A DNA stretch of 64,000 nucleotides from Macrostomum hystrix (GCA_950097015.1 CATNEN010000029.1:3224001-3288000), one strand, 5' to 3'. Positions 1 to 64,000 are shown, counted from the stretch's first letter. Notes: generated by a model not told the origin, from the letters alone. Program-made: numbers and translations.

Positions 1-410
1 TGGGGCACATTGTTTTCTCTGCTGCTTGGGTGATATTGGTTTTTCTGCTGCTTGAGTGATATTGGTTGTCTGCTGCTTGGGGGACATTGTTTTCTCTGCT
101 GCTTGGGGGACATTGGTTGTCTGCTGCTTGTGGGACATTGGTTATCTGCTGCTTGTGGGACATTGGTTATCTGCTGCTTGGGTGATATTGGTTTTTCTGC
201 TGCTTGAGTGATATTGGCTGTCTGCTGCTTGGGGGACATTGTTTTCTCTGCTGCTTGGGGGACATTCGTTGTCTGCTGCTTGGGGGACATTGGTTATCTG
301 CTGCTTGTGGGACATTGGTTTGTCTGCTGCTTGGGGGACATTGGTTATCTGCTGCTTGTGGGAAATTGCTTGTCTGCTTGTTGAGGGACATCGGCTCTCT
401 GCTTCTGGGG
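1..410. repeat. Minisatellite, ~29-30 bp unit (ggggacattggttatctgctgcttg core); probably in the RPS17 downstream intron
   Basis: Unit visibly repeated ~14 times from the window edge; ORFs 167..391, 204..446 and 239..550 are periodic translations of it. Confidence 0.9.
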
Positions 411-453
411 ATGCGGATAATTTTCAGTTTTTGTGTAAAGAGCTAGCGCTCAC

Positions 454-798
454 CGTAGCGCCAATGTTCATGTCCAATGCCTTGAGCATCTCGCTGGTGA
501 TTGGATCAATCTCAAGATCGGTGTCCAAAGCTGACACGTCCGGTACATAGTTGTCCCTCCTCTCGCGCTCCTCCTCCTGCAGCTTGATGGAGATGCCGCG
601 CACCGGGCCGCGCTGGATTCGCTTCATCAGGTGGGTGACAAAGCCGGCAATTTGGTTGCGCAGCCGTTTGGAAGGGATCAGGGCGACCTCCTCGCAGACG
701 CGCTTGTTAGTGTGAAAGTCACTACCCAGTCGGGTGTAGTACTTCTCAATGATCACCCGAGACGCTTTCTTAACAGTCTTGGTGCGAACACGGCCCAT
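454..798 (-). CDS. RPS17: 40S ribosomal protein S17, main coding exon
   Basis: [39 protein letters not shown]...[20 protein letters not shown] is the eS17 signature. Donor-like ACG|GTGAGC at 453 suggests the last residues lie in an exon left of the window (unspliced ORF runs to 424). Confidence 0.95.
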
Positions 799-1468
799 GG
801 TTTGATTGAAGGAAGTCGGCTACAGCTGCGAATAGATAAGGGATGTTGTAATCTAAGTTATTAGTAACTTAAAAGTACTTTTTGTGCCTTCAATACCAAA
901 TTTAATGAATAAAACAGATCTTAGTTCAATTATTTCTTGTAGATTATATTCTAAAGAAAACTTACAAAATATCTTAGTGTACTAATTTGTCTAAATGGGG
1001 ATGATTTTCAAATTTTCTAATTCAGTGCAGATATCTAAAAAAATCTGGTATATATACAATCTATGGGTAAAGTGTAGGAGCAATCATCACTTACACATCA
1101 TAGGGGATGTCTCTTTACCAGATAGTAGACAATGGCTAGTTAGTTTTTTGAGTAATTGATTTAAAATGAGCTTTTTATTTTTTAAGTTCAATGATTTTAC
1201 TAGCCATCTTAAGTTGACTAAACAGCTTATTTGAAAGCTAATATTTTCTTTTGTGGACTCCACTACTGTGAGTTGGTAAAAAGGACACTCGCAAAAGTTT
1301 AAATGAGACAAAGTTCTTCTTTTGGTAGGCATTAAATATATTTCTAAAAGTCATTATATAGTTCTATTAACTAGAGGTAAACTGGCATTGTCCTAGTTTC
1401 TTGCATCAAATTATTTTTACCTGAATTTTTTTAATCTCTATGCATCTGACATGGCTGGCTGACCTAGA

Positions 1469-1714
1469 GTGCCATCAACAATCATTTCTGTCATGGATTT
1501 ACTGCCTGACCCAAATGAACCAACCCTACACACCAACATCATTGAGGGAACCTGGGCACACTTCAAGGCAAAGTTTTGGTGCATGCATGTCACTAGCAAT
1601 GGCCTGTTCAAGTTGCACCTTAGTGAGTACCTCTGGTGGCGCCTCTATCTGGAAAAGACCTTTCTGCAACTTTCTCTACTGGGTTGCCTATTATTATGGC
1701 ATTTAATATGGTAG
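1469..1714 (+). mobile_element. Degenerate Merlin/IS1595-like (ISXO2) DDE transposase fragment
   Basis: PSTIIS...HTNIIEGTWAHFK...LHLSEYLWWR resembles the C-terminal HTNxIEgxWxxxK...yLxEfxwR motif of Merlin/IS1016 transposases; the segment normally between TIISD and HTN appears deleted; no TIRs found. Confidence 0.6.
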
Positions 1715-2838
1715 GGCCTAACATGAATGCCATGGATTGCCTTGTTTTACTTTGTTTCTTCTTGCCAATGAACTAAATGTCAAATCCTGCCCAAATCTTA
1801 AATAAAATTATTTAAAGAAAAAAATGTATACAAATATATACTGAACACTTTCCTATTGCTAACTTCCTATTTATCAGGCCTAATTGAAAATATTTTAGAA
1901 ATCTACTTTAGTTTGCAGCAGAAGCATTATATAGGGGCCTAATATATCTGTACTGTTGGCCTAAATAGAAACAACAAGCAGAATGATAGGCTATTTTTAA
2001 ATAGTTTTATGAAACTATAGTATAGTATAGTTTAGACCTAGCTACAATGCATTTTATTTAACTAGGCTAACACTAGGCCCTTAACTATATAATAAGATTA
2101 TAAGAAGAAGAATTTTCTTATAAGAAAAAGAAGAAGAATAAAAGAAGAATGTCTTAGGCCTATTGACACTAGACCAAAAGCAAGCAAGGAGGCTATTCTG
2201 CCTATTTCACTGATTCCAAGCACACATGCACAGACAGATAGGCCCTAGTACACAGGTATGTATAGCTACCTGCTATATTATTGACAAGCAGATGGTAAGT
2301 TTTACTGTGCTATGAAGGTAGGTCCTTTTTGTTATTAGGCCTAATGCTCAAGGGTATAAATTTCATTTACAAGCCTTCATTGCTATACCCCAAATCAATT
2401 TGGCCCTGCTACACAACTAAGCCTAGTAAGTCAGTAATCAAGGACTTTGGCGCAAGAGGCAAATGTGAAATATTTTGGCTGCTTCTACTTGGTACGTGTT
2501 GCAATGCATCCAGTTTAAAAGTAGGAAAACTGTTTAAATATTCTAAATTATGCAACTTTTAACTGGTAGCTTGCCACCTGGGCTACCTAGATCTAGCAGC
2601 GATCCTATGGAAACAACCGGTTAATGTAAAATGAAACAAAAAATCGATTTAAGCCTAGGGCCTACTGAACTCAACACAGGCAATTCTTCTATTCTTTCCA
2701 ACCAAAAATGGCTACTTCCAAACACGCAATGTATAAATGATAAGTTTTTTCTAGGCCATATACAGGACAACTACAAGTAGATATAAATTTAATAACTTCT
2801 ACTGTAGAGCTTAGCAAAAAGAGGTATCAGGCTGATAC

Positions 2839-2893
2839 CTTATGCTGTCCTGCTGTCCTGCTGTACCAGCGAGAAGCACGAAAAAGCGAGAGG
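2839..2893 (-). promoter_or_regulatory. RPS17: Putative non-coding first exon of RPS17 with 5' TOP/TCT-like pyrimidine tract
   Basis: Minus strand reads cctctcgctttttcgtgcttctcgc...cataAG|GTATCA; a matching acceptor ctattcgcAG| at 826 lies 27 nt before the RPS17 ATG. Pyrimidine-tract starts are established for ribosomal protein mRNAs; the linkage is inferred. Confidence 0.5.
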
Positions 2894-4159
2894 CTTTTTC
2901 TTAACGACGTTCATCGATCAAGGCCGTACTTTTAAACTTCATATTTTTATTATTTTAACAAAATCACTAATTACAAAAAAGTAAGAAGCCTTATTTTATA
3001 ACTAGGTAACAGAGAAATTACTTTAAAAATTTGTTAGTACTTCTTTTAAGACATTAGATCTGCTGTCATTTGTGTCTCATTGGCGTCTATAAAAGTTTAA
3101 GAAGGAGAACGAAAACCATTTAATAAGCAATAACAGTTTAAAAAATTGACCACTTTAAATAAAAAATATTGTCATATTTTTGTTCTGTGTTCTTACAACA
3201 ATTCAGCAGATAAATCATTGCTCCCCGAAAAAACGAGACTCTTTTTAAACTCTCTAGAAAAGACTTTTTATTTAGTCGCAATATCTATATAAAGACATTC
3301 ATCATTCATAAGTAAATAATTATTGACCTAGTCTCGTTTTCTAATTTTCTAATTTCCAATCTCCTTAATTAAAAAAAGCAATGAGCTATAGAAAATCTTA
3401 TAATTGCCCGTCAAGCCATCAAGTCGTTTATTTAGAATTTGCCTTTTTTACCTAGATTTTGATGACAAAGTATTTCACAAGTGACAGAAGATGGATGATG
3501 ACAACTTTTCATGTCAAAGTTGAAATAGCAATTTTGTATTTTAAAGTTTAATTAAAATGCAAAAATACTATTACAACTTCGATATTCTACACATATCCAT
3601 CAATATTTTCAACATTGGTCACCTAGATAGTTGTGCTTAAAAATAGATGTCAAACCTTGCTATATCCTTATTGCTAATTTATTTGTAATTCAGAGTTTTT
3701 GTAAGCTTCTAATAAAGATAAACAACATTATCAATGTCATAGCAAGTGCATGTTTTTAATGTAACAAACAGCTTTTTCTTTCTAGACTATTATTAATAAT
3801 CAAGACAGAAAAAATTAAGTTAGCTTCACTTATAAAAATGCTGTATTCTCAAGAATCAAGAATTCTAAAAAAAGTCCAGTCCGACCCTCAAACAAAGTTT
3901 AAAAAATTTAAAAGGGCTTTTTATATGCAAAGAACGCTTTAACAACAGACGTATGTAATTATTGTAATTTTATATACTCAACAGGTACTGACAAAAGATT
4001 CATATGTCGTTTATTTCAAATGCATTTTCGATTCAATTCAAACTCAAATTAAAGGACTAAAACAGTGTAATTCTCAAAGAAAAGATGTATTTGAGATTAA
4101 TTCCACCAGAAAATTGCCATTCCTCTTCAGCCCAACCGTTGCGGAGCATCGCAGGAAGC

Positions 4160-6001
4160 ATGTCCAAGGAGATTGTTCGCGCAGTGTCGAGACAGTTGGA
4201 TCACTACCTAAGAGTGCAGCGACTGGAAGACTCGTTCGATTTATCCGGCGCAACACAGCCTATTGTCAATCATCCGAAGCTGCGCGAGTTGACACTAATC
4301 AATACTTTGTCTCTGCATGACAAGCCCTTGAAACATGAATTTAGCAGCAGCCAGATGCGAGTCAAGCTGCGGCACATGCATCCGCGCGAGGACGACGACG
4401 AAACCAGAGGCGGCAGAGGTGGCCGCAAGCGAGCAACTAAGCTAGAAAGATCATACACGCGCCAGCTGGAGAGCTATCTGACTCCACCTCGTCCAAGGCC
4501 TCGTTCAGCAGCAGCTTCATTCGGCCACGGCGCCAGCGGCGGCCTTGGCTGGCCGCCAGTACCGTTGCGCTCGGCGCCTCCAATCCCGTGCAGCCGACGG
4601 GAGCGCCGTCACATTGTGCGTCGCAGCGGAAAAATCCTCAGCTACTTGGCCACTTCGCAAGGAGATCGCGATGACGGCGGCACCAGATCGGGAGGAGACG
4701 CTGAACGGGGTGTCGCGCGCCCGCTAGACGCAATGATCGAGGAGCGAGTCCAACGCGAAGTCCGGCGCAGTCGACACGGCCGTCGACACCGCAGGACAGA
4801 CAGCGCAGAAGAGCGACACGCGTCTCCAGCCTCGTCACCGCCTGCATCGCCGACGCAACATCAGCAGCAAAAGGCGCTCCCACTGACCCCACCTGAGCCA
4901 GCGCCGCAGACCTCAGCCCAGAGAAGGGAGCCAATCCAGAGCCAGTCCGAGCCTCTAGTTGTGTACCCGCTGCCCAACTATTCAGTGAAGTCGTGCCAGA
5001 GCACGCAGACCAGCAGCGACTATGACCAGTCGGCTGGCCCAGCACCGGGACCAAGGTGCCATGCCTACATTCTCTACGTGACTACTGGTGACCGCATTGG
5101 CGCAGGCACCAGCGCGGCCGTCTCTGTTGTACTTTACGGCGAACTGGGCAGCTCCGGTCTGCGTCCGATCCCGCTGACCAGTAGCCTGACACACAAGCGT
5201 CCATTCAGGCGCGGCCGTACAGACAAGTTTATCTTGGAAAATCTGCCGGATTTGGGCGGACTAAAGTGGATGCGGGTTGGTCACGCCTCGGACGCCTACA
5301 ACCATTGGTTCCTTCACTCAGCCACCGTTGTCTGCCCCAGCGGAAATCGCTGGTTCTTTCCGTGCCGGCAGTGGCTCAGTGACAAGTCGCCGGACGGTTT
5401 ATCGACGCGCACGCTCGCCGTAGAGCTAGTTGGCGGCGGCGTCGGTGGAGGTGATGAAGAGGAGAAACGCAAGGCTGAGGCGGCATCGCCTGATGACTTG
5501 TTTCCACTCCCAGGCGGCGATGACGACAGCGACAGCCGCAGTGGTGACGATGACGGCGGAGCTCAAGTCTCGTTTCGACATCGGAATCCGATTGGGTCGG
5601 CTAGCAGTGGTGACTCCGGAGACGAAGACGACTATGATGAACGCCGTCGACGCCGGCGTCGACAGCTCGGAAGGCCGTCGTCTGCGGCGACGCCAACTGC
5701 GGCGACAAAGTCGTCAGCATCGAGTGGAGCGCGGATCAAAGCATCGAATACATCGATTACGTCAACAAGGACAAAATCCGAGTCCTCAGACTCGTCCTCG
5801 ACGACAAGGAAGCGAACGACAACGGGGCAAACCAGGACCAGAGGTTGGCGCGGCGGTGTCGGCGGTGGTGGCTTCGTTGGCAGCGATCACAGCGATTTGG
5901 AAGGCGACAGCGACAGCAGCACACTGGAAGAGTCACCGCCTTCAAGCACTGGTCGAGTGTCACCCGATGCACGCCATCTGCTGCTCTTGGACGGTCGCTG
6001 A
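4160..6001 (+). CDS. Intronless PLAT/LH2-domain protein with unrecognised N-terminal module and Ser/Asp/Arg-rich low-complexity tail
   Basis: 638-aa ORF 4085..6001. ~5063-5420 encodes AYILYVTTGDRIGAGTSAAVSVVLYGELG...FRRGRTDKF...DLGGLKWMRVGH...WFL...FPCRQWL (classic PLAT). Start placed at Met 4160 by alignment with the paralog at 7155. Confidence 0.85.
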   Translation: MSKEIVRAVSRQLDHYLRVQRLEDSFDLSGATQPIVNHPKLRELTLINTLSLHDKPLKHEFSSSQMRVKLRHMHPREDDDETRGGRGGRKRATKLERSYTRQLESYLTPPRPRPRSAAASFGHGASGGLGWPPVPLRSAPPIPCSRRERRHIVRRSGKILSYLATSQGDRDDGGTRSGGDAERGVARPLDAMIEERVQREVRRSRHGRRHRRTDSAEERHASPASSPPASPTQHQQQKALPLTPPEPAPQTSAQRREPIQSQSEPLVVYPLPNYSVKSCQSTQTSSDYDQSAGPAPGPRCHAYILYVTTGDRIGAGTSAAVSVVLYGELGSSGLRPIPLTSSLTHKRPFRRGRTDKFILENLPDLGGLKWMRVGHASDAYNHWFLHSATVVCPSGNRWFFPCRQWLSDKSPDGLSTRTLAVELVGGGVGGGDEEEKRKAEAASPDDLFPLPGGDDDSDSRSGDDDGGAQVSFRHRNPIGSASSGDSGDEDDYDERRRRRRRQLGRPSSAATPTAATKSSASSGARIKASNTSITSTRTKSESSDSSSTTRKRTTTGQTRTRGWRGGVGGGGFVGSDHSDLEGDSDSSTLEESPPSSTGRVSPDARHLLLLDGR

Positions 6002-7154
6002 TTGACGCTGAAATTCTGCAGCTTTTCAGCAGAGACGGAACAAAGACCACAAAAATACTGACGCGACACACCGGGCAAAAGTTTCGAGACTTTCATTGAG
6101 ACTTTTCTTTCTTGCTGCAACTGTCCGCGCGACTGCTTTTGCCTCTTGCATCACAAGTTCAAAGGGATTTTTAGCGATTTCTTTCGTGAATTCACTTTTA
6201 TCATCACTGGACAGCAATTCTAATGCACTGCTTTTTTTACTGCTTGTGTGGGTGCATTCTGTGTTTTATGCACCTTGCTGAGAAATCGGTTTAAGCTTAA
6301 TAATAAACAACCATGTTTACCTGAACACTTATAGAGTTATGCAATAATTATAAAAGTGCGCCTCAAACTACAAGTAACTTTAAAAAGTACATTTACAAAA
6401 ATTGCATGCAGCCTAGTAACGTTTATGGGTGCCGTGAACATGAACAATTTTCTCCACCTTACAATCACCGATGAGCTCCAAAATTATATATAGTTTTAGA
6501 GTTTTCTGTTTAGCTCACGTATTCTTTTTTTTTCAAATTTTCATTCGACAATGACATTATTTTTTGTAAAAGTTAGTTTACAATTTAATTTTAGTACCAG
6601 TAGAGTTTATCCTTATTTTTTGCATGCTGTACGTATGTATTTAAGTATTGTTAGTTCACAGTTTCACATTCTAGAGATTTTTTCTCTATACCAGTTCCTT
6701 ACGCTCTCGCTGATGTTTTTACAGGCCACAAACTGCTGACAATAGGGAGTGCGGCGCTTTAATTATTTTGCTCACGAATTTACTCGATTATTTTTCCAGT
6801 CCTGACTGAAAGCTGCTGAATTCCTGATCCGATCTCTCAACTATTTTTTTCTTCGGAATTTAAAAGGAAGCTTCTTTTTTCCTGAATGAATGTTTTTTGC
6901 TAAACAATAAAATAGATCGCTTATTCACGCAAGCTTCGAGCGTATTAGAAATTGTGTCCGCTTTTGGTAACGATTGAAAAATGGTCCAATTCCCAGTTTT
7001 GTATGCTGAAAACTTTTAGCATCTAGGATCTAGTCAGAAGTTTTAATCAAGGTAGATTTAATTGGTTTGAACCATAGACAGTATGGTACAGCACTGATTG
7101 ACAAGTAGATTTCAAAGAAACAACTCACTGGCCATTTCAGTGAGGCTTTGAAAT

Positions 7155-7763
7155 ATGTCTGACGAAATGGTGAGAGCCGTGGCCCGCTCGCTGGATCTTT
7201 ACCTTCGAGTTAGACGCCTTGAAGAGGGCTTCGACCTCTCTGGCGTTGGCAGCGGAGGCGTAGTCGGCAGCGGCGTCGGTTCAGTCATCAGCTGTCGACG
7301 TCTTAATGACAAGCCGGTGAAACTGCAGTTCAGAGACCCCGATACCCGCTGCCGAGTTGGAGTCATGCGACCGGCGCCGTCCCAGACAACCGAATCCAAC
7401 GCTACCGTCTCGGCGAACCCGCGCGTTGCCGCCAGGCTGCGTCGACATCTTGACGCTGAAGCAGCGTCGACGACAATAACGACACCGCGAGCTTATCACC
7501 GAAGAAGAACCAGTACGGCAGTGAAGAGTGAGGAGAGGCAGCGGACTCGACTGATTGACAATGCCAGTGCCATTCTCGGTTTGCTGGCCGCGTCAGCGAA
7601 GTCAAAGTCAGGCGATGGCAACAGCGACAGCGAGAATCACGGTGATGGCGATAGGTCCAGGCGTCAACGCCGCGATCAACGTGACGATGAACAGGGCGGC
7701 CTGAATAATCAGAGAAATAGAGAAAGACGGCGCTTGTCCATTGAATTGCCGACAGGATCTTAA
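7155..7763 (+). CDS. Tandem paralog of the 4160 gene (N-terminal module only, no PLAT domain)
   Basis: MSDEMVRAVARSLDLYLRVRRLEEGFDLSG matches MSKEIVRAVSRQLDHYLRVQRLEDSFDLSG at 22 of 30 positions; further shared blocks LxDKPxK and ILxxLA. Confidence 0.65.
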   Translation: MSDEMVRAVARSLDLYLRVRRLEEGFDLSGVGSGGVVGSGVGSVISCRRLNDKPVKLQFRDPDTRCRVGVMRPAPSQTTESNATVSANPRVAARLRRHLDAEAASTTITTPRAYHRRRTSTAVKSEERQRTRLIDNASAILGLLAASAKSKSGDGNSDSENHGDGDRSRRQRRDQRDDEQGGLNNQRNRERRRLSIELPTGS

Positions 7764-9589
7764 CTACTATTCCTTTCTGATATTTATAACTTATTAGCAG
7801 ATGCGGAGTGTGGGGAGGGTGACCTGAGGGGTAGAGAATAAGCCAGGTGTTGTACTGTCATTCCCCGAGACAGGGAGTGTGAGGTGGGTGACTTGAGGGT
7901 ACAGAATAAGTCGGGTGGAGTGTGAGTTGATTTGCGTAGTGAGGTTGTTGCGCTAGAAAAGATGGAGCCATGTGTACACACTCCTAAAATGACGGAGTTT
8001 TAAACAACGTGAGATTTTTTACTTTAAGTTCTAAAGTAAGGCCTTCTGTAGGTGTAAAAATTATTGTAATTAAAAAAGGCTTAGATTTTTTTATAAAGCA
8101 CGGGACGGATTTAAGTGATGTTTTTAATAGGTTATCTGAAGTGAATCTTGCCTTTCACAGACGCGAATTATTTTCAAGAAATTAGTTTTTTCTTACATTT
8201 TGAGATGACTATTTTTAGAATCAGATGTTTCTTTTTCTTTCGTTTTCGAAATCTTCCTCAACGTACCTAGGTATAAGTTATCTTTTAACAGCTGCTGGAT
8301 TATTTTATATTAACACACTAAACACTTTTATAGTAATTTTGTCTTTTTTCCTGAAAATTAGTGTCACCTTATACTCACGCGTGCAATAGTACGAGCTAAT
8401 TAATTTACTTTTGTTACTTGCTTTTATTTTATTATAGTTATTTATTTTTATATAGAGAAATAGTTTATTTATAATTTTCCTTGTTTCACAAACTCACTTT
8501 TAACAGTCTTTTATTTTAGAAAAGCCTTTATATATTATATTTGACAATCTATATATTGTTTTGCATAAGACACAGCAACGTTTTATTGGTTAATAAACGT
8601 TAATGGTTGTTGACACATAGATTTTTTATTATCAAAAGCAATTCAATCATGTATGGACGAGACAAGAGCTGATTAACTGTGTCGAATAATTTTTCCGGCT
8701 TTGATTTAAATGAGCGAAATGATTGATTCATCGATCAATTTATGGATTTTCTATAATGACTATATGATAATAATACGCGAGTACTTTAATGAGTCTTTTA
8801 ATGTCTACACCATGCATAGGATATTAAAAACAGTTTAAATGAGCCTGGAAAACTATAGATTTCAAGCTTAAACGTAGCTTTTTTGTCTACGACAACCCAC
8901 GATGTTTAAATGTACGTACCCTGGAGTGGGGTGGCTACTCCCAGGACGAAATTGGAGTGAGGTGGGTGCTGATAATAAAAAAATTGCCGTTCAGGGATTC
9001 CCCAAAAAGATAGGCTAAAAATACCAAGACAATTTTCATTTTCAACCGATCAAACTGTGTATATTCATTTTTCTCGAAAGCGGTCCTTCCAGTTGAAATC
9101 GATGCACAACAACATCCCACAGAATCCAGGCGAGAGAAGAACCGGCTGTAGAAGCAGCTCATTGTCGCTATCTGACGCCATGGCAGTTTTGGAGTCGCCA
9201 GCGAGTTTTGAATCTAATTCAAGAGGTGAACATCTGTCAACGGTCGCTTCGACGACGAATAAAAGTACGTTGCTACTTGCGAGTAGCATTGTTAGCATGT
9301 TGCTACAATTTTCGAGTTTTCCCATCATAACAGTAGGTTTAAAAGCATATATCTAATACGTTCCATGAAGGTTGAATTATCAGCTCGCAGTTAATTTTAT
9401 TTACCCCAAACAGAACTCAAGTCTCAATCGTCATTGGCGCTGGTGATTAATGAAGTGCAACAGCTGACAGCTGAAATCGAGATGCTGCGGGACAGATGCG
9501 AGAAAACTCTGCTTGGATGGTGAGTAATTCAACATTTTCGCACAATTTCACACAAATAGGAGGGAAATGAGGACGAGAAAGCAGCGGAG

Positions 9590-9825
9590 GTGGGAGTGGA
9601 GGAAGCGGAGGAGGCAGAGGAGGGAACGGAGGAGGCAGAGGAGGGAGCGGAGGAGGCAGAGGAGGAAGCGGAGGAGGCAGAGGAGGGGGCGGAGGAGGCA
9701 GAGGAGGGAGCTGAGGAGGCAGAGGAGGGAGCGGAGGAGGCAGAGGAGGGAGCGGAGGAGGCAGAGGAGGGAGCGGAGGAGGCAGAGGAGGGAGCGGAGG
9801 AGGCAGAGGAGGGAGCGGAGGAGTT
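9590..9825. repeat. 21-bp purine-rich minisatellite (ggaggaggcagaggagggagc)
   Basis: ~11 copies; gives periodic EEAEEGA / PPLPPPL / RRQRRER ORFs. Confidence 0.9.
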
Positions 9826-10477
9826 TTGGGTATAGAGAAGGCTGCAGTTTTCAAGTTTTTCTAATACTTAGCTCAAGAAAATAAATTGCTTTCTGTTGGT
9901 CAAGAGTCATTTTAAGCCCCAAAAAGTACAGCTAGTAACCGTTGCAATCAATTTGCCTTGAATATCCACCAGCGCTATAAAAAATTCCCATCACACCTTA
10001 TAATAAACAACATTCCATACTAATCTCGAGCATCGGCCTTCCCTCTCTAAGCAAAATCTACTTGATGAATTAAAAAACTAAAATTTCTGTGAAGGAAGAC
10101 TTGCTTGAGTCCTCTCGTCTTCCCCTCCACACCGGGGCAGGAGGAGAGGCGCAGAGAAATGGCAAGAAATAGAACTGCCAGACAGGTAGCTGGCAAATGA
10201 GGCTTGGGTATAGACCAGGGATGCCCAGTCAGGTGATGCGGCCGACGATGAATGGAGACGAGAGGTGACTCGCCGCTTCCACAGGTTGGTCGCATTGGGG
10301 ATGAGGATGGGGGGAGATTTTGGCGAAGCTTTTCTCATTGAGGATTGTTCTCCCCATTCATCAACACAGCTGATGGCTGGATGAAAGTGTATTCAACTTG
10401 GGGTGCGGATGGCGGTGGGCGAAACTGTGAATAAAAAGTGTCTGGCAGACAAAGAGAAAGAGGATAGGATAAGGCAT

Positions 10478-10864
10478 CAGCAGCAGCAGCAGCAGCAGCA
10501 GCAGCATCATTGTTATCAGCAGCAGCATCATTGTTATCAGCAGCAGCATCATTGTTATCAGCAGCAGCATCATTGTTATCAGCAGCAGCATCATTGTTAT
10601 CAGCAGCAGCATCATTGTTATCAGCAGCAGCATCATTGTTATCAGCAGCAGCATCATTGTTATCAGCAGCAGCATCATTGTTATCAGCAGCAGCATCATT
10701 GTTATCAGCAGCAGCATCATTGTTATCAGCAGCAGCATCATTGTTATCAGCAGCAGCATCATTGTTATCAGCAGCAGCATCATTGTTATCAGCAGCAGCA
10801 TCATTGTTATCAGTAGCAGCAGCAGCAGCATAATCATTATAAGCAGCAGCATCATTATTATTAT

Positions 10865-10911
<47 letters not shown>

Positions 10912-10935
10912 CAAGCATCCTTATTATCAGCAGCA
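10478..10935. repeat. 21-bp CAG-derived minisatellite (cagcagcagcatcattgttat) flanked by CAG runs
   Basis: ~15 near-perfect copies; all long ORFs here are periodic. Confidence 0.9.
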
Positions 10936-10953
10936 GCAGGAAACAGGAAACTT

Positions 10954-11297
10954 ATGACAACGCTTCGATCCAACAGAAGTGGAAGCGGATGCGAAGTCAA
11001 TGAAGAAGCTCAAATATTCGGCCCTCGGCTGAGCATCAGTCTGGTGGTCCAGTCTCTGCAGCATCGCCAAGAGCTTCTCAATCAGCAGGCCTCGACTAAG
11101 AGGCTGCGGAGAACAGCAACTAATCGAGATCTAGAATTAGGCGAAGTTGATGAAGTCGAGGACCAACAGGAGGCGATCCGGCCAGGCGGTTCTTTGGACG
11201 ACTTGAGGCGCGGCATCCGCCTAATTTTGCGGGAGCAGCAGCGGCAGCTGCGTGCGGCTGTGGCCGCTGCCATGGCAACAGGCCCGTCGCTCTTCTG
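10954..11297 (+). CDS. Putative coding exon of an unidentified gene (possibly the first exon of the polyQ gene)
   Basis: GC-rich 115-aa ORF ending at a strong donor TG|GTGAGG (11298); no recognisable domain. Confidence 0.4.
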
Positions 11298-11759
11298 GTG
11301 AGGATGTAGCAGATCTCATAGAGCAGCAAATGTGAATAATTTGAGCAGTGTTCCAACTTTTAACTGTAGGGGCTAATGTAGTCTTTGAATTCCTAAATTT
11401 CCGGATGGCAACATAGGTACGTGAGCAAAAACTGACAGAATGAAAAGTGAAGTGAGTCAGTTTTCTGCGTTTTGAGAAGTCTTAAAAATGCTCAAGATGC
11501 AGATTTCTTTAAGCATGTGGGTGCTGAAGTTGTCTTTGGAATGTGCTGGTTTCAGTCAAGATGTTTTAAAACGCGTTGTTTCTTAGAAAGTGACGGCTTT
11601 GTTTTTTGTACTCTTCTCTCCGTTTTGCACTTTTAAAGATCTTTTTTTGGAGTTTGTGCCTCCTGACTATGCATTCAATTCTCCCCATCCTTTTTAATGC
11701 CTAATTTCGTAGAATTGATGTTTTCTTCTCATTCCTTCTTCATTCCTTCTCTCCCTCGT

Positions 11760-12230
11760 CTACTCACTTTCTCCCCTCTTCCTTTCTCCCTTCTCCTTTC
11801 TCTATCTCCCATCTCCCATTCTCCCATCTCCCATTCTCCCCATCTCCCATTCTCTCATCTCCCATCTCCCATTCTCCCCATCTCCCATTCTCTCATCTCC
11901 CATTCTCCCATTCTCCTATCTCTATCTCCCATCTGCCATTCTCCCATCTCCCATTCTCCCATCTCCCATTCTCCCATCTCCCATTCTCCCATCTCCCATT
12001 CTCCCATCTCCCATTCTCCCATCTCCCATTCTCCCATTCTCCCATTCTCCCATCTCCCATTCTCCCATTCTCCCATTCTCTCATCTCCTATCTCCCATTC
12101 TCCTATCTCTATCTCCCATCTCCCATTCTCCCATTCTCCTATCTCTATCTCCCATCTCCCATTCTCCCATCTCCCATTCTCCTATCTCCCTTTCTGCCTT
12201 CTCCCTTTCTGCCCTCTTCCTTTCTCCTAG
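11760..12230. repeat. Pyrimidine-rich 7-8 bp microsatellite (ctcccat/ctcccatt)
   Basis: Directly visible. Confidence 0.9.
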
Positions 12231-12770
12231 TCACCACTCTTTTATTCTGTCTAATGTCATCAAAGGGTATTCGTGGCTTTACCTACTTGAATCTAAAATA
12301 GCTAGTATTAATGAAGCAAGAAATTCCTCTGTACTTTTTTGCTCGACATGTCTTTGCAATTATTGGATTCAAGAATACGATTCGTTTACTTGAGTACAAC
12401 TTTACAATCCTTTCTGACCCCAGCTGGGCCAGGTGGAAATTGGTCACTTGGAAAATGCGAGCGCTGATGCATTCACTTTCTCTCTTTGTCTCTCCATCGC
12501 TGTATTATCAGACGGGGACACATGCGAAATCTGTACTCACAAGGGAGGCAGATAGACGGGAAGATTCAGAGCATTAATAATGCATGTCTGGGGCAGCCTC
12601 ACTAATAAAAATGGCGAAGACGGCCCCAAGAAACGCGAGTGCTTCACGCTGTCGATCTCACACTATACACTATATATGCGGAATTCGGCATTTGATTTCT
12701 TAGAAACGATTCCTAGAAACAAACATTGTGCCCGTTTGAAGTTATCCCACGGATGTAGTTGGGATCAATG

Positions 12771-12866
12771 ATGACGTCAAATTCTAGTCACGGAAGCAGC
12801 AACAGTCGAGAACTGGCCTGCTTCCAGCAGTACCTGGACATCTTCTACTTCAATAGTCCGCAAATC

Positions 12867-12903
<37 letters not shown>

Positions 12904-13051
12904 CACTCACCGGAGGTAGTCAACGATGGCGACAACCTTCAATGCCAGCAGATCCCGGCGTTGCCAATGTTCAGCCGCGGCTGCCGAGCAAACTTTCCAG
13001 ATTGCTGCAGACCAGAGGAGCTTAGTAAGACGGCGACTGAGGTCGGGGATA
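12771..13051 (+). CDS. Possible exon containing a (CAG)12 run; reading frame unresolved
   Basis: GC-rich, open in two frames (polyQ or polyS), possible donor AG|GTGCAG near 13052. Confidence 0.3.
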
Positions 13052-13114
13052 GGTGCAGTCATTCCCGTTTTCGATTTCCGAATGGCAATTTTCCGATGAG
13101 GTATGGACTAAAAA

Positions 13115-13635
13115 ACTTCAATCCCAGATCCACTCATTCAAATCCCAGATCCACTCATTCAAATCCCAGATCCACTCCTTCAAATCCCAGATCCACTCAT
13201 TCAAATCCCAGATCCACTCATTCAAATCCCAGATCCACTCCTTCAAATCCCAGATCCACTCATTCAAATCCCAGATCCACTCATTCAAATCCCAGATCCA
13301 CTCATTCAAATCCCAGATCCACTCATTCAAATCCCAGATCCACTCCTTCAAATCCCAGATCCACTCATTCAAATCCCAGATCCATTCATTGAAATCCCAG
13401 ATCCACTCATTCAAATCCCAGATCCACTCATTCAAATCCCAGATCCATTCATTGAAATCCCAGATCCACTCATTCAAATCCCAGATCCACTCATTCAAAT
13501 CCCAGAGCGAGTAATAAAAATACTAGATTCACTCATTTAAACCCCAAATCCACTCATTCAAATCCCAGATCCACTCATTCAAATCCCAGATCCACTCATT
13601 CAAATCCCAGATCCACTCATTCAAATCCCAGAATC
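13115..13635. repeat. 21-bp minisatellite (aaatcccagatccactcattc)
   Basis: ~22 copies with one interruption at ~13505-13550. Confidence 0.9.
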
Positions 13636-14181
13636 CTAATTTGTGATCCCAGTGCGGTTCCTTCAGTCCCAAGAACCTTTCATTCAGATCACAGATCCCT
13701 TCTATCGAGACCCCAGATACTCAGAATTTAAATATTGCATTAGATCCCAGATCTTTAGAGTCGGATTATGGCTTCGGATCACAGATACTCGCATTCTGTA
13801 GATCCTCAAACTTGCGAAATCGACTGATGAAGAAATGAACAATGTTTCAAGACACGTCCTAGGGAGCATAGAAATTTCAGTAATAATTTCGATTAAATTA
13901 TTAAGATTATGATTAAAATAAAAAAAAGATTTAAAATTCCTGCTCACGCGCACCCCGTCTCATCTGTTTATGCGTTTTTCAACCTCATCGGGCGACAAAA
14001 AGAACAGAAAGCAATGTTTATTTAATATGAGAAAGAAGTATAAAGAACAATAATAAAAATCAAACCTTTTTTATTCCATGTATATCTGCGATCTGCGTAG
14101 TCTATGGCCAAAACTAAAAACCAAAACTCTCTTTTAACTGTCCGCAGTTCTGGTTTTTCACCGTTTCTATTCGCTAACCAG

Positions 14182-14484
14182 TCGATCGGCTCGGAGCAGG
14201 AGCAACAGCAGCGGCAGCAACAGCAGCGGCAGCAACAGCAGCAGCAGCAGCAGCAGCAGGCTATTCAAGCTTCAGAGGGCGACAGAAACAAGCGACGTGC
14301 GGTGGCACTGACGACGCCGTCCCAAATTGGCGGAGCATCGCGGAGTATTGAACTGCCAAATGCCTTCGTCAGCGGGGTGGGCGTTGCTTTCTCGGCAACA
14401 ATGACGGGGCTGACAGCGGCGCAGCAGGGGCAAGGGGGCAGTAAGCCGGGTAGGAATCGAGTGCAAGACCTTCAAGAGAAAAAT

Positions 14485-14527
<43 letters not shown>

Positions 14528-14566
14528 GCCAGCCGCCAATATGTGCCTCCGGGTCTAATTTAGCCG
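14182..14566 (+). CDS. Exon of orphan polyQ-rich gene
   Basis: Acceptor gctaaccAG| with branch-like CTAAC, two polyQ tracts, donor GCC G|GTATTA (phase 1) that joins in frame to the next exon. Confidence 0.55.
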
Positions 14567-14696
14567 GTATTATCATTTTATAGCTGCTTTCTTTCATTTT
14601 TATAATCATCATCTAAGTATTTTTTAATCAGATAGTATAAATTTTCTTCATATTTTTTACTTTTTTCATTTCCATCCACGAAAAAACATTGTCTAG

Positions 14697-14915
14697 ACGC
14701 AGTGTGCTCCGATATCCAATCAGAATCGGCGAGTGGCTACCCCCCAATCAGCCATTCGCAAATGATTGGCTCACTCGCAAATCCTACTGGAGCTGAAAGA
14801 GGCAGCCAATCGGAAATGAGAAGGCGTAGCGGTCCAGTTCTGGCAGCAACAGCCAATCAACAGCGTTCGTCAACTCTCAGATTGCCAGCCAATCAGAGCA
14901 GATCAGAAGATTTCG
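14697..14915 (+). CDS. Exon of orphan polyQ-rich gene
   Basis: Acceptor gtctAG|, phase-1 continuity, donor TTC G|GTGAGC. Confidence 0.6.
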
Positions 14916-14989
14916 GTGAGCTCACATCGGTGAGATCAGCTCATAACTCCCTCCCTCTTAACATCAATTTCCCTCTTTACCCTCCCCAG

Positions 14990-15147
14990 TTGTTGTCGAA
15001 AAGTTTTTCTTCGCCGATCCGTCAGCTGGTGGCAGCCAGCAGTTGCCACCAGTGTTTCTGCAACGGCTGAGCGAGCTGAGCGCACTTGAGGCGGAAACGG
15101 TGCGCCACGAGAAGATGAAGGCCGCCAAGCGAAAGCTTCGTTCTTAA
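14990..15147 (+). CDS. Terminal exon of orphan polyQ-rich gene (VVEKFFFADPSAGGSQQLPPVFLQRLSELSALEAETVRHEKMKAAKRKLRS*)
   Basis: Polypyrimidine acceptor ccctccccAG|, in frame after a 74-nt intron, TAA at 15145-15147, AATAAA at ~15183. Not in the ORF track because it has no start codon. Confidence 0.6.
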
Positions 15148-17190
15148 TTGCATGCTGAAGAAGCGCTTTTCGCACTCTGCTGAATAAAAAACAACTTGAA
15201 TTAAACAGTGCAATGGAATTGATAATCAACAATAAGCAATTAATTTACAAATTTTTATGACGACGCAAATGCGAAATAAAAAGTGCACGATCATTATCAC
15301 TCTCTCGTTTAGCCCAATAAATTCAATTATGATGCTTGAATTGAGCTTAAAAATATTACTTAGATGCATGGCTTGTACATGAGAGTGAATAAAGCCATCG
15401 AATAAGGGGGGTTTGTTTGCTAGTTTAATATACTAAATGAAAGTGCCGGATTCCTCAGCTGGGCTTGCACTTTTCCTCGTCTAGAACAGGGCTGGCATAC
15501 TAAAGTGGCACTGATCTACAAAGCTTATTTAAAAACTCTATCGGAAAATAGTAACTAAAGGCACCTAAAGCTTTGTGTAAATAAGTTAATGGACGCTTTA
15601 TAGATTTATAATTTGGTTGCTTACGATATGTAGGATAATTCAGTCAGTTTGATTTGATATTGTCATCAACAAAGTATATGGCTGAAGTGATACCTTAAAA
15701 ACGAAAATATTTTGCTCTATAGTCTATTGAACCTAATAGACTATCCTGAACAGATCTTTCATCAAATGAGTTAGCAAATCAGTATTAGAGCTTGTCTACT
15801 CCGCTTTCGTCTCTTCATGGTTCTGTAGTGTCGCGACTTTCGTCTCTGCCTTCTGTCCTCTATTCACTCTTTCGTTCTCTGCACTTTTCTTGTTTACATC
15901 GTCCAGTTCAATCTAGTTCTTTCTTCCTCGTTATCTCTGCGACTGATCTCTCATTCTCTATCCTTTCTTTCTTTCCTCCTTTCTGATTGGTTCGCCGCTC
16001 ACGTTCTAGCCTCCTCTCCTACCTTCAGTCGCGCACTCTTGTTATCGTACCGCCAACCCCCCTTCCTTATCGCTCTGTTAAACTTAAATATATATATATA
16101 TATTTTTGTTTTTTTAATAGATTTTTCATCAACTTTACTTTCGAAGTTTTTTAGTTTTTAAAACACATTGTTTTCATCACAATGTATTTTCTCATTGCGT
16201 CAACTTAAAGTTTTTAATGATAACAAAAATTTGGCGAAACCTCTGCCCACGAAAAGCCAAGCCAATCAGAGCGAAGGGCATAGAATAAGGGCTTGGGGTT
16301 TGGAAAGGGATGAGAGACACGGAGTGAATGTACATTGGCTGAAAAGTGGATAGAGTTGAAGAGCGCCAACCCCAAATGGAGGTGGCATGACTTGTTATCG
16401 GAGACTTCTCGCTGCTATTTAGGCTGCTCAAAAGTCAGCTTTTAGGCTCCAAGACAAGCTCTACTCTCGAACTTAACTCGAAACTCAAACTTAATGACTT
16501 ATAGTGTTTCGATTGCTAGTATACTTGGCTGCTTGCGAGCTGATATCTTGCTTCTTTTGCTAGTGCAGTTCTTTCGAAGAGAATCATTGATATTTTTTAG
16601 TTTTCATTGTATTTTTGTTTAGCCCAGTCTGAGCATTGCTTTGAAAGGGTCCCAGTTTGTATTGTGATTTGATGTAATTAATGCTATCGGCTATCAACGA
16701 CGAGATTTATTCGTTCGAAGTCAGTTGACATCAGCACAGATGTTAAATTCTGTCGTTCGATCGAATTTTCTAAATCAAATTGAAACATGTCTTATTGCCA
16801 TAACTGGAGGGATAAAAGAACATGCTCACGCGAAGGAGGTCTATATACTATTCGCTGGTGGTAGTGGAAATGTTTACATAGCAGAACTTAAACAAATCGG
16901 ATTAAAGCGGGACAAGACTGGGCAACCAAGGGTGGTAAATGACCAGATTCAAAGATTTAGGTCATGTGTTATTCAGTGATATGCCAGGGCAAAAAATATG
17001 ATAAAATCGAGATTGTCAATAATCAGCTTTTTAGTCAAAACAGCATAAAATGAGTTTGCTGAATCACTCGTCAAGCCTTAAAGGAGTTATGTCTCCTAAA
17101 ATGCTAGGTCCTTAATCTAGTCACCTTTCTCAATGGAGTCACGTGATCTAGTTTCTCAATGGAGTCACGTGATCTAGTTTCTCAATAAAG

Positions 17191-17709
17191 TCACGTGATT
17201 CTTTCTCCGGCCACCAAGCTAGGCAGCCTGGCCAGCCCCGTCAGGCCCGTGCTAAACTCGCGGCAGGCGCCGCCACCACCGTGGCCGCTCGACTGTGTGC
17301 CGGTTGTATCACCGCCGTCGCCGCGCAGGCAGGCGTAGATCTTCGGCAAGAAGAGGCATGCGCAGCAGGCATATGTGGTCAGCAGGATTCCTGACATGGA
17401 TACCACTGCCCGCTGCAGTCCGGTGGGCAGGAAAAAGTAGGCCGGAAAGTAGCAGAGCCACAGGCAGGCGGTGCTGAACGAGCACACAAAGATGCACATT
17501 GACTCCTTGAAATTGTTCGGCAGTTTCCTAGTAAGGTAGGCCAGAATGAGAGCTCCGGCAATGAGCAGCAGGTTCCAAGCGCCCGGCAGCAGCATCTGCA
17601 GCGGTGACACGGAGCAGACCTCTTCCACATCGGGCTCGTAGCGCACCAGTTGACGCTTCTGCACTACCGGAGCTCCGGTCAGCAAGGTGAGGCCTGTGAG
17701 GATTCCGGC
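17191..17709 (-). CDS. Class C GPCR, last exon (TM4 end to TM7 and C-tail)
   Basis: LAYLTRKLPNNFKESMCIFVCSFSTACLWLCYFPAYF...LFLPKIY is the 7tm_3 motif (TRKLPxNFNEAK...FxPKxY); acceptor catAG| at 17710. Confidence 0.9.
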   Translation of the reverse strand, partial: AGILTGLTLLTGAPVVQKRQLVRYEPDVEEVCSVSPLQMLLPGAWNLLLIAGALILAYLTRKLPNNFKESMCIFVCSFSTACLWLCYFPAYFFLPTGLQRAVVSMSGILLTTYACCACLFLPKIYACLRGDGGDTTGTQSSGHGGGGACREFSTGLTGLARLPSLVAGERIT

Positions 17710-17763
17710 CTATGAATTGTTTTGTCGGAGGATAACACAAGTTAACCTGAAGCTTGATGATGA

Positions 17764-18105
17764 CTGGTAGAGCGGTTAACACGGTCACCTCTCGCACCAA
17801 GGTCCCTGAGCTCGATTCCGCGGCGAGGCTACATTTATTTGATGCGCAGCCACGGAGAGAAGGCTTGCGGGCTTGTCGTGCAATATACGCCTTTTTGAGC
17901 CAATCTCCAATGCACAGTGAGAGTGTACACTGCCTGACGATGAGAAATTCAGGGCAGATGTACACTTGTGTGAGCGTGTGCCTGCGTACAGTATCTGTGT
18001 GTGTGGTCAGGAGTCAGAGAAATGGGCAGAATTGCCTCCTCGCTGGCTGCGGGTCCAGTACATCAAATGATGTGCCATTGCGCTCAGCCCTGTAGTTATT
18101 ATTTT
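17764..18105 (+). mobile_element. tRNA-derived SINE, family A copy
   Basis: A-box-like tggtagagcgg, B-box-like gagctcgattcc, body gagtgtacactgcctgacgatgagaaa and gcagaattgcctcctcgctggctgcgg shared with other copies, TTA tail. Confidence 0.8.
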
Positions 18106-19104
18106 GTTTTATTCACCTGAAGCTCCCGTCATGTCAATCTAGCCTCGGTATCAGTTAGTTACTTAGTATAGTTTAGTTTAGGATAAATAGCGAATTATAA
18201 TTGCGTAATTTGTGATCGTTTTTGTTCTACTGACAATCTTTGTAGTAAAACCAATACGCGAGGGAGTATCTAACGGAGCGCAGTCTTAGTCTGAGCCTTT
18301 TTATAATCATCTAGTCGAGGATAGCTTTAGGCACGCGTGGAATGTACCGGGAAGGTGTTTATCAAAAGTGTGCAAAAAGCTTTAGAAAAGTATTTCACCT
18401 TTCCCCCCCTAACAAACAATAGACACTCCTCGTACTTTTAGCATTTTTGTCATATAGACTCGTATGGAAAGAGGTGTTGATGCGATCACAATGACCCGAG
18501 ATCGTTAAGGAAGCCTTAGCTCATGTTGGATTAACGAGTTCCTTATCGCCACGCCGTAAGAAATTTAAATGAGCAAACATTACTAGGAGAGTTATCTGCT
18601 GGTGGAACTTTGCTAGCTGCAGCATGACAGCCATCTGCAGGGTTGCTGATGATCCTGAAAGATCTGGAGCCGATAATCTAGTTTGCTAAACGTGTCTGCC
18701 AAGCGATAGTTGGCGGAGCAATCTCTGCTCATTAGTCTCTCTGGTTTAGCATTCCATAACTTGATTATGAAGGAGGGCGCTTCTGCTCATCGCCTTCGAC
18801 AGCTTTCCTGATTTATTCTGAGCTGCACTCCATTAATTGTATTATTTGAGCACAGCTCAAAGTCAACAAAAGTGAGTTCAAGCTTCACTTTATCCTTGTC
18901 AAGTACTCGTCACACTTTCTCTATTGATGCCGCATTTACTGTGAGTGTTTCACACATGATGGAAAAGTACAAAATGTAGAACTTATTGCACCCTTCAACT
19001 CTTGTATTGTCGACTGTAGCGCACAGCGTTATTTTGTGCAACCCTTGTGTCCATGGCAGGCTATCAATATTTATTCAGAACTCGTATATATAGAGAAGAA
19101 ATAA

Positions 19105-19190
19105 ATTGCAGCTATAGCGTGGCGCTTCCAAAGCCTGTGTACAGCTGTTCAGTCGATGGACTGGAGAGGTTGCCACATCCACCCAAAATT
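19105..19190 (-). mobile_element. SINE family B 3' fragment
   Basis: gctgttcagtcgatggactgg is the reverse complement of the family B motif ccagtccatggactgaaca. Confidence 0.45.
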
Positions 19191-19340
19191 TCCATCCCAA
19201 CTGATGCTGTTGGAGCATTGGGGAATTAAGTGGCTTTCTCAAGGTCAAAAATAGTTTTGGGCAGGGATACGAATCAAAAACCGATGAATTATCAGTACTC
19301 GTTGGACCCCAAGAGACAGCAGGACTCCAGCTTAACAGAC

Positions 19341-19931
19341 CTGAACAGTGGTGACTCCGAATGCTCCGGCAAAGATGCAGGCGTCCGAGGCCCAGCGCGC
19401 CCTGGCAAGGCTGTCAGCCGCTCTGAACAGGCGGTAGATGCGCAGCGCCCGATTGGCCAGCAGGCCGAACAGCGCCGAATAGGAAAGGTGAAAGCCGTAG
19501 TAGGCTAAGCCGCAGATGGCGTTGCTAGCTGGGGCCAGGTGAACCAAGGCCAGAGAGTCCATGACTAGCAGGCAGGCCAGCACGGCTAGGCTGACTGGAA
19601 GCGACGTCGCCTTCACAATCTTAACTTGGCGTCTAGCGACGAAGTAGGCGAAGCTGGCGATCACCAGGGCGGCGTTGAGGCCGGCGGCCGGGCCGGCGAT
19701 GAGGCACACCGGGTCGCCCAGATTGATTCGGGTTGGCGGCACCGGCTGGCAGACTGCGCGTCGAGACTGGTCCGGCCAGGTGCCAACTGGGCAGGCACGG
19801 CAGGTGTTATCGACGGTGTCGGCCACCTCATCGCTGCGGCAGTCGCGACAGTCGAAGCAGCAGACGGCGGGCCGACCAGTAAGGCGGATCTGGCCGGGAC
19901 GGCACGGCTCCGAGCAAGCGGATTTCGGCAC
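19341..19931 (-). CDS. Class C GPCR exon: nine-cysteine domain (NCD3G) and TM1-TM4
   Basis: VPKSACSEPCRPGQIR...CCFDCRDC...CRACPVGTWPDQSRRAVC; joined by a 72-nt GT-AG intron (19932-20003) in phase 0; donor CAG|GTCTGT at 19340. Confidence 0.9.
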
Positions 19932-20003
19932 CTTTCGGGAGACAGACTTTTTACGAATTTACAGAAGGAAGACTCGAAAAATGACATCAGTTGCACTCCC
20001 TAC

Positions 20004-20609
20004 CAAAAGGCCGTCAGACTTGTGCGGATACCGAGACCACAGCAGCCGGCCTGGATCAACCAGCAGCTCTCGGTCTTTATCGTCGCTGAAAACTCCTAGC
20101 GGCTCGATGGCGTAGCTGTCGCCAGCCAGCGAGTCCTGCATCACCAGCATGAAGTTCTCGGGCTCACCATTGGCTTGAAACCGAACCGGCGTCCCGTACC
20201 GATTGGAGGCATTGAAGCTAACATTCAGGATGTCGCGGTAGAGCTCCGGACCGCTGATGCAGCCCTGTAGGGCGGACCGGTTGCCAGCGAGCGCGGCGGG
20301 ACATCGGGCCGACACATGACGGTGAAGGCCGTGAGCTATGGCCATGACGCTGTCGTACAACAGGTTCAGGTTCTCTACCTTGGGCGTTAGCGGACGCGTC
20401 GACTGAAGTAGGCTGCGGTTCGCGTTGGCATGGCAACCGGAATCGAGGACGTTCGGCTGAGCCAGATTGCAGTTGAACATGTAGCGCAGATAGGCGGAGC
20501 TGAGCGGATCACGCATCGCCTCCGAGACTTTGATTGACATGCCGCGCTCGAATCGCTCAGCGGGCAGGTTGGTTGACACGGGTCGAAAGTAGAGCGATGG
20601 CGCAACCAC
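20004..20609 (-). CDS. Class C GPCR exon: C-terminal half of Venus flytrap domain
   Basis: LYDSVMAIAHGLH...ISGPELYRDILNVSF...VRFQANGE matches the ANF-receptor YDAVYAxAHALH...LxNVSF...FDxNGD pattern; acceptor ccCAG| at 20610. Confidence 0.88.
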
Positions 20610-20782
20610 CTGGGCAAGGTGAGTGCACTGGAACTGATTGCACATCACAATGGCATTGCGACTGCGTGACAAGGCCTAAAGCTAAGATGACATCTGACTT
20701 CCATGAGCTTCCATGAAGGTATGATCACTTTAAATATATATTTTAGCTTATTATTATATAAATATAATAAGAAATAATACAG

Positions 20783-21141
20783 TGGGGTCGGTGGCAGAGC
20801 GGTTAACGCGGTCACCTCTCGCACCAAGGTCCCTGAGCTCGATTCCGCGGCGAGGCCACATGATTTGGGGCGCTGCCGCGGAGAGAAGGCTAGGGGGCTT
20901 GTCGTGCAATTTGCACCCTTGAGGGCCAACCTCCAAGGCACAGTGAGAGTGTACACTGCCTGACGATGAGAAAGTCAGGGCAGATGTACACACCCGTGTG
21001 AGTGGATGCCTGCGTATCTGTGTCCGTGTGTGCTCAGGAGTCAGCGAAACGGGCAGAATTGCCTCCTCGCTGGCTGCGGTTCTAGTGTCACCAAATGATG
21101 TGCCACTGCCCGCAGCCCTCCTGCAATTATTATTATTATTA
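20783..21141 (+). mobile_element. tRNA-derived SINE, family A (most complete copy)
   Basis: ggtggcagagcggttaacgcgg...gagctcgattccgcggcgaggcca head, shared body, (TTA)n tail. Confidence 0.85.
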
Positions 21142-21148
21142 AGCAATG

Positions 21149-21385
21149 GTGAGTAGGGTGAGCAACTCCTGGATTGGTGAGTGAGCAGCTCTTGGATTAG
21201 TGAGTAGGGTGAGCAACTCCTGGATTGGTGAGTGAGCAGCTCTTGGATTAGTGAGTAGGGTGAGCAACTCCTGGATTGGTGAGTGAGCAGCTCTTGGATT
21301 AGTGAGTAGGGTGAGCAACTCCTGGATTGGTGAGTGAGCAACTCCTGGATTGGAGGGTGGGTGAGCAGCTCCTGGATTGGTGCGT
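21149..21385. repeat. 51-bp minisatellite built from two related subunits, directly after the SINE tail
   Basis: gtgagtagggtgagcaactcctggattggtgagtgagcagctcttggatta repeated at 21149, 21200, 21251, 21302. Confidence 0.85.
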
Positions 21386-21954
21386 GTGCGTGCAATAATT
21401 AAATAATAGAAAGTTTCAAAATCACAAGAGAGATTTGATCGCTTCTGTATTTCTTGTTACAGTCTTTTGTTTCGCCATGGATTTGGCAACGGAAGATAAT
21501 GCATTCAACTACTGAGCAGAGAACAATGAAAGTTTTCCTTTCAATGTTGCGTGTCATTCATTTTCAAACGTTCATTTTTAAAAGTACCAGTACATCTTTT
21601 GATGCAGTACAATTCTAGCCTTCAATGGACTTTGATGAAATGGATGAGAGACGTTCTATTAAGATTCCGCCCCTATGGGGATTTTCGAACGGTTGAATTC
21701 AAAAGAGTATTCTCTTTAGATTTCCTTTTTGCGCACGCAATTCTTCTATAGACATTTTGTTCTTGATGTGCCGCGGGCCCAACATCAGTGTGTGAAGCTT
21801 GGCTTCTTTAGATTGTGAATAAAGTTTTAGCGAACTAAATTTCCTTCGAGTGTGATCTTTTTTGACATTGAATGTTATTATACGGTGTAATGAGGGGCGG
21901 ATTCAGTGGCTACCGCACCAATGTCCCTGAGACCGAATTCAGGTCGAGGCGCCA

Positions 21955-22070
21955 TATGAGTCATGCGCCATTTATGAGTCATGCGCCATATGAGTCATGC
22001 GCCATTTATGAGTCATGCGCCATATGAGTCATGCACCATTTATGAGTCATGCACCATTTATGAGTCATTC
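21955..22070. repeat. 16-18 bp tandem repeat (gagtcatgcgccat(t)tat)
   Basis: ~7 copies visible. Confidence 0.8.
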
Positions 22071-22134
22071 AGGTTGAAGATCTGTGGGATTTCTAACTGA
22101 GGGTGGGGATTAATCGAGGTTAATCGAGTGGAAA

Positions 22135-22375
22135 CAAGCCGTGGAGACAAGGCTTGGGGACTTCTACGCTTGTACAATTTATGACATTGAGGGCCAGCCC
22201 ACAAGGCCCTATCAGAGTGTACACTGCCTGACGATGAGAAAGTCAGGGCAGATGTGCACACCTGTATAGGTGTATGCCTTCGTATAGTACTCGTATCTGT
22301 GTTTTCATGGATCAACGGAATGCGCAGAACAATGTGATTCATCCGTGCTCACAGCCCCTGCAAACTATTATTATA
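22135..22375 (+). mobile_element. SINE family A, degraded copy
   Basis: Contains gagtgtacactgcctgacgatgagaaagtcagggcagatgtgcacacc and a cagccc...tattatt end. Confidence 0.7.
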
Positions 22376-22425
22376 CATTGTGTTGCGGTTTAAAAGCAGA
22401 AGCTTCCTTAGCCTGGATCACAAAC

Positions 22426-23379
22426 CTCTTTGTAGGCCTCGAGCGAAACAATGGCGTCGGCCAGCAGAAACGTGAACCGACGGCCCCATGAACTGGCGTT
22501 TGCCGATGCCAGCCTGGCCAGCAGAGGAGCCACCACATAGTCTGAAGCGGCCACCACCAGCACCCTCAGCCGTGGCATGGACTGCAGCTCGGCAGCCAGG
22601 CTGTCGATGGCTCCTCTGTTGGAAGCGGAAGATGGAGAGGATGGCCAGAGCGGAGACCAGGCCAACGCAGACTCCGCTGTCAGGCGCCAGGGTGGTGAAA
22701 GCCAGGCGAAACGACTCGCCGTAGCTGTCGTCGGCGTGCAACAATCCGACCAGCTGCCAGTTGAAATGTCTAGCGAATCGCAGCATCAGAGCTGCCTGAG
22801 CGTCAACCGGAGCCGCCACTCTGGTAAAGTACGGATGGCGGGACCTGTCTGAGAGCTCGTCGCTTGTTGACATCGACGATACCAGTGGCATGTGCAGCAG
22901 CTGCAGGTAGGTGGAGGCCAGAATGGAGCTGGCACTGTAGTAGCAGCAGGCGGCGGCCACGACCTTGATGGGTACCGCTGCCGGCCTGTCGTAGATGCCG
23001 ATGTCGGCTCCGCCAGAGTCGTAGTAGGTTGGCCAAGGCGGCGCGGCGAATTTAGTGAGATAGCGCAGGGTGACCCGATCGAAGTTGCACGAATCGTAGG
23101 CCAGGAAGCCGAGAGTGACATTTGGCAGCAGATCAGGTCGAGCGTTGGCATCCTCAATCGCCCACCGCATCGCCAGGTAGTACAGGTAGGGATGGTAGAC
23201 GTTGCTGAGGTCGTCATCGCTGTCAACGTTGCATCGATAATAAGTGACCGGCGCGTCTATTGCAATGTGTAGATCGCCGGCCTCATAGGTGACCACGTCA
23301 CGCCTGGGCTCGTCAACGCCCGTGGCTCGGGCGCCAGACAGAATTGCGGCCAGCAGCAACCAGCCGCGACCAGCGGACT
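22426..23379 (-). CDS. Class C GPCR exon: signal peptide end and N-terminal Venus flytrap half; contains one frameshift near 22645
   Basis: AMRWAIEDANARPDLLPNVTLGFLAYDSC...STSDELSDRSRHPYFTRV...FNWQLVGLLHADDSYG, then homology continues in another frame (RVLVVAAS...RFTFLLAD); donor GAG|GTTTGT at 22425. Start exon not identified. Confidence 0.85.
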
Positions 23380-23514
23380 CTTAGTATTTTTTGAAAGACA
23401 AAAGCAGTTCCTTTTGTTGGTTTATTGTGTCACATTTTACAGCTATCAACCGGTGTTATTGAATTGCACCAACTGAAATAACACGAGCTAAAGAAAAGAA
23501 GACCAGTCAGTACT

Positions 23515-23660
23515 TTTAGCACTGTGGTTAGGAGTTTCGGACTTCTGACGTACAGTTCGAATCTCAGCCACAGGGAAACAATTTGTGTCCTTGAGCAGTA
23601 AGCACATTATTTCCATATCTCCATTATTTCCAAACTAAGCCTGAGTAGGTGCCAATTCAA
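23515..23660 (+). mobile_element. Degenerate tRNA-headed SINE (family B-like)
   Basis: gtggttagg A-box, gttcgaatc B-box, then acaatttgtgtccttgagc as in the 62188 copy. Confidence 0.5.
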
Positions 23661-23679
23661 CAAAGCGTATTATCTATCA

Positions 23680-24355
23680 CAGGGGTAGGCAAACTTATTT
23701 GCTGGCGGGCCAAAGAGAGAACCTAATAGACGACACCGGGCCGCATTGACTGTATAAATATGAGATAGGGGAGAGATGAGACACGCAAGAGATTTGACAC
23801 AGGAGAGATGAGACACGGGAGAGATGAGACACGGGATAGATGAGACACGGGAGAGATGAGACACGGGAGAGATGAGACACGGGAGAGATGAGACACGGGA
23901 GAGATGAGACACGGGAGAGATGAGACACGGGAGAGATGAGACACGGGAGAGATGAGACACAGGAGAGAAGAGACACGGGAGAGATGAGACACGGGAGAGA
24001 TTAGACACGGGAGAGATTAGACACAGAAAGATGATACACGAGAGAGATGAGACACGGGAGAGATAAGACAGGGGAGAGATTAGACACGGGAGAGATGAGA
24101 CACAGGAGAGATTAGACACGGGAGAGATGAAACACAGGAGACATTAGACACGGGAGAGATTAGACACGGGAGAGATGAGACACAGGAGAGATTAGACACG
24201 GGAGAGATGAAACACAGGAGAGATTAGACACGGGAGAGATTAGACACGAGAGAGATGAAACAGGACACTATAGATGTCAGAAGGTGCAACGGGCCGCGGA
24301 TTTGGGAGCTTCGAGGGCCGCATCTGGCCCGCGGGCCGGAGTTTGCCGACCCCTG
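23680..24355. mobile_element. Non-autonomous hAT (Charlie-like) MITE with internal 16-17 bp tandem array
   Basis: TIRs caggggtaggcaaact / agtttgccgacccctg (15 of 16 match), perfect 8-bp TSD ATCTATCA (23672-23679 and 24356-24363), subterminal gggccgc motifs, internal (gagagatgagacacgg)n. Confidence 0.9.
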
Positions 24356-24739
24356 ATCTATCAGATATCCATCAGAGTTTTTGATTTGATATTTCGAGTC
24401 CACCTTAGATTATTTTGACAGTCTCAATATCCCGTGAAATGAGATTCTTTCTTTAGCATATAGAAGATTTTCGCAAATCAAACAGCACGATTTTTCTGCC
24501 CTCTACTTCCCCTGTAATTTTTAATCCGAGAAAACTGGATACTGCGCATCGATTTTGTCTTCTACCGGATCCATTCTGCATTTCCCAGCGCTTCTGCATC
24601 TCCCTTAACTTCCGGAATTGAAGGTTCTGAAACAGTCCCTGATTCTGACGTTCTTTGGCTTAAGAGTATATGATTAGTTGATTGGCAAGGTAAGTAAGAG
24701 TGCAACTATAACACCACAAAACAAAAATCGAATCCGACT

Positions 24740-25012
24740 GTAAGAATGGGATCTCCAGTAAGTTTAAATCCCACCCAACTGGGAGAATGGGATCTCCAGT
24801 CAGTTTAAATCCCACCCAACTGGAAGAATGGGTTCTCCAGTCAGTTTAAATCCCACCCAACTGGGAGAATGGGATCTCCAGTCAGTTTAAATCCCACCCA
24901 ACTGGGAGAATGGGATCTCCAGTCAGTTTAAATCCCACCCAACTGGGAGAATGGGATCTCCAGTCAGTTTAAATCCCACCCAACTGGGAGAATGGGATCT
25001 CCAGTCAGTTTG
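24740..25012. repeat. 41-bp minisatellite (gagaatgggatctccagtcagtttaaatcccacccaactgg)
   Basis: ~6.5 near-identical copies. Confidence 0.9.
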
Positions 25013-25296
25013 AACCCTACTCCCTTAGTTTAAGTTGGGACGAATAGAACTGAAGCTATTGTTTTTCTTGCTTTTTCATAAATGTTCATTGAACTTTTTT
25101 TTCACTATGATCTCCTGAAATTCTATAAGCTACGTAAATTAATCATATATACGATAGCAGGAAAACTATGAGTATCAATGGATTTGAACAAAAGCGAGTC
25201 ATCTTTCTAGCAAGAGCCACGTCAATCAAAAACAATTGTTTTCGAGAGAACAATTGCAGCCGTCTCTGAATAGACTCCCGCCATATTGATTGCCAC

Positions 25297-26210
25297 TTGA
25301 CTTGACTTAGCGGCAGGGAGCCTCCATGACGGACGCAGCGAGGAGGCGGCCGATGCCGCCCATATCGATAACCCCTGGCAGCCAGACGGCCTCCAGCGAG
25401 GCGGTGCCGCTCAGGGTGGTCCGTCGGTCGGTTCCGCCGCGCGATCCCCCTCGCCATAGGCTGGGAAGAAATCAGCTCGCCATCCCGATATCGGTATCCC
25501 GAAGGAAGTGGGCGAGCTGTGGAATGCTCTCGGGCGAGCAGGCTTCGACTAGGGTCGGCGCCGGCCCGAGATGTTTTAGCCTGGCCCGGGTGAAGGCCGG
25601 GCAGTGGCAGATGAAATGTTCGGCGTTTTCACGTCCGAAGCAGCAGAAGGGACATGTTTCCTCAGGCACGTGGCCTTGGAGGTAGCGGTGTCTGGTGAAG
25701 CAGCCATGTCCCGAGAGGGCCATGGTGACTGCTCTCAGGTCTCTGCGATTTAGCCTGAGCAAGGCTTTACGCAGGTTACTAGAGGGGGTTGGCACCGCAG
25801 CCCTAGACTGGCGGCAGTTCAGGGTGCAAGACCACCTCCTTCGGTGCTGGGTCTCCATCCAGCGGTTGATGTTGGAGTTGACCACAGAGGCGGGAATCGG
25901 GGCCCATCAGGGAGCTGGCTGCGCCAGCCTTAGCAAGCTGGTCCGCCATCTCATTCCCTGTGAGCCCGGTGTGCCCAGGGATCCACAACAGCTCCACCTT
26001 ATTAGACTGCGCCAATCCGTTTAACTGGGTGTGGCAGTCTAAGGTGGTTCTGGAACGAGAGGTGCAGCGGCTGAGGGCCTTGAGAGCTGCTTGACTGTCG
26101 GAGTGAAAAAAGATCCTCCGTCCAGTCAGCTGCCTCTGGCGCAGTTCAGCCGCACAGAGACTGATGGCGAGCATTTCGTTTTGGAAAACGCTTGAGCTCT
26201 TGCCACAGTG
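25297..26210 (-). mobile_element. 5'-truncated non-LTR retrotransposon (LOA/R1/I-like) with RNase H and CCHC finger; frameshifted
   Basis: SVFQNEMLAI...HSDSQAALKAL...WIPGHTGLTGNEMADQLAK (non-LTR RNase H), then in another frame CPFC...[11 protein letters not shown]; (AAGTC)n tail at ~25297; ttgccac flanks both ends (possible TSD). Confidence 0.85.
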
Positions 26211-26404
26211 TTGGGAGTGGGTCCACATTTTGGGATTTATTGCCACATTTTTGTTAAACTCTCACTCCAGCTGCGCCCTATTAAAATTTCTTTTTGATTT
26301 GGTGATTCTGTTGAGTTTGTAGCATCGATGCAATAGAGATGGGAGTTTTGTTTTAGTGTACATGCAGAATAAAGACTAAAAAAAGACACTTATAGCCTTG
26401 TTGG

Positions 26405-26535
26405 ATCAGACGTACAGCCACTACTGGCACAGCCGGAGCTAGGGCTGCTCTTCCAAAGACTTTGTACTGCAGCTGTTCAGTCCGTGGACTGGAGACGCTG
26501 CAGCTGATGCTTGTACCGATTAAATCCGCACTTGG
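26405..26535 (-). mobile_element. SINE family B 3' fragment, inverted relative to the neighbouring copy
   Basis: gtacagcc...gctgttcagtccgtggactgg...cagctgatgcttgtacc is reverse-complementary to 26765-26885. Confidence 0.6.
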
Positions 26536-26644
26536 TTAATAGATGTTCAGTTCGAAATAAAGTTCTGGCAGAAGCTAGTTTTTCTCCGAAAGTTGCATCG
26601 GACCTCCCCATCATCCCAGTTTATTATGTGGGTTAAAATCCCCT

Positions 26645-26912
26645 AGCCACTACGGAGTTGTAATATTTTAAGGTCTCACGACTTCAAGGTCGGTGATTCG
26701 ATTCACAACTCCAATGGAATAACAAGACACTTAACTCTGCGTTGCTTCAGTTCACCCAGCCGTTAAATTGGTACCAGCATCAGCTGAGTGTCGACCCCCC
26801 GGGCCAGTCCATGGACTGAACAACCGTATGCATCCTTCAGATGCGCCGCGCAATAGCTGCGGCTGCAGTGCTGTCGGCTGTACATCTGGCCCAATTATTA
26901 TTATGTTATTAT
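26645..26912 (+). mobile_element. SINE family B copy
   Basis: B-box-like gattcgattc, acacttaactctgcgttgcttcagttcacccagc core, ccagtccatggactgaacaaccgta, gcaatagctgcggctg, (TTA)n tail; near-identical blocks at 62188. Confidence 0.75.
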
Positions 26913-29655
26913 AAATACACGTAGGTCTCAGAGAACTATATAGTAGTCAGCCTATATCACAGATCTCATATCGTAAAACCTATATACTGGTCTAAAAAAT
27001 TCGTAAGAAGAAAAGTTTCTATATTTGGGGCTCCTGTGTAAACAGAAAGTCCAAAACTCTCACCACTGGACTACGGAAGGAAATAAGCACCAAATTAGTG
27101 GATGAATCGAGCGTTTGGACTCAAATTTTTAAACATTAGGGACTCAAAAAGCGATCAATTTCATCACCAAAGCTAGCAGCCTATGAGAAATTGTCGAATC
27201 AATCCAGCTAGTCAAACAGCACAATTCTTACCTGTTTCGGGGGTACCTGTATTGGGGTACGGTACACTGCCCATCACGTGTTTGCTCCACGGTTATGCGG
27301 CCAAACAGCAGAGAGAGAGCCGAACCAAAACAACACGAAAGGGAGGGGGCAAGGCGAGATCTCAAGCACGTATGGCCCCAAAAGTGTCTGGCAGTCCCTT
27401 GCCGCTCCGGCAGCAACCGGCCTATAATCATTGCCTTCGTCGTGCCGCTGTGACAGCGATAAATTATGGCCCCTTTATGGCCCCGTCTTTCTGTACATAA
27501 TCTGTAAAACCCAGGCAGAAATTTCCATGCTTTTATCAGGGACAAAAATTTGTAATTCGTAAAGGTGCCATATAGGTAACTATTTTCGCTCCTGAATATG
27601 AATACTGTACTTGAAAAAGGTAACTTGACTTTATACTCACCAGTGATTTGCATGACTGCGCCTAATCTGTTCTTTTTATTTTATTCTGGAAATTAAAAAA
27701 CCGGACGTCGTCTTGATCGAAATAGATTCATGGAATCTGAGCATATATATGTGTTTTCTTTGATACTTTACAAGGCCGATACATTTATACAGCTTGGCTG
27801 ATAAAACCTGCAGAGTTTTCATGAAGCAGTCCAATTGGCTGGAAGGGATTTAAAAGAGTTGAAATCAAGAGCCAATAGTTTTGTCGATGCAGCATCTGAA
27901 AACTAGATTTAAATGCCACGTATTCAATTAAGTAGGGTTATATATAAAATGTTGTAATGCTAGAATCTTTATCTTAATCTTAATCCTAATCTTAATCTAG
28001 AAGCTTAATTTGTAGCGGCCAGCTTTAGAATTTGAAAATCAAGTGTGAAGTACGCACTTAGGAACAATCCGAACAGAGTTTCAAATTGGCGGCTGCAGTG
28101 ACACATTAGAGTAGGATCTTCTACTGACGGCAATATCCTAGCCTTACATTAGGATTGTGAGAGCCTTGTTAAATTACAAGTATTTTACCAACTTATTTGT
28201 TGACATGTCAGTCAATTAGCGGTTAAATGGCAAGAAGGCATAGAGCACCCAATTGAAACGTACTTAAGGGTGATGTCGAATTTATCTATATAATGTACTG
28301 TGTTTATAAACAGTATATATATCGTAAGTTTGGGCAGCTCCGGCGAGAATACAGTACATCCACTGTAGCCTCGATAAGGTAAAAAAATAGAGAGCAGAGA
28401 ACAGCGAATAGTTTGCAAATTGGAGATAGGATATGGCCATTATTCCAACGGTACCGCGGGAATAAGCGCTGCCTTCCTATCACTATCGCTATAGACTACT
28501 CTCTTGATTGTACTATAATGGTCCTTGTCGCTGACTCATCCTTAAAGACGAAACCTTATGTAATTTTACATGCGCTCGAGAATTATTACTAAAGCCACCG
28601 CGAGTAAAATGCGATAATACATGATGTTTGTTCTTTTGTTATTTGTAAATAAATACGTTTTCGTCGTGCAATTACTCAGACAAGTACCAATAAATAGAAT
28701 TTTACAGGCTTGAATTTGTCAGTTAAAACAAAAAAAATGTTTATGAGTTCTCAAAACTTCAAGCTGACAACAGATAACAAAATTACTTTGCGTGCTGATT
28801 TAGTTTTAACTTATCCAATGCATCTCATTCTATCTCATAAATAACTATTTTTCTTAATTATGTAAGAAATTTTCTAACACCGATCGTATAACTGAGCAAA
28901 TGCATGCAGTTCACTAGCCCGCCAGTTTAAAGACTAAAGTACCAGTATTGGAGAAAATAAAGAACTAGAACACTCACTTAGAGATTGTACCTAAATAAAA
29001 TTTCTAAAGTAAAGACGCATGAAATGCATAGAGCTTAAAATATGTATGAGGGCATTGAGCTTACCAAATTGTCATAGCCATTGCCATAGCTAGATATGTC
29101 CAAACTAAAAAAATACTCGAACTGTTCTAGATCTAGAATCCGGCGAGACTAGTACGGTCTAGTAGAGTAGCTAGTAGTTGTCAGATGAGTATTAATGGAT
29201 AATAAAAGGTAATAATAATATGTAAGTTAGCTAACAAATGCAACATTCAACATATTGATTAGGCCTACAGCATTTGAGGCTCCAGTAAGGTAGACTAGGC
29301 CCTAATTAATTAATTTAACATTAATCAGTGTCTGTGCAACAAACAGTTGCAATTGCAATCTCAGGTTGGAGAAATTAAATTATCAGTTATATTATTTAGA
29401 TGTTGTAATTTATTAAGTGTAAATTAAACTGTAGCTTAACTACTAAACTACTCAAGTTGTCAAGCTGTAGCTATAGGCCTAGGCCTATAGGCTATAGCCT
29501 TAGCTGTAGCTATAGGCCTAGGCCTATAGCCTAGTGTTTTGTAGGTGTAAATAAAGTGTATTGAAAGATGTAAGCATAATGTAAGCCCTTGCTAATGTGT
29601 AAATTAGCTTGCAAGTTGCAATGCCAATGGAATGTTGACTGAGTCGGTAGGCCTA

Positions 29656-30075
29656 CCTGGACACTTTGTCATCTTACAACTTTGTCATCCAGATGACGAT
29701 CTGTCTAATATCTCAGAGGGTGGATTACGAAGAGACTTAGACTTGTGGACACTTCGTCATCTATAAAACAAAAGTTTTCAAAGTTAAAACAGATCAAACC
29801 ACCCCTCCCTACCTCCTCACATCTTGTTGGCACCTATCTTTCAACTCTTATAATGAAATCAGTTTTGACACCTCTTTTTGACAATTTAGAGTGTGAAGTG
29901 TGTTCACACCTCTGCCCCACCACCCCACCCTCACTTTATCAATGACAAACTTGATTGCTTGTTATTTTAGTAGATGACGAACTGACCAAACTTTAAAGCA
30001 TGCCAATTGGCTGGATGACGAAGTGTCCTACCTTCCAAGTGGATGACGAAGTTGTAAGATAACAAAGTGTCTAGG
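29656..30075. mobile_element. MITE-like element with ~36-bp imperfect TIRs and nested inverted ggacacttcgtcatc motifs
   Basis: cctggacactttgtcatcttacaactttgtcatcca versus tggatgacgaagttgtaagataacaaagtgtctagg; no clear TSD, superfamily not assigned. Confidence 0.55.
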
Positions 30076-31586
30076 ATCCACTGAGTCAATCTAGAAAAGG
30101 AGTTAGCCTAACACTGTTAAATTACTTGCCTCTTGCACCCAAGTCCCTCAGATTGGTTCTGCCATATGGCCACATAAATTTGGGCATAGCCACAGAAAAA
30201 GGGTTGGGTTTTTTGGCAATCTATATTATCTAATAGGGTCTATCTATATCAGAGAAAGCATATACACCCCTTAATCTCTAGAGTGCATGCTGACCTTCAA
30301 GGCAGCAAGTAAGATTGTGGGCTTACACTTTCTGACTGCTATTATTAGATTAAGAGTGTATTAGGCTAACTGATTACATATAGGGCCTAGTGTAGGCCTA
30401 TGCCTATATTTAAAGGCTAAAATCTTTAGCTCTAGCCTATAAGGATTCCATGCATTTTGGTACCTGGGTATTTTGATACTAGTCTGTACATACTCTTTGG
30501 TTTAACTCTTGGGATAGGAGTGCTTTTCATTACCTAATACAATTTGTTCCCAATAAACAATTTTGCTATCTTTTTTTATACTACTATATGTGTAAAACCA
30601 ATTTGAAACCAAGTTTTCTGAGAACTAAGCCCACTAAAGTTAAAATAAATCTCAATGTTTGGCAGCTTGAACAGAGCTTGACTTGTTGGCTACACCTAGC
30701 TAAGTAGCTTATGGCTCTAGTTCAGGTTTTAGTACTAAAGTCAAACAGCAATCAGTGTAGGTAAAAACAAATTTTGGATAGTGTTGAAGCTAGCAGTACT
30801 ACTCTTGGCTTACACCACTTTGACATGTTCAATGTTGCCATAGCTGACAATGATTACATTGATATTGACCCTCTTGTCAAGAACAAACTGATTGCTGGCA
30901 GACAATGCATTTTATAATGGAACTTTAAATAACTTTTTGCCAAATTGTCTTAGCTTTAAATGCAATTCAATTTTTTGAGTTTTCTGTATATAAAATCCTG
31001 GGTTTTAGTAGACTTAAAAGTATTATTTTGTAATTTCAAGGTTGCTAATCACTTTAAAAATATTATCAGATATAAAGCTTTATTGAATGAATGTATTGAA
31101 AGTATATTATGGAAAATGTTTCATAAGTTTGCATTTAAAGGGTTGTTAAGTTTATGACAAAATTGTGCAATTTGGGTTGTTAAGCTGAACAAATAAAGTT
31201 CATATATGTATAGTTTAACAGAGAAAATCTTATACTTAACAATTAAATACATGTTGAAGCAATCTAGTCAATTTTTGTAGTTAGGTTAGTAGTCAGTTCA
31301 ACATCGTTTTGGTGTTCTAGGAGTGGTCCTACTTTTTAGCAAATTAGCCATAATCAGATTGTACCATTCTTATTTTTGAGAAATATATAAAAGTGGCAAA
31401 AAACCTGAGACATTAATTTTGACACATGACATCAATTATTGAAAATAAACTGATTAAAATACAGTTAAGGTATCTAAAATGTTAAAGTACAGAAATATTA
31501 TGTACACTAGATAAAATACATATTAGGCTCCTCTTGGCTCATGGTGTCACTTGCTCATTATGCGTTTTTTCGCAGATTTCATATCG

Positions 31587-33215
31587 ATGAAACCGCGGCG
31601 CAAGAGCAAATCGCCAGCGACCAGCGCCGCTGGCGCTCATCGTCGACAGCCATTAGTCAGCGGCGAGCTGCCGTTGGACAACTCTAAGCGCGTCCTGTCA
31701 GAAGAGGCCGCCGCTGATCTCATCTCGGTGCTGGTAAATCGAGGTCGCCGATTGCGTAACGATATGATTGGCTGCGTTCTCGACGGCGCTTCGGCTTCAA
31801 CAGCGGCCGAGCGCGAGAATCAACCGCCGCGGCGCGAGCACCAGAACGACGAAGAGGAAGACGCGGCTGGAGTCGGCCTTGGCAGCGAGACCCTCCTTGA
31901 CGACATGATTGGCCGGCTGTTGTCCAACGGTGATGCGTCAGCCGAGATGCGAGCCGTCGACCTCATTATGGGCCAATCGGATCCAACTCCGCATCGCAGC
32001 GGCTCCGAGGCGGACAGCGTCGATGGCTACAGCGAGCCAGATGATCCTGTCAAAGACGAGGACCTAGTCCAAGAGCTTTTCTTTAATAGACCGAACGTCA
32101 ACAATGCTGAGGACGATTTCTACGACGCTGACGCCGACGATTGTCAGGGCGAGCCGGCGAAGGGTGGCAGTCCAGAGCGGGCAGCGCAGCTTCGTCGAGA
32201 TCGTCTGGAATCGGCCGGAAGAGTTGTGCCCAATGTCAGCTCGCCATCGGCTAGCTCGTTTGACATCCCGTCTCGGGCTTCTTCGACTGCGCCTATCGGG
32301 CCCGCTGGACGTCGGGTGCGTCGCGGACGAAGTGGCGCGTCAGCAAAGAGACGCGGTGGCGGTGGCGCTGGTTCGCGAGATTCAAGCTCCGAGCGAGGAG
32401 GCGGTGGCTCTCTGGCTGGCAGTCGGGTATCATTCGACGTGCCATCAGACGCTGAAGCTGTGAATGACGCCAGCAATCCTGATCCAGTTATCGACAATGT
32501 CCTAGAAGTCAAGAAACAGCAGCTGCCCAATATCTTCGAAGTGGTGTCAAACGAGCGTTTGCAGACTCTGCGGCGGGTGTCGCACACTCTTTTATCTGCG
32601 CCCCAGCTGATACTTCGAAAGCAGCCTTACATTGATGCCGGCGCTACAGCATTGGCCGCGCCGCGGCCTCCTCGACCGAGTGCGCCGCGCGGTCTCCCGC
32701 CGCGTCCGCCAGCGCCTGGCAGCGGTTTAACAGGCTGGCGACGCAAGCCGTCAGTGTACTACCTGGAGTACCGTCTGCCTGGCGTTACTGGCACCAATTC
32801 CAACAGTTCCAGCTCCGCAAGAATTCTGGCCAAAAAGTGCGAAGGTCGCAATGTGAGCTTCCAGCATCGAGGCAAGCACGCCGTGATCTTTGATGACGCT
32901 AGCCTGCAGCGTTGGTGGCGCGGCAGCTTGGAGGTCCGGCTTCTAGGTCGGACTGACGATCAAAGAACGCCGCCCTGCCTAATAGGCAGCGGAGTGTTGC
33001 CAATGCACTACCTGCTGACGGCTACTAATCTGCAGCTGACTGACGACATTCCTGTGTACGAGGCGCTACCTGGCCAGGGTCGCTCTCAACCGAACCATTT
33101 CCCCAACCAGCTGTTACAGCAGCAGCAGCAGCAGCAACGAAAACTGGTTGGCCACCTGCGGGTTAGTTTGCAACTGGGCTCTGACACAGTCGCATTGGCA
33201 CCTCTGCTCGAGCAG
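31587..33215 (+). CDS. C2CD3: C2 domain-containing protein 3, first coding exon
   Basis: Starts MKPRRK...PLVSGEL (cf. vertebrate MKQRK...PLVEGQL, from recall); YYLEYRLPG...VSFQHR...FDDASLQRWW C2 segment; donor CAG|GTAAGC. Confidence 0.8.
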
Positions 33216-33302
33216 GTAAGCATATATTCATTATGTGAAAATAGAAAATAATACTCGTGGAATTCAGCAAGCTCAACTTAAGGCTTTTAGTAAGATGTGT
33301 CT

Positions 33303-33447
33303 TTGGGGGGGTCAGTGGCAGAGCGCGTTTGCCCCTCGCACCAAGGTCCCTGAGCTCGATTCCTCGGCAAGGCAATTTGCGCTCCTGAGGCCCAACCTCC
33401 AAGGCACAGTGAGACGATGAGAAAGTCAGGGGGGCAGATGTCAGCGA
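33303..33447 (+). mobile_element. SINE family A, 5' half (split by the LINE)
   Basis: gtggcagagcg, ctcgcaccaaggtccctgagctcgattcc, ccaacctccaaggcacagtgag...gatgagaaagtcaggg match the 20783 copy. Confidence 0.85.
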
Positions 33448-36400
33448 TGTCAGCTTCCTCAAGTGGCCCAGCCTTCACGAGGCGGGAAGCGGACGGGGCA
33501 TCAGCCCTGGCAAAAAGGACCACAACAACAGAAGGGAGATGGAAGGAGGGAGTGGGCGCAGGCCCACCCCGAATCACCAACCCTTTTTGGCAACGACGAC
33601 AGGAAGTAGCCGACCCTGGCGTCGATAAAACTAAGGCCAACCAACCCTGGAGAAGAGGAGGAGAGCGGAGGACGGAGGGAGCAATGTGCAACGACGACGA
33701 GAGACGGGCAGCAGGAGAAATTAAATGGAGACTGGCGACAATCGAAAAGAACCCGGGACCTAAAACGGTGCAAGAGAGAAAAGCGAGACAGATTAGACGC
33801 AAAAAGAGGAGAGAGAGAAGGAGGACCAGACGGAAAATCACAAGGAGAAACTGGGCCGGACAAGAAAATTTTCGAATATCGACCTGGAATGTACGAAGGG
33901 CCAACATATACGACAGTCGTTTCGGGGAAATAATAAAGAAGACCATCATGGAAGGATGGCAGATCACTATGATCACCGAACTTAACGCCCGAAGCGAAGG
34001 GATAAAGACATACCACCACGGCGATAAACAAGTAAGCCTGATCCATACAAAAAAGGTGGGCATCCTATTGGACGAAGACACAGCGAAGCTGTGGAACGAC
34101 TCGGGGAGATATGTGAAATTCGCAGACAGAGCAATCTTCGTTAGAATCTATGACATGAGCCTGATAAGCGTGTATTACCCAGTGCAAGGCAGCAGCACAT
34201 GCCATGCAGAATTAAATAACCTCTGCTTCGAGATAGAGAAATACATACACATCGAAGCGAAGAACAAGCCGCTATTGATAGGAGGAGACTTTAATGCCCA
34301 GATAGGGCGATCACCCGAGGCAAACGGGCAACACAGGGGGAAGTTTGGCCTCCCGCAAACAAACAAACAAGGTGAGGACTTGATAAACTGGGTAACGGAG
34401 AATGAGTTGACTTGGCTGAATTCGTTCTGTAATGCAAAGAGGCGCGGAACCTGGAAGAACCCGTCCAACCACAGGTGGTACGAGCTGGACGGCTTCATCA
34501 CCAGATCGAAGGACAGAACCCGACTGATCAAATCAATCAAACTACATCAAATTGGGGACCTCTCAGACCACGCCCCCAGAACGGTCATACTCAAAAAACT
34601 TCTTCTACAGCCAGAGACCGAGGAAGAGCGCGCAAACAGACACAAGGCAAAGAAGAAGAAACGCGCAAACATCGACTGGCAAGTCCTCCACTCCCAGGAG
34701 AAGAGAGAACAACTCCAAGATGTGATGACGAAACGCTACACAGAATCGACCGGTAAGACCTGGAAAGAAACAGCAAGGATCATAGTTGAAAGTGCTAAAG
34801 AGGTGTGTGGAACAAAAACCAAGCAAACAAATCCATGGATGATCGGGCACGAGGAAGAGTGCCAGGAGAACAACCGCGAACTAGCGGAAGCCCTGCACAG
34901 ACGCAACGCGGCCAAAGAAGTCCAACCAGACAACCTAAGAAGACAAGCCCTAGAACTCGCAAAACGGACCGTACAGGAGGTTAGAAAAAGACACAAAGCA
35001 AACCTACGGAAATGGGAAGAAGAATGGTGGGACAAGCTGGCGGACGAGTGCAGAGAAGCAGCGGACCTAGGGAAAATAGGACTAGTCTATCAGAAACTAA
35101 GAATACTAGACCACAGAGGCAGCACCAACAACTGTCAGACGGACACCATATTCAGCGAAAAAGAATTTAAGGAACACATGGAAAAGGTGTCAGGTACGCG
35201 CTTTGAGAACGACCCGCAGACAATGATGGAACTGCTGAAATCGATCAAGGTGAGAAAACCAATTAACGGCGACATGACGTTGACCGAGTTAACCGCACCG
35301 ATCACGGACGCGGAGATCGACAGGACAATGATGGAGATGACGGACAAGGCCCCGGGGGAAGACGAAATAAGGATAAACTACCTCAAGTACGCGCCCACGG
35401 ACATCCGGGCAGCGACACGGGAACACATAAGGTACCTATATCATCACCCAGCAACCGAATGGGAAGACGAAGAGAAGTTAGGGATAGTCATACCACTTTT
35501 CAAGAAGGGCGACCGCCGGGACCCAGCGAACTACCGAGGGATCTGCCTATTACCAATGCTGAGCCGCATACTGGCCCGCATACTGGCGAAAAGAATCCGA
35601 AACTGGGCGGAAGCCCAAGAACTGTTTGATGACAACCAGTGTGGCTTCAGACAAGGCCGGTCCACAGCGGACAGTGCCCAGATTTTTGTCAGGCTACACG
35701 AGGACATCCGCGAGTATCTAGCGGCCAAGGAAGGAGCGATGGACCAGAACATGGAACATGAAAACATCGCAATACTGCTGGACATCCAGAAGGCGTACCC
35801 GAGGATCTGCAAACCGCTTCTGTGGGAGATGCTAAGACGCCTGAAGATGCCAGACGCCATAATCAAGAAGCTACAAGACCTCCATGAAGAAACAGCTTAC
35901 AAAGTACAAGGAAGACAAGCGACGAGCGAGGCATGGTACCCGGAGAGAGGATTAAGGGAGGGCTGCCCGACCTCACCAGTCCTATTTAACATCTACCATC
36001 AGATATGTATCCGGAGAGCGGAAGAGATGCGGAGGGAAGCGGCGGAGGCGAAAAACACACCATGCGGAATCGCATGGGCCTACCCTGTGGGAAACGCACT
36101 ACCACCCCAACGCACAAATCAATTCAACTCCGAGATGAAACTACATCATTTCCAAACGTCCCTGTTCGCGGACGATACTACCCTGATAGGAAATCGCGAC
36201 GAACTAAGGGAAGGCCTGGAGATCACAAAAAGATGTATGTTAGATTTTGAGGAGAAGACGAACGACGCTAAGGAGGAGATCATGAGACTGGGAACGGAGG
36301 AAGGCGGCAACATCAGAATGTTAGGCAGCTGGACGGACAGGAAACGCGACATGAAAGAACGGACTCAGAGAGCCACGAAGAGTTGGCAAGCAATCAAGAA

Positions 36401-37430
36401 ACGGTTCTGCAGATGCAAACTGACCAAGAAAACGCAAGCCAAAGTGGTAGAGGCATGTATTGAGAGTGTGCTTCTCTTCCACGCAAACGTGCGCCCGTTC
36501 CACATTTCGGAGATGAAAGCGCTGCAAAGGAGCGTAGATAAGATATACCGCTACATATGGAGCGCAAAGGAAATGGAGCCCCTACGCGAGATGGAACAGC
36601 GCGGATACAACATGCAAGACATCAGGACCGAACTCAATGTAGGGACGATCAGAATGAAGATCGAAAAAGCCCATCTGATACGAATGGGACACGTCCTCAG
36701 GATGCCCGACGACCGACAGACCAAGAGGGCGGTCTTGGGTTGGTTCAAGGGCCTGGAACACCTACCGAAACCCAGAAGAAGGAAAAATTACACCATAAAT
36801 TTCTGGAGAAAACTCGCGAAGGAAGGGGGACTTAAACCGACAGAAGTCGAACGTCTCGCCAAAGACAGGAAAAAATGGAAGAGCTGGGTGGCCGAGAGGA
36901 TCCGACACATTGAGAAGTGGGATCACAGCCAAGGAAAACGGAGCACCGGCCCCCCACCGGAAAGCCGGTGTGCCCCGAGGAGAGAAGAGTCGAAGACCAG
37001 CGGATTCCAATGCGAGTATGAAGGCTGTGGCAGAATTTGTAAATCGAAGGCAGGACGCGCGATACATCAAAAAAGGATGCACACACGACCGGTATCCCCG
37101 GTAAGGTTCACGTGCCCAAGATGCGCGGAATCTTTCCTACAAGAAGCCACAAGCAAGAACCACATGAAAGTGTGCAGAGGAGAGAAAGAAACATCAGATG
37201 GTAAAATGGAATGTACTAGCTGCAACAGAGAAATATCGAAGTCGAACATGGCTCGCCACAGACGAGCCTGCAAGAACCCGATGGGACAAACGGCTGGGAC
37301 ACAGGCACAACCCGACAACGGAGTGGTGGCACGCAAGCACATCAGGAAGAGGAAGGACTGTGACAGGTGCGGCAGGAACCTAACGGCCACTAACATGGCC
37401 AGGCACCAGCGCACATGCACAGGAAATTGA
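33417..37430 (+). CDS. LINE ORF: APE endonuclease, reverse transcriptase, C-terminal zinc fingers
   Basis: STWNVR, GDFNAQIG, SDHAP (APE); KGDRRDPANYRGICLL, QCGFRQGRST, GLREGCPTSPVLF, LFADD (RT); MGHVLRM...LAKDRKKWK (RTE C-terminus). First element-internal Met at 33683. Confidence 0.95.
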   Translation: MRKSGGQMSAMSASSSGPAFTRREADGASALAKRTTTTEGRWKEGVGAGPPRITNPFWQRRQEVADPGVDKTKANQPWRRGGERRTEGAMCNDDERRAAGEIKWRLATIEKNPGPKTVQERKARQIRRKKRRERRRTRRKITRRNWAGQENFRISTWNVRRANIYDSRFGEIIKKTIMEGWQITMITELNARSEGIKTYHHGDKQVSLIHTKKVGILLDEDTAKLWNDSGRYVKFADRAIFVRIYDMSLISVYYPVQGSSTCHAELNNLCFEIEKYIHIEAKNKPLLIGGDFNAQIGRSPEANGQHRGKFGLPQTNKQGEDLINWVTENELTWLNSFCNAKRRGTWKNPSNHRWYELDGFITRSKDRTRLIKSIKLHQIGDLSDHAPRTVILKKLLLQPETEEERANRHKAKKKKRANIDWQVLHSQEKREQLQDVMTKRYTESTGKTWKETARIIVESAKEVCGTKTKQTNPWMIGHEEECQENNRELAEALHRRNAAKEVQPDNLRRQALELAKRTVQEVRKRHKANLRKWEEEWWDKLADECREAADLGKIGLVYQKLRILDHRGSTNNCQTDTIFSEKEFKEHMEKVSGTRFENDPQTMMELLKSIKVRKPINGDMTLTELTAPITDAEIDRTMMEMTDKAPGEDEIRINYLKYAPTDIRAATREHIRYLYHHPATEWEDEEKLGIVIPLFKKGDRRDPANYRGICLLPMLSRILARILAKRIRNWAEAQELFDDNQCGFRQGRSTADSAQIFVRLHEDIREYLAAKEGAMDQNMEHENIAILLDIQKAYPRICKPLLWEMLRRLKMPDAIIKKLQDLHEETAYKVQGRQATSEAWYPERGLREGCPTSPVLFNIYHQICIRRAEEMRREAAEAKNTPCGIAWAYPVGNALPPQRTNQFNSEMKLHHFQTSLFADDTTLIGNRDELREGLEITKRCMLDFEEKTNDAKEEIMRLGTEEGGNIRMLGSWTDRKRDMKERTQRATKSWQAIKKRFCRCKLTKKTQAKVVEACIESVLLFHANVRPFHISEMKALQRSVDKIYRYIWSAKEMEPLREMEQRGYNMQDIRTELNVGTIRMKIEKAHLIRMGHVLRMPDDRQTKRAVLGWFKGLEHLPKPRRRKNYTINFWRKLAKEGGLKPTEVERLAKDRKKWKSWVAERIRHIEKWDHSQGKRSTGPPPESRCAPRREESKTSGFQCEYEGCGRICKSKAGRAIHQKRMHTRPVSPVRFTCPRCAESFLQEATSKNHMKVCRGEKETSDGKMECTSCNREISKSNMARHRRACKNPMGQTAGTQAQPDNGVVARKHIRKRKDCDRCGRNLTATNMARHQRTCTGN

Positions 37431-37488
37431 CAGGTTCTCCAGGGCCCCATACCTCACGGTGACAAAGGGCGAAAGAAGAAGAAGAAGA
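33448..37488 (+). mobile_element. RTE-clade LINE, apparently intact
   Basis: 12-bp TSD AGATGTCAGCGA (33436-33447 and 37489-37500), (GAA)n tail, ~40-nt 3' UTR, single uninterrupted ORF. Confidence 0.93.
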
Positions 37489-37575
37489 AGATGTCAGCGA
37501 AATAGGCAGAATTGCCTCCTCGCTGGCTGCGGGTCTACAGTCACCAAATGATGTGTCATTGCCCGCAACCGTGCT

Positions 37576-37617
<42 letters not shown>
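37489..37617 (+). mobile_element. SINE family A, 3' half
   Basis: ggcagaattgcctcctcgctggctgcggg...caccaaatgatgtg...ttgcccgca followed by a (TTA)13 tail. Confidence 0.85.
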
Positions 37618-37619
<2 letters not shown>

Positions 37620-37641
37620 GATGCCTGCTATTTGCTTCTAG

Positions 37642-38574
37642 GAGCGACAGCGCGTTGAAGCCGACAGAGCCGCCGCATCAACCCAGCAAGAGAAGCCTCA
37701 GCAGCCGTTAATAACTCAAGGCTTAGGCGAGTTGGCCGATGCCGCCTTTGTCGACTCCATTGCGCCTCCGCCTCGGACTTCTGGGCCGCCTCCTCAGACT
37801 ATTCCCCTGCCGCAGCCAGTTCAGTCAGAATCAGCCGCTGTCCAATCAGAACCTTTAGATCATGCCACGGCCCTGTTCGCTCTCCTGCAAATAGTTGAAG
37901 CTCGCGGCGTCTCATATTCAGGCGTAGTTTCTAATAACAATCATAGCAGCGCCGCCTCTCAGCAGCTTCACCTCACTGGCGCTTCATCTGGCGGCCGTTC
38001 GTCGGCGCGCGATCATTGTTCAAGAAATCTGTACTGCGCCGTGAGACTATTCTGGCAGTCGGATCGATTCCACACAGAAGTGGCCTGGGGCAGTTGCGAT
38101 CCGAAGTTTCGCTTCTCCCAAATCTCTCCCGTACTTTACAACGCGGCGCTGTTGGAACGCTTGCGGCAGAACTACGCCATTGTTGAAGTATGGGATAAGA
38201 AGACCAGTCACCAGAGGGACAGCCTAGTTGGCACAGTCAAACTGCCCCTTCATCAATTCTATTTGGCTTACAAAGATCCTGCTGTGGCGGCTGCTATGCT
38301 TCGCTCGCAGTATCCGGTTGTTGGAGCCGACGGTTGGCTGCCAATCCGGGATCCGTTTCACGAGGTCCAGCCCGGCGCCGACTTCGGCCAGCTGCGTGTC
38401 CTATTAGCAATGGGCAGCGGCGCCCAGATTGCTCATCTGCAGCGCCTGCGCTCGGACAGCGGCGGTGCCGTTGAAGGTGTTCTGCCCTATCACGTGCCGT
38501 TTGTTGACTCGATGGCGGCTGGCACAGCCTCTGCTGGTCAGTCGGCTGGTCAGTCTCGCGAATTAGAGGAGATG
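37642..38574 (+). CDS. C2CD3: C2CD3 exon (C2 domain)
   Basis: NYAIVEVWDKK...LVGTVKLPLHQFYLAYKD...QYPVVGADGWLPIRD...LRVLLAMGSGAQIAHLQRL closely parallels vertebrate C2CD3; AG/GT sites in phase 0. Confidence 0.9.
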
Positions 38575-38639
38575 GTAAGTTGAGCTTGTAACTTTTCATT
38601 TTATCAAGGTTTGGTCTTAAGGTAGGGGGTTAGATTCTC

Positions 38640-38760
38640 CACTCCACTGGAACAGTTGTGTCCCCTCCAGTCCATGGACATGAGCAATAGCTGCGGCTGT
38701 GCTATCGGCTGGACACAATTACTCGAGTAATTGGGGCAGGTGTAATCAATGATTATTATT
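38640..38760 (+). mobile_element. SINE family B 3' fragment
   Basis: ccagtccatggac...gcaatagctgcggctgtgctatcggctg and TTA tail. Confidence 0.55.
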
Positions 38761-38839
38761 TCATGACCAAATCTAGATTGACCTTGTAAGCCACATTTTG
38801 AGACAGGAATTTTCACCTGACCTCTCATCCCGAGCTTAG

Positions 38840-39585
38840 ATTGAGCACTGCTTCGAAGTATGCATCGACAGTCTAGAAGACCTCCGCCTGCCGCCAGACT
38901 GCAACTACGGCGAGGTCGACTGCTTCCTACAGTACTATTTCCCGGCCTTGGACCCGGCCGCCAGGCCCGGCTCCAGCCCCCTGCTCTGCCTCAAGCCCTA
39001 CCGGTCTTCAACAACCATAGCCATACCGCATCCGTCGTTTCACGACCTCACAAGGCACCGGCTTCAGCTGCCGGCCGATGCGCCGTTTCAACGCGAGCTG
39101 GTAGCTCTGGCCGGCGGGCAGGGCGGCCTGACTTGCGAACTGTGGCTTAGAGCCTATAGTCCGAACCTGCGCGACCAGTGCATTGCCAGAGCTCTCCTGC
39201 CTCTAGGCAGGCTGTGCGCCCTAGTTGCTATGAGCGGCACCGGTTCGTCTGGTAATTCGTCCGCTTCAACCGCCGGTTCTACTCAACGCCTGGCGCTGCC
39301 GCTAAATGGCATCGACGAATCTAGCTCTAGCGGCGCGACAGCCTATCTGAGCATTGCCTATCGTTCGACCGGCGTTCGCCTTAGCCGATCTTCGGCCGAC
39401 TCTTCAGCCGGCAGCGGGGTGGATTCTTATCCGCGTGGCCAGACTGCCGTTATGAGCGTCTCGCTGCTGCGCGCTGTCGGCTTGGAGGCAGCCGCTCGGG
39501 CCTGCCAAAAAGCGGAAGCCCCTGCCGGAGCTATGGCGGCCAGCCTGGGACACGCGGTAGCCGGCGGAGTGAATGCGTTCGCCAG
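38840..39585 (+). CDS. C2CD3: C2CD3 exon
   Basis: IEHCFEVCIDSL...GEVDCFLQYYFP...ELWLRAYSPNLRDQCIARALLPLGRL; donor AG|GTTTGT phase 2. Confidence 0.85.
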
Positions 39586-39744
39586 GTTTGTTTTAAGCAT
39601 TTTTTACTTATCGTTTTCTGGCTATCTTCAGTTTTTCTCAATAGCTCGTACACAACTGCTCAAGTCTTAAAATGTTCTGTCATTTTAATTTCCATTCCAT
39701 GATCTTTATAGTTCCCATGACCTTTATTTTTCATTGACCTTTAA

Positions 39745-40130
39745 AGTTCCATGACCTCCTTAGTTCCATGACCTCCTTAGTTCCATGACCTCCGTAGTTC
39801 CATGACCTCCGTAGTTCCATGACCTCCTTAGCTCCATGACCTCCTTAGTTCCATGACCTTCTTAGTTCCATGACCTCCTTAGCTCCATGACCTCCTTAGC
39901 TCCATGACCTCCTTAGTTCCATGACCTCCTTAGTTCCATGACATCCTTAGTTCCATGACCTCCTTAGTTCCATAATCTCCTTAGTTCCATGACCTCCTTA
40001 GTTCCATGACCTCCTAAGTTCCATGACCTAAGTTCGATGACCTCCTTTGTTCTATTACCTTTATAGTTTCTTGACCTCCTTAGTTCCACGACCTCCTTAG
40101 TTTCATGACCTTTATAGTTCCATGACCTTT
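39745..40130. repeat. 17-bp intronic minisatellite (ttccatgacctccttag)
   Basis: ~20 copies. Confidence 0.9.
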
Positions 40131-40235
40131 ATTGTTCCTTTATATAAAACATTACATTTTGTCTAGATTGTAAATTCAGATCTCCAGAGACCATTTTGTT
40201 ATAGACTTGCTGCTTAACTAAATAACCTTCACCAG

Positions 40236-40848
40236 ATACTGGCTGAGCTTCGATCCCAGCGGCCAGCGGCTGACCCGCTGCGTCGCTCGCAGCCACTGTC
40301 CAGACTTTCAGCAGCACTCGGACTACGCTATGCCGCTGCATTGGCCTGGCGGCATCTCCCTAGCCGAACTAATTGAAGAGGGTGGCCTTGAGATTGAATT
40401 ATGGCATCAGGTGCCTACGCCTGCGCGACACCTCATCAGCTCCGGCCCGGAGCCTCTGGTGACGGCGCCCGGTCAGCCGTTGATTGCAGCGGCTTCCGCT
40501 GGCGCATCGCCTGAGATTCTACTTGGCCGACTGCGCCTGCCGCTTGGCCCCCTGCTGACTAGCAAGTCGGGCCTTCGTGGCTGGCATCCGCTGCTAACGC
40601 CGGATAAGACGCCAACTTCCGCTGTTATTGCCAATGGCGAAATCGACCCAGAGCAGGATACAATGTCGATGCCGTCGGCTAGATTTATCGGCTCCGTCGA
40701 ATTAGAGATTCGTTTTGCTTCGGCCGAAGATCGGGCTAGAGTGCTGGAGAGCGGACGCGAACTGGGCTTCGCGCCGCACGACTTGGAGGATCTGGAAGAA
40801 CAATGGGAGTCGGTTGAAGCGCCGGAGTTTCGCAGGGTCTGCATTCAG
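40236..40848 (+). CDS. C2CD3: C2CD3 exon
   Basis: TRCVARSHCPDF...LEIELWHQ...LLGRLRLPLGPLLTSKSGLRGWHPL; phase continuity on both sides. Confidence 0.85.
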
Positions 40849-41014
40849 GTATGTGGCCTTTTCGGTGAAAAAACCCTACATCTTTTGTTGATTTTCCTAA
40901 AGCAAAAAATAACTATAGGGGTTTAAGGCGCGAGGGTTAGTGTTATAGCATGCATGAGACAGAATATCAGCTATCATACACATGCACAATCATTGGTCAT
41001 CATTATCATTAGGG

Positions 41015-41462
41015 TTTCATAGACACACATGAGGTGGGTAATGGGATTTCATAGACACACGTGAGGTGGTTAATGAGATTTTATAGATACACATGAGGTG
41101 GGTAATGAGTTATCATATGCATACGTGGGATGGTTAATGAGTTATCATAAGCACCCATGAGATGGTTAATGAGTTATCATAAGCACCCATGGGATGGTTA
41201 ATGAGGTATCATATGCACCCATGGGATGGTTAATGAGGTATCATATGCACCCATGGGATGGTTAATGAGGTATCATATGCACCCATGGGATGGTTAATGA
41301 GTTATCATTATGGGTTATCATTATCATTAGGGTATTTCATAGACACACATGAGGTCGGTAATGAGCTTTCATAGACACACATGAGGTGGGTAATGAGCTT
41401 TCATAGACACACATGAGGTGGGTAGTGAGCTTTCATAGACACACATGAAGAGGGTAATGAGC
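41015..41462. repeat. ~31-33 bp degenerate intronic minisatellite (catagacacacatgaggtgggtaatgagcttt)
   Basis: Two interleaved unit variants visible. Confidence 0.8.
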
Positions 41463-41497
41463 AATCACCAAATATTAATATTCTACCATATCCTCAG

Positions 41498-42274
41498 ATA
41501 CTAGACGCCGAGTTTCCATTGCGCCTTGCCCTCCGAGCCGGTCAGGACAGGCTACCAATCACCAGCCGGCTGTACTGCCGCTATCGCCTGTACACCCGTC
41601 GGTCTGTACAATCGCCGAAGTACTCCGTACCGGCGCACGATGAGGACGGTCAGATCAGTGTCAGCTTTAATTACAAGCGAGTGTTCGCATTTCGCACCTC
41701 GCTAGCACTGCTGCAGTATCTTAGAGAAGAGCGACTGGAAATTCAGCTCTGGATTAGCTATCATTCTGGCGGCGCCGACGGCGAGGGTGACGCCGACGCT
41801 GATAGTCGAACATCGACGCGCGATCTATTAATTGGCACCTGTTGGGTGGCGCTACGCGATCTAGTCGCGCGTCGACGTTCGCCGGCTCGTCTAGGCGGCC
41901 GATTCGCCTTGGTGAAGCCCGGCGTTGGCAGCCTCGGCGGCGCCTGTCTGCGGTTGAAGGCCACTCTGACAGACTCGGACGAGCCACCATCGGAACCGGA
42001 AGATTCCGTCGAAGATGAAGATTTGGCAGTTGCGGCTGCGTCCGCTAATGCCGTCGCTGAAGACGACGACGGCGAGGAGGACGATGATCGGACGCCGAGA
42101 AGTCGGTCCGGTGTTCGGCGACGAGGCCAAGCTTCGGCTTCAACCCGACGTCAGCGGCTGGCGCAGCAGCACACTGTGCCGCTCAGAGTGGCCATTGAAG
42201 AGGCCAAGCGATTGTGCCCCGTGCCAGACGCTGCCACGGGAGAAGAACGACTGCCGCCGAGTGCCTACGTCACT
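41498..42274 (+). CDS. C2CD3: C2CD3 exon
   Basis: LYCRYRLY...LLQYLREERLEIQLWISY...DLLIGTCWVALRDL; donor ACT|GTAAGT. Confidence 0.85.
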
Positions 42275-42605
42275 GTAAGTCGCTATGGTCTGTCTAAAGC
42301 GTTTTAGAACCTTTTGAATGGTTAGTTAAGCTTTCGAGTCATTAATTAAGCTCTGGAGTCGTAACTTAATGTTGTGAGTCCTTAGGGAAGCTTTTGAGTC
42401 GTTTAGAGAAGTGTTTAAATCGTTAGCGAAGCGTTTGAGTTATTGCATTATTTTTTGAGTCATTAGAAAATTCTTTTAAAAACTCTTATCTTAAGTCGCT
42501 CTAGAACTCTAGAAACCGTTAAAAGCTAAGATTTTTTACGAGTATATAATTTTATGAGACAAGTAAAAGCTTTGGGAGACTCTACACAAAAGCTTGATTT
42601 TACAG

Positions 42606-42749
42606 GTGCAACCGGCCGACCGGTCTAAGCCACTAGCCACTGATGTGAAGCCAGCTACTAACAGTCCATTGTGGAACTATGTTGCAGAGGCGCGCTTCGA
42701 TAAGACATTGTTCACTTATCCAGATAAGGGCTGCCTGCTGACATTCAAG
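42606..42749 (+). CDS. C2CD3: C2CD3 exon
   Basis: TDVKPATNSPLWNY...LLTFK joins VWH of the next exon (C2 FKVWH motif) across an 8.1-kb intron. Confidence 0.82.
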
Positions 42750-42809
42750 GTATGTAATATGAGCTTCTGTCCAGTAAATCAATAATGCTGTCAAAAGCAC
42801 TAATCCCAT

Positions 42810-45800
42810 CCCATACTGAACTAATGATGGATTAGTAGCCATAGCACTGAACTACTGATGGATTAGTAGCCATAGCACTGAACTACTGATGGATTAGTAG
42901 CCATCGCACTGAACTACTGATGGATTAGTAGCCATAGCACTGAACTACTGATGGATTAGTAGCCATAGCACTGAACTACTGATGGATTAGTAGCCATAGC
43001 ACTGAACTACTGATGGATTAGTAGCCATCGCACTGAACTACTAATGGATTAGTAGCCATCGCACTGAACTACTGATGGCTTAGTAGCCATAGCACTGAAC
43101 TACTGATGGCTTAGTAGCCATAGCACTGAACTACTAATGGATTAGTAGCCATCGCACTGAACTACTGATGGCTTAGTAGCCATCGCACTGAAGTACTGAT
43201 GGATTAGTAGCCATAGCACTGAAGTACTGATGGATTAGTAGCCATCGCACTGAACTACTGATGGCTTAGTAGCCATCGCACTGAAGTACTGATGGATTAG
43301 TAGCCATAGCACTGAAGTACTGATGGATTAGTAGTCATAGCACTGAAGTACTGATGGATTAGTAGCCATAGCACTGAAGTACTGATGGATTAGTAGCCAT
43401 AGCACTGAACTACTGATGGATTAGTAGCCATCGCACTGAAGTACTGATGGATTAGTAGTCATAGCACTGAAGTACTGATGGATTAGTAGGCATAGCACTG
43501 AACTACTGATGGCTTAGTAGCCATCGCACTGAAGTACTGATGGATTAGTAGCCATAGCACTGAAGTACTGATGGATTAGTAGCAATCGCACTGAAGTACT
43601 GATGGATTAGTAGCCATCGCACTGAAGTACTGATGGATTAGTAGCCATAGCACTGAAGTACTGATGGATTAGTAGCCATCGCACTGAAGTACTGATGGAT
43701 TAGTAGCCATCGCACTGAAGTACTGATGGATTAGTAGCCATAGCACTGAACTACTGATGGATTAGTAGCCATAGCACTGAAGTACTAATGGATTAGTAGC
43801 CATAGCACTGAAGTACTGATGGATTAGTAGCCATAGCACTGAAGTACTGATGGATTAGTAGCCATAGCACTGAACTACTGATGGATTAGTAGTCATAGCA
43901 CTGAAGTACGGATGGATTAGTAGCCATAGCACTGAACTACTGATGGATTAGTAGCCATAGCACTGAACTACTGATGGATTAGTAGCCATAGCACTGAACT
44001 ACTGATGGATTAGTAGGCATAGCACTGAACTACTGATGGATTAGTAGGCATAGCACTGAACTACTGATGGATTAGTAGGCATAGCACTGAACTACTGATG
44101 GATTAGTAGGCATAGCACTGAACTACTGATGGATTAGTAGGCATAGCACTGAAGTACTAATGGATTAGTAGCCATTGCACTGAAGTACTAATGGATTAGT
44201 AGCCATAGCACTGAAGTACTGATGGATTAGTAGCCATAGCACTGAAGTACGGATGGATTAGTAGCCATAGCACTGAACTACTGATGGATTAGTAGCCATA
44301 GCACTGAACTACTGATGGATTAGTAGCCATAGCACTGAACTACTGAAGGATTAGTAGCCATAGCACTGAACTAATGATGGATTAGTAGCCATAGCACTGA
44401 ACTAATGATGGATTAGTAGCCATAGCACTGAACTAATGATGACTACTGATGGATTAGTAGCCATAGCACTGAAGTACGGATGGATTAGTAGCCATAGCAC
44501 TGAACTACTGAAGGATTAGTAGCCATAGCACTGAACTAATGATGGATTAGTAGCCATAGCACTGAACTAATGATGACTACTGATGGATTAGTAGCCATCG
44601 CACTGAAGTACTGATGGATTAGTAGCCATAGCACTGAAGTACTGATGGATTAGTAGCCATCGCACTGAACTACTGATGGCTTAGTAGCCATCGCACTGAA
44701 GTACTGATGGATTAGTAGCCATAGCACTGAAGTACTGATGGATTAGTAGTCATAGCACTGAAGTACTGATGGATTAGTAGCCATAGCACTGAAGTACTGA
44801 TGGATTAGTAGCCATAGCACTGAAGTACTGATGGATTAGTAGCCATCGCACTGAAGTACTGATGGATTAGTAGTCATAGCACTGAAGTACTGATGGATTA
44901 GTAGGCATAGCACTGAACTACTGATGGCTTAGTAGCCATCGCACTGAAGTACTGATGGATTAGTAGCCATAGCACTGAAGTACTGATGGATTAGTAGCCA
45001 TCGCACTGAAGTACTGATGGCTTAGTAGCCATCGCACTGAAGTACTGATGGATTAGTAGCCATAGCACTGAAGTACTGATGGATTAGTAGCCATCGCACT
45101 GAAGTACTGATGGATTAGTAGCCATCGCACTGAAGTACTGATGGATTAGTAGCCATAGCACTGAACTACTGATGGATTAGTAGCCATAGCACTGAAGTAC
45201 TAATGGATTAGTAGCCATAGCACTGAAGTACTGATGGATTAGTAGCCATAGCACTGAAGTACTGATGGATTAGTAGCCATAGCACTGAACTACTGATGGA
45301 TTAGTAGTCATAGCACTGAAGTACGGATGGATTAGTAGCCATAGCACTGAACTACTGATGGATTAGTAGCCATAGCACTGAACTACTGATGGATTAGTAG
45401 CCATAGCACTGAACTACTGATGGATTAGTAGGCATAGCACTGAACTACTGATGGATTAGTAGGCATAGCACTGAACTACTGATGGATTAGTAGGCATAGC
45501 ACTGAACTACTGATGGATTAGTAGGCATAGCACTGAACTACTGATGGATTAGTAGCCATAGCACTGAAGTACTAATGGATTAGTAGCCATTGCACTGAAG
45601 TACTAATGGATTAGTAGCCATAGCACTGAAGTACTGATGGATTAGTAGCCATAGCACTGAAGTACGGATGGATTAGTAGCCATAGCACTGAACTACTGAT
45701 GGATTAGTAGCCATAGCACTGAACTACTGATGGATTAGTAGCCATAGCACTGAACTACTGAAGGATTAGTAGCCATAGCACTGAACTAATGATGGATTAG

Positions 45801-48800
45801 TAGCCATAGCACTGAACTAATGATGGATTAGTAGCCATAGCACTGAACTAATGATGACTACTGATGGATTAGTAGCCATAGCACTGAAGTACTGATGGAT
45901 TAGTAGTCATAGCACTGAAGTACGGATGGATTAGTAGCCATAGCACTAAACTACTGAAGGATTAGTAGCCATAGCACTGAACTAATGATGGATTAGTAGC
46001 CATAGCACTGAACTAATGATGACTACTGATGGATTAGTAGCCATCGCACTGAAGTACTGATGGATTAGTAGCCATAGCACTGAAGTACTGATGGATTAGT
46101 AGCCATCGCACTGAACTACTGATGGCTTAGTAGCCATCGCACTGAAGTACTGATGGATTAGTAGCCATAGCACTGAAGTACTGATGGATTAGTAGTCATA
46201 GCACTGAAGTACTGATGGATTAGTAGCCATAGCACTGAAGTACTGATGGATTAGTAGCCATAGCACTGAAGTACTGATGGATTAGTAGCCATCGCACTGA
46301 AGTACTGATGGATTAGTAGTCATAGCACTGAAGTACTGATGGATTAGTAGGCATAGCACTGAACTACTGATGGCTTAGTAGCCATCGCACTGAAGTACTG
46401 ATGGATTAGTAGCCATAGCACTGAAGTACTGATGGATAGTAGCCATCGCACTGAAGTACTGATGGCTTAGTAGCCATCGCACTGAAGTACTGATGGATTA
46501 GTAGCCATAGCACTGAAGTACTGATGGATTAGTAGCCATCGCACTGAAGTACTGATGGATTAGTAGGCATAGCACTGAAGCTACTGATGGATTAGTAGCA
46601 TAGCACTGAACTACTGATGGATTAGTAGCATAGCACTGAACTACTGATGGATTAGTAGCCATAGCACTGAAGTACTAATGGATTAGTAGCCATTGCACTG
46701 AAGTACTGATGGATTAGTAGCCATAGCACTGAAGTACTGATGGATTAGTAGCCATCGCACTGAAGTACGGATGGATTAGTAGCCATAGCACTGAACTACT
46801 GATGGATTAGTAGCCATAGCACTGAACTACTGAAGGATTAGTAGCCATAGCACTGAACTACTGAAGGATTAGTAGCCATAGCACTGAACTAATGATGGAT
46901 TAGTAGCCATAGCACTGAACTAATGATGACTACTGATGGATTAGTAGCCATAGCACTGAAGTACTGATGGATTAGTAGTCATAGCACTGAAGTACGGATG
47001 GATTAGTAGCCATAGCACTGAACTACTGAAGGATTAGTAGCCATAGCACTGAACTAATGATGGATTAGTAGCCATAGCACTGAACTAATGATGACTACTG
47101 ATGGATTAGTAGCCATAGCACTGAAGTACTGATGGATTAGTAGCCATAGCACTGAAGTACTGATGGATTAGTAGCCATAGCACTGAAGTACTAATGGATT
47201 AGTAGCCATAGCACTGAAGTACTGATGGATTAGTAGCCATAGCACTGAAGTACTGATGGATTAGTAGCCATAGCACTGAACTACTGATGGATTAGTAGTC
47301 CATAGCACTGAAGTACGGATGGATTAGTAGCCATAGCACTGAACTACTGATGGATTAGTAGCCATAGCACTGAAGTACTAATGGATTAGTAGCCATAGCA
47401 CTGAAGTACTGATGGATTAGTAGCCATAGCACTGAAGTACTGATGGATTAGTAGCCATAGCACTGAACTACTGATGGATTAGTAGTCATAGCACTGAAGT
47501 ACTAATGGATTAGTAGCCATAGCACTGAAGTACTGATGGATTAGTAGCCATAGCACTGAAGTACGGATGGATTAGTAGCCATAGCACTGAACTACTGATG
47601 GATTAGTAGCCATAGCACTGAACTACTGATGGATTAGTAGCCATAGCACTGAACTACTGAAGGATTAGTAGCCATAGCACTGAACTAATGATGGATTAGT
47701 AGCCATAGCACTGAACTAATGATGGATTAGTAGCCATAGCACTGAACTAATGATGACTACTGATGGATTAGTAGCCATAGCACTGAAGTACTGATGGATT
47801 AGTAGTCATAGCACTGAAGTACGGATGGATTAGCCTAAGATTAGCCATAGCACTGAACTAATGATGGATTAGTAGCCATAGCACTGAACTAATGATGACT
47901 ACTGATGGATTAGTAGCCATCGCACTGAAGTACTGATGGATTAGTAGCCATAGCACTGAAGTACTGATGGATTAGTAGCCATCGCACTGAACTACTGATG
48001 GCTTAGTAGCCATCGCACTGAAGTACTGATGGATTAGTAGCCATAGCACTGAAGTACTGATGGATTAGTAGTCATAGCACTGAAGTACTGATGGATTAGT
48101 AGCCATAGCACTGAAGTACTGATGGATTAGTAGCCATAGCACTGAAGTACTGATGGATTAGTAGCCATCGCACTGAAGTACTGATGGATTAGTAGTCATA
48201 GCACTGAAGTACTGATGGATTAGTAGGCATAGCACTGAACTACTGATGGCTTAGTAGCCATCGCACTGAAGTACTGATGGATTAGTAGCCATAGCACTGA
48301 AGTACTGATGGATTAGTAGCCATCGCACTGAAGTACTGATGGCTTAGTAGCCATCGCACTGAAGTACTGATGGATTAGTAGCCATAGCACTGAAGTACTG
48401 ATGGATTAGTAGCCATCGCACTGAAGTACTGATGGATTAGTAGCCATCGCACTGAAGTACTGATGGATTAGTAGCCATAGCACTGAACTACTGATGGATT
48501 AGTAGCCATAGCACTGAAGGTACTAATGGATTAGTAGCCATAGCACTGAAGTACTGATGGATTAGTAGCCATAGCACTGAAGTACTGATGGATTAGTAGC
48601 CATAGCACTGAACTACTGATGGATTAGTAGTCATAGCACTGAAGTACGGATGGATTAGTAGCCATAGCACTGAACTACTGATGGATTAGTAGCCATAGCA
48701 CTGAACTACTGATGGATTAGTAGCCATAGCACTGAACTACTGATGGATTAGTAGGCATAGCACTGAACTACTGAAGAATTAGTAGCCATAGCACTGAACT

Positions 48801-50770
48801 ACTGATGGATTAGTAGGCATAGCACTGAACTACTGATGGATTAGTAGGCATAGCACTGAACTACTGATGGATTAGTAGGCATAGCACTGAACTACTGATG
48901 GATTAGTAGGCATAGCACTGAAGTACTAATGGATTAGTAGCCATAGCACTGAAGTACTGATGGATTAGTAGCCATAGCACTGAAGTACTGATGGATTAGT
49001 AGCCATAGCACTGAACTACTGATGGATTAGTAGTCATAGCACTGAAGTACGGATGGATTAGTAGCCATAGCACTGAACTAATGATGGATTAGTAGCCATA
49101 GCACTGAACTACTGAAGGATTAGTAGCCATAGCACTGAACTAATGATGGATTAGTAGCCATAGCACTGAACTAATGATGACTACTGATGGATTAGTAGCC
49201 ATAGCACTGAAGTACTGATGGATTAGTAGTCATAGCACTGAAGTACGGATGGATTAGTAGCCATAGCACTGAACTACTGAAGGATTAGTAGCCATAGCAC
49301 TGAACTAATGATGGATTAGTAGCCATAGCACTGAACTAATGATGACTACTGATGGATTAGTAGCCATAGCACTGAAGTACTGATGGATTAGTAGCCATAG
49401 CACTGAAGTACTGATGGATTAGTAGCCATAGCACTGAAGTACTAATGGATTAGTAGCCATAGCACTGAAGTACTGATGGATTAGTAGCCATAGCACTGAA
49501 GTACTGATGGATTAGTAGCCATAGCACTGAACTACTGATGGATTAGTAGTCATAGCACTGAAGTACGGATGGATTAGTAGCCATAGCACTGAACTACTGA
49601 TGGATTAGTAGCCATAGCACTGAAGTACTAATGGATTAGTAGCCATAGCACTGAAGTACTGATGGATTAGTAGCCATAGCACTGAAGTACTGATGGATTA
49701 GTAGCCATAGCACTGAACTACTGATGGATTAGTAGTCATAGCACTGAAGTACGGATGGATTAGTAGCCATAGCTCTGAACTACTGATGGATTAGTAGCCA
49801 TAGCACTGAACTACTGATGGATTAGTAGCCATAGCACTGAACTACTGATGGATTAGTAGGCATAGCACTGAACTACTGAAGAATTAGTAGCCATAGCACT
49901 GAACTACTGATGGATTAGTAGGCATAGCACTGAACTACTGATGGATTAGTAGGCATAGCACTGAACTACTGATGGATTAGTAGGCATAGCACTGAACTAC
50001 TGATGGATTAGTAGCCATAGCACTGAAGTACTAATGGATTAGTAGCCATTGCACTGAAGTACTGATGGATTAGTAGCCATCGCACTGAAGTACTGATGGA
50101 TTAGTAGCCATAGCACTGAAGTACGGATGGATTAGTAGCCATAGCACTGAACTACTGATGGATTAGTAGCCATAGCACTGAACTACTGAAGGATTAGTAG
50201 CCATAGCACTGAACTACTGAAGGATTAGTAGCCATAGCACTGAACTAATGATGGATTAGTAGCCATAGCACTGAACTAATGATGACTACTGATGGATTAG
50301 TAGGCATAGCACTGAAGTACTGATGGATTAGTAGTCATAGCACTGAAGTACGGATGGATTAGTAGCCATAGCACTGAACTACTGAAGGATTAGTAGCCAT
50401 AGCACTGAACTAATGATGGATTAGTAGCCATAGCACTGAACTAATGATGACTACTGATGGATTAGTAGCCATAGCACTGAAGTACTGATGGATTAGTAGC
50501 CATAGCACTGAAGTACTGATGGATTAGTAGCCATAGCACTGAAGTACTGATGGATTAGTAGCCATAGCACTGAACTACTGATGGATTAGTAGCCATCGCA
50601 CTGAACTACTGATGGATTAGTAGCCATAGCACTGAAGTACTGATGGATTAGTAGCCATAGCACTGAAGTACTGTTCGATTAGTAGCCATAGCACTGAAGT
50701 ACTGATGGATTAGTAGCCATAGCACTGAAGTACTGATGGATTAGTAGCCATAGCACTGAAGTACTGAAGG
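42810..50770. repeat. ~8-kb satellite, 31-bp unit (ctactgatggattagtagccatagcactgaa), ~255 copies, inside a C2CD3 intron
   Basis: Directly visible; stops in all frames; recurrent variant positions and 41-bp variant units. Confidence 0.97.
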
Positions 50771-50909
50771 GATTGACAACCCATACTCAATCATAATTAG
50801 AAGGACCTATTGATTAACTGTTAGTAACTATGTTGACGTTGATATTTCAGCTCATTTGTCGATTGCTGCCTTAATCATCAATTCGTTTATTGATATTTTT
50901 TACCTCAAG

Positions 50910-51427
50910 GTGTGGCACAGTTACGGCGACGCAGTCGAAAATGATCGCCTAATTGGCACAGCCACCGTCGACCTGTCGCCCCTGCTGTTCGGCTTCAAGC
51001 AATTGCTGGGCTGGTACGACGTCCTGGATTACAGGGAGCGCTGCCGCGGTCAGGTGTACATCGGCGTTACACCTCTAGAGCCGCTGACTGGTTTAGCCAA
51101 GTCGACTAAATTGACTGCCACCTCTTCGTTGACGTCAACGGCTACGTCGACGTCTGCGATTGGAGACGATCATAATCGTCGGCGACTAGCTACTACGACG
51201 GCAGTACTGCCAACAACGCTGGGTGCTGACGTCGGCGGCGACAATGACGGAGCTACTTCGCGTTCAATGCTGCACCGCAGTCTGCAGCATCGCATGGCCG
51301 AGCTGGACAATCTCACTAGCCGGCTGCGTCGCCGACTGTTGAATGCAGGCGACGCTGACGAACCTGAAGCTGCGTCGGTTGCGCTGGCGGGCAGTAACAA
51401 TTCGGCATTGCTCAAGTCTCAATCACC

Positions 51428-51460
<33 letters not shown>

Positions 51461-51524
51461 GCCGCCGCCACCGCAGCCTCAGACTGCGGGCAACCCCTAC
51501 GGATTAGACTTTGACATTCGCAGT
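50910..51524 (+). CDS. C2CD3: C2CD3 exon (last C2 domain, polyPro)
   Basis: VWHS...LIGTATVDLSPLLFGFKQLLGWYDVLDYRERCRGQVYIGVTPLE; donor AGT|GTAAGT. Confidence 0.88.
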
Positions 51525-51534
51525 GTAAGTAGCT

Positions 51535-52035
51535 AGCCCATCCTCAGTCCATAGCTTGCTCAGTCCATAGCTAGATAATCCTCAGTCCATAGCTAGCCCA
51601 TCCTCAGTCCATAGCTAGCTAATCCTCAGTCCATAGCTTGCCTATCCTCAGTCCATAGCTAGATAATCCTCAGTCCATAGCTAGCCCATCCTCAGTCCAT
51701 AGCTAGCTAATCCTCAGTCCATAGCTTGCCTATCCTCAGTCCATAGCTAGCCCATCCTCAGTCCATAGCTGGCCCATCCTCAGTCCATAGCTAGCCCATC
51801 CTCAGTCCATAGCTAGCCCATCCTCAGTCCATAGCTAGCTAATCCTCAGTCCATAGCTTGCCTATCCTCAGTCCATAGCTAGCCCATCCTCAGTCCATAG
51901 CTTGCCTATCCTCAGTCCATAGCTAGCCCATCCTCAGTCCATAGCTAGCCCATCCTCAGTCCATAGCTAGCTAATCCTCAGTCCATAGCTTGCCCATCCT
52001 CAGTCCATAGCTAGCTAATCCTCAGTCAACAGCTA
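51535..52035. repeat. 21-bp intronic minisatellite (ccatcctcagtccatagctag)
   Basis: ~24 copies filling nearly the whole intron. Confidence 0.9.
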
Positions 52036-52061
52036 ATATATTTCTTGTTTTGTTTTCCCAG

Positions 52062-52940
52062 GTGCTAGATCAAGCTAAAAGATTGCTTGAGTCGCAAGAC
52101 GGTGACCAGCAAGCTGAACTTACCAGCCGGTTTGTCAGCCAACCAGTTGCTGCTGCTGCTGCTGCTGCTGCTGCTACCGAAGCTGCAGCTACACTAGGCA
52201 AGACTGAAAATAGTCGGGATGGCCTGTCTCAACAGTCCTATGAATATGATTTCGAATACGATCACGAGGAGGAATACGACGATCCGGAAAATTCTCGCCT
52301 ACACCTTGTGGCAGTGAAGCCGCTGAATGACATCTCCGGCATGCTGCTAGATATTCCCAGCGTTGGCAGAAGTCCCACCTCCTACGCTTCCCGCTCCGCC
52401 GCCGCCCCCGCCGCTAATGGCGCCAACAATGACGATGATAATGACAACGATGACGAAGGCACACGGACGCCGGTCAATTCAAAGACAGATGACAACATCG
52501 ACGACGAGGCGGACGACGATGACGAAGTCAGCGAGATGATTGAAGAGGATGCTGCAGCCGCTGAGAACGACTACGAGCAGGAAACTGACTCCATTGTGCG
52601 CGCTAATCAAAGGCCGTCGGGCAGCGATGCGGTCCGCGATGACACGGACGAGGACGAGAATCAACAAGTCGACGACGACTACTACGGCGCAGAGGAAGTC
52701 GATCAAGACGGCGAGCCATCGCCGCCGCCGTTGGCGAGCGTTCCGCAGTCGGCTCGCAGTGAGAATCTGGCAGCCAGGCGCGCCCTTGACATCCGGCTGG
52801 GCCAGCAGACGGTCGAGCTGGCAGCTGGTGAGCCGCCTCTGTCGAACAGCGCCGACTGCCTGCTGCCGAGCTTCTTCGGACCGCCCAGCGACCTGCTGGC
52901 CAGACTGCGGCACGCCAGGATGACCGCTGAGAATTCCGGG
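52062..52940 (+). CDS. C2CD3: C2CD3 exon (acidic low-complexity region)
   Basis: Acceptor ttttcccAG|, open frame, LPSFFGP motif, donor GGG|GTATGT. Confidence 0.75.
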
Positions 52941-53314
52941 GTATGTGGACCGCGTTTTTCCAGCATCCTAGCTTTTTTATCTCCGTACTTCTAAGTCCCA
53001 TTCTTTTGGCTCGTCCCAAATCCCATCCCAAGATTTCTCGCACACTTTGGAATTCTTACGAAATGCCATACCAGTTTAGAGACATTCCCAAATCCCATTC
53101 TACGAACTTACTTTTTAAATTCTCCTAAGATCCCATACCACTTTAGATTTATTCACAGACCTCGTCCCACTTTTAAAGTCTCCCATAATCCAATCCTACT
53201 TAACAATTCTCCCATGATCCCATATCACCTTAGATTGCTTTCCAGATCCCATTCTACTGAAGATCCTCTGTAAATTCCATATCCCACTTTAGATTCCTCT
53301 CCAGTCTTAAATCC

Positions 53315-53610
53315 TAGATCCCAATCATCCTAGATCCCAATCAGCCTAGATCCCAATCATCCTAGATCCCAATCATCCTAGATCCCAATCATCCTAGATC
53401 CCATCATCCTAGATCCCAATCATCCTAGATCCCATCATCCTAGATCCCAATCATCCTAGATCCCAATCATCCTAGATCCCAATCATCCTAGATCCCATCA
53501 TCCTAGATCCCAATCATCCTAGATCCCATCATCCTAGATCCCAATCATCCTAGATCCCAATCATCCTAGATCCCAATCATCCTAGATCCCATCATCCTAG
53601 ATCCCAATCG
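53315..53610. repeat. 16-17 bp intronic minisatellite (cccaatcatcctagat)
   Basis: ~17 copies ending next to the acceptor. Confidence 0.9.
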
Positions 53611-53624
53611 TTCTTAACCCGCAG

Positions 53625-53828
53625 CACGAGGCCTCCCCAGCCTTTTCCACCGCGGCCGCCCCCGTTGACGCTGCCAAAGTGGCCGAAGCTCGTCAGCTTG
53701 TTGAGCGCGCCGAACAGCGCCGACGTCAACGCCAACCGCTGCTTGCGGCGCCAACCGCAGACAATGCAGAACGAGCCGCTTCGACTAGTCGTCTGGCCCG
53801 GGTGTTCAACTCCAAGTTTGCGCACTGA
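53625..53828 (+). CDS. C2CD3: C2CD3 terminal exon
   Basis: Acceptor cccgcAG|, phase 0; ends TSRLARVFNSKFAH*, similar to the vertebrate C-terminus xRIARIFS (from recall). Not in the ORF track. Confidence 0.78.
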   Translation, partial: HEASPAFSTAAAPVDAAKVAEARQLVERAEQRRRQRQPLLAAPTADNAERAASTSRLARVFNSKFAH

Positions 53829-54539
53829 TTAACCCTGAAGGCCTGCGATTATAACAAATCAATCACTGCGATCTCGGGGCTGACAAAATGTTTATGGACT
53901 TTAGGATGCTAGAAATCTTTCTTGTTTTATGTTTAATTACAAAGATTTTCGACTGGCTATCGGATCTGTTGCTCTACTGTCCTGGTGACAAACTAATTTT
54001 TATATATTTAAACTGTGCTCAACTAATTCTAGGAAGTAGCAACAGCGCAGACATTGCAGAATGCGTATTTTTCGAATTTAGTATTTCGAGTTAATTTCAA
54101 TCTTCCAAAACATTCATGTCTTTTTCTCGTATTTCTACTTGTAGTAGTAGTGTGTACAGCTAGCTTAGCTCGCATAAGGTCTTATCTTTGCTATAATTTA
54201 TTGCTAAGCAGGTCTGCATTCATTCTAAACAATGTGCTCGATAAATTTGACAGATTGACACAGTGCCATTTGACATATCTGCACTTGGTATTGTAAAATT
54301 CACATCACATACATACACACGGCTGGAACCGAATCTACCTGTAGGATTATTGTTACCTATGCCCAATCACATGCTGCTTGTTATATTCATATCAGAGTTG
54401 ATCTTTTCTCTGTTCTATGTTTTATTATCTGATTTTAAGTAACCAATGCCTGTTTAAAACATTTGTGCAGCACTATGCTGTCGTCTATATACACCATTTT
54501 ATTTTTTATAACTCACCTCTATGACCGAAATCCTACTCC

Positions 54540-54805
54540 ACGATGACCCAAAATCTGTGACCTGACTCCCCCATGACCCAAATCTGTGACCCAACTCCCC
54601 CATGACCCAGTTCTGTGACCCGACTCCCCCCATGACCCAAATCTGTGACCCGACTCCCCCCATGACCCAAATCTGTGACCCGACTCCCCCATGACCCAAA
54701 TCTGTGACCTGACTCCCCCATGACCCAAATCTGTGACCCCACTCCAAGATGGCCCAGATATTTGACCGGAATTTCCTCATGACCTAAATCTGTGAACTGA
54801 CTCCC
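54540..54805. repeat. ~30-bp minisatellite (ccccatgacccaaatctgtgacccgactc)
   Basis: ~8 copies. Confidence 0.85.
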
Positions 54806-55329
54806 CTCATAACCATAGCCATATCCCAATTTTAAGTATTTGATTGTTTCCAAGCGTACAAATTGTGTAAATCTAAGAGAGAATTTAACTTATCCGTTGC
54901 TAAAACTGATACCAAAGCCGTCCTGTATACGTACAACGTGTTTGTCTGCTATATTTTTCGTTAGCAAATTTGTCCAACAATTTATTGGTATACAATGGTG
55001 TTTTTTCATTTAAGGGTTAAACATTTTTTGTAAAATGTAAAATTTGTAAAATTACGAGTAGGTAGTTCAACTTGACATTCCTTCTACGTAATCTTAGCTA
55101 TATTATAAATATATTTTTCTAAATTCAGTTCTCATTTCCATAAAGCATCTAACATTCTCGATTGCGAGCACTGGTCCATCCAGTTTTTTGTTGTTTATTT
55201 TATGCTTTTTTAAGCGTATTTGTTATAATTCATTTTTAAATAAAATATAGATTGCAGCGAATCTAAACTGTTTCGCCTTTGAAAACCACTCTTAGATTTT
55301 TGCCCCTATTTTGCTATTTAGAACTACTT

Positions 55330-56578
55330 TTGCTTATCTCTCCCTTCTCATCCTTACCTCTCCCTTCTCATCCCTATCTCTCCCTTCTCGTCCTCAACTC
55401 CCTTCTCATCCTCATCTCCCTTCTCATCCTCATCTCTCCCTTCTCATTCTCAATTCCCTTCTCATCCTCATCTCCCTTCTCATCCTTACCTCTCCCTTCT
55501 CATCCCTATCTCTCCCTTCTCGTCCTCAACTCCCTTCTCATCCTCATCTCCCTTCTCATCCTCATCTCTCCCTTCTCATTCTCAATTCCCTTCTCATCCT
55601 CATCTCCCTTCTCATCCTTACCTCTCCCTTCTCATCCCTATCTCTCCCTTCTCATCCTTACCTCTCCCTTCTCATCCCTATCTCTCCCTTCTCATCCTTA
55701 CCTCTCCCTTCTCATCCCTATCTCTCCCTTCTCGTCCTCAACTCCCTTCTCATCCTCATCTCCCTTCTCATCCTCATCTCTCCCTTCTCATTCTCAATTC
55801 CCTTCTCATCCTCATCTCCCTTCTCATCCTTACCTCTCCCTTCTCATCCCTATCTCTCCCTTCTCATCCTTACCTCTCCCTTCTCATCCCTATCTCTCCC
55901 TTCTCGTCCTCAACTCCCTTCTCATCCTCATCTCCCTTCTCATCCTCATCTCTCCCTTCTCATTCTCAATTCCCTTCTCATCCTCATCTCCCTTCTCATC
56001 CTTATCTCCCTTCTCATCCTCAACTCCCTTCTCATCCTCATCTCCCTTCTCATCCTTATCTCCCTTCTCATCCTCATCTTTCCCATCTCATTTTTATCTC
56101 TCCCTCCTCATCCTCATCTCCCTTCTCATCCTCATCTCCCATCTCATCCTCAACTCCCATCTCATCCTCATCTCTCCCTTCTCATCCTCATCTCTCCATT
56201 CTCATCCTCAACTCTCTTCTCATCCTCATCTTTCCCATCTCATCCTCATCTCCCATCTCATCCTCAACTCTCTTCTCATCCTCATCTTTCCCATCTCATC
56301 CTCATCTCCCATCTCATCCTCATCTTTCCCATCTCATCCTCATCTCCCATCTCATCCTCAACTCTCTTCTCATCCTCATCTTTCCCATCTCATTTTTATC
56401 TCTCCCTTCTCATCCTTATCTCTCCCTTCTTCATCCTTATCTCTCCCTTCTCATCCTCACCTCTCACTTATCATCCTTAGCTCCCATCTCATCCTCATCT
56501 CTCCCTTGTCATCATTAACTCCCTTCTTATCCTCATCTCCCTTCTCATCCTCATCTCTCCCTTCTCATCCACATATCC
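55330..56578. repeat. Pyrimidine-strand satellite, 18-21 bp units (ctcccttctcatcctcatct)
   Basis: Reverse complement of the array at 57214-58962; ORFs 55279 and 55311 are artefacts of it. Confidence 0.92.
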
Positions 56579-56634
56579 CGTATTAGAACTACGGCTTAGA
56601 ACTTCACGCTAATCTCGCTTCAGCCTAGTGGAAT

Positions 56635-57117
56635 ATGTCCATAACAGCCAGCGACATCCGGCAGTACAGCTTCACCCGCCTGGGCGACATCAAAGGCGAA
56701 GCCGCCGGCCTAAACGTCATCGCCGTCATAGTTGACATTGTTCGTCAGCAGCGCTCGTCGCGCGGCTCGCATCGTGATCCTCTAACCCTAGTGGCGTTGG
56801 CCGACGAGACCAGGGACAGGGTCCTGGCGACAGTGTTCTGGTCCAAGCCGGACCAGATTCCGTCATTTCAGACTGGCTTCATTTTCATTGGTCATCGACT
56901 GAAATGCGAGCCGTTCAATGGAGAGATTCGCCTAGCTGTGCTGCCCAGGATTGGAGGCGCAATCTACCTGCTTCCCCCAGTAGCTGATGACCTCGGTGCT
57001 GGCCGGCCTGTTGAGTGCGATGACGGAGAATCGGAGCTAGCCAGATCGATCGTAGCCGACCGGAGACGTCTGCGACAAAGCGCGAGTGTCACAGACGCCG
57101 ATTTGGCTAGGGCAAGG
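56635..57117 (+). CDS. POT1: Protection of telomeres 1, OB1 exon
   Basis: YSFTRLGDIK...NVIAVIVD...LADET...VFWSKPDQIP...HRLK matches POT1 OB1; donor AGG|GTGCGT joins ELRVWF in phase 0. Confidence 0.85.
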
Positions 57118-57213
57118 GTGCGTAAGCCATCATTTACCTCGGCAGAAATCTCTGCCTACTTTTGTCAATGCCGCTTACGAAATATTACTTTGACTATATT
57201 ACTAACTTTCAAA

Positions 57214-58962
57214 TGAGAGATGAAGATGAGAAGGGAGAGATGAGGATGAGATTGGAGAGATGAGGATGAGAAGAGAGATTAGGATGAGATGGGAGAGATG
57301 AGGATGAGAAGAGAGAGATTAGGCTGAGTAGGGAGAGATGAGGATGAGATGGTAGATGAGGATGAGAAGAGAGAGATTAGGATGAGAAGGTAGATGAGGA
57401 TGAGAAGGGAGAGATGAGGATGAGATGGGAGAGATGAGGATGAGATGGGAGAAGTGAGGATGAGAATGGATAAATGAGGATGAGAAGGGAGAGATGAGGA
57501 TGAGAAGGGAGAGATGAGGATGAGAAGGGAGAGATGAGGATGAGAAGGGAGAGATGAGGATGAGAAGGGAGAGATGAGGATGAGAAGGGAGAGATGAGGA
57601 TGAGAAGAGAGAGATTAGGATGAGATGGGAGAGATGAGGATGAGAAGAGAGAGATTAGGTTGAGTAGGGAGAGATGAGGATGAGATGGTAGATGAGGATA
57701 AGAAGAGAGAGATTAGGATGAGAAGGTAGATGAGGATGAGAAGGGAGAGATGAGGATGAGATGGGAGAAGTGAGGATGAGAATGGATAAATGAGGATGAG
57801 AAGGGAGAGATGAGGATGAGAAGGGAGAGATGAGGATGAGAAGGGAGAGATGAGGATGAGATGGGAGAAGTGAGGATGAGAATGGATAAATGAGGATGAG
57901 AAGGGAGAGATGAGGATGAGAAGGGAGAGATGAGGATGAGAAGGGAGAGATGAGGATGAGAAGGGAGAGATGAGGATGAGAAGGGAGAGATGAGGATGAG
58001 ATGGGAGAAGTGAGGATGAGAATGGATAAATGAGGATGAGACGGGAGAGATAAGGATGAGAAGGGAGAGATGAGGATGAGAAGGGAGAGATGAGGATGAG
58101 AAGGGAGAGATGAGGATGAGAAGGGAGAGATGAGGATGAGATTGGAGAGATGAGGATGAGAAGAGAGAGATTAGGATGAGATGGGAGAGATGAGGATGAG
58201 AAGAGAGAGATTAGGTTGAGTAGGGAGAGATGAGGATGAGATGGTAGATGAGGATAAGAAGAGAGAGATTAGGATGAGAAGGGAGAGATGAGGATGAGAA
58301 GGGAGAGATGAGGATGAGATGGGAGAAGTGAGGATGAGAATGGATAAATGAGGATGAGAAGGGAGAGATGAGGATGAGAAGGGAGAGATGAGGATGAGAA
58401 GGGAGAGATGAGGATGAGAAGGGAGAGATGAGGATGAGAAGGGAGAGATGAGGATGAGATGGGAGAAGTGAGGATGAGAATGGATAAATGAGGATGAGAC
58501 GGGAGAGATGAGGATGAGAAGGGAGAGATGAGGATGAGAAGGGAGAGATGAGGATGAGAAGGGAGAGATGAGGATGAGAAGGGAGAGATGAGGATGAGAA
58601 GGGAGAGATGAGGATGAGAAGGGAGAGATAAGGATGAGATGGGAGAAGTGAGGATGAGAATGGATAAATGAGGATGAGAAGGGAGAGATGAGGATGAGAA
58701 GGGAGAGATGAGGATGAGAAGGGAGAGATGAGGATGAGAAGGGAGAGATGAGGATGAGAAGGGAGAGATGAGGATGAGATGGGAGAAGTGAGGATGAGAA
58801 TGGATAAATGAGGATGAGAAGGGAGAGATGAGGATGAGAAGGGAGAGATGAGGATGAGAAGGGAGAGATGAGGATGAGAAGGGAGAGATGAGGATGAGAA
58901 GGGAGAGATGAGGATGAGAAGGGAGAGATGAGGATGAGAAGGGAGAGATGGGGATGAGAAAA
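57214..58962. repeat. Purine-strand satellite, 20-bp unit (gagaagggagagatgaggat), POT1 intron 1
   Basis: ~85 copies with recurring variant blocks (gagaatggataaat, gggagaagtgagg). Confidence 0.95.
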
Positions 58963-59194
58963 GTTATGCCAATATTTGTTTATGCCACCAGACACCCTGA
59001 CTAGAACCGTTGAATATCTCTACGAGGCAGATGTTTAGTCATTTAAAACAGTTTCATCGTATAGAGCCGAAAATTATAGCAAGTGTTCTGCAATCTCATG
59101 GCGATCAGTTAAATATTTTGTGAGGTACTGAAAACGGTAAAAATGTTGGTATTTACATCCGAATGCAATCTACCTAATGCTGACAGGCGAGACG

Positions 59195-59340
59195 GTACAT
59201 TTGCGTGCGTACAGTATCTGTGCGCGTGTGTGCTCAGGAGTCAGCAGAATAGGCAGAATTGCCTCCTCGCTTACTGCGGGTCTAGTGTCACCAAATGATG
59301 TACCATTGCCCGCAGCCCTCCTGCAAATATGCTTATTATT
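59195..59340 (+). mobile_element. SINE family A, 3' fragment (a more degraded second fragment lies at ~59445-59540)
   Basis: gtgtgctcaggagtcagc...ggcagaattgcctcctcgc...caccaaatgatg...cccgcagccctcctgcaa. Confidence 0.75.
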
Positions 59341-59562
59341 AACAGAAACAATTACAAGGTACACTTTAGAGATGACCGAGTGAAGACAGCTAGTGTCCTG
59401 AGGTCAAAGTTAAAGTACATGGAATTTACATGACTATCATATCTATGTGTGCTCAGGGGTCAGCAGAATGAGCACGCAAATTCGCCTACTCAGCTGGCTG
59501 AGGAATTACTTTTGGCATCACCACCCGCAGCCCTATAGTTATTCTTTTTTTAAAATCCGCAG

Positions 59563-60338
59563 GAGCTTCGCGTCTGGTTTCAAACATCATTCAGACCGTC
59601 TTCTTCTGCTGCAACATCTGCTCAAACATCTGCTTCTGCTGCTCCTGCTGCTGCTCCTGCTAGCAATAGCGCCTGTCAGCGACTGTCTCTGTCTGATCTG
59701 TCCAAGCTGCAGTTTCAACGAGTTGGCAGCCGACGCTTCTTCGATCTGATGGCCCAGCTAGTCGCTGTGGGACCGATCGATGCCAAGTGCGCCCTGGCCA
59801 GGGTCTGGGATGGCACCGAACTGTCGGCCGTGACATTCAGCCCAAGCCAGGAGGCGGCTGCCAATCTGCAAATCAAAGAATGGTCGGAGCTGTCATCCGC
59901 ACAGCTGGCCGATCGCTATACTGTTGATATCTTTGTGTACGACGAGCATCGCGAGGCCCTACTATCTGGCAAGTTTCAGCTGGGCGATCTGATCGAATTC
60001 GGCAATCTGTCAGTCAAGTTATTCAACGTGCCGGATGGCGTCGGTGTCGGCAATGGCCGGCGAGAACAACTGCTGTTGTCAATGAACGGCGGCGGTCAGG
60101 CCTATAATAGGCGACTGTGTAGATTAGATCCGAAATATTGCAATCTGGCTGCTAAGCTCAGTGAGAAAATCGACTTTGTTAGGCGGTACAGGCTGCAACA
60201 GCCGGCAATACGGGTTACGACTGAGCCTGAAGCTGAGGCTTTGGCCACTACGACTATGGCAACTACGACGGAGCTGATGACCGTGGCAGACGAACGACTG
60301 GCCGATGTTGAACGGGTTAGCCTGGCCAATTTAATTAG
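59563..60338 (+). CDS. POT1: POT1 OB2 (POT1PC) exon
   Basis: FFDLMAQLV...ARVWDGT...TVDIFVYDEH...LSMNGGGQAYNRRLCRL parallels YFDLTCQL...KVWDGT...IDILVYDNH...LHGGTSYGRGIRVL. Confidence 0.9.
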
Positions 60339-60519
60339 GTCTGTCAAATTATATTTATACCCTCCTACTCGTTTGATTACTCATAGTAGCTAGGAAGGAT
60401 CGTAGGAAATAACTTTATACTTTGCTCGTGCAGATTAACTAATAGTAGACTATACCTAGCAATATTATGCAACTTTAATTGAGACCTCATTTTCATTAGT
60501 CTCACTAGAGAGAGACAGA

Positions 60520-61180
60520 CATGGGAGAGATAAGATAGTAAAAAGATAAGAGAGACATAATGTGTTCAGAGGGGATAGGACTATTGAGATATGAGATAGG
60601 GGAGAGAGGAGACAATGGGGGTGTGACACTAAGGATTTTAGACGCGGGAGAGATTAGACAGGGGAGGGATGAGACACTGGACAGAGATGAGACTCGGTAG
60701 AGATGAGACAGGGGAGGGATAGGATGGGAGAGATGAGACAGTAGAGAGATAAGACACTAGAGAGATGAGACACTAGAGAGATGAGACACTAGAGAGATGA
60801 GACACTAGAGAGATGAGACACTAGAGAGATGTGACAGGGGAGGGATGTGACAGGGGAGGGATGTGACAGTGGAGGGATGTGACAGGGGAGGGATGTGACA
60901 GGGGAGGGATGTGACAGGGGAGGGATGTGACGGGAGGGATGTGACAGGGGAGGGATGTGACAGGGGAGGGATGTAACAGGGGAGGGATGTGACAGTGCAG
61001 GGATGTGACAGGGGAGGGATGTGACAGTGGAGGTATGTGACACAGGAGAGATGAGACACTAGAGAGATGAGTCAGTGGAGGGATGTAACAGGGGAGGGAT
61101 GTGACAGGGGAGGGATGTAACAGGGGAGGGATGTGACAGTGGAGGGATGTGACACAGGAGAGATGAGACACGGGAGAGAC
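60520..61180. repeat. G-rich 16-17 bp minisatellite (gagagatgagacacta / caggggagggatgtga), POT1 intron 2
   Basis: Directly visible; related to the internal array of the hAT MITE at 23680. Confidence 0.88.
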
Positions 61181-61261
61181 GCTGGAGAGTTAGAAAGGCT
61201 TTATTGAAGTTGTTCAGGTTTCTCACGCGCCGCTTCGGAACCTTCTGTCAATATTATTCAG

Positions 61262-61898
61262 ATCCGCCACAGAATCCGAGGCCGGGCATCGAATAATCCG
61301 TGCCAACCTCGTCCGCCTCTTGCCTGCCACGGCTGATCGCCTGGTCTGGCTGCTCTGCGCCAACTGCGAATCCGCCTTCGGACCTGAGGAGCTCTCGATA
61401 CAATCCTACTCGGCTGAGAGCGACGAAGGCGAAGCTGAACAGCGTCGTAGGCCGAGACCGTTTGTCTGTCGGCGCTGTCGGCAGCATTCGGCTGCAACTG
61501 GCGAGCGTCCCCTCCGGCCTTCGCTGTGCATCGGCCTGCATCTGGCCGACTCAGATGCCGAACTGATGGCCTTCGCCTGGGACGCTGAAGCGCTTCGCCT
61601 GATAGACGATCGGCGCGGAGTTGACGACTTGGGCGACGATGTTGACGCGGCTCGTCTAGCCGCCGATGCGGAACTGAGGCGCCGAGTGTACTCAAAACTG
61701 CGAGAACGCCTGCCCACCGGTGCCAGAGTTGAGCTGTCCATTGTGCACTATCGCACTGCAGCTAGCGGCACGGTTGTGTACTCTATCTGCGACACTTTTA
61801 TCAGGTCTGAGGCTGACCTGGCTGCCGCTGCCGCTGCCGCTGCCTCGCTTATCGATGATTCTACTCGTAGCGATGACGAATCCGATGAGCTGGCGTGA
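61262..61898 (+). CDS. POT1: POT1 C-terminal OB exon with two CxxC motifs
   Basis: HRIIRANLVRLLP...CANC...CRRC...PLRPSLCIGLHLADSDAELMAFAWD...YSICDTF parallels YRIRAKL...CPKC...CKQC...[25 protein letters not shown]...YQIFDT; phase-2 join. Confidence 0.82.
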
Positions 61899-62187
61899 CT
61901 AGTAGCGAGCCAGTCATTTTCTCTTGCCGGGGATTCGAACCCATGCTGTGCAATTACTCCCTCACTCAAATTCAATCAAGAATAATTAATTACTTTATTA
62001 AGCATTTCGCTATAATTATTAGCTTTTTTCAAACTGCATTTCTGTAGTATTTTTTATTTTAAAAAGTAATTACACGGCGCTGTTAAATAATAATTCGCAT
62101 TCGCTAATGCTTGTTTAGCAAAAGAAAGACCTGTTTTCGAGTTTTGAATATTTCATTTATAAGTTTTTTGCCCTTTTAGTCGGCTTT

Positions 62188-62435
62188 TAGCCTAGTGGTT
62201 AGAGCGTCGGACTTATGAATTAAAGGTCGGGGTTCGATTCCTAACTCAACAGGAACAATTTGTTCCTTTGTCCTTTAGTAAGGCACTTAATTCTCTTCGT
62301 TGCTTCAGTTCACCCAGCTGTTAAATGAGTTGGGGGTGACTGATGGTGGGTGTGGCATCCCCACAGTCCATGGACTGAACAACCGTACATGGCCTTGATA
62401 TGCGTCGCGCGATAGCTGCGGCTGTGCTGTCTTTT
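62188..62435 (+). mobile_element. tRNA-derived SINE, family B (best copy)
   Basis: A box tagtggttag, B box ggttcgattcc, gtccttt...aaggcacttaa and ttcacccagctgttaaatg core, same 3' blocks as 26645. Confidence 0.8.
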
Positions 62436-62586
62436 TATCCCGTATCTATATATAATGGCCCCTGGTAGCGATATTACAAATATAATATATTGCACCTCAT
62501 TTATAATTAGAATGCAGTGAATTTAACTTTTTCGATACATATCGGCTAGTTTTGAAAGAAGTCAATTTCGCATTGCTTTTTTCCAG

Positions 62587-63471
62587 CCATCTTCATCCCA
62601 TCAGAACGCGTCGTCTACGGCAGCTTCTGCAGCTGGCGGCGACAATGCGGCGCCGGCCGCCGATACTACATCGGACGATTATCGCGTCCACCGGCTGAAC
62701 TTTCATCAGCCCGACCTGCCGGCCGTGAACTGCTCCGCCTACAAGAGCGGCCGCCTAGCCGTAGCTCGCGCCGACGCCTCTGTGGAGATCTACAGCGAGC
62801 CGGACGGCTTCTACCTGGACCGCAGGATTCCCGGCTGCCTATTGAAATCTGTTGAAGGCCTCTGCTGGCTGGGCGACCGGCTATTCTGCACCGGGCTGAG
62901 CGGCTTCGTGCACGAAATCGATTTGCCAGCCTGCAGCATTCGCAGATCAGTTAGCAGCCACACTGACGGCAACTGGTGCATTGCCAGCCATCCGGCTAGC
63001 GGCCTCTTAGCCGTTGGCAGCGACTCCGGCTCCGTGGTTGCCTTGGAAAGCAGCGACAACGATTTGCGATTGGGCGTCACTCTTGGCCGCTTATCTAGTC
63101 GAGTCCTGTCCGTTGCCTGGCGACGCTGGCGGCCTAGCGACCAGGATGACGGCCTGCCAGCTCTGGCAGCAGGCAGCGTCAACTGCATCTTCCTGCTGTC
63201 TGGCCGGCCCGGCGACTCGGCTGCCAGACGCCTGCCGCTGGCCAGACGTGGCCGTCGTATCGACACTCTAGCCTGGTCGGTGATGTTCCTTGGCGGCGCT
63301 TTGATATCCGGCGATTCGGCCGGCTGTGTGACCATCTGGGATGCCAGAAGCGGAGCCCAGACTAGACAGTTTCGCAGTCACCGAGCCGACATTCTGACTC
63401 TGGCGCACTCTCACGACAGGCGGAGCTTCTTTGCCGCCGGTGTTGACCCCACTATTCAGCGGTTTGACCTG
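62587..63471 (+). CDS. UTP4: U3 snoRNA-associated protein 4 (cirhin), WD40 exon; start codon not located
   Basis: YRVHRLNF...RLAVARADASVEIY...SVEGLCW...RLFCTGLSG...SGDSAGCVTIWD...SHRADIL...GVDPTI is the UTP4 N-terminal signature; donor CTG|GTGAGG. Confidence 0.88.
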
Positions 63472-63584
63472 GTGAGGCCTGCTTGACGGGCTTCTCAAAG
63501 GGCTTACTGGGTTTGGCGGCTCCCAAATATCCGCTCCCAATTAGTGATGATTTTGTAAAAAATATGAACTCTTAAGGATGATTA

Positions 63585-63860
63585 TTCGGGTGGGGATAAC
63601 TCTCGGGATTATTTTACAGGTGGGAATAACTCTCGGGATTATTATTCAGGTGAGGGATAACTCTTCGGGATTATTATTCAGGTGGGGGATAACTCTTCAG
63701 GATTCGAGAATCAAGGTGGGATAACTCTTCGGAAGGATTATCCAGCTGAGAATAACTTTTCGTGAATCTAGTTTTGGATAACGCTTCGGTATGGGTATTC
63801 AGGTCAGAAAAACTTTTCGGATTGTATAATCTAGGTTGGGATAAATCTTCAGGACGGTTA
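63585..63860. repeat. ~30-bp degenerate intronic minisatellite (gggataactctcgggattattattcaggtg)
   Basis: ~8 decaying copies. Confidence 0.75.
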
Positions 63861-63894
63861 TCCAGAAGGCTAAATTCTCACCCGCCATCTGCAG

Positions 63895-64000
63895 GTAACT
63901 CAGGAGCCGGACAATGACAATCAGCGTCCATTGTACTCGTCTTCCTCGGCCTCTTCATCCTCGCGCTGGGAGTTGGCCTGGTCAACTAGGGAATTGTCTC
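63895..64000 (+). CDS. UTP4: UTP4 next exon (runs off the window)
   Basis: Acceptor catctgcAG|, phase 0, open to the window end (VTQEPD...RWELAWSTRELS). Confidence 0.6.

What the first reader, a model, noticed from the sequence alone, without database searches (positions are those of the whole stretch)
55330..58962. First POT1 coding exon sits in the loop of a >1-kb inverted satellite pair
Seen: the array upstream (ctcccttctcatcctcatct)n, ~1.25 kb, is the reverse complement of the array downstream (agatgaggatgagaagggag)n, ~1.75 kb, with ~630 bp between them holding the ATG and the whole OB1 exon. An acceptor with a branch-like CTAAT (cacgctaatctcgcttcAG|, 56623) precedes the ATG, so both arms may be in the pre-mRNA. 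No other array in the window has an inverted partner. Established: inverted intronic repeats promote back-splicing, exon skipping and A-to-I editing, and polypurine/polypyrimidine tracts form triplexes. Inference: a fold-back could loop out the ssDNA-binding OB1 exon and regulate POT1, or this is a foldback-type element wrapped round the exon.
Basis: partly seen in the sequence, partly recalled or inferred. Interest (0 to 1): 0.75.

Follow-up and report, generated by a model that had tools for sequence, protein, structure and literature searches.

The report
Inverted minisatellite arrays flank POT1 exon
In the flatworm Macrostomum hystrix, the first coding exon of the telomere-protection gene POT1 lies between two kilobase-long arrays of one 18/20-bp repeat in opposite orientations. 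The layout is real and arose at this locus, but similar pairs recur in this repeat-crowded genome and nothing here shows that it regulates POT1.

Summary
Arm A (55335-56579, G-free on the + strand) and arm B (57213-58960, C-free) are reverse complements, about 85% identical over all of arm A. The 633 bp between them hold POT1 exon 1 (56635-57117).

The M. lignano POT1 orthologue confirms the start codon and both exon junctions. It also moves the start of exon 2 to 59563.

The genome is the published M. hystrix assembly. The repeat family occurs essentially only at this locus, so the arms share ancestry. Their unit variants and higher-order repeats differ, so this is not a mirror-image mis-assembly.

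It is not a foldback transposon. There is no duplication outside the arms, there are no other copies, and the loop holds a conserved host exon. The triplex case is weak.

The layout is not special to POT1. In 264 kb of surrounding sequence, 32% is minisatellite arrays. Close same-family pairs are inverted twice and direct two or three times.

Earlier notes of this scan list the same layout on other DNA of this genome, around an Ig exon, Lhx2/9, Sp and a UBL exon.

Arm B is intronic. Whether arm A is transcribed, as an outron or 5' intron, could not be tested. If it is, the arms would form a long duplex around exon 1.

Verdict: a locally born by-product of minisatellite proliferation; any regulatory role is unproven.

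The parts
55318..55327 (+). Left copy of a 10-bp direct repeat (TTAGAACTAC) flanking arm A
   Evidence: p is about 0.005 against shuffles. Such a match is rare among mismatched flanks of 111 arrays.
55335..56579 (.). Arm A: minisatellite array, C/T/A-only on the + strand (6 G, one AG). Units are mostly 18 nt, with some of 20 nt, and the outer part has a higher-order repeat of about 132 nt.
56583..56592 (+). Right copy of the 10-bp direct repeat flanking arm A
56609..56623 (+). Branch-like CTAAT followed by an acceptor-like CTTCAG|, 11 nt before the ATG. It is a candidate cis acceptor or spliced-leader (SL) trans-splice acceptor; its use is not shown.
   Evidence: The motif [T/C]TNCAG of M. lignano trans-splice acceptors comes from PMC8629364.
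56635..57117 (+). POT1 exon 1: 161 codons, phase 0, the OB1 domain
57118..59562 (+). Intron 1 (2445 nt), with donor GTGCGT and acceptor CCGCAG|. It holds arm B.
   Evidence: The orthologue junction LARVR|ELRRWF matches LARAR|ELRVWF here.
57213..58960 (.). Arm B: the same minisatellite in the opposite orientation, G/A/T-only on the + strand (3 C). Units are mostly 20 nt, with a higher-order repeat of about 140 nt and 8 donor-like GT[GA]AG sites.
59202..59342 (+). Copy of a ~130-bp dispersed repeat (SINE/MITE-like) in the tail of intron 1
   Evidence: at least 11 copies in 264 kb, on both strands
59563..60338 (+). POT1 exon 2: a low-complexity linker plus the OB2 (POT1PC) domain
60339..61261 (+). 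Intron 2. It holds another G-rich minisatellite (60640-61179) of a dispersed 16-mer family.
61262..61898 (+). POT1 exon 3: the C-terminal part, with CxxC...CxxC, and the stop codon

Best explanation
The two arms are descendants of one locus-specific 18/20-bp minisatellite. A short seed of the intron-1 array was probably copied in reverse orientation into the region just upstream of the POT1 start codon. The 10-bp direct repeat around arm A is compatible with an insertion. Each copy then expanded and homogenised on its own into a kilobase array.

This happened in a genome where minisatellite arrays fill introns and intergenic spacers. The short unique segments left between neighbouring arrays are therefore often exons, and related arrays end up side by side in either orientation. 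On this reading the POT1 layout is a by-product of that proliferation, not a device selected to control POT1.

Shown: the arms are real and homologous; the family is confined to this locus; the arms have evolved independently; arm B lies in intron 1; such pairs recur nearby. Inferred: how the duplication happened and that it is neutral.

A side effect is conditional on transcription of arm A. If transcription starts upstream of or within arm A (an outron of an SL trans-spliced mRNA, or a 5' intron), the G-free and C-free arms cannot fold on themselves and would pair with each other. That would enclose exon 1 in a loop and should favour some back-splicing or altered acceptor choice.
For: Homology of the arms.

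Family confined to the locus: a two-unit 40-mer with up to 3 mismatches matches 58 times in 220 Mb, all within window positions 56157-58962. For the 20-mer with up to 2 mismatches, 84 of the 100 listed matches lie in the two arms.

Independent evolution of the arms: only 2 of 37 exact unit types are shared, and the unit lengths and higher-order repeats differ.

Array-rich setting: 111 arrays make up 32% of 264 kb.

Close same-family pairs: inverted a19/a20 (L021:1151-1771 and 2198-2855, spacer 426 bp) and A/B; direct a42/a43 and a30/a32, and weakly a18/a19.

The 10-bp direct repeat around arm A.

Gene model and single copy.

Earlier scan notes list further inverted-array-around-exon cases in this genome. 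These are leads only.
Against: There are no RNA data, so a function cannot be excluded.

The sample for the orientation ratio is small: 5 close pairs in 264 kb of one chromosome region.

The second inverted pair also seems to bracket a short exon. This could hint at something more than chance.

The arms keep about 85% complementarity despite different unit variants. This could reflect constraint or gene conversion rather than youth.

The 10-bp flanking repeat is only marginally significant after multiple comparisons.
Confidence: 0.6

Rival explanations
1. RNA fold-back with a regulatory role. Arm A is transcribed as an outron or 5' intron, pairs with arm B in intron 1 and loops out exon 1. This would drive a circular exon-1 RNA, or shift spliced-leader addition away from the exon-1 acceptor, and so tune POT1 dosage or isoform.
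For: A 1500-nt construct folds with the arms paired almost end to end, at -875 kcal/mol.

The arms cannot self-pair because they are G-free and C-free.

An acceptor fitting the Macrostomum trans-splice motif lies 44 nt after arm A.

The exact 35-nt spliced leader is present at many places in this genome, and about 20% of M. hystrix genes are trans-spliced (PMC10468722).

Reverse-complementary intronic matches promote back-splicing and exon skipping in other animals (PMC8330042, title only, seen).

Adenosine-deaminase (A_deamin) genes exist in the genome.
Against: There is no evidence that arm A is transcribed; a start site within the 56 nt before the ATG is equally possible.

Such pairs occur in both orientations nearby.

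An earlier follow-up of a like case reported no conservation in a sister species (note s1-085019, not checked here).
Confidence: 0.22
2. A foldback-type transposon, whose inverted arms are made of tandem subrepeats, has wrapped round or captured the exon.
For: The arm architecture resembles foldback elements. Real Rehavkus/NOF-type foldback transposons are reported in this genome by earlier notes (not checked here).
Against: There is no direct repeat outside the two arms. No other copy of the family exists in 220 Mb. The loop is a conserved, single-copy host exon whose start and junction match M. lignano POT1. There is no transposase.
Confidence: 0.04
3. An assembly artefact: a chimeric fold-back long read or a mis-joined inversion.
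For: It is a long-read (canu) assembly of a repeat-rich genome (PMC10468722). Raw reads could not be inspected.
Against: The arms are not mirror images: their lengths, unit types and higher-order repeats differ. The unique loop is not palindromic and carries the exon in the correct orientation and phase relative to exons 2-3. A second such pair and further reported cases exist. The paper gives a Merqury quality value of 42.8 for M. hystrix and attributes the assembly's higher quality to a more strongly inbred line.
Confidence: 0.04
4. A DNA-level role. Arm A acts as a promoter-proximal C/T-rich element (a GAGA-type factor platform, nucleosome exclusion or H-DNA), and arm B as an R-loop-prone purine-rich intronic tract. 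Their inverted relation would be incidental.
For: Arm A ends 56 bp before the ATG. Each unit carries GAGAG-like motifs on one strand. Transcription of arm B would give a C-free, G-rich RNA.
Against: Pure purine or pyrimidine runs reach only 13-14 nt and the longest mirror repeat is 10 nt. Many unrelated arrays occupy similar positions in this genome. No factor or chromatin data are available.
Confidence: 0.1

Closest known systems
Reverse-complementary repeats in flanking introns (e.g. inverted Alu pairs) that promote exon circularisation and skipping
   Same: Two long complementary sequences bracket an exon that has an acceptor-like site upstream and a donor downstream. The predicted RNA duplex encloses the exon.
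   Different: The arms are locus-specific minisatellite arrays, not dispersed transposons. The exon is the first coding exon, so the upstream arm may lie outside the transcript. No circular RNA is shown.
Foldback transposons (Drosophila FB; Rehavkus/NOF types)
   Same: Long inverted arms built from short tandem subrepeats around a central segment.
   Different: There is no target-site duplication around the whole, no other copies and no transposase. The centre is a conserved host exon.
Other inverted minisatellite pairs in M. hystrix (L021:1151-2855, seen here; Ig-exon, Lhx2/9, Sp and UBL-exon cases in earlier scan notes)
   Same: Same architecture: kilobase or sub-kilobase arrays of one short unit in opposite orientation, with a spacer of a few hundred bp that often contains an exon.
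   Different: The unit sequences differ. The L021 family is dispersed over at least 140 kb, whereas the POT1 family is confined to its locus.
Purine-rich intronic repeat expansions such as (GAA)n in frataxin intron 1 (from general knowledge)
   Same: A purine-rich sense-strand tandem repeat of kilobase size sits in the first intron.
   Different: This is an imperfect 20-mer minisatellite with T interruptions. No evidence of transcriptional interference was found, and similar arrays are common in this genome's introns.

Membership tests
POT1 (protection of telomeres 1) | N-terminal OB1 domain (Pfam PF02765) | tested here: inconclusive
   Exon 1 scores E 0.049 and 13.9 bits, below the 29-bit cut-off. 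The M. lignano orthologue scores E 7e-4 and 19.8 bits. The ESM Atlas top cluster is POT1/CDC13 at 0.94 with 184 shared features. The AlphaFold single-sequence model was unusable, with pLDDT 39.5.
POT1 (protection of telomeres 1) | Second OB fold (POT1PC, PF16686) directly after OB1 | tested here: met
   Exon 2 scores E 4.3e-14 and 53 bits, above the 27.2-bit cut-off. It matches human POT1 residues 154-246 in the PDB at E 2e-5.
POT1 (protection of telomeres 1) | Binding of single-stranded telomeric DNA | not testable with these tools
   This needs biochemistry. Earlier notes say the genome uses TTAGGG-type telomeres (unchecked).
Foldback transposon | Target-site duplication flanking the whole element | tested here: not met
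   The outer flanks of A and B share no significant direct repeat (p 0.6).
Foldback transposon | Multiple copies of the family in the genome | tested here: not met
   The 40-mer matches only this locus in 220 Mb. The 20-mer is almost confined to it.
Foldback transposon | Long inverted arms made of tandem subrepeats | tested here: met
Circular-RNA-producing exon with complementary flanks | Complementary sequences in both flanking introns of one pre-mRNA | tested here: inconclusive
   Arm B is in intron 1. Arm A is upstream of the first coding exon, and whether it is transcribed is unknown.
Circular-RNA-producing exon with complementary flanks | Back-splice junction reads | not testable with these tools
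   No RNA-seq access.

The most novel reading that the evidence does not exclude
Arm A is part of the POT1 outron, and the kilobase A-B duplex hides exon 1 together with its acceptor. The spliced leader, which ends in ATG, would then sometimes be joined to the exon-2 acceptor (59562|59563). There its ATG is directly in frame, because exon 1 has 483 nt (phase 0), giving an OB1-less POT1. At the exon-1 acceptor the leader's ATG is out of frame and opens a 7-codon upstream ORF that overlaps the real start. Alternatively, exon 1 is released as a 494-nt circle. More broadly, inverted minisatellite pairs could be this flatworm's counterpart of Alu pairs in shaping splicing.
Probability: 0.05. Interest if true: 0.7.

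Novelty: new member of a known kind. Interest (0 to 1): 0.3.

Why it matters
If the arms were co-transcribed and acted on splicing, a telomere-protection gene would be tuned by a fast-evolving repeat. M. hystrix would then offer many natural cases of exons enclosed by kilobase RNA stems. As it stands, the value is descriptive. It documents how densely minisatellites populate Macrostomum genes and how locally born inverted arrays arise around exons. It also gives a checked three-exon model of M. hystrix POT1.

Tried and rejected

**Searches that gave nothing usable**
- The word search with the exon-1 ORF found nothing.
- The PDB sequence search gave nothing for exon 1 or exon 3.
- The AlphaFold single-sequence model of exon 1 was too poor to search with.
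- Rfam found no known RNA in the window.
- The supplements of the genome paper hold nothing on POT1 or minisatellites beyond a RepeatMasker table.

**Corrected along the way**
- My first exon-2 acceptor (59712) was wrong. The M. lignano orthologue moved it to 59562.

**Considered and rejected**
- Foldback transposon, mis-assembly and strong triplex or H-DNA potential: see the rivals.
- A DNA flip by recombination between the arms: the longest exact inverted match is only 44 nt.

**Left out or not weighted**
- A TATAAATA at 55104-55111 with an initiator-like motif lies upstream of arm A. It is at chance level in AT-rich DNA and was given no weight.
- The joined (spliced) protein was not built or searched.
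- The contig is not human.

Full report
**What is there.** The window lies at C29:3224001-3288000 of a 220,453,370-bp assembly in 42 contigs. These figures equal Table 1 for Macrostomum hystrix in PMC10468722. The 35-nt Macrostomum spliced leader taken from PMC8629364 occurs exactly at more than 20 places in the genome. It is a flatworm contig, not a human one.

**The arrays.** Tandem Repeats Finder gives array A at 55335-56579 and array B at 57213-58960. They are reverse complements:
- 1342 inverted pairs, with arms up to 198 nt at 82% and 138 nt at 91%.
- A gapped alignment of all of A to the reverse complement of B at 85%.
- Arm A has 6 G and a single AG in 1245 nt. Arm B has 3 C in 1748 nt.

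**The gene.**
- Exon 1 is 56635-57117. An in-frame TAG lies just before the ATG and the donor is GTGCGT.
- The only relative of exon 1 among 1.84 billion representative proteins is a 622-aa M. lignano protein annotated as POT1PC-containing. It aligns from its first residue to residue 159 over exon 1.
- Its next residues (ELRRWF) match ELRVWF at 59563. This fixes exon 2 as 59563-60338 and corrects my first guess of 59713.
- Exon 3 is 61262-61898.
- Exon 2 is a clear POT1 OB2 domain (Pfam E 4e-14; human POT1 structures at E 2e-5).
- Exon 1 is OB1 by position, by weak Pfam hits (E 0.049 here, 7e-4 in the orthologue) and by ESM Atlas similarity. A single-sequence structure model was unusable.
- The gene is single-copy.
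- The joined protein was not built; exons were handled separately.

**Origin of the arms.**
- A two-unit 40-mer with up to 3 mismatches matches 58 times in the genome, all inside the two arms. The 20-mer with up to 2 mismatches is almost confined to them. The arms therefore share ancestry and were born at this locus.
- They are not mirror images. Arm A is mostly 18-nt units with a higher-order repeat of about 132 nt. Arm B is mostly 20-nt units with a higher-order repeat of about 140 nt. Only 2 of 37 exact unit types are shared. This argues against a fold-back read artefact and for independent expansion after an old inverted copy.
- A 10-bp direct repeat, TTAGAACTAC, flanks arm A alone, at 55318-27 and 56583-92. 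This is compatible with insertion of a seed at that site. Nothing comparable flanks the pair as a whole.

**Is it special?**
- Within the window no other array has an inverted partner.
- I added the 200 kb upstream. In the resulting 264 kb, 111 arrays of at least 150 bp make up 32% of the sequence.
- Among neighbouring arrays of one family less than 2 kb apart, two pairs are inverted: A/B, and a 24-mer pair at L021:1151-1771 and 2198-2855. Two to three pairs are direct.
- The spacer of the second inverted pair holds a plausible 95-nt exon inside a cGMP-dependent-kinase-like gene. This exon is unverified.
- Earlier notes of this scan list further inverted-array-around-exon cases in the same genome, one of them followed up with a similar verdict. 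I used these as leads only.
- Arrays fill introns and spacers, so the unique DNA between neighbouring arrays is often an exon, and orientation looks arbitrary.

**Consequences.**
- Arm B is in intron 1. Arm A ends 44 nt before an acceptor-like CTTCAG| (56623) that fits the trans-splice acceptor motif of M. lignano, and 56 nt before the ATG. Whether transcription starts upstream of arm A cannot be told without RNA data.
- If it does, the arms pair nearly end to end. A 1500-nt construct folds at -875 kcal/mol.
- Triplex or H-DNA potential is weak.
- Recombination between the arms is unlikely: the longest exact match is 44 nt.
- Deaminase-domain genes exist in the genome.

**Limits.** Cross-species comparison and a genome-wide census were therefore not done.

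**Verdict.** The structure is real, striking and locally born. It is best read as a by-product of minisatellite proliferation (0.6). A regulatory RNA fold-back remains possible (about 0.2). A foldback transposon or a mis-assembly is unlikely.

Noticed in passing
L021:1151-1771 and L021:2198-2855 (C29:3075151-3076855): A second inverted minisatellite pair: 24-mer units and a 426-bp spacer with a plausible 95-nt exon at L021:1811-1905. It lies inside a + strand cGMP-dependent-kinase-like gene. Its family also occurs as direct and inverted arrays over at least 140 kb.
   Followed up: partly
window 42815-50767: An 8-kb array of a 31-bp unit (252 copies, 92% matches). It is the largest array in the window.
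   Followed up: no
window 23760-24262 and 60640-61179; also C29 3071231, 3195553 and 3214066 (positions 47231, 171553 and 190066 in the 264-kb sample): A 16-mer G-rich minisatellite family (core GAGAGATGAGACAC). Five arrays are spread over 214 kb, all in the same orientation. One of them sits in POT1 intron 2.
   Followed up: partly
window 59202-59342: A ~130-bp dispersed repeat (SINE/MITE-like) in POT1 intron 1, with at least 11 copies on both strands in 264 kb. A partial local duplicate lies near 59447.
   Followed up: partly
window 55318-55327 and 56583-56592: A 10-bp direct repeat, TTAGAACTAC, brackets arm A only. A third TTAGAACT follows at 56596. This may be the footprint of an insertion that seeded arm A.
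   Followed up: partly
window 53625-53828: Probably the last coding exon of the upstream + strand gene, with its stop at 53826-53828. About 2.8 kb separate this stop from the POT1 acceptor (56623), of which about 1.5 kb is arrays. This is near the repeat-adjusted distance used to call operons in M. lignano.
   Followed up: no
window 61350-61480: POT1 exon 3 carries CxxC ... CxxC, conserved in M. lignano. This is possibly the zinc site of the C-terminal OB3 region.
   Followed up: no
whole-library search: Exon 1 (OB1) has a single detectable relative, M. lignano, among 1.84 billion representative proteins. The first OB fold of Macrostomum POT1 is therefore very divergent.
   Followed up: partly
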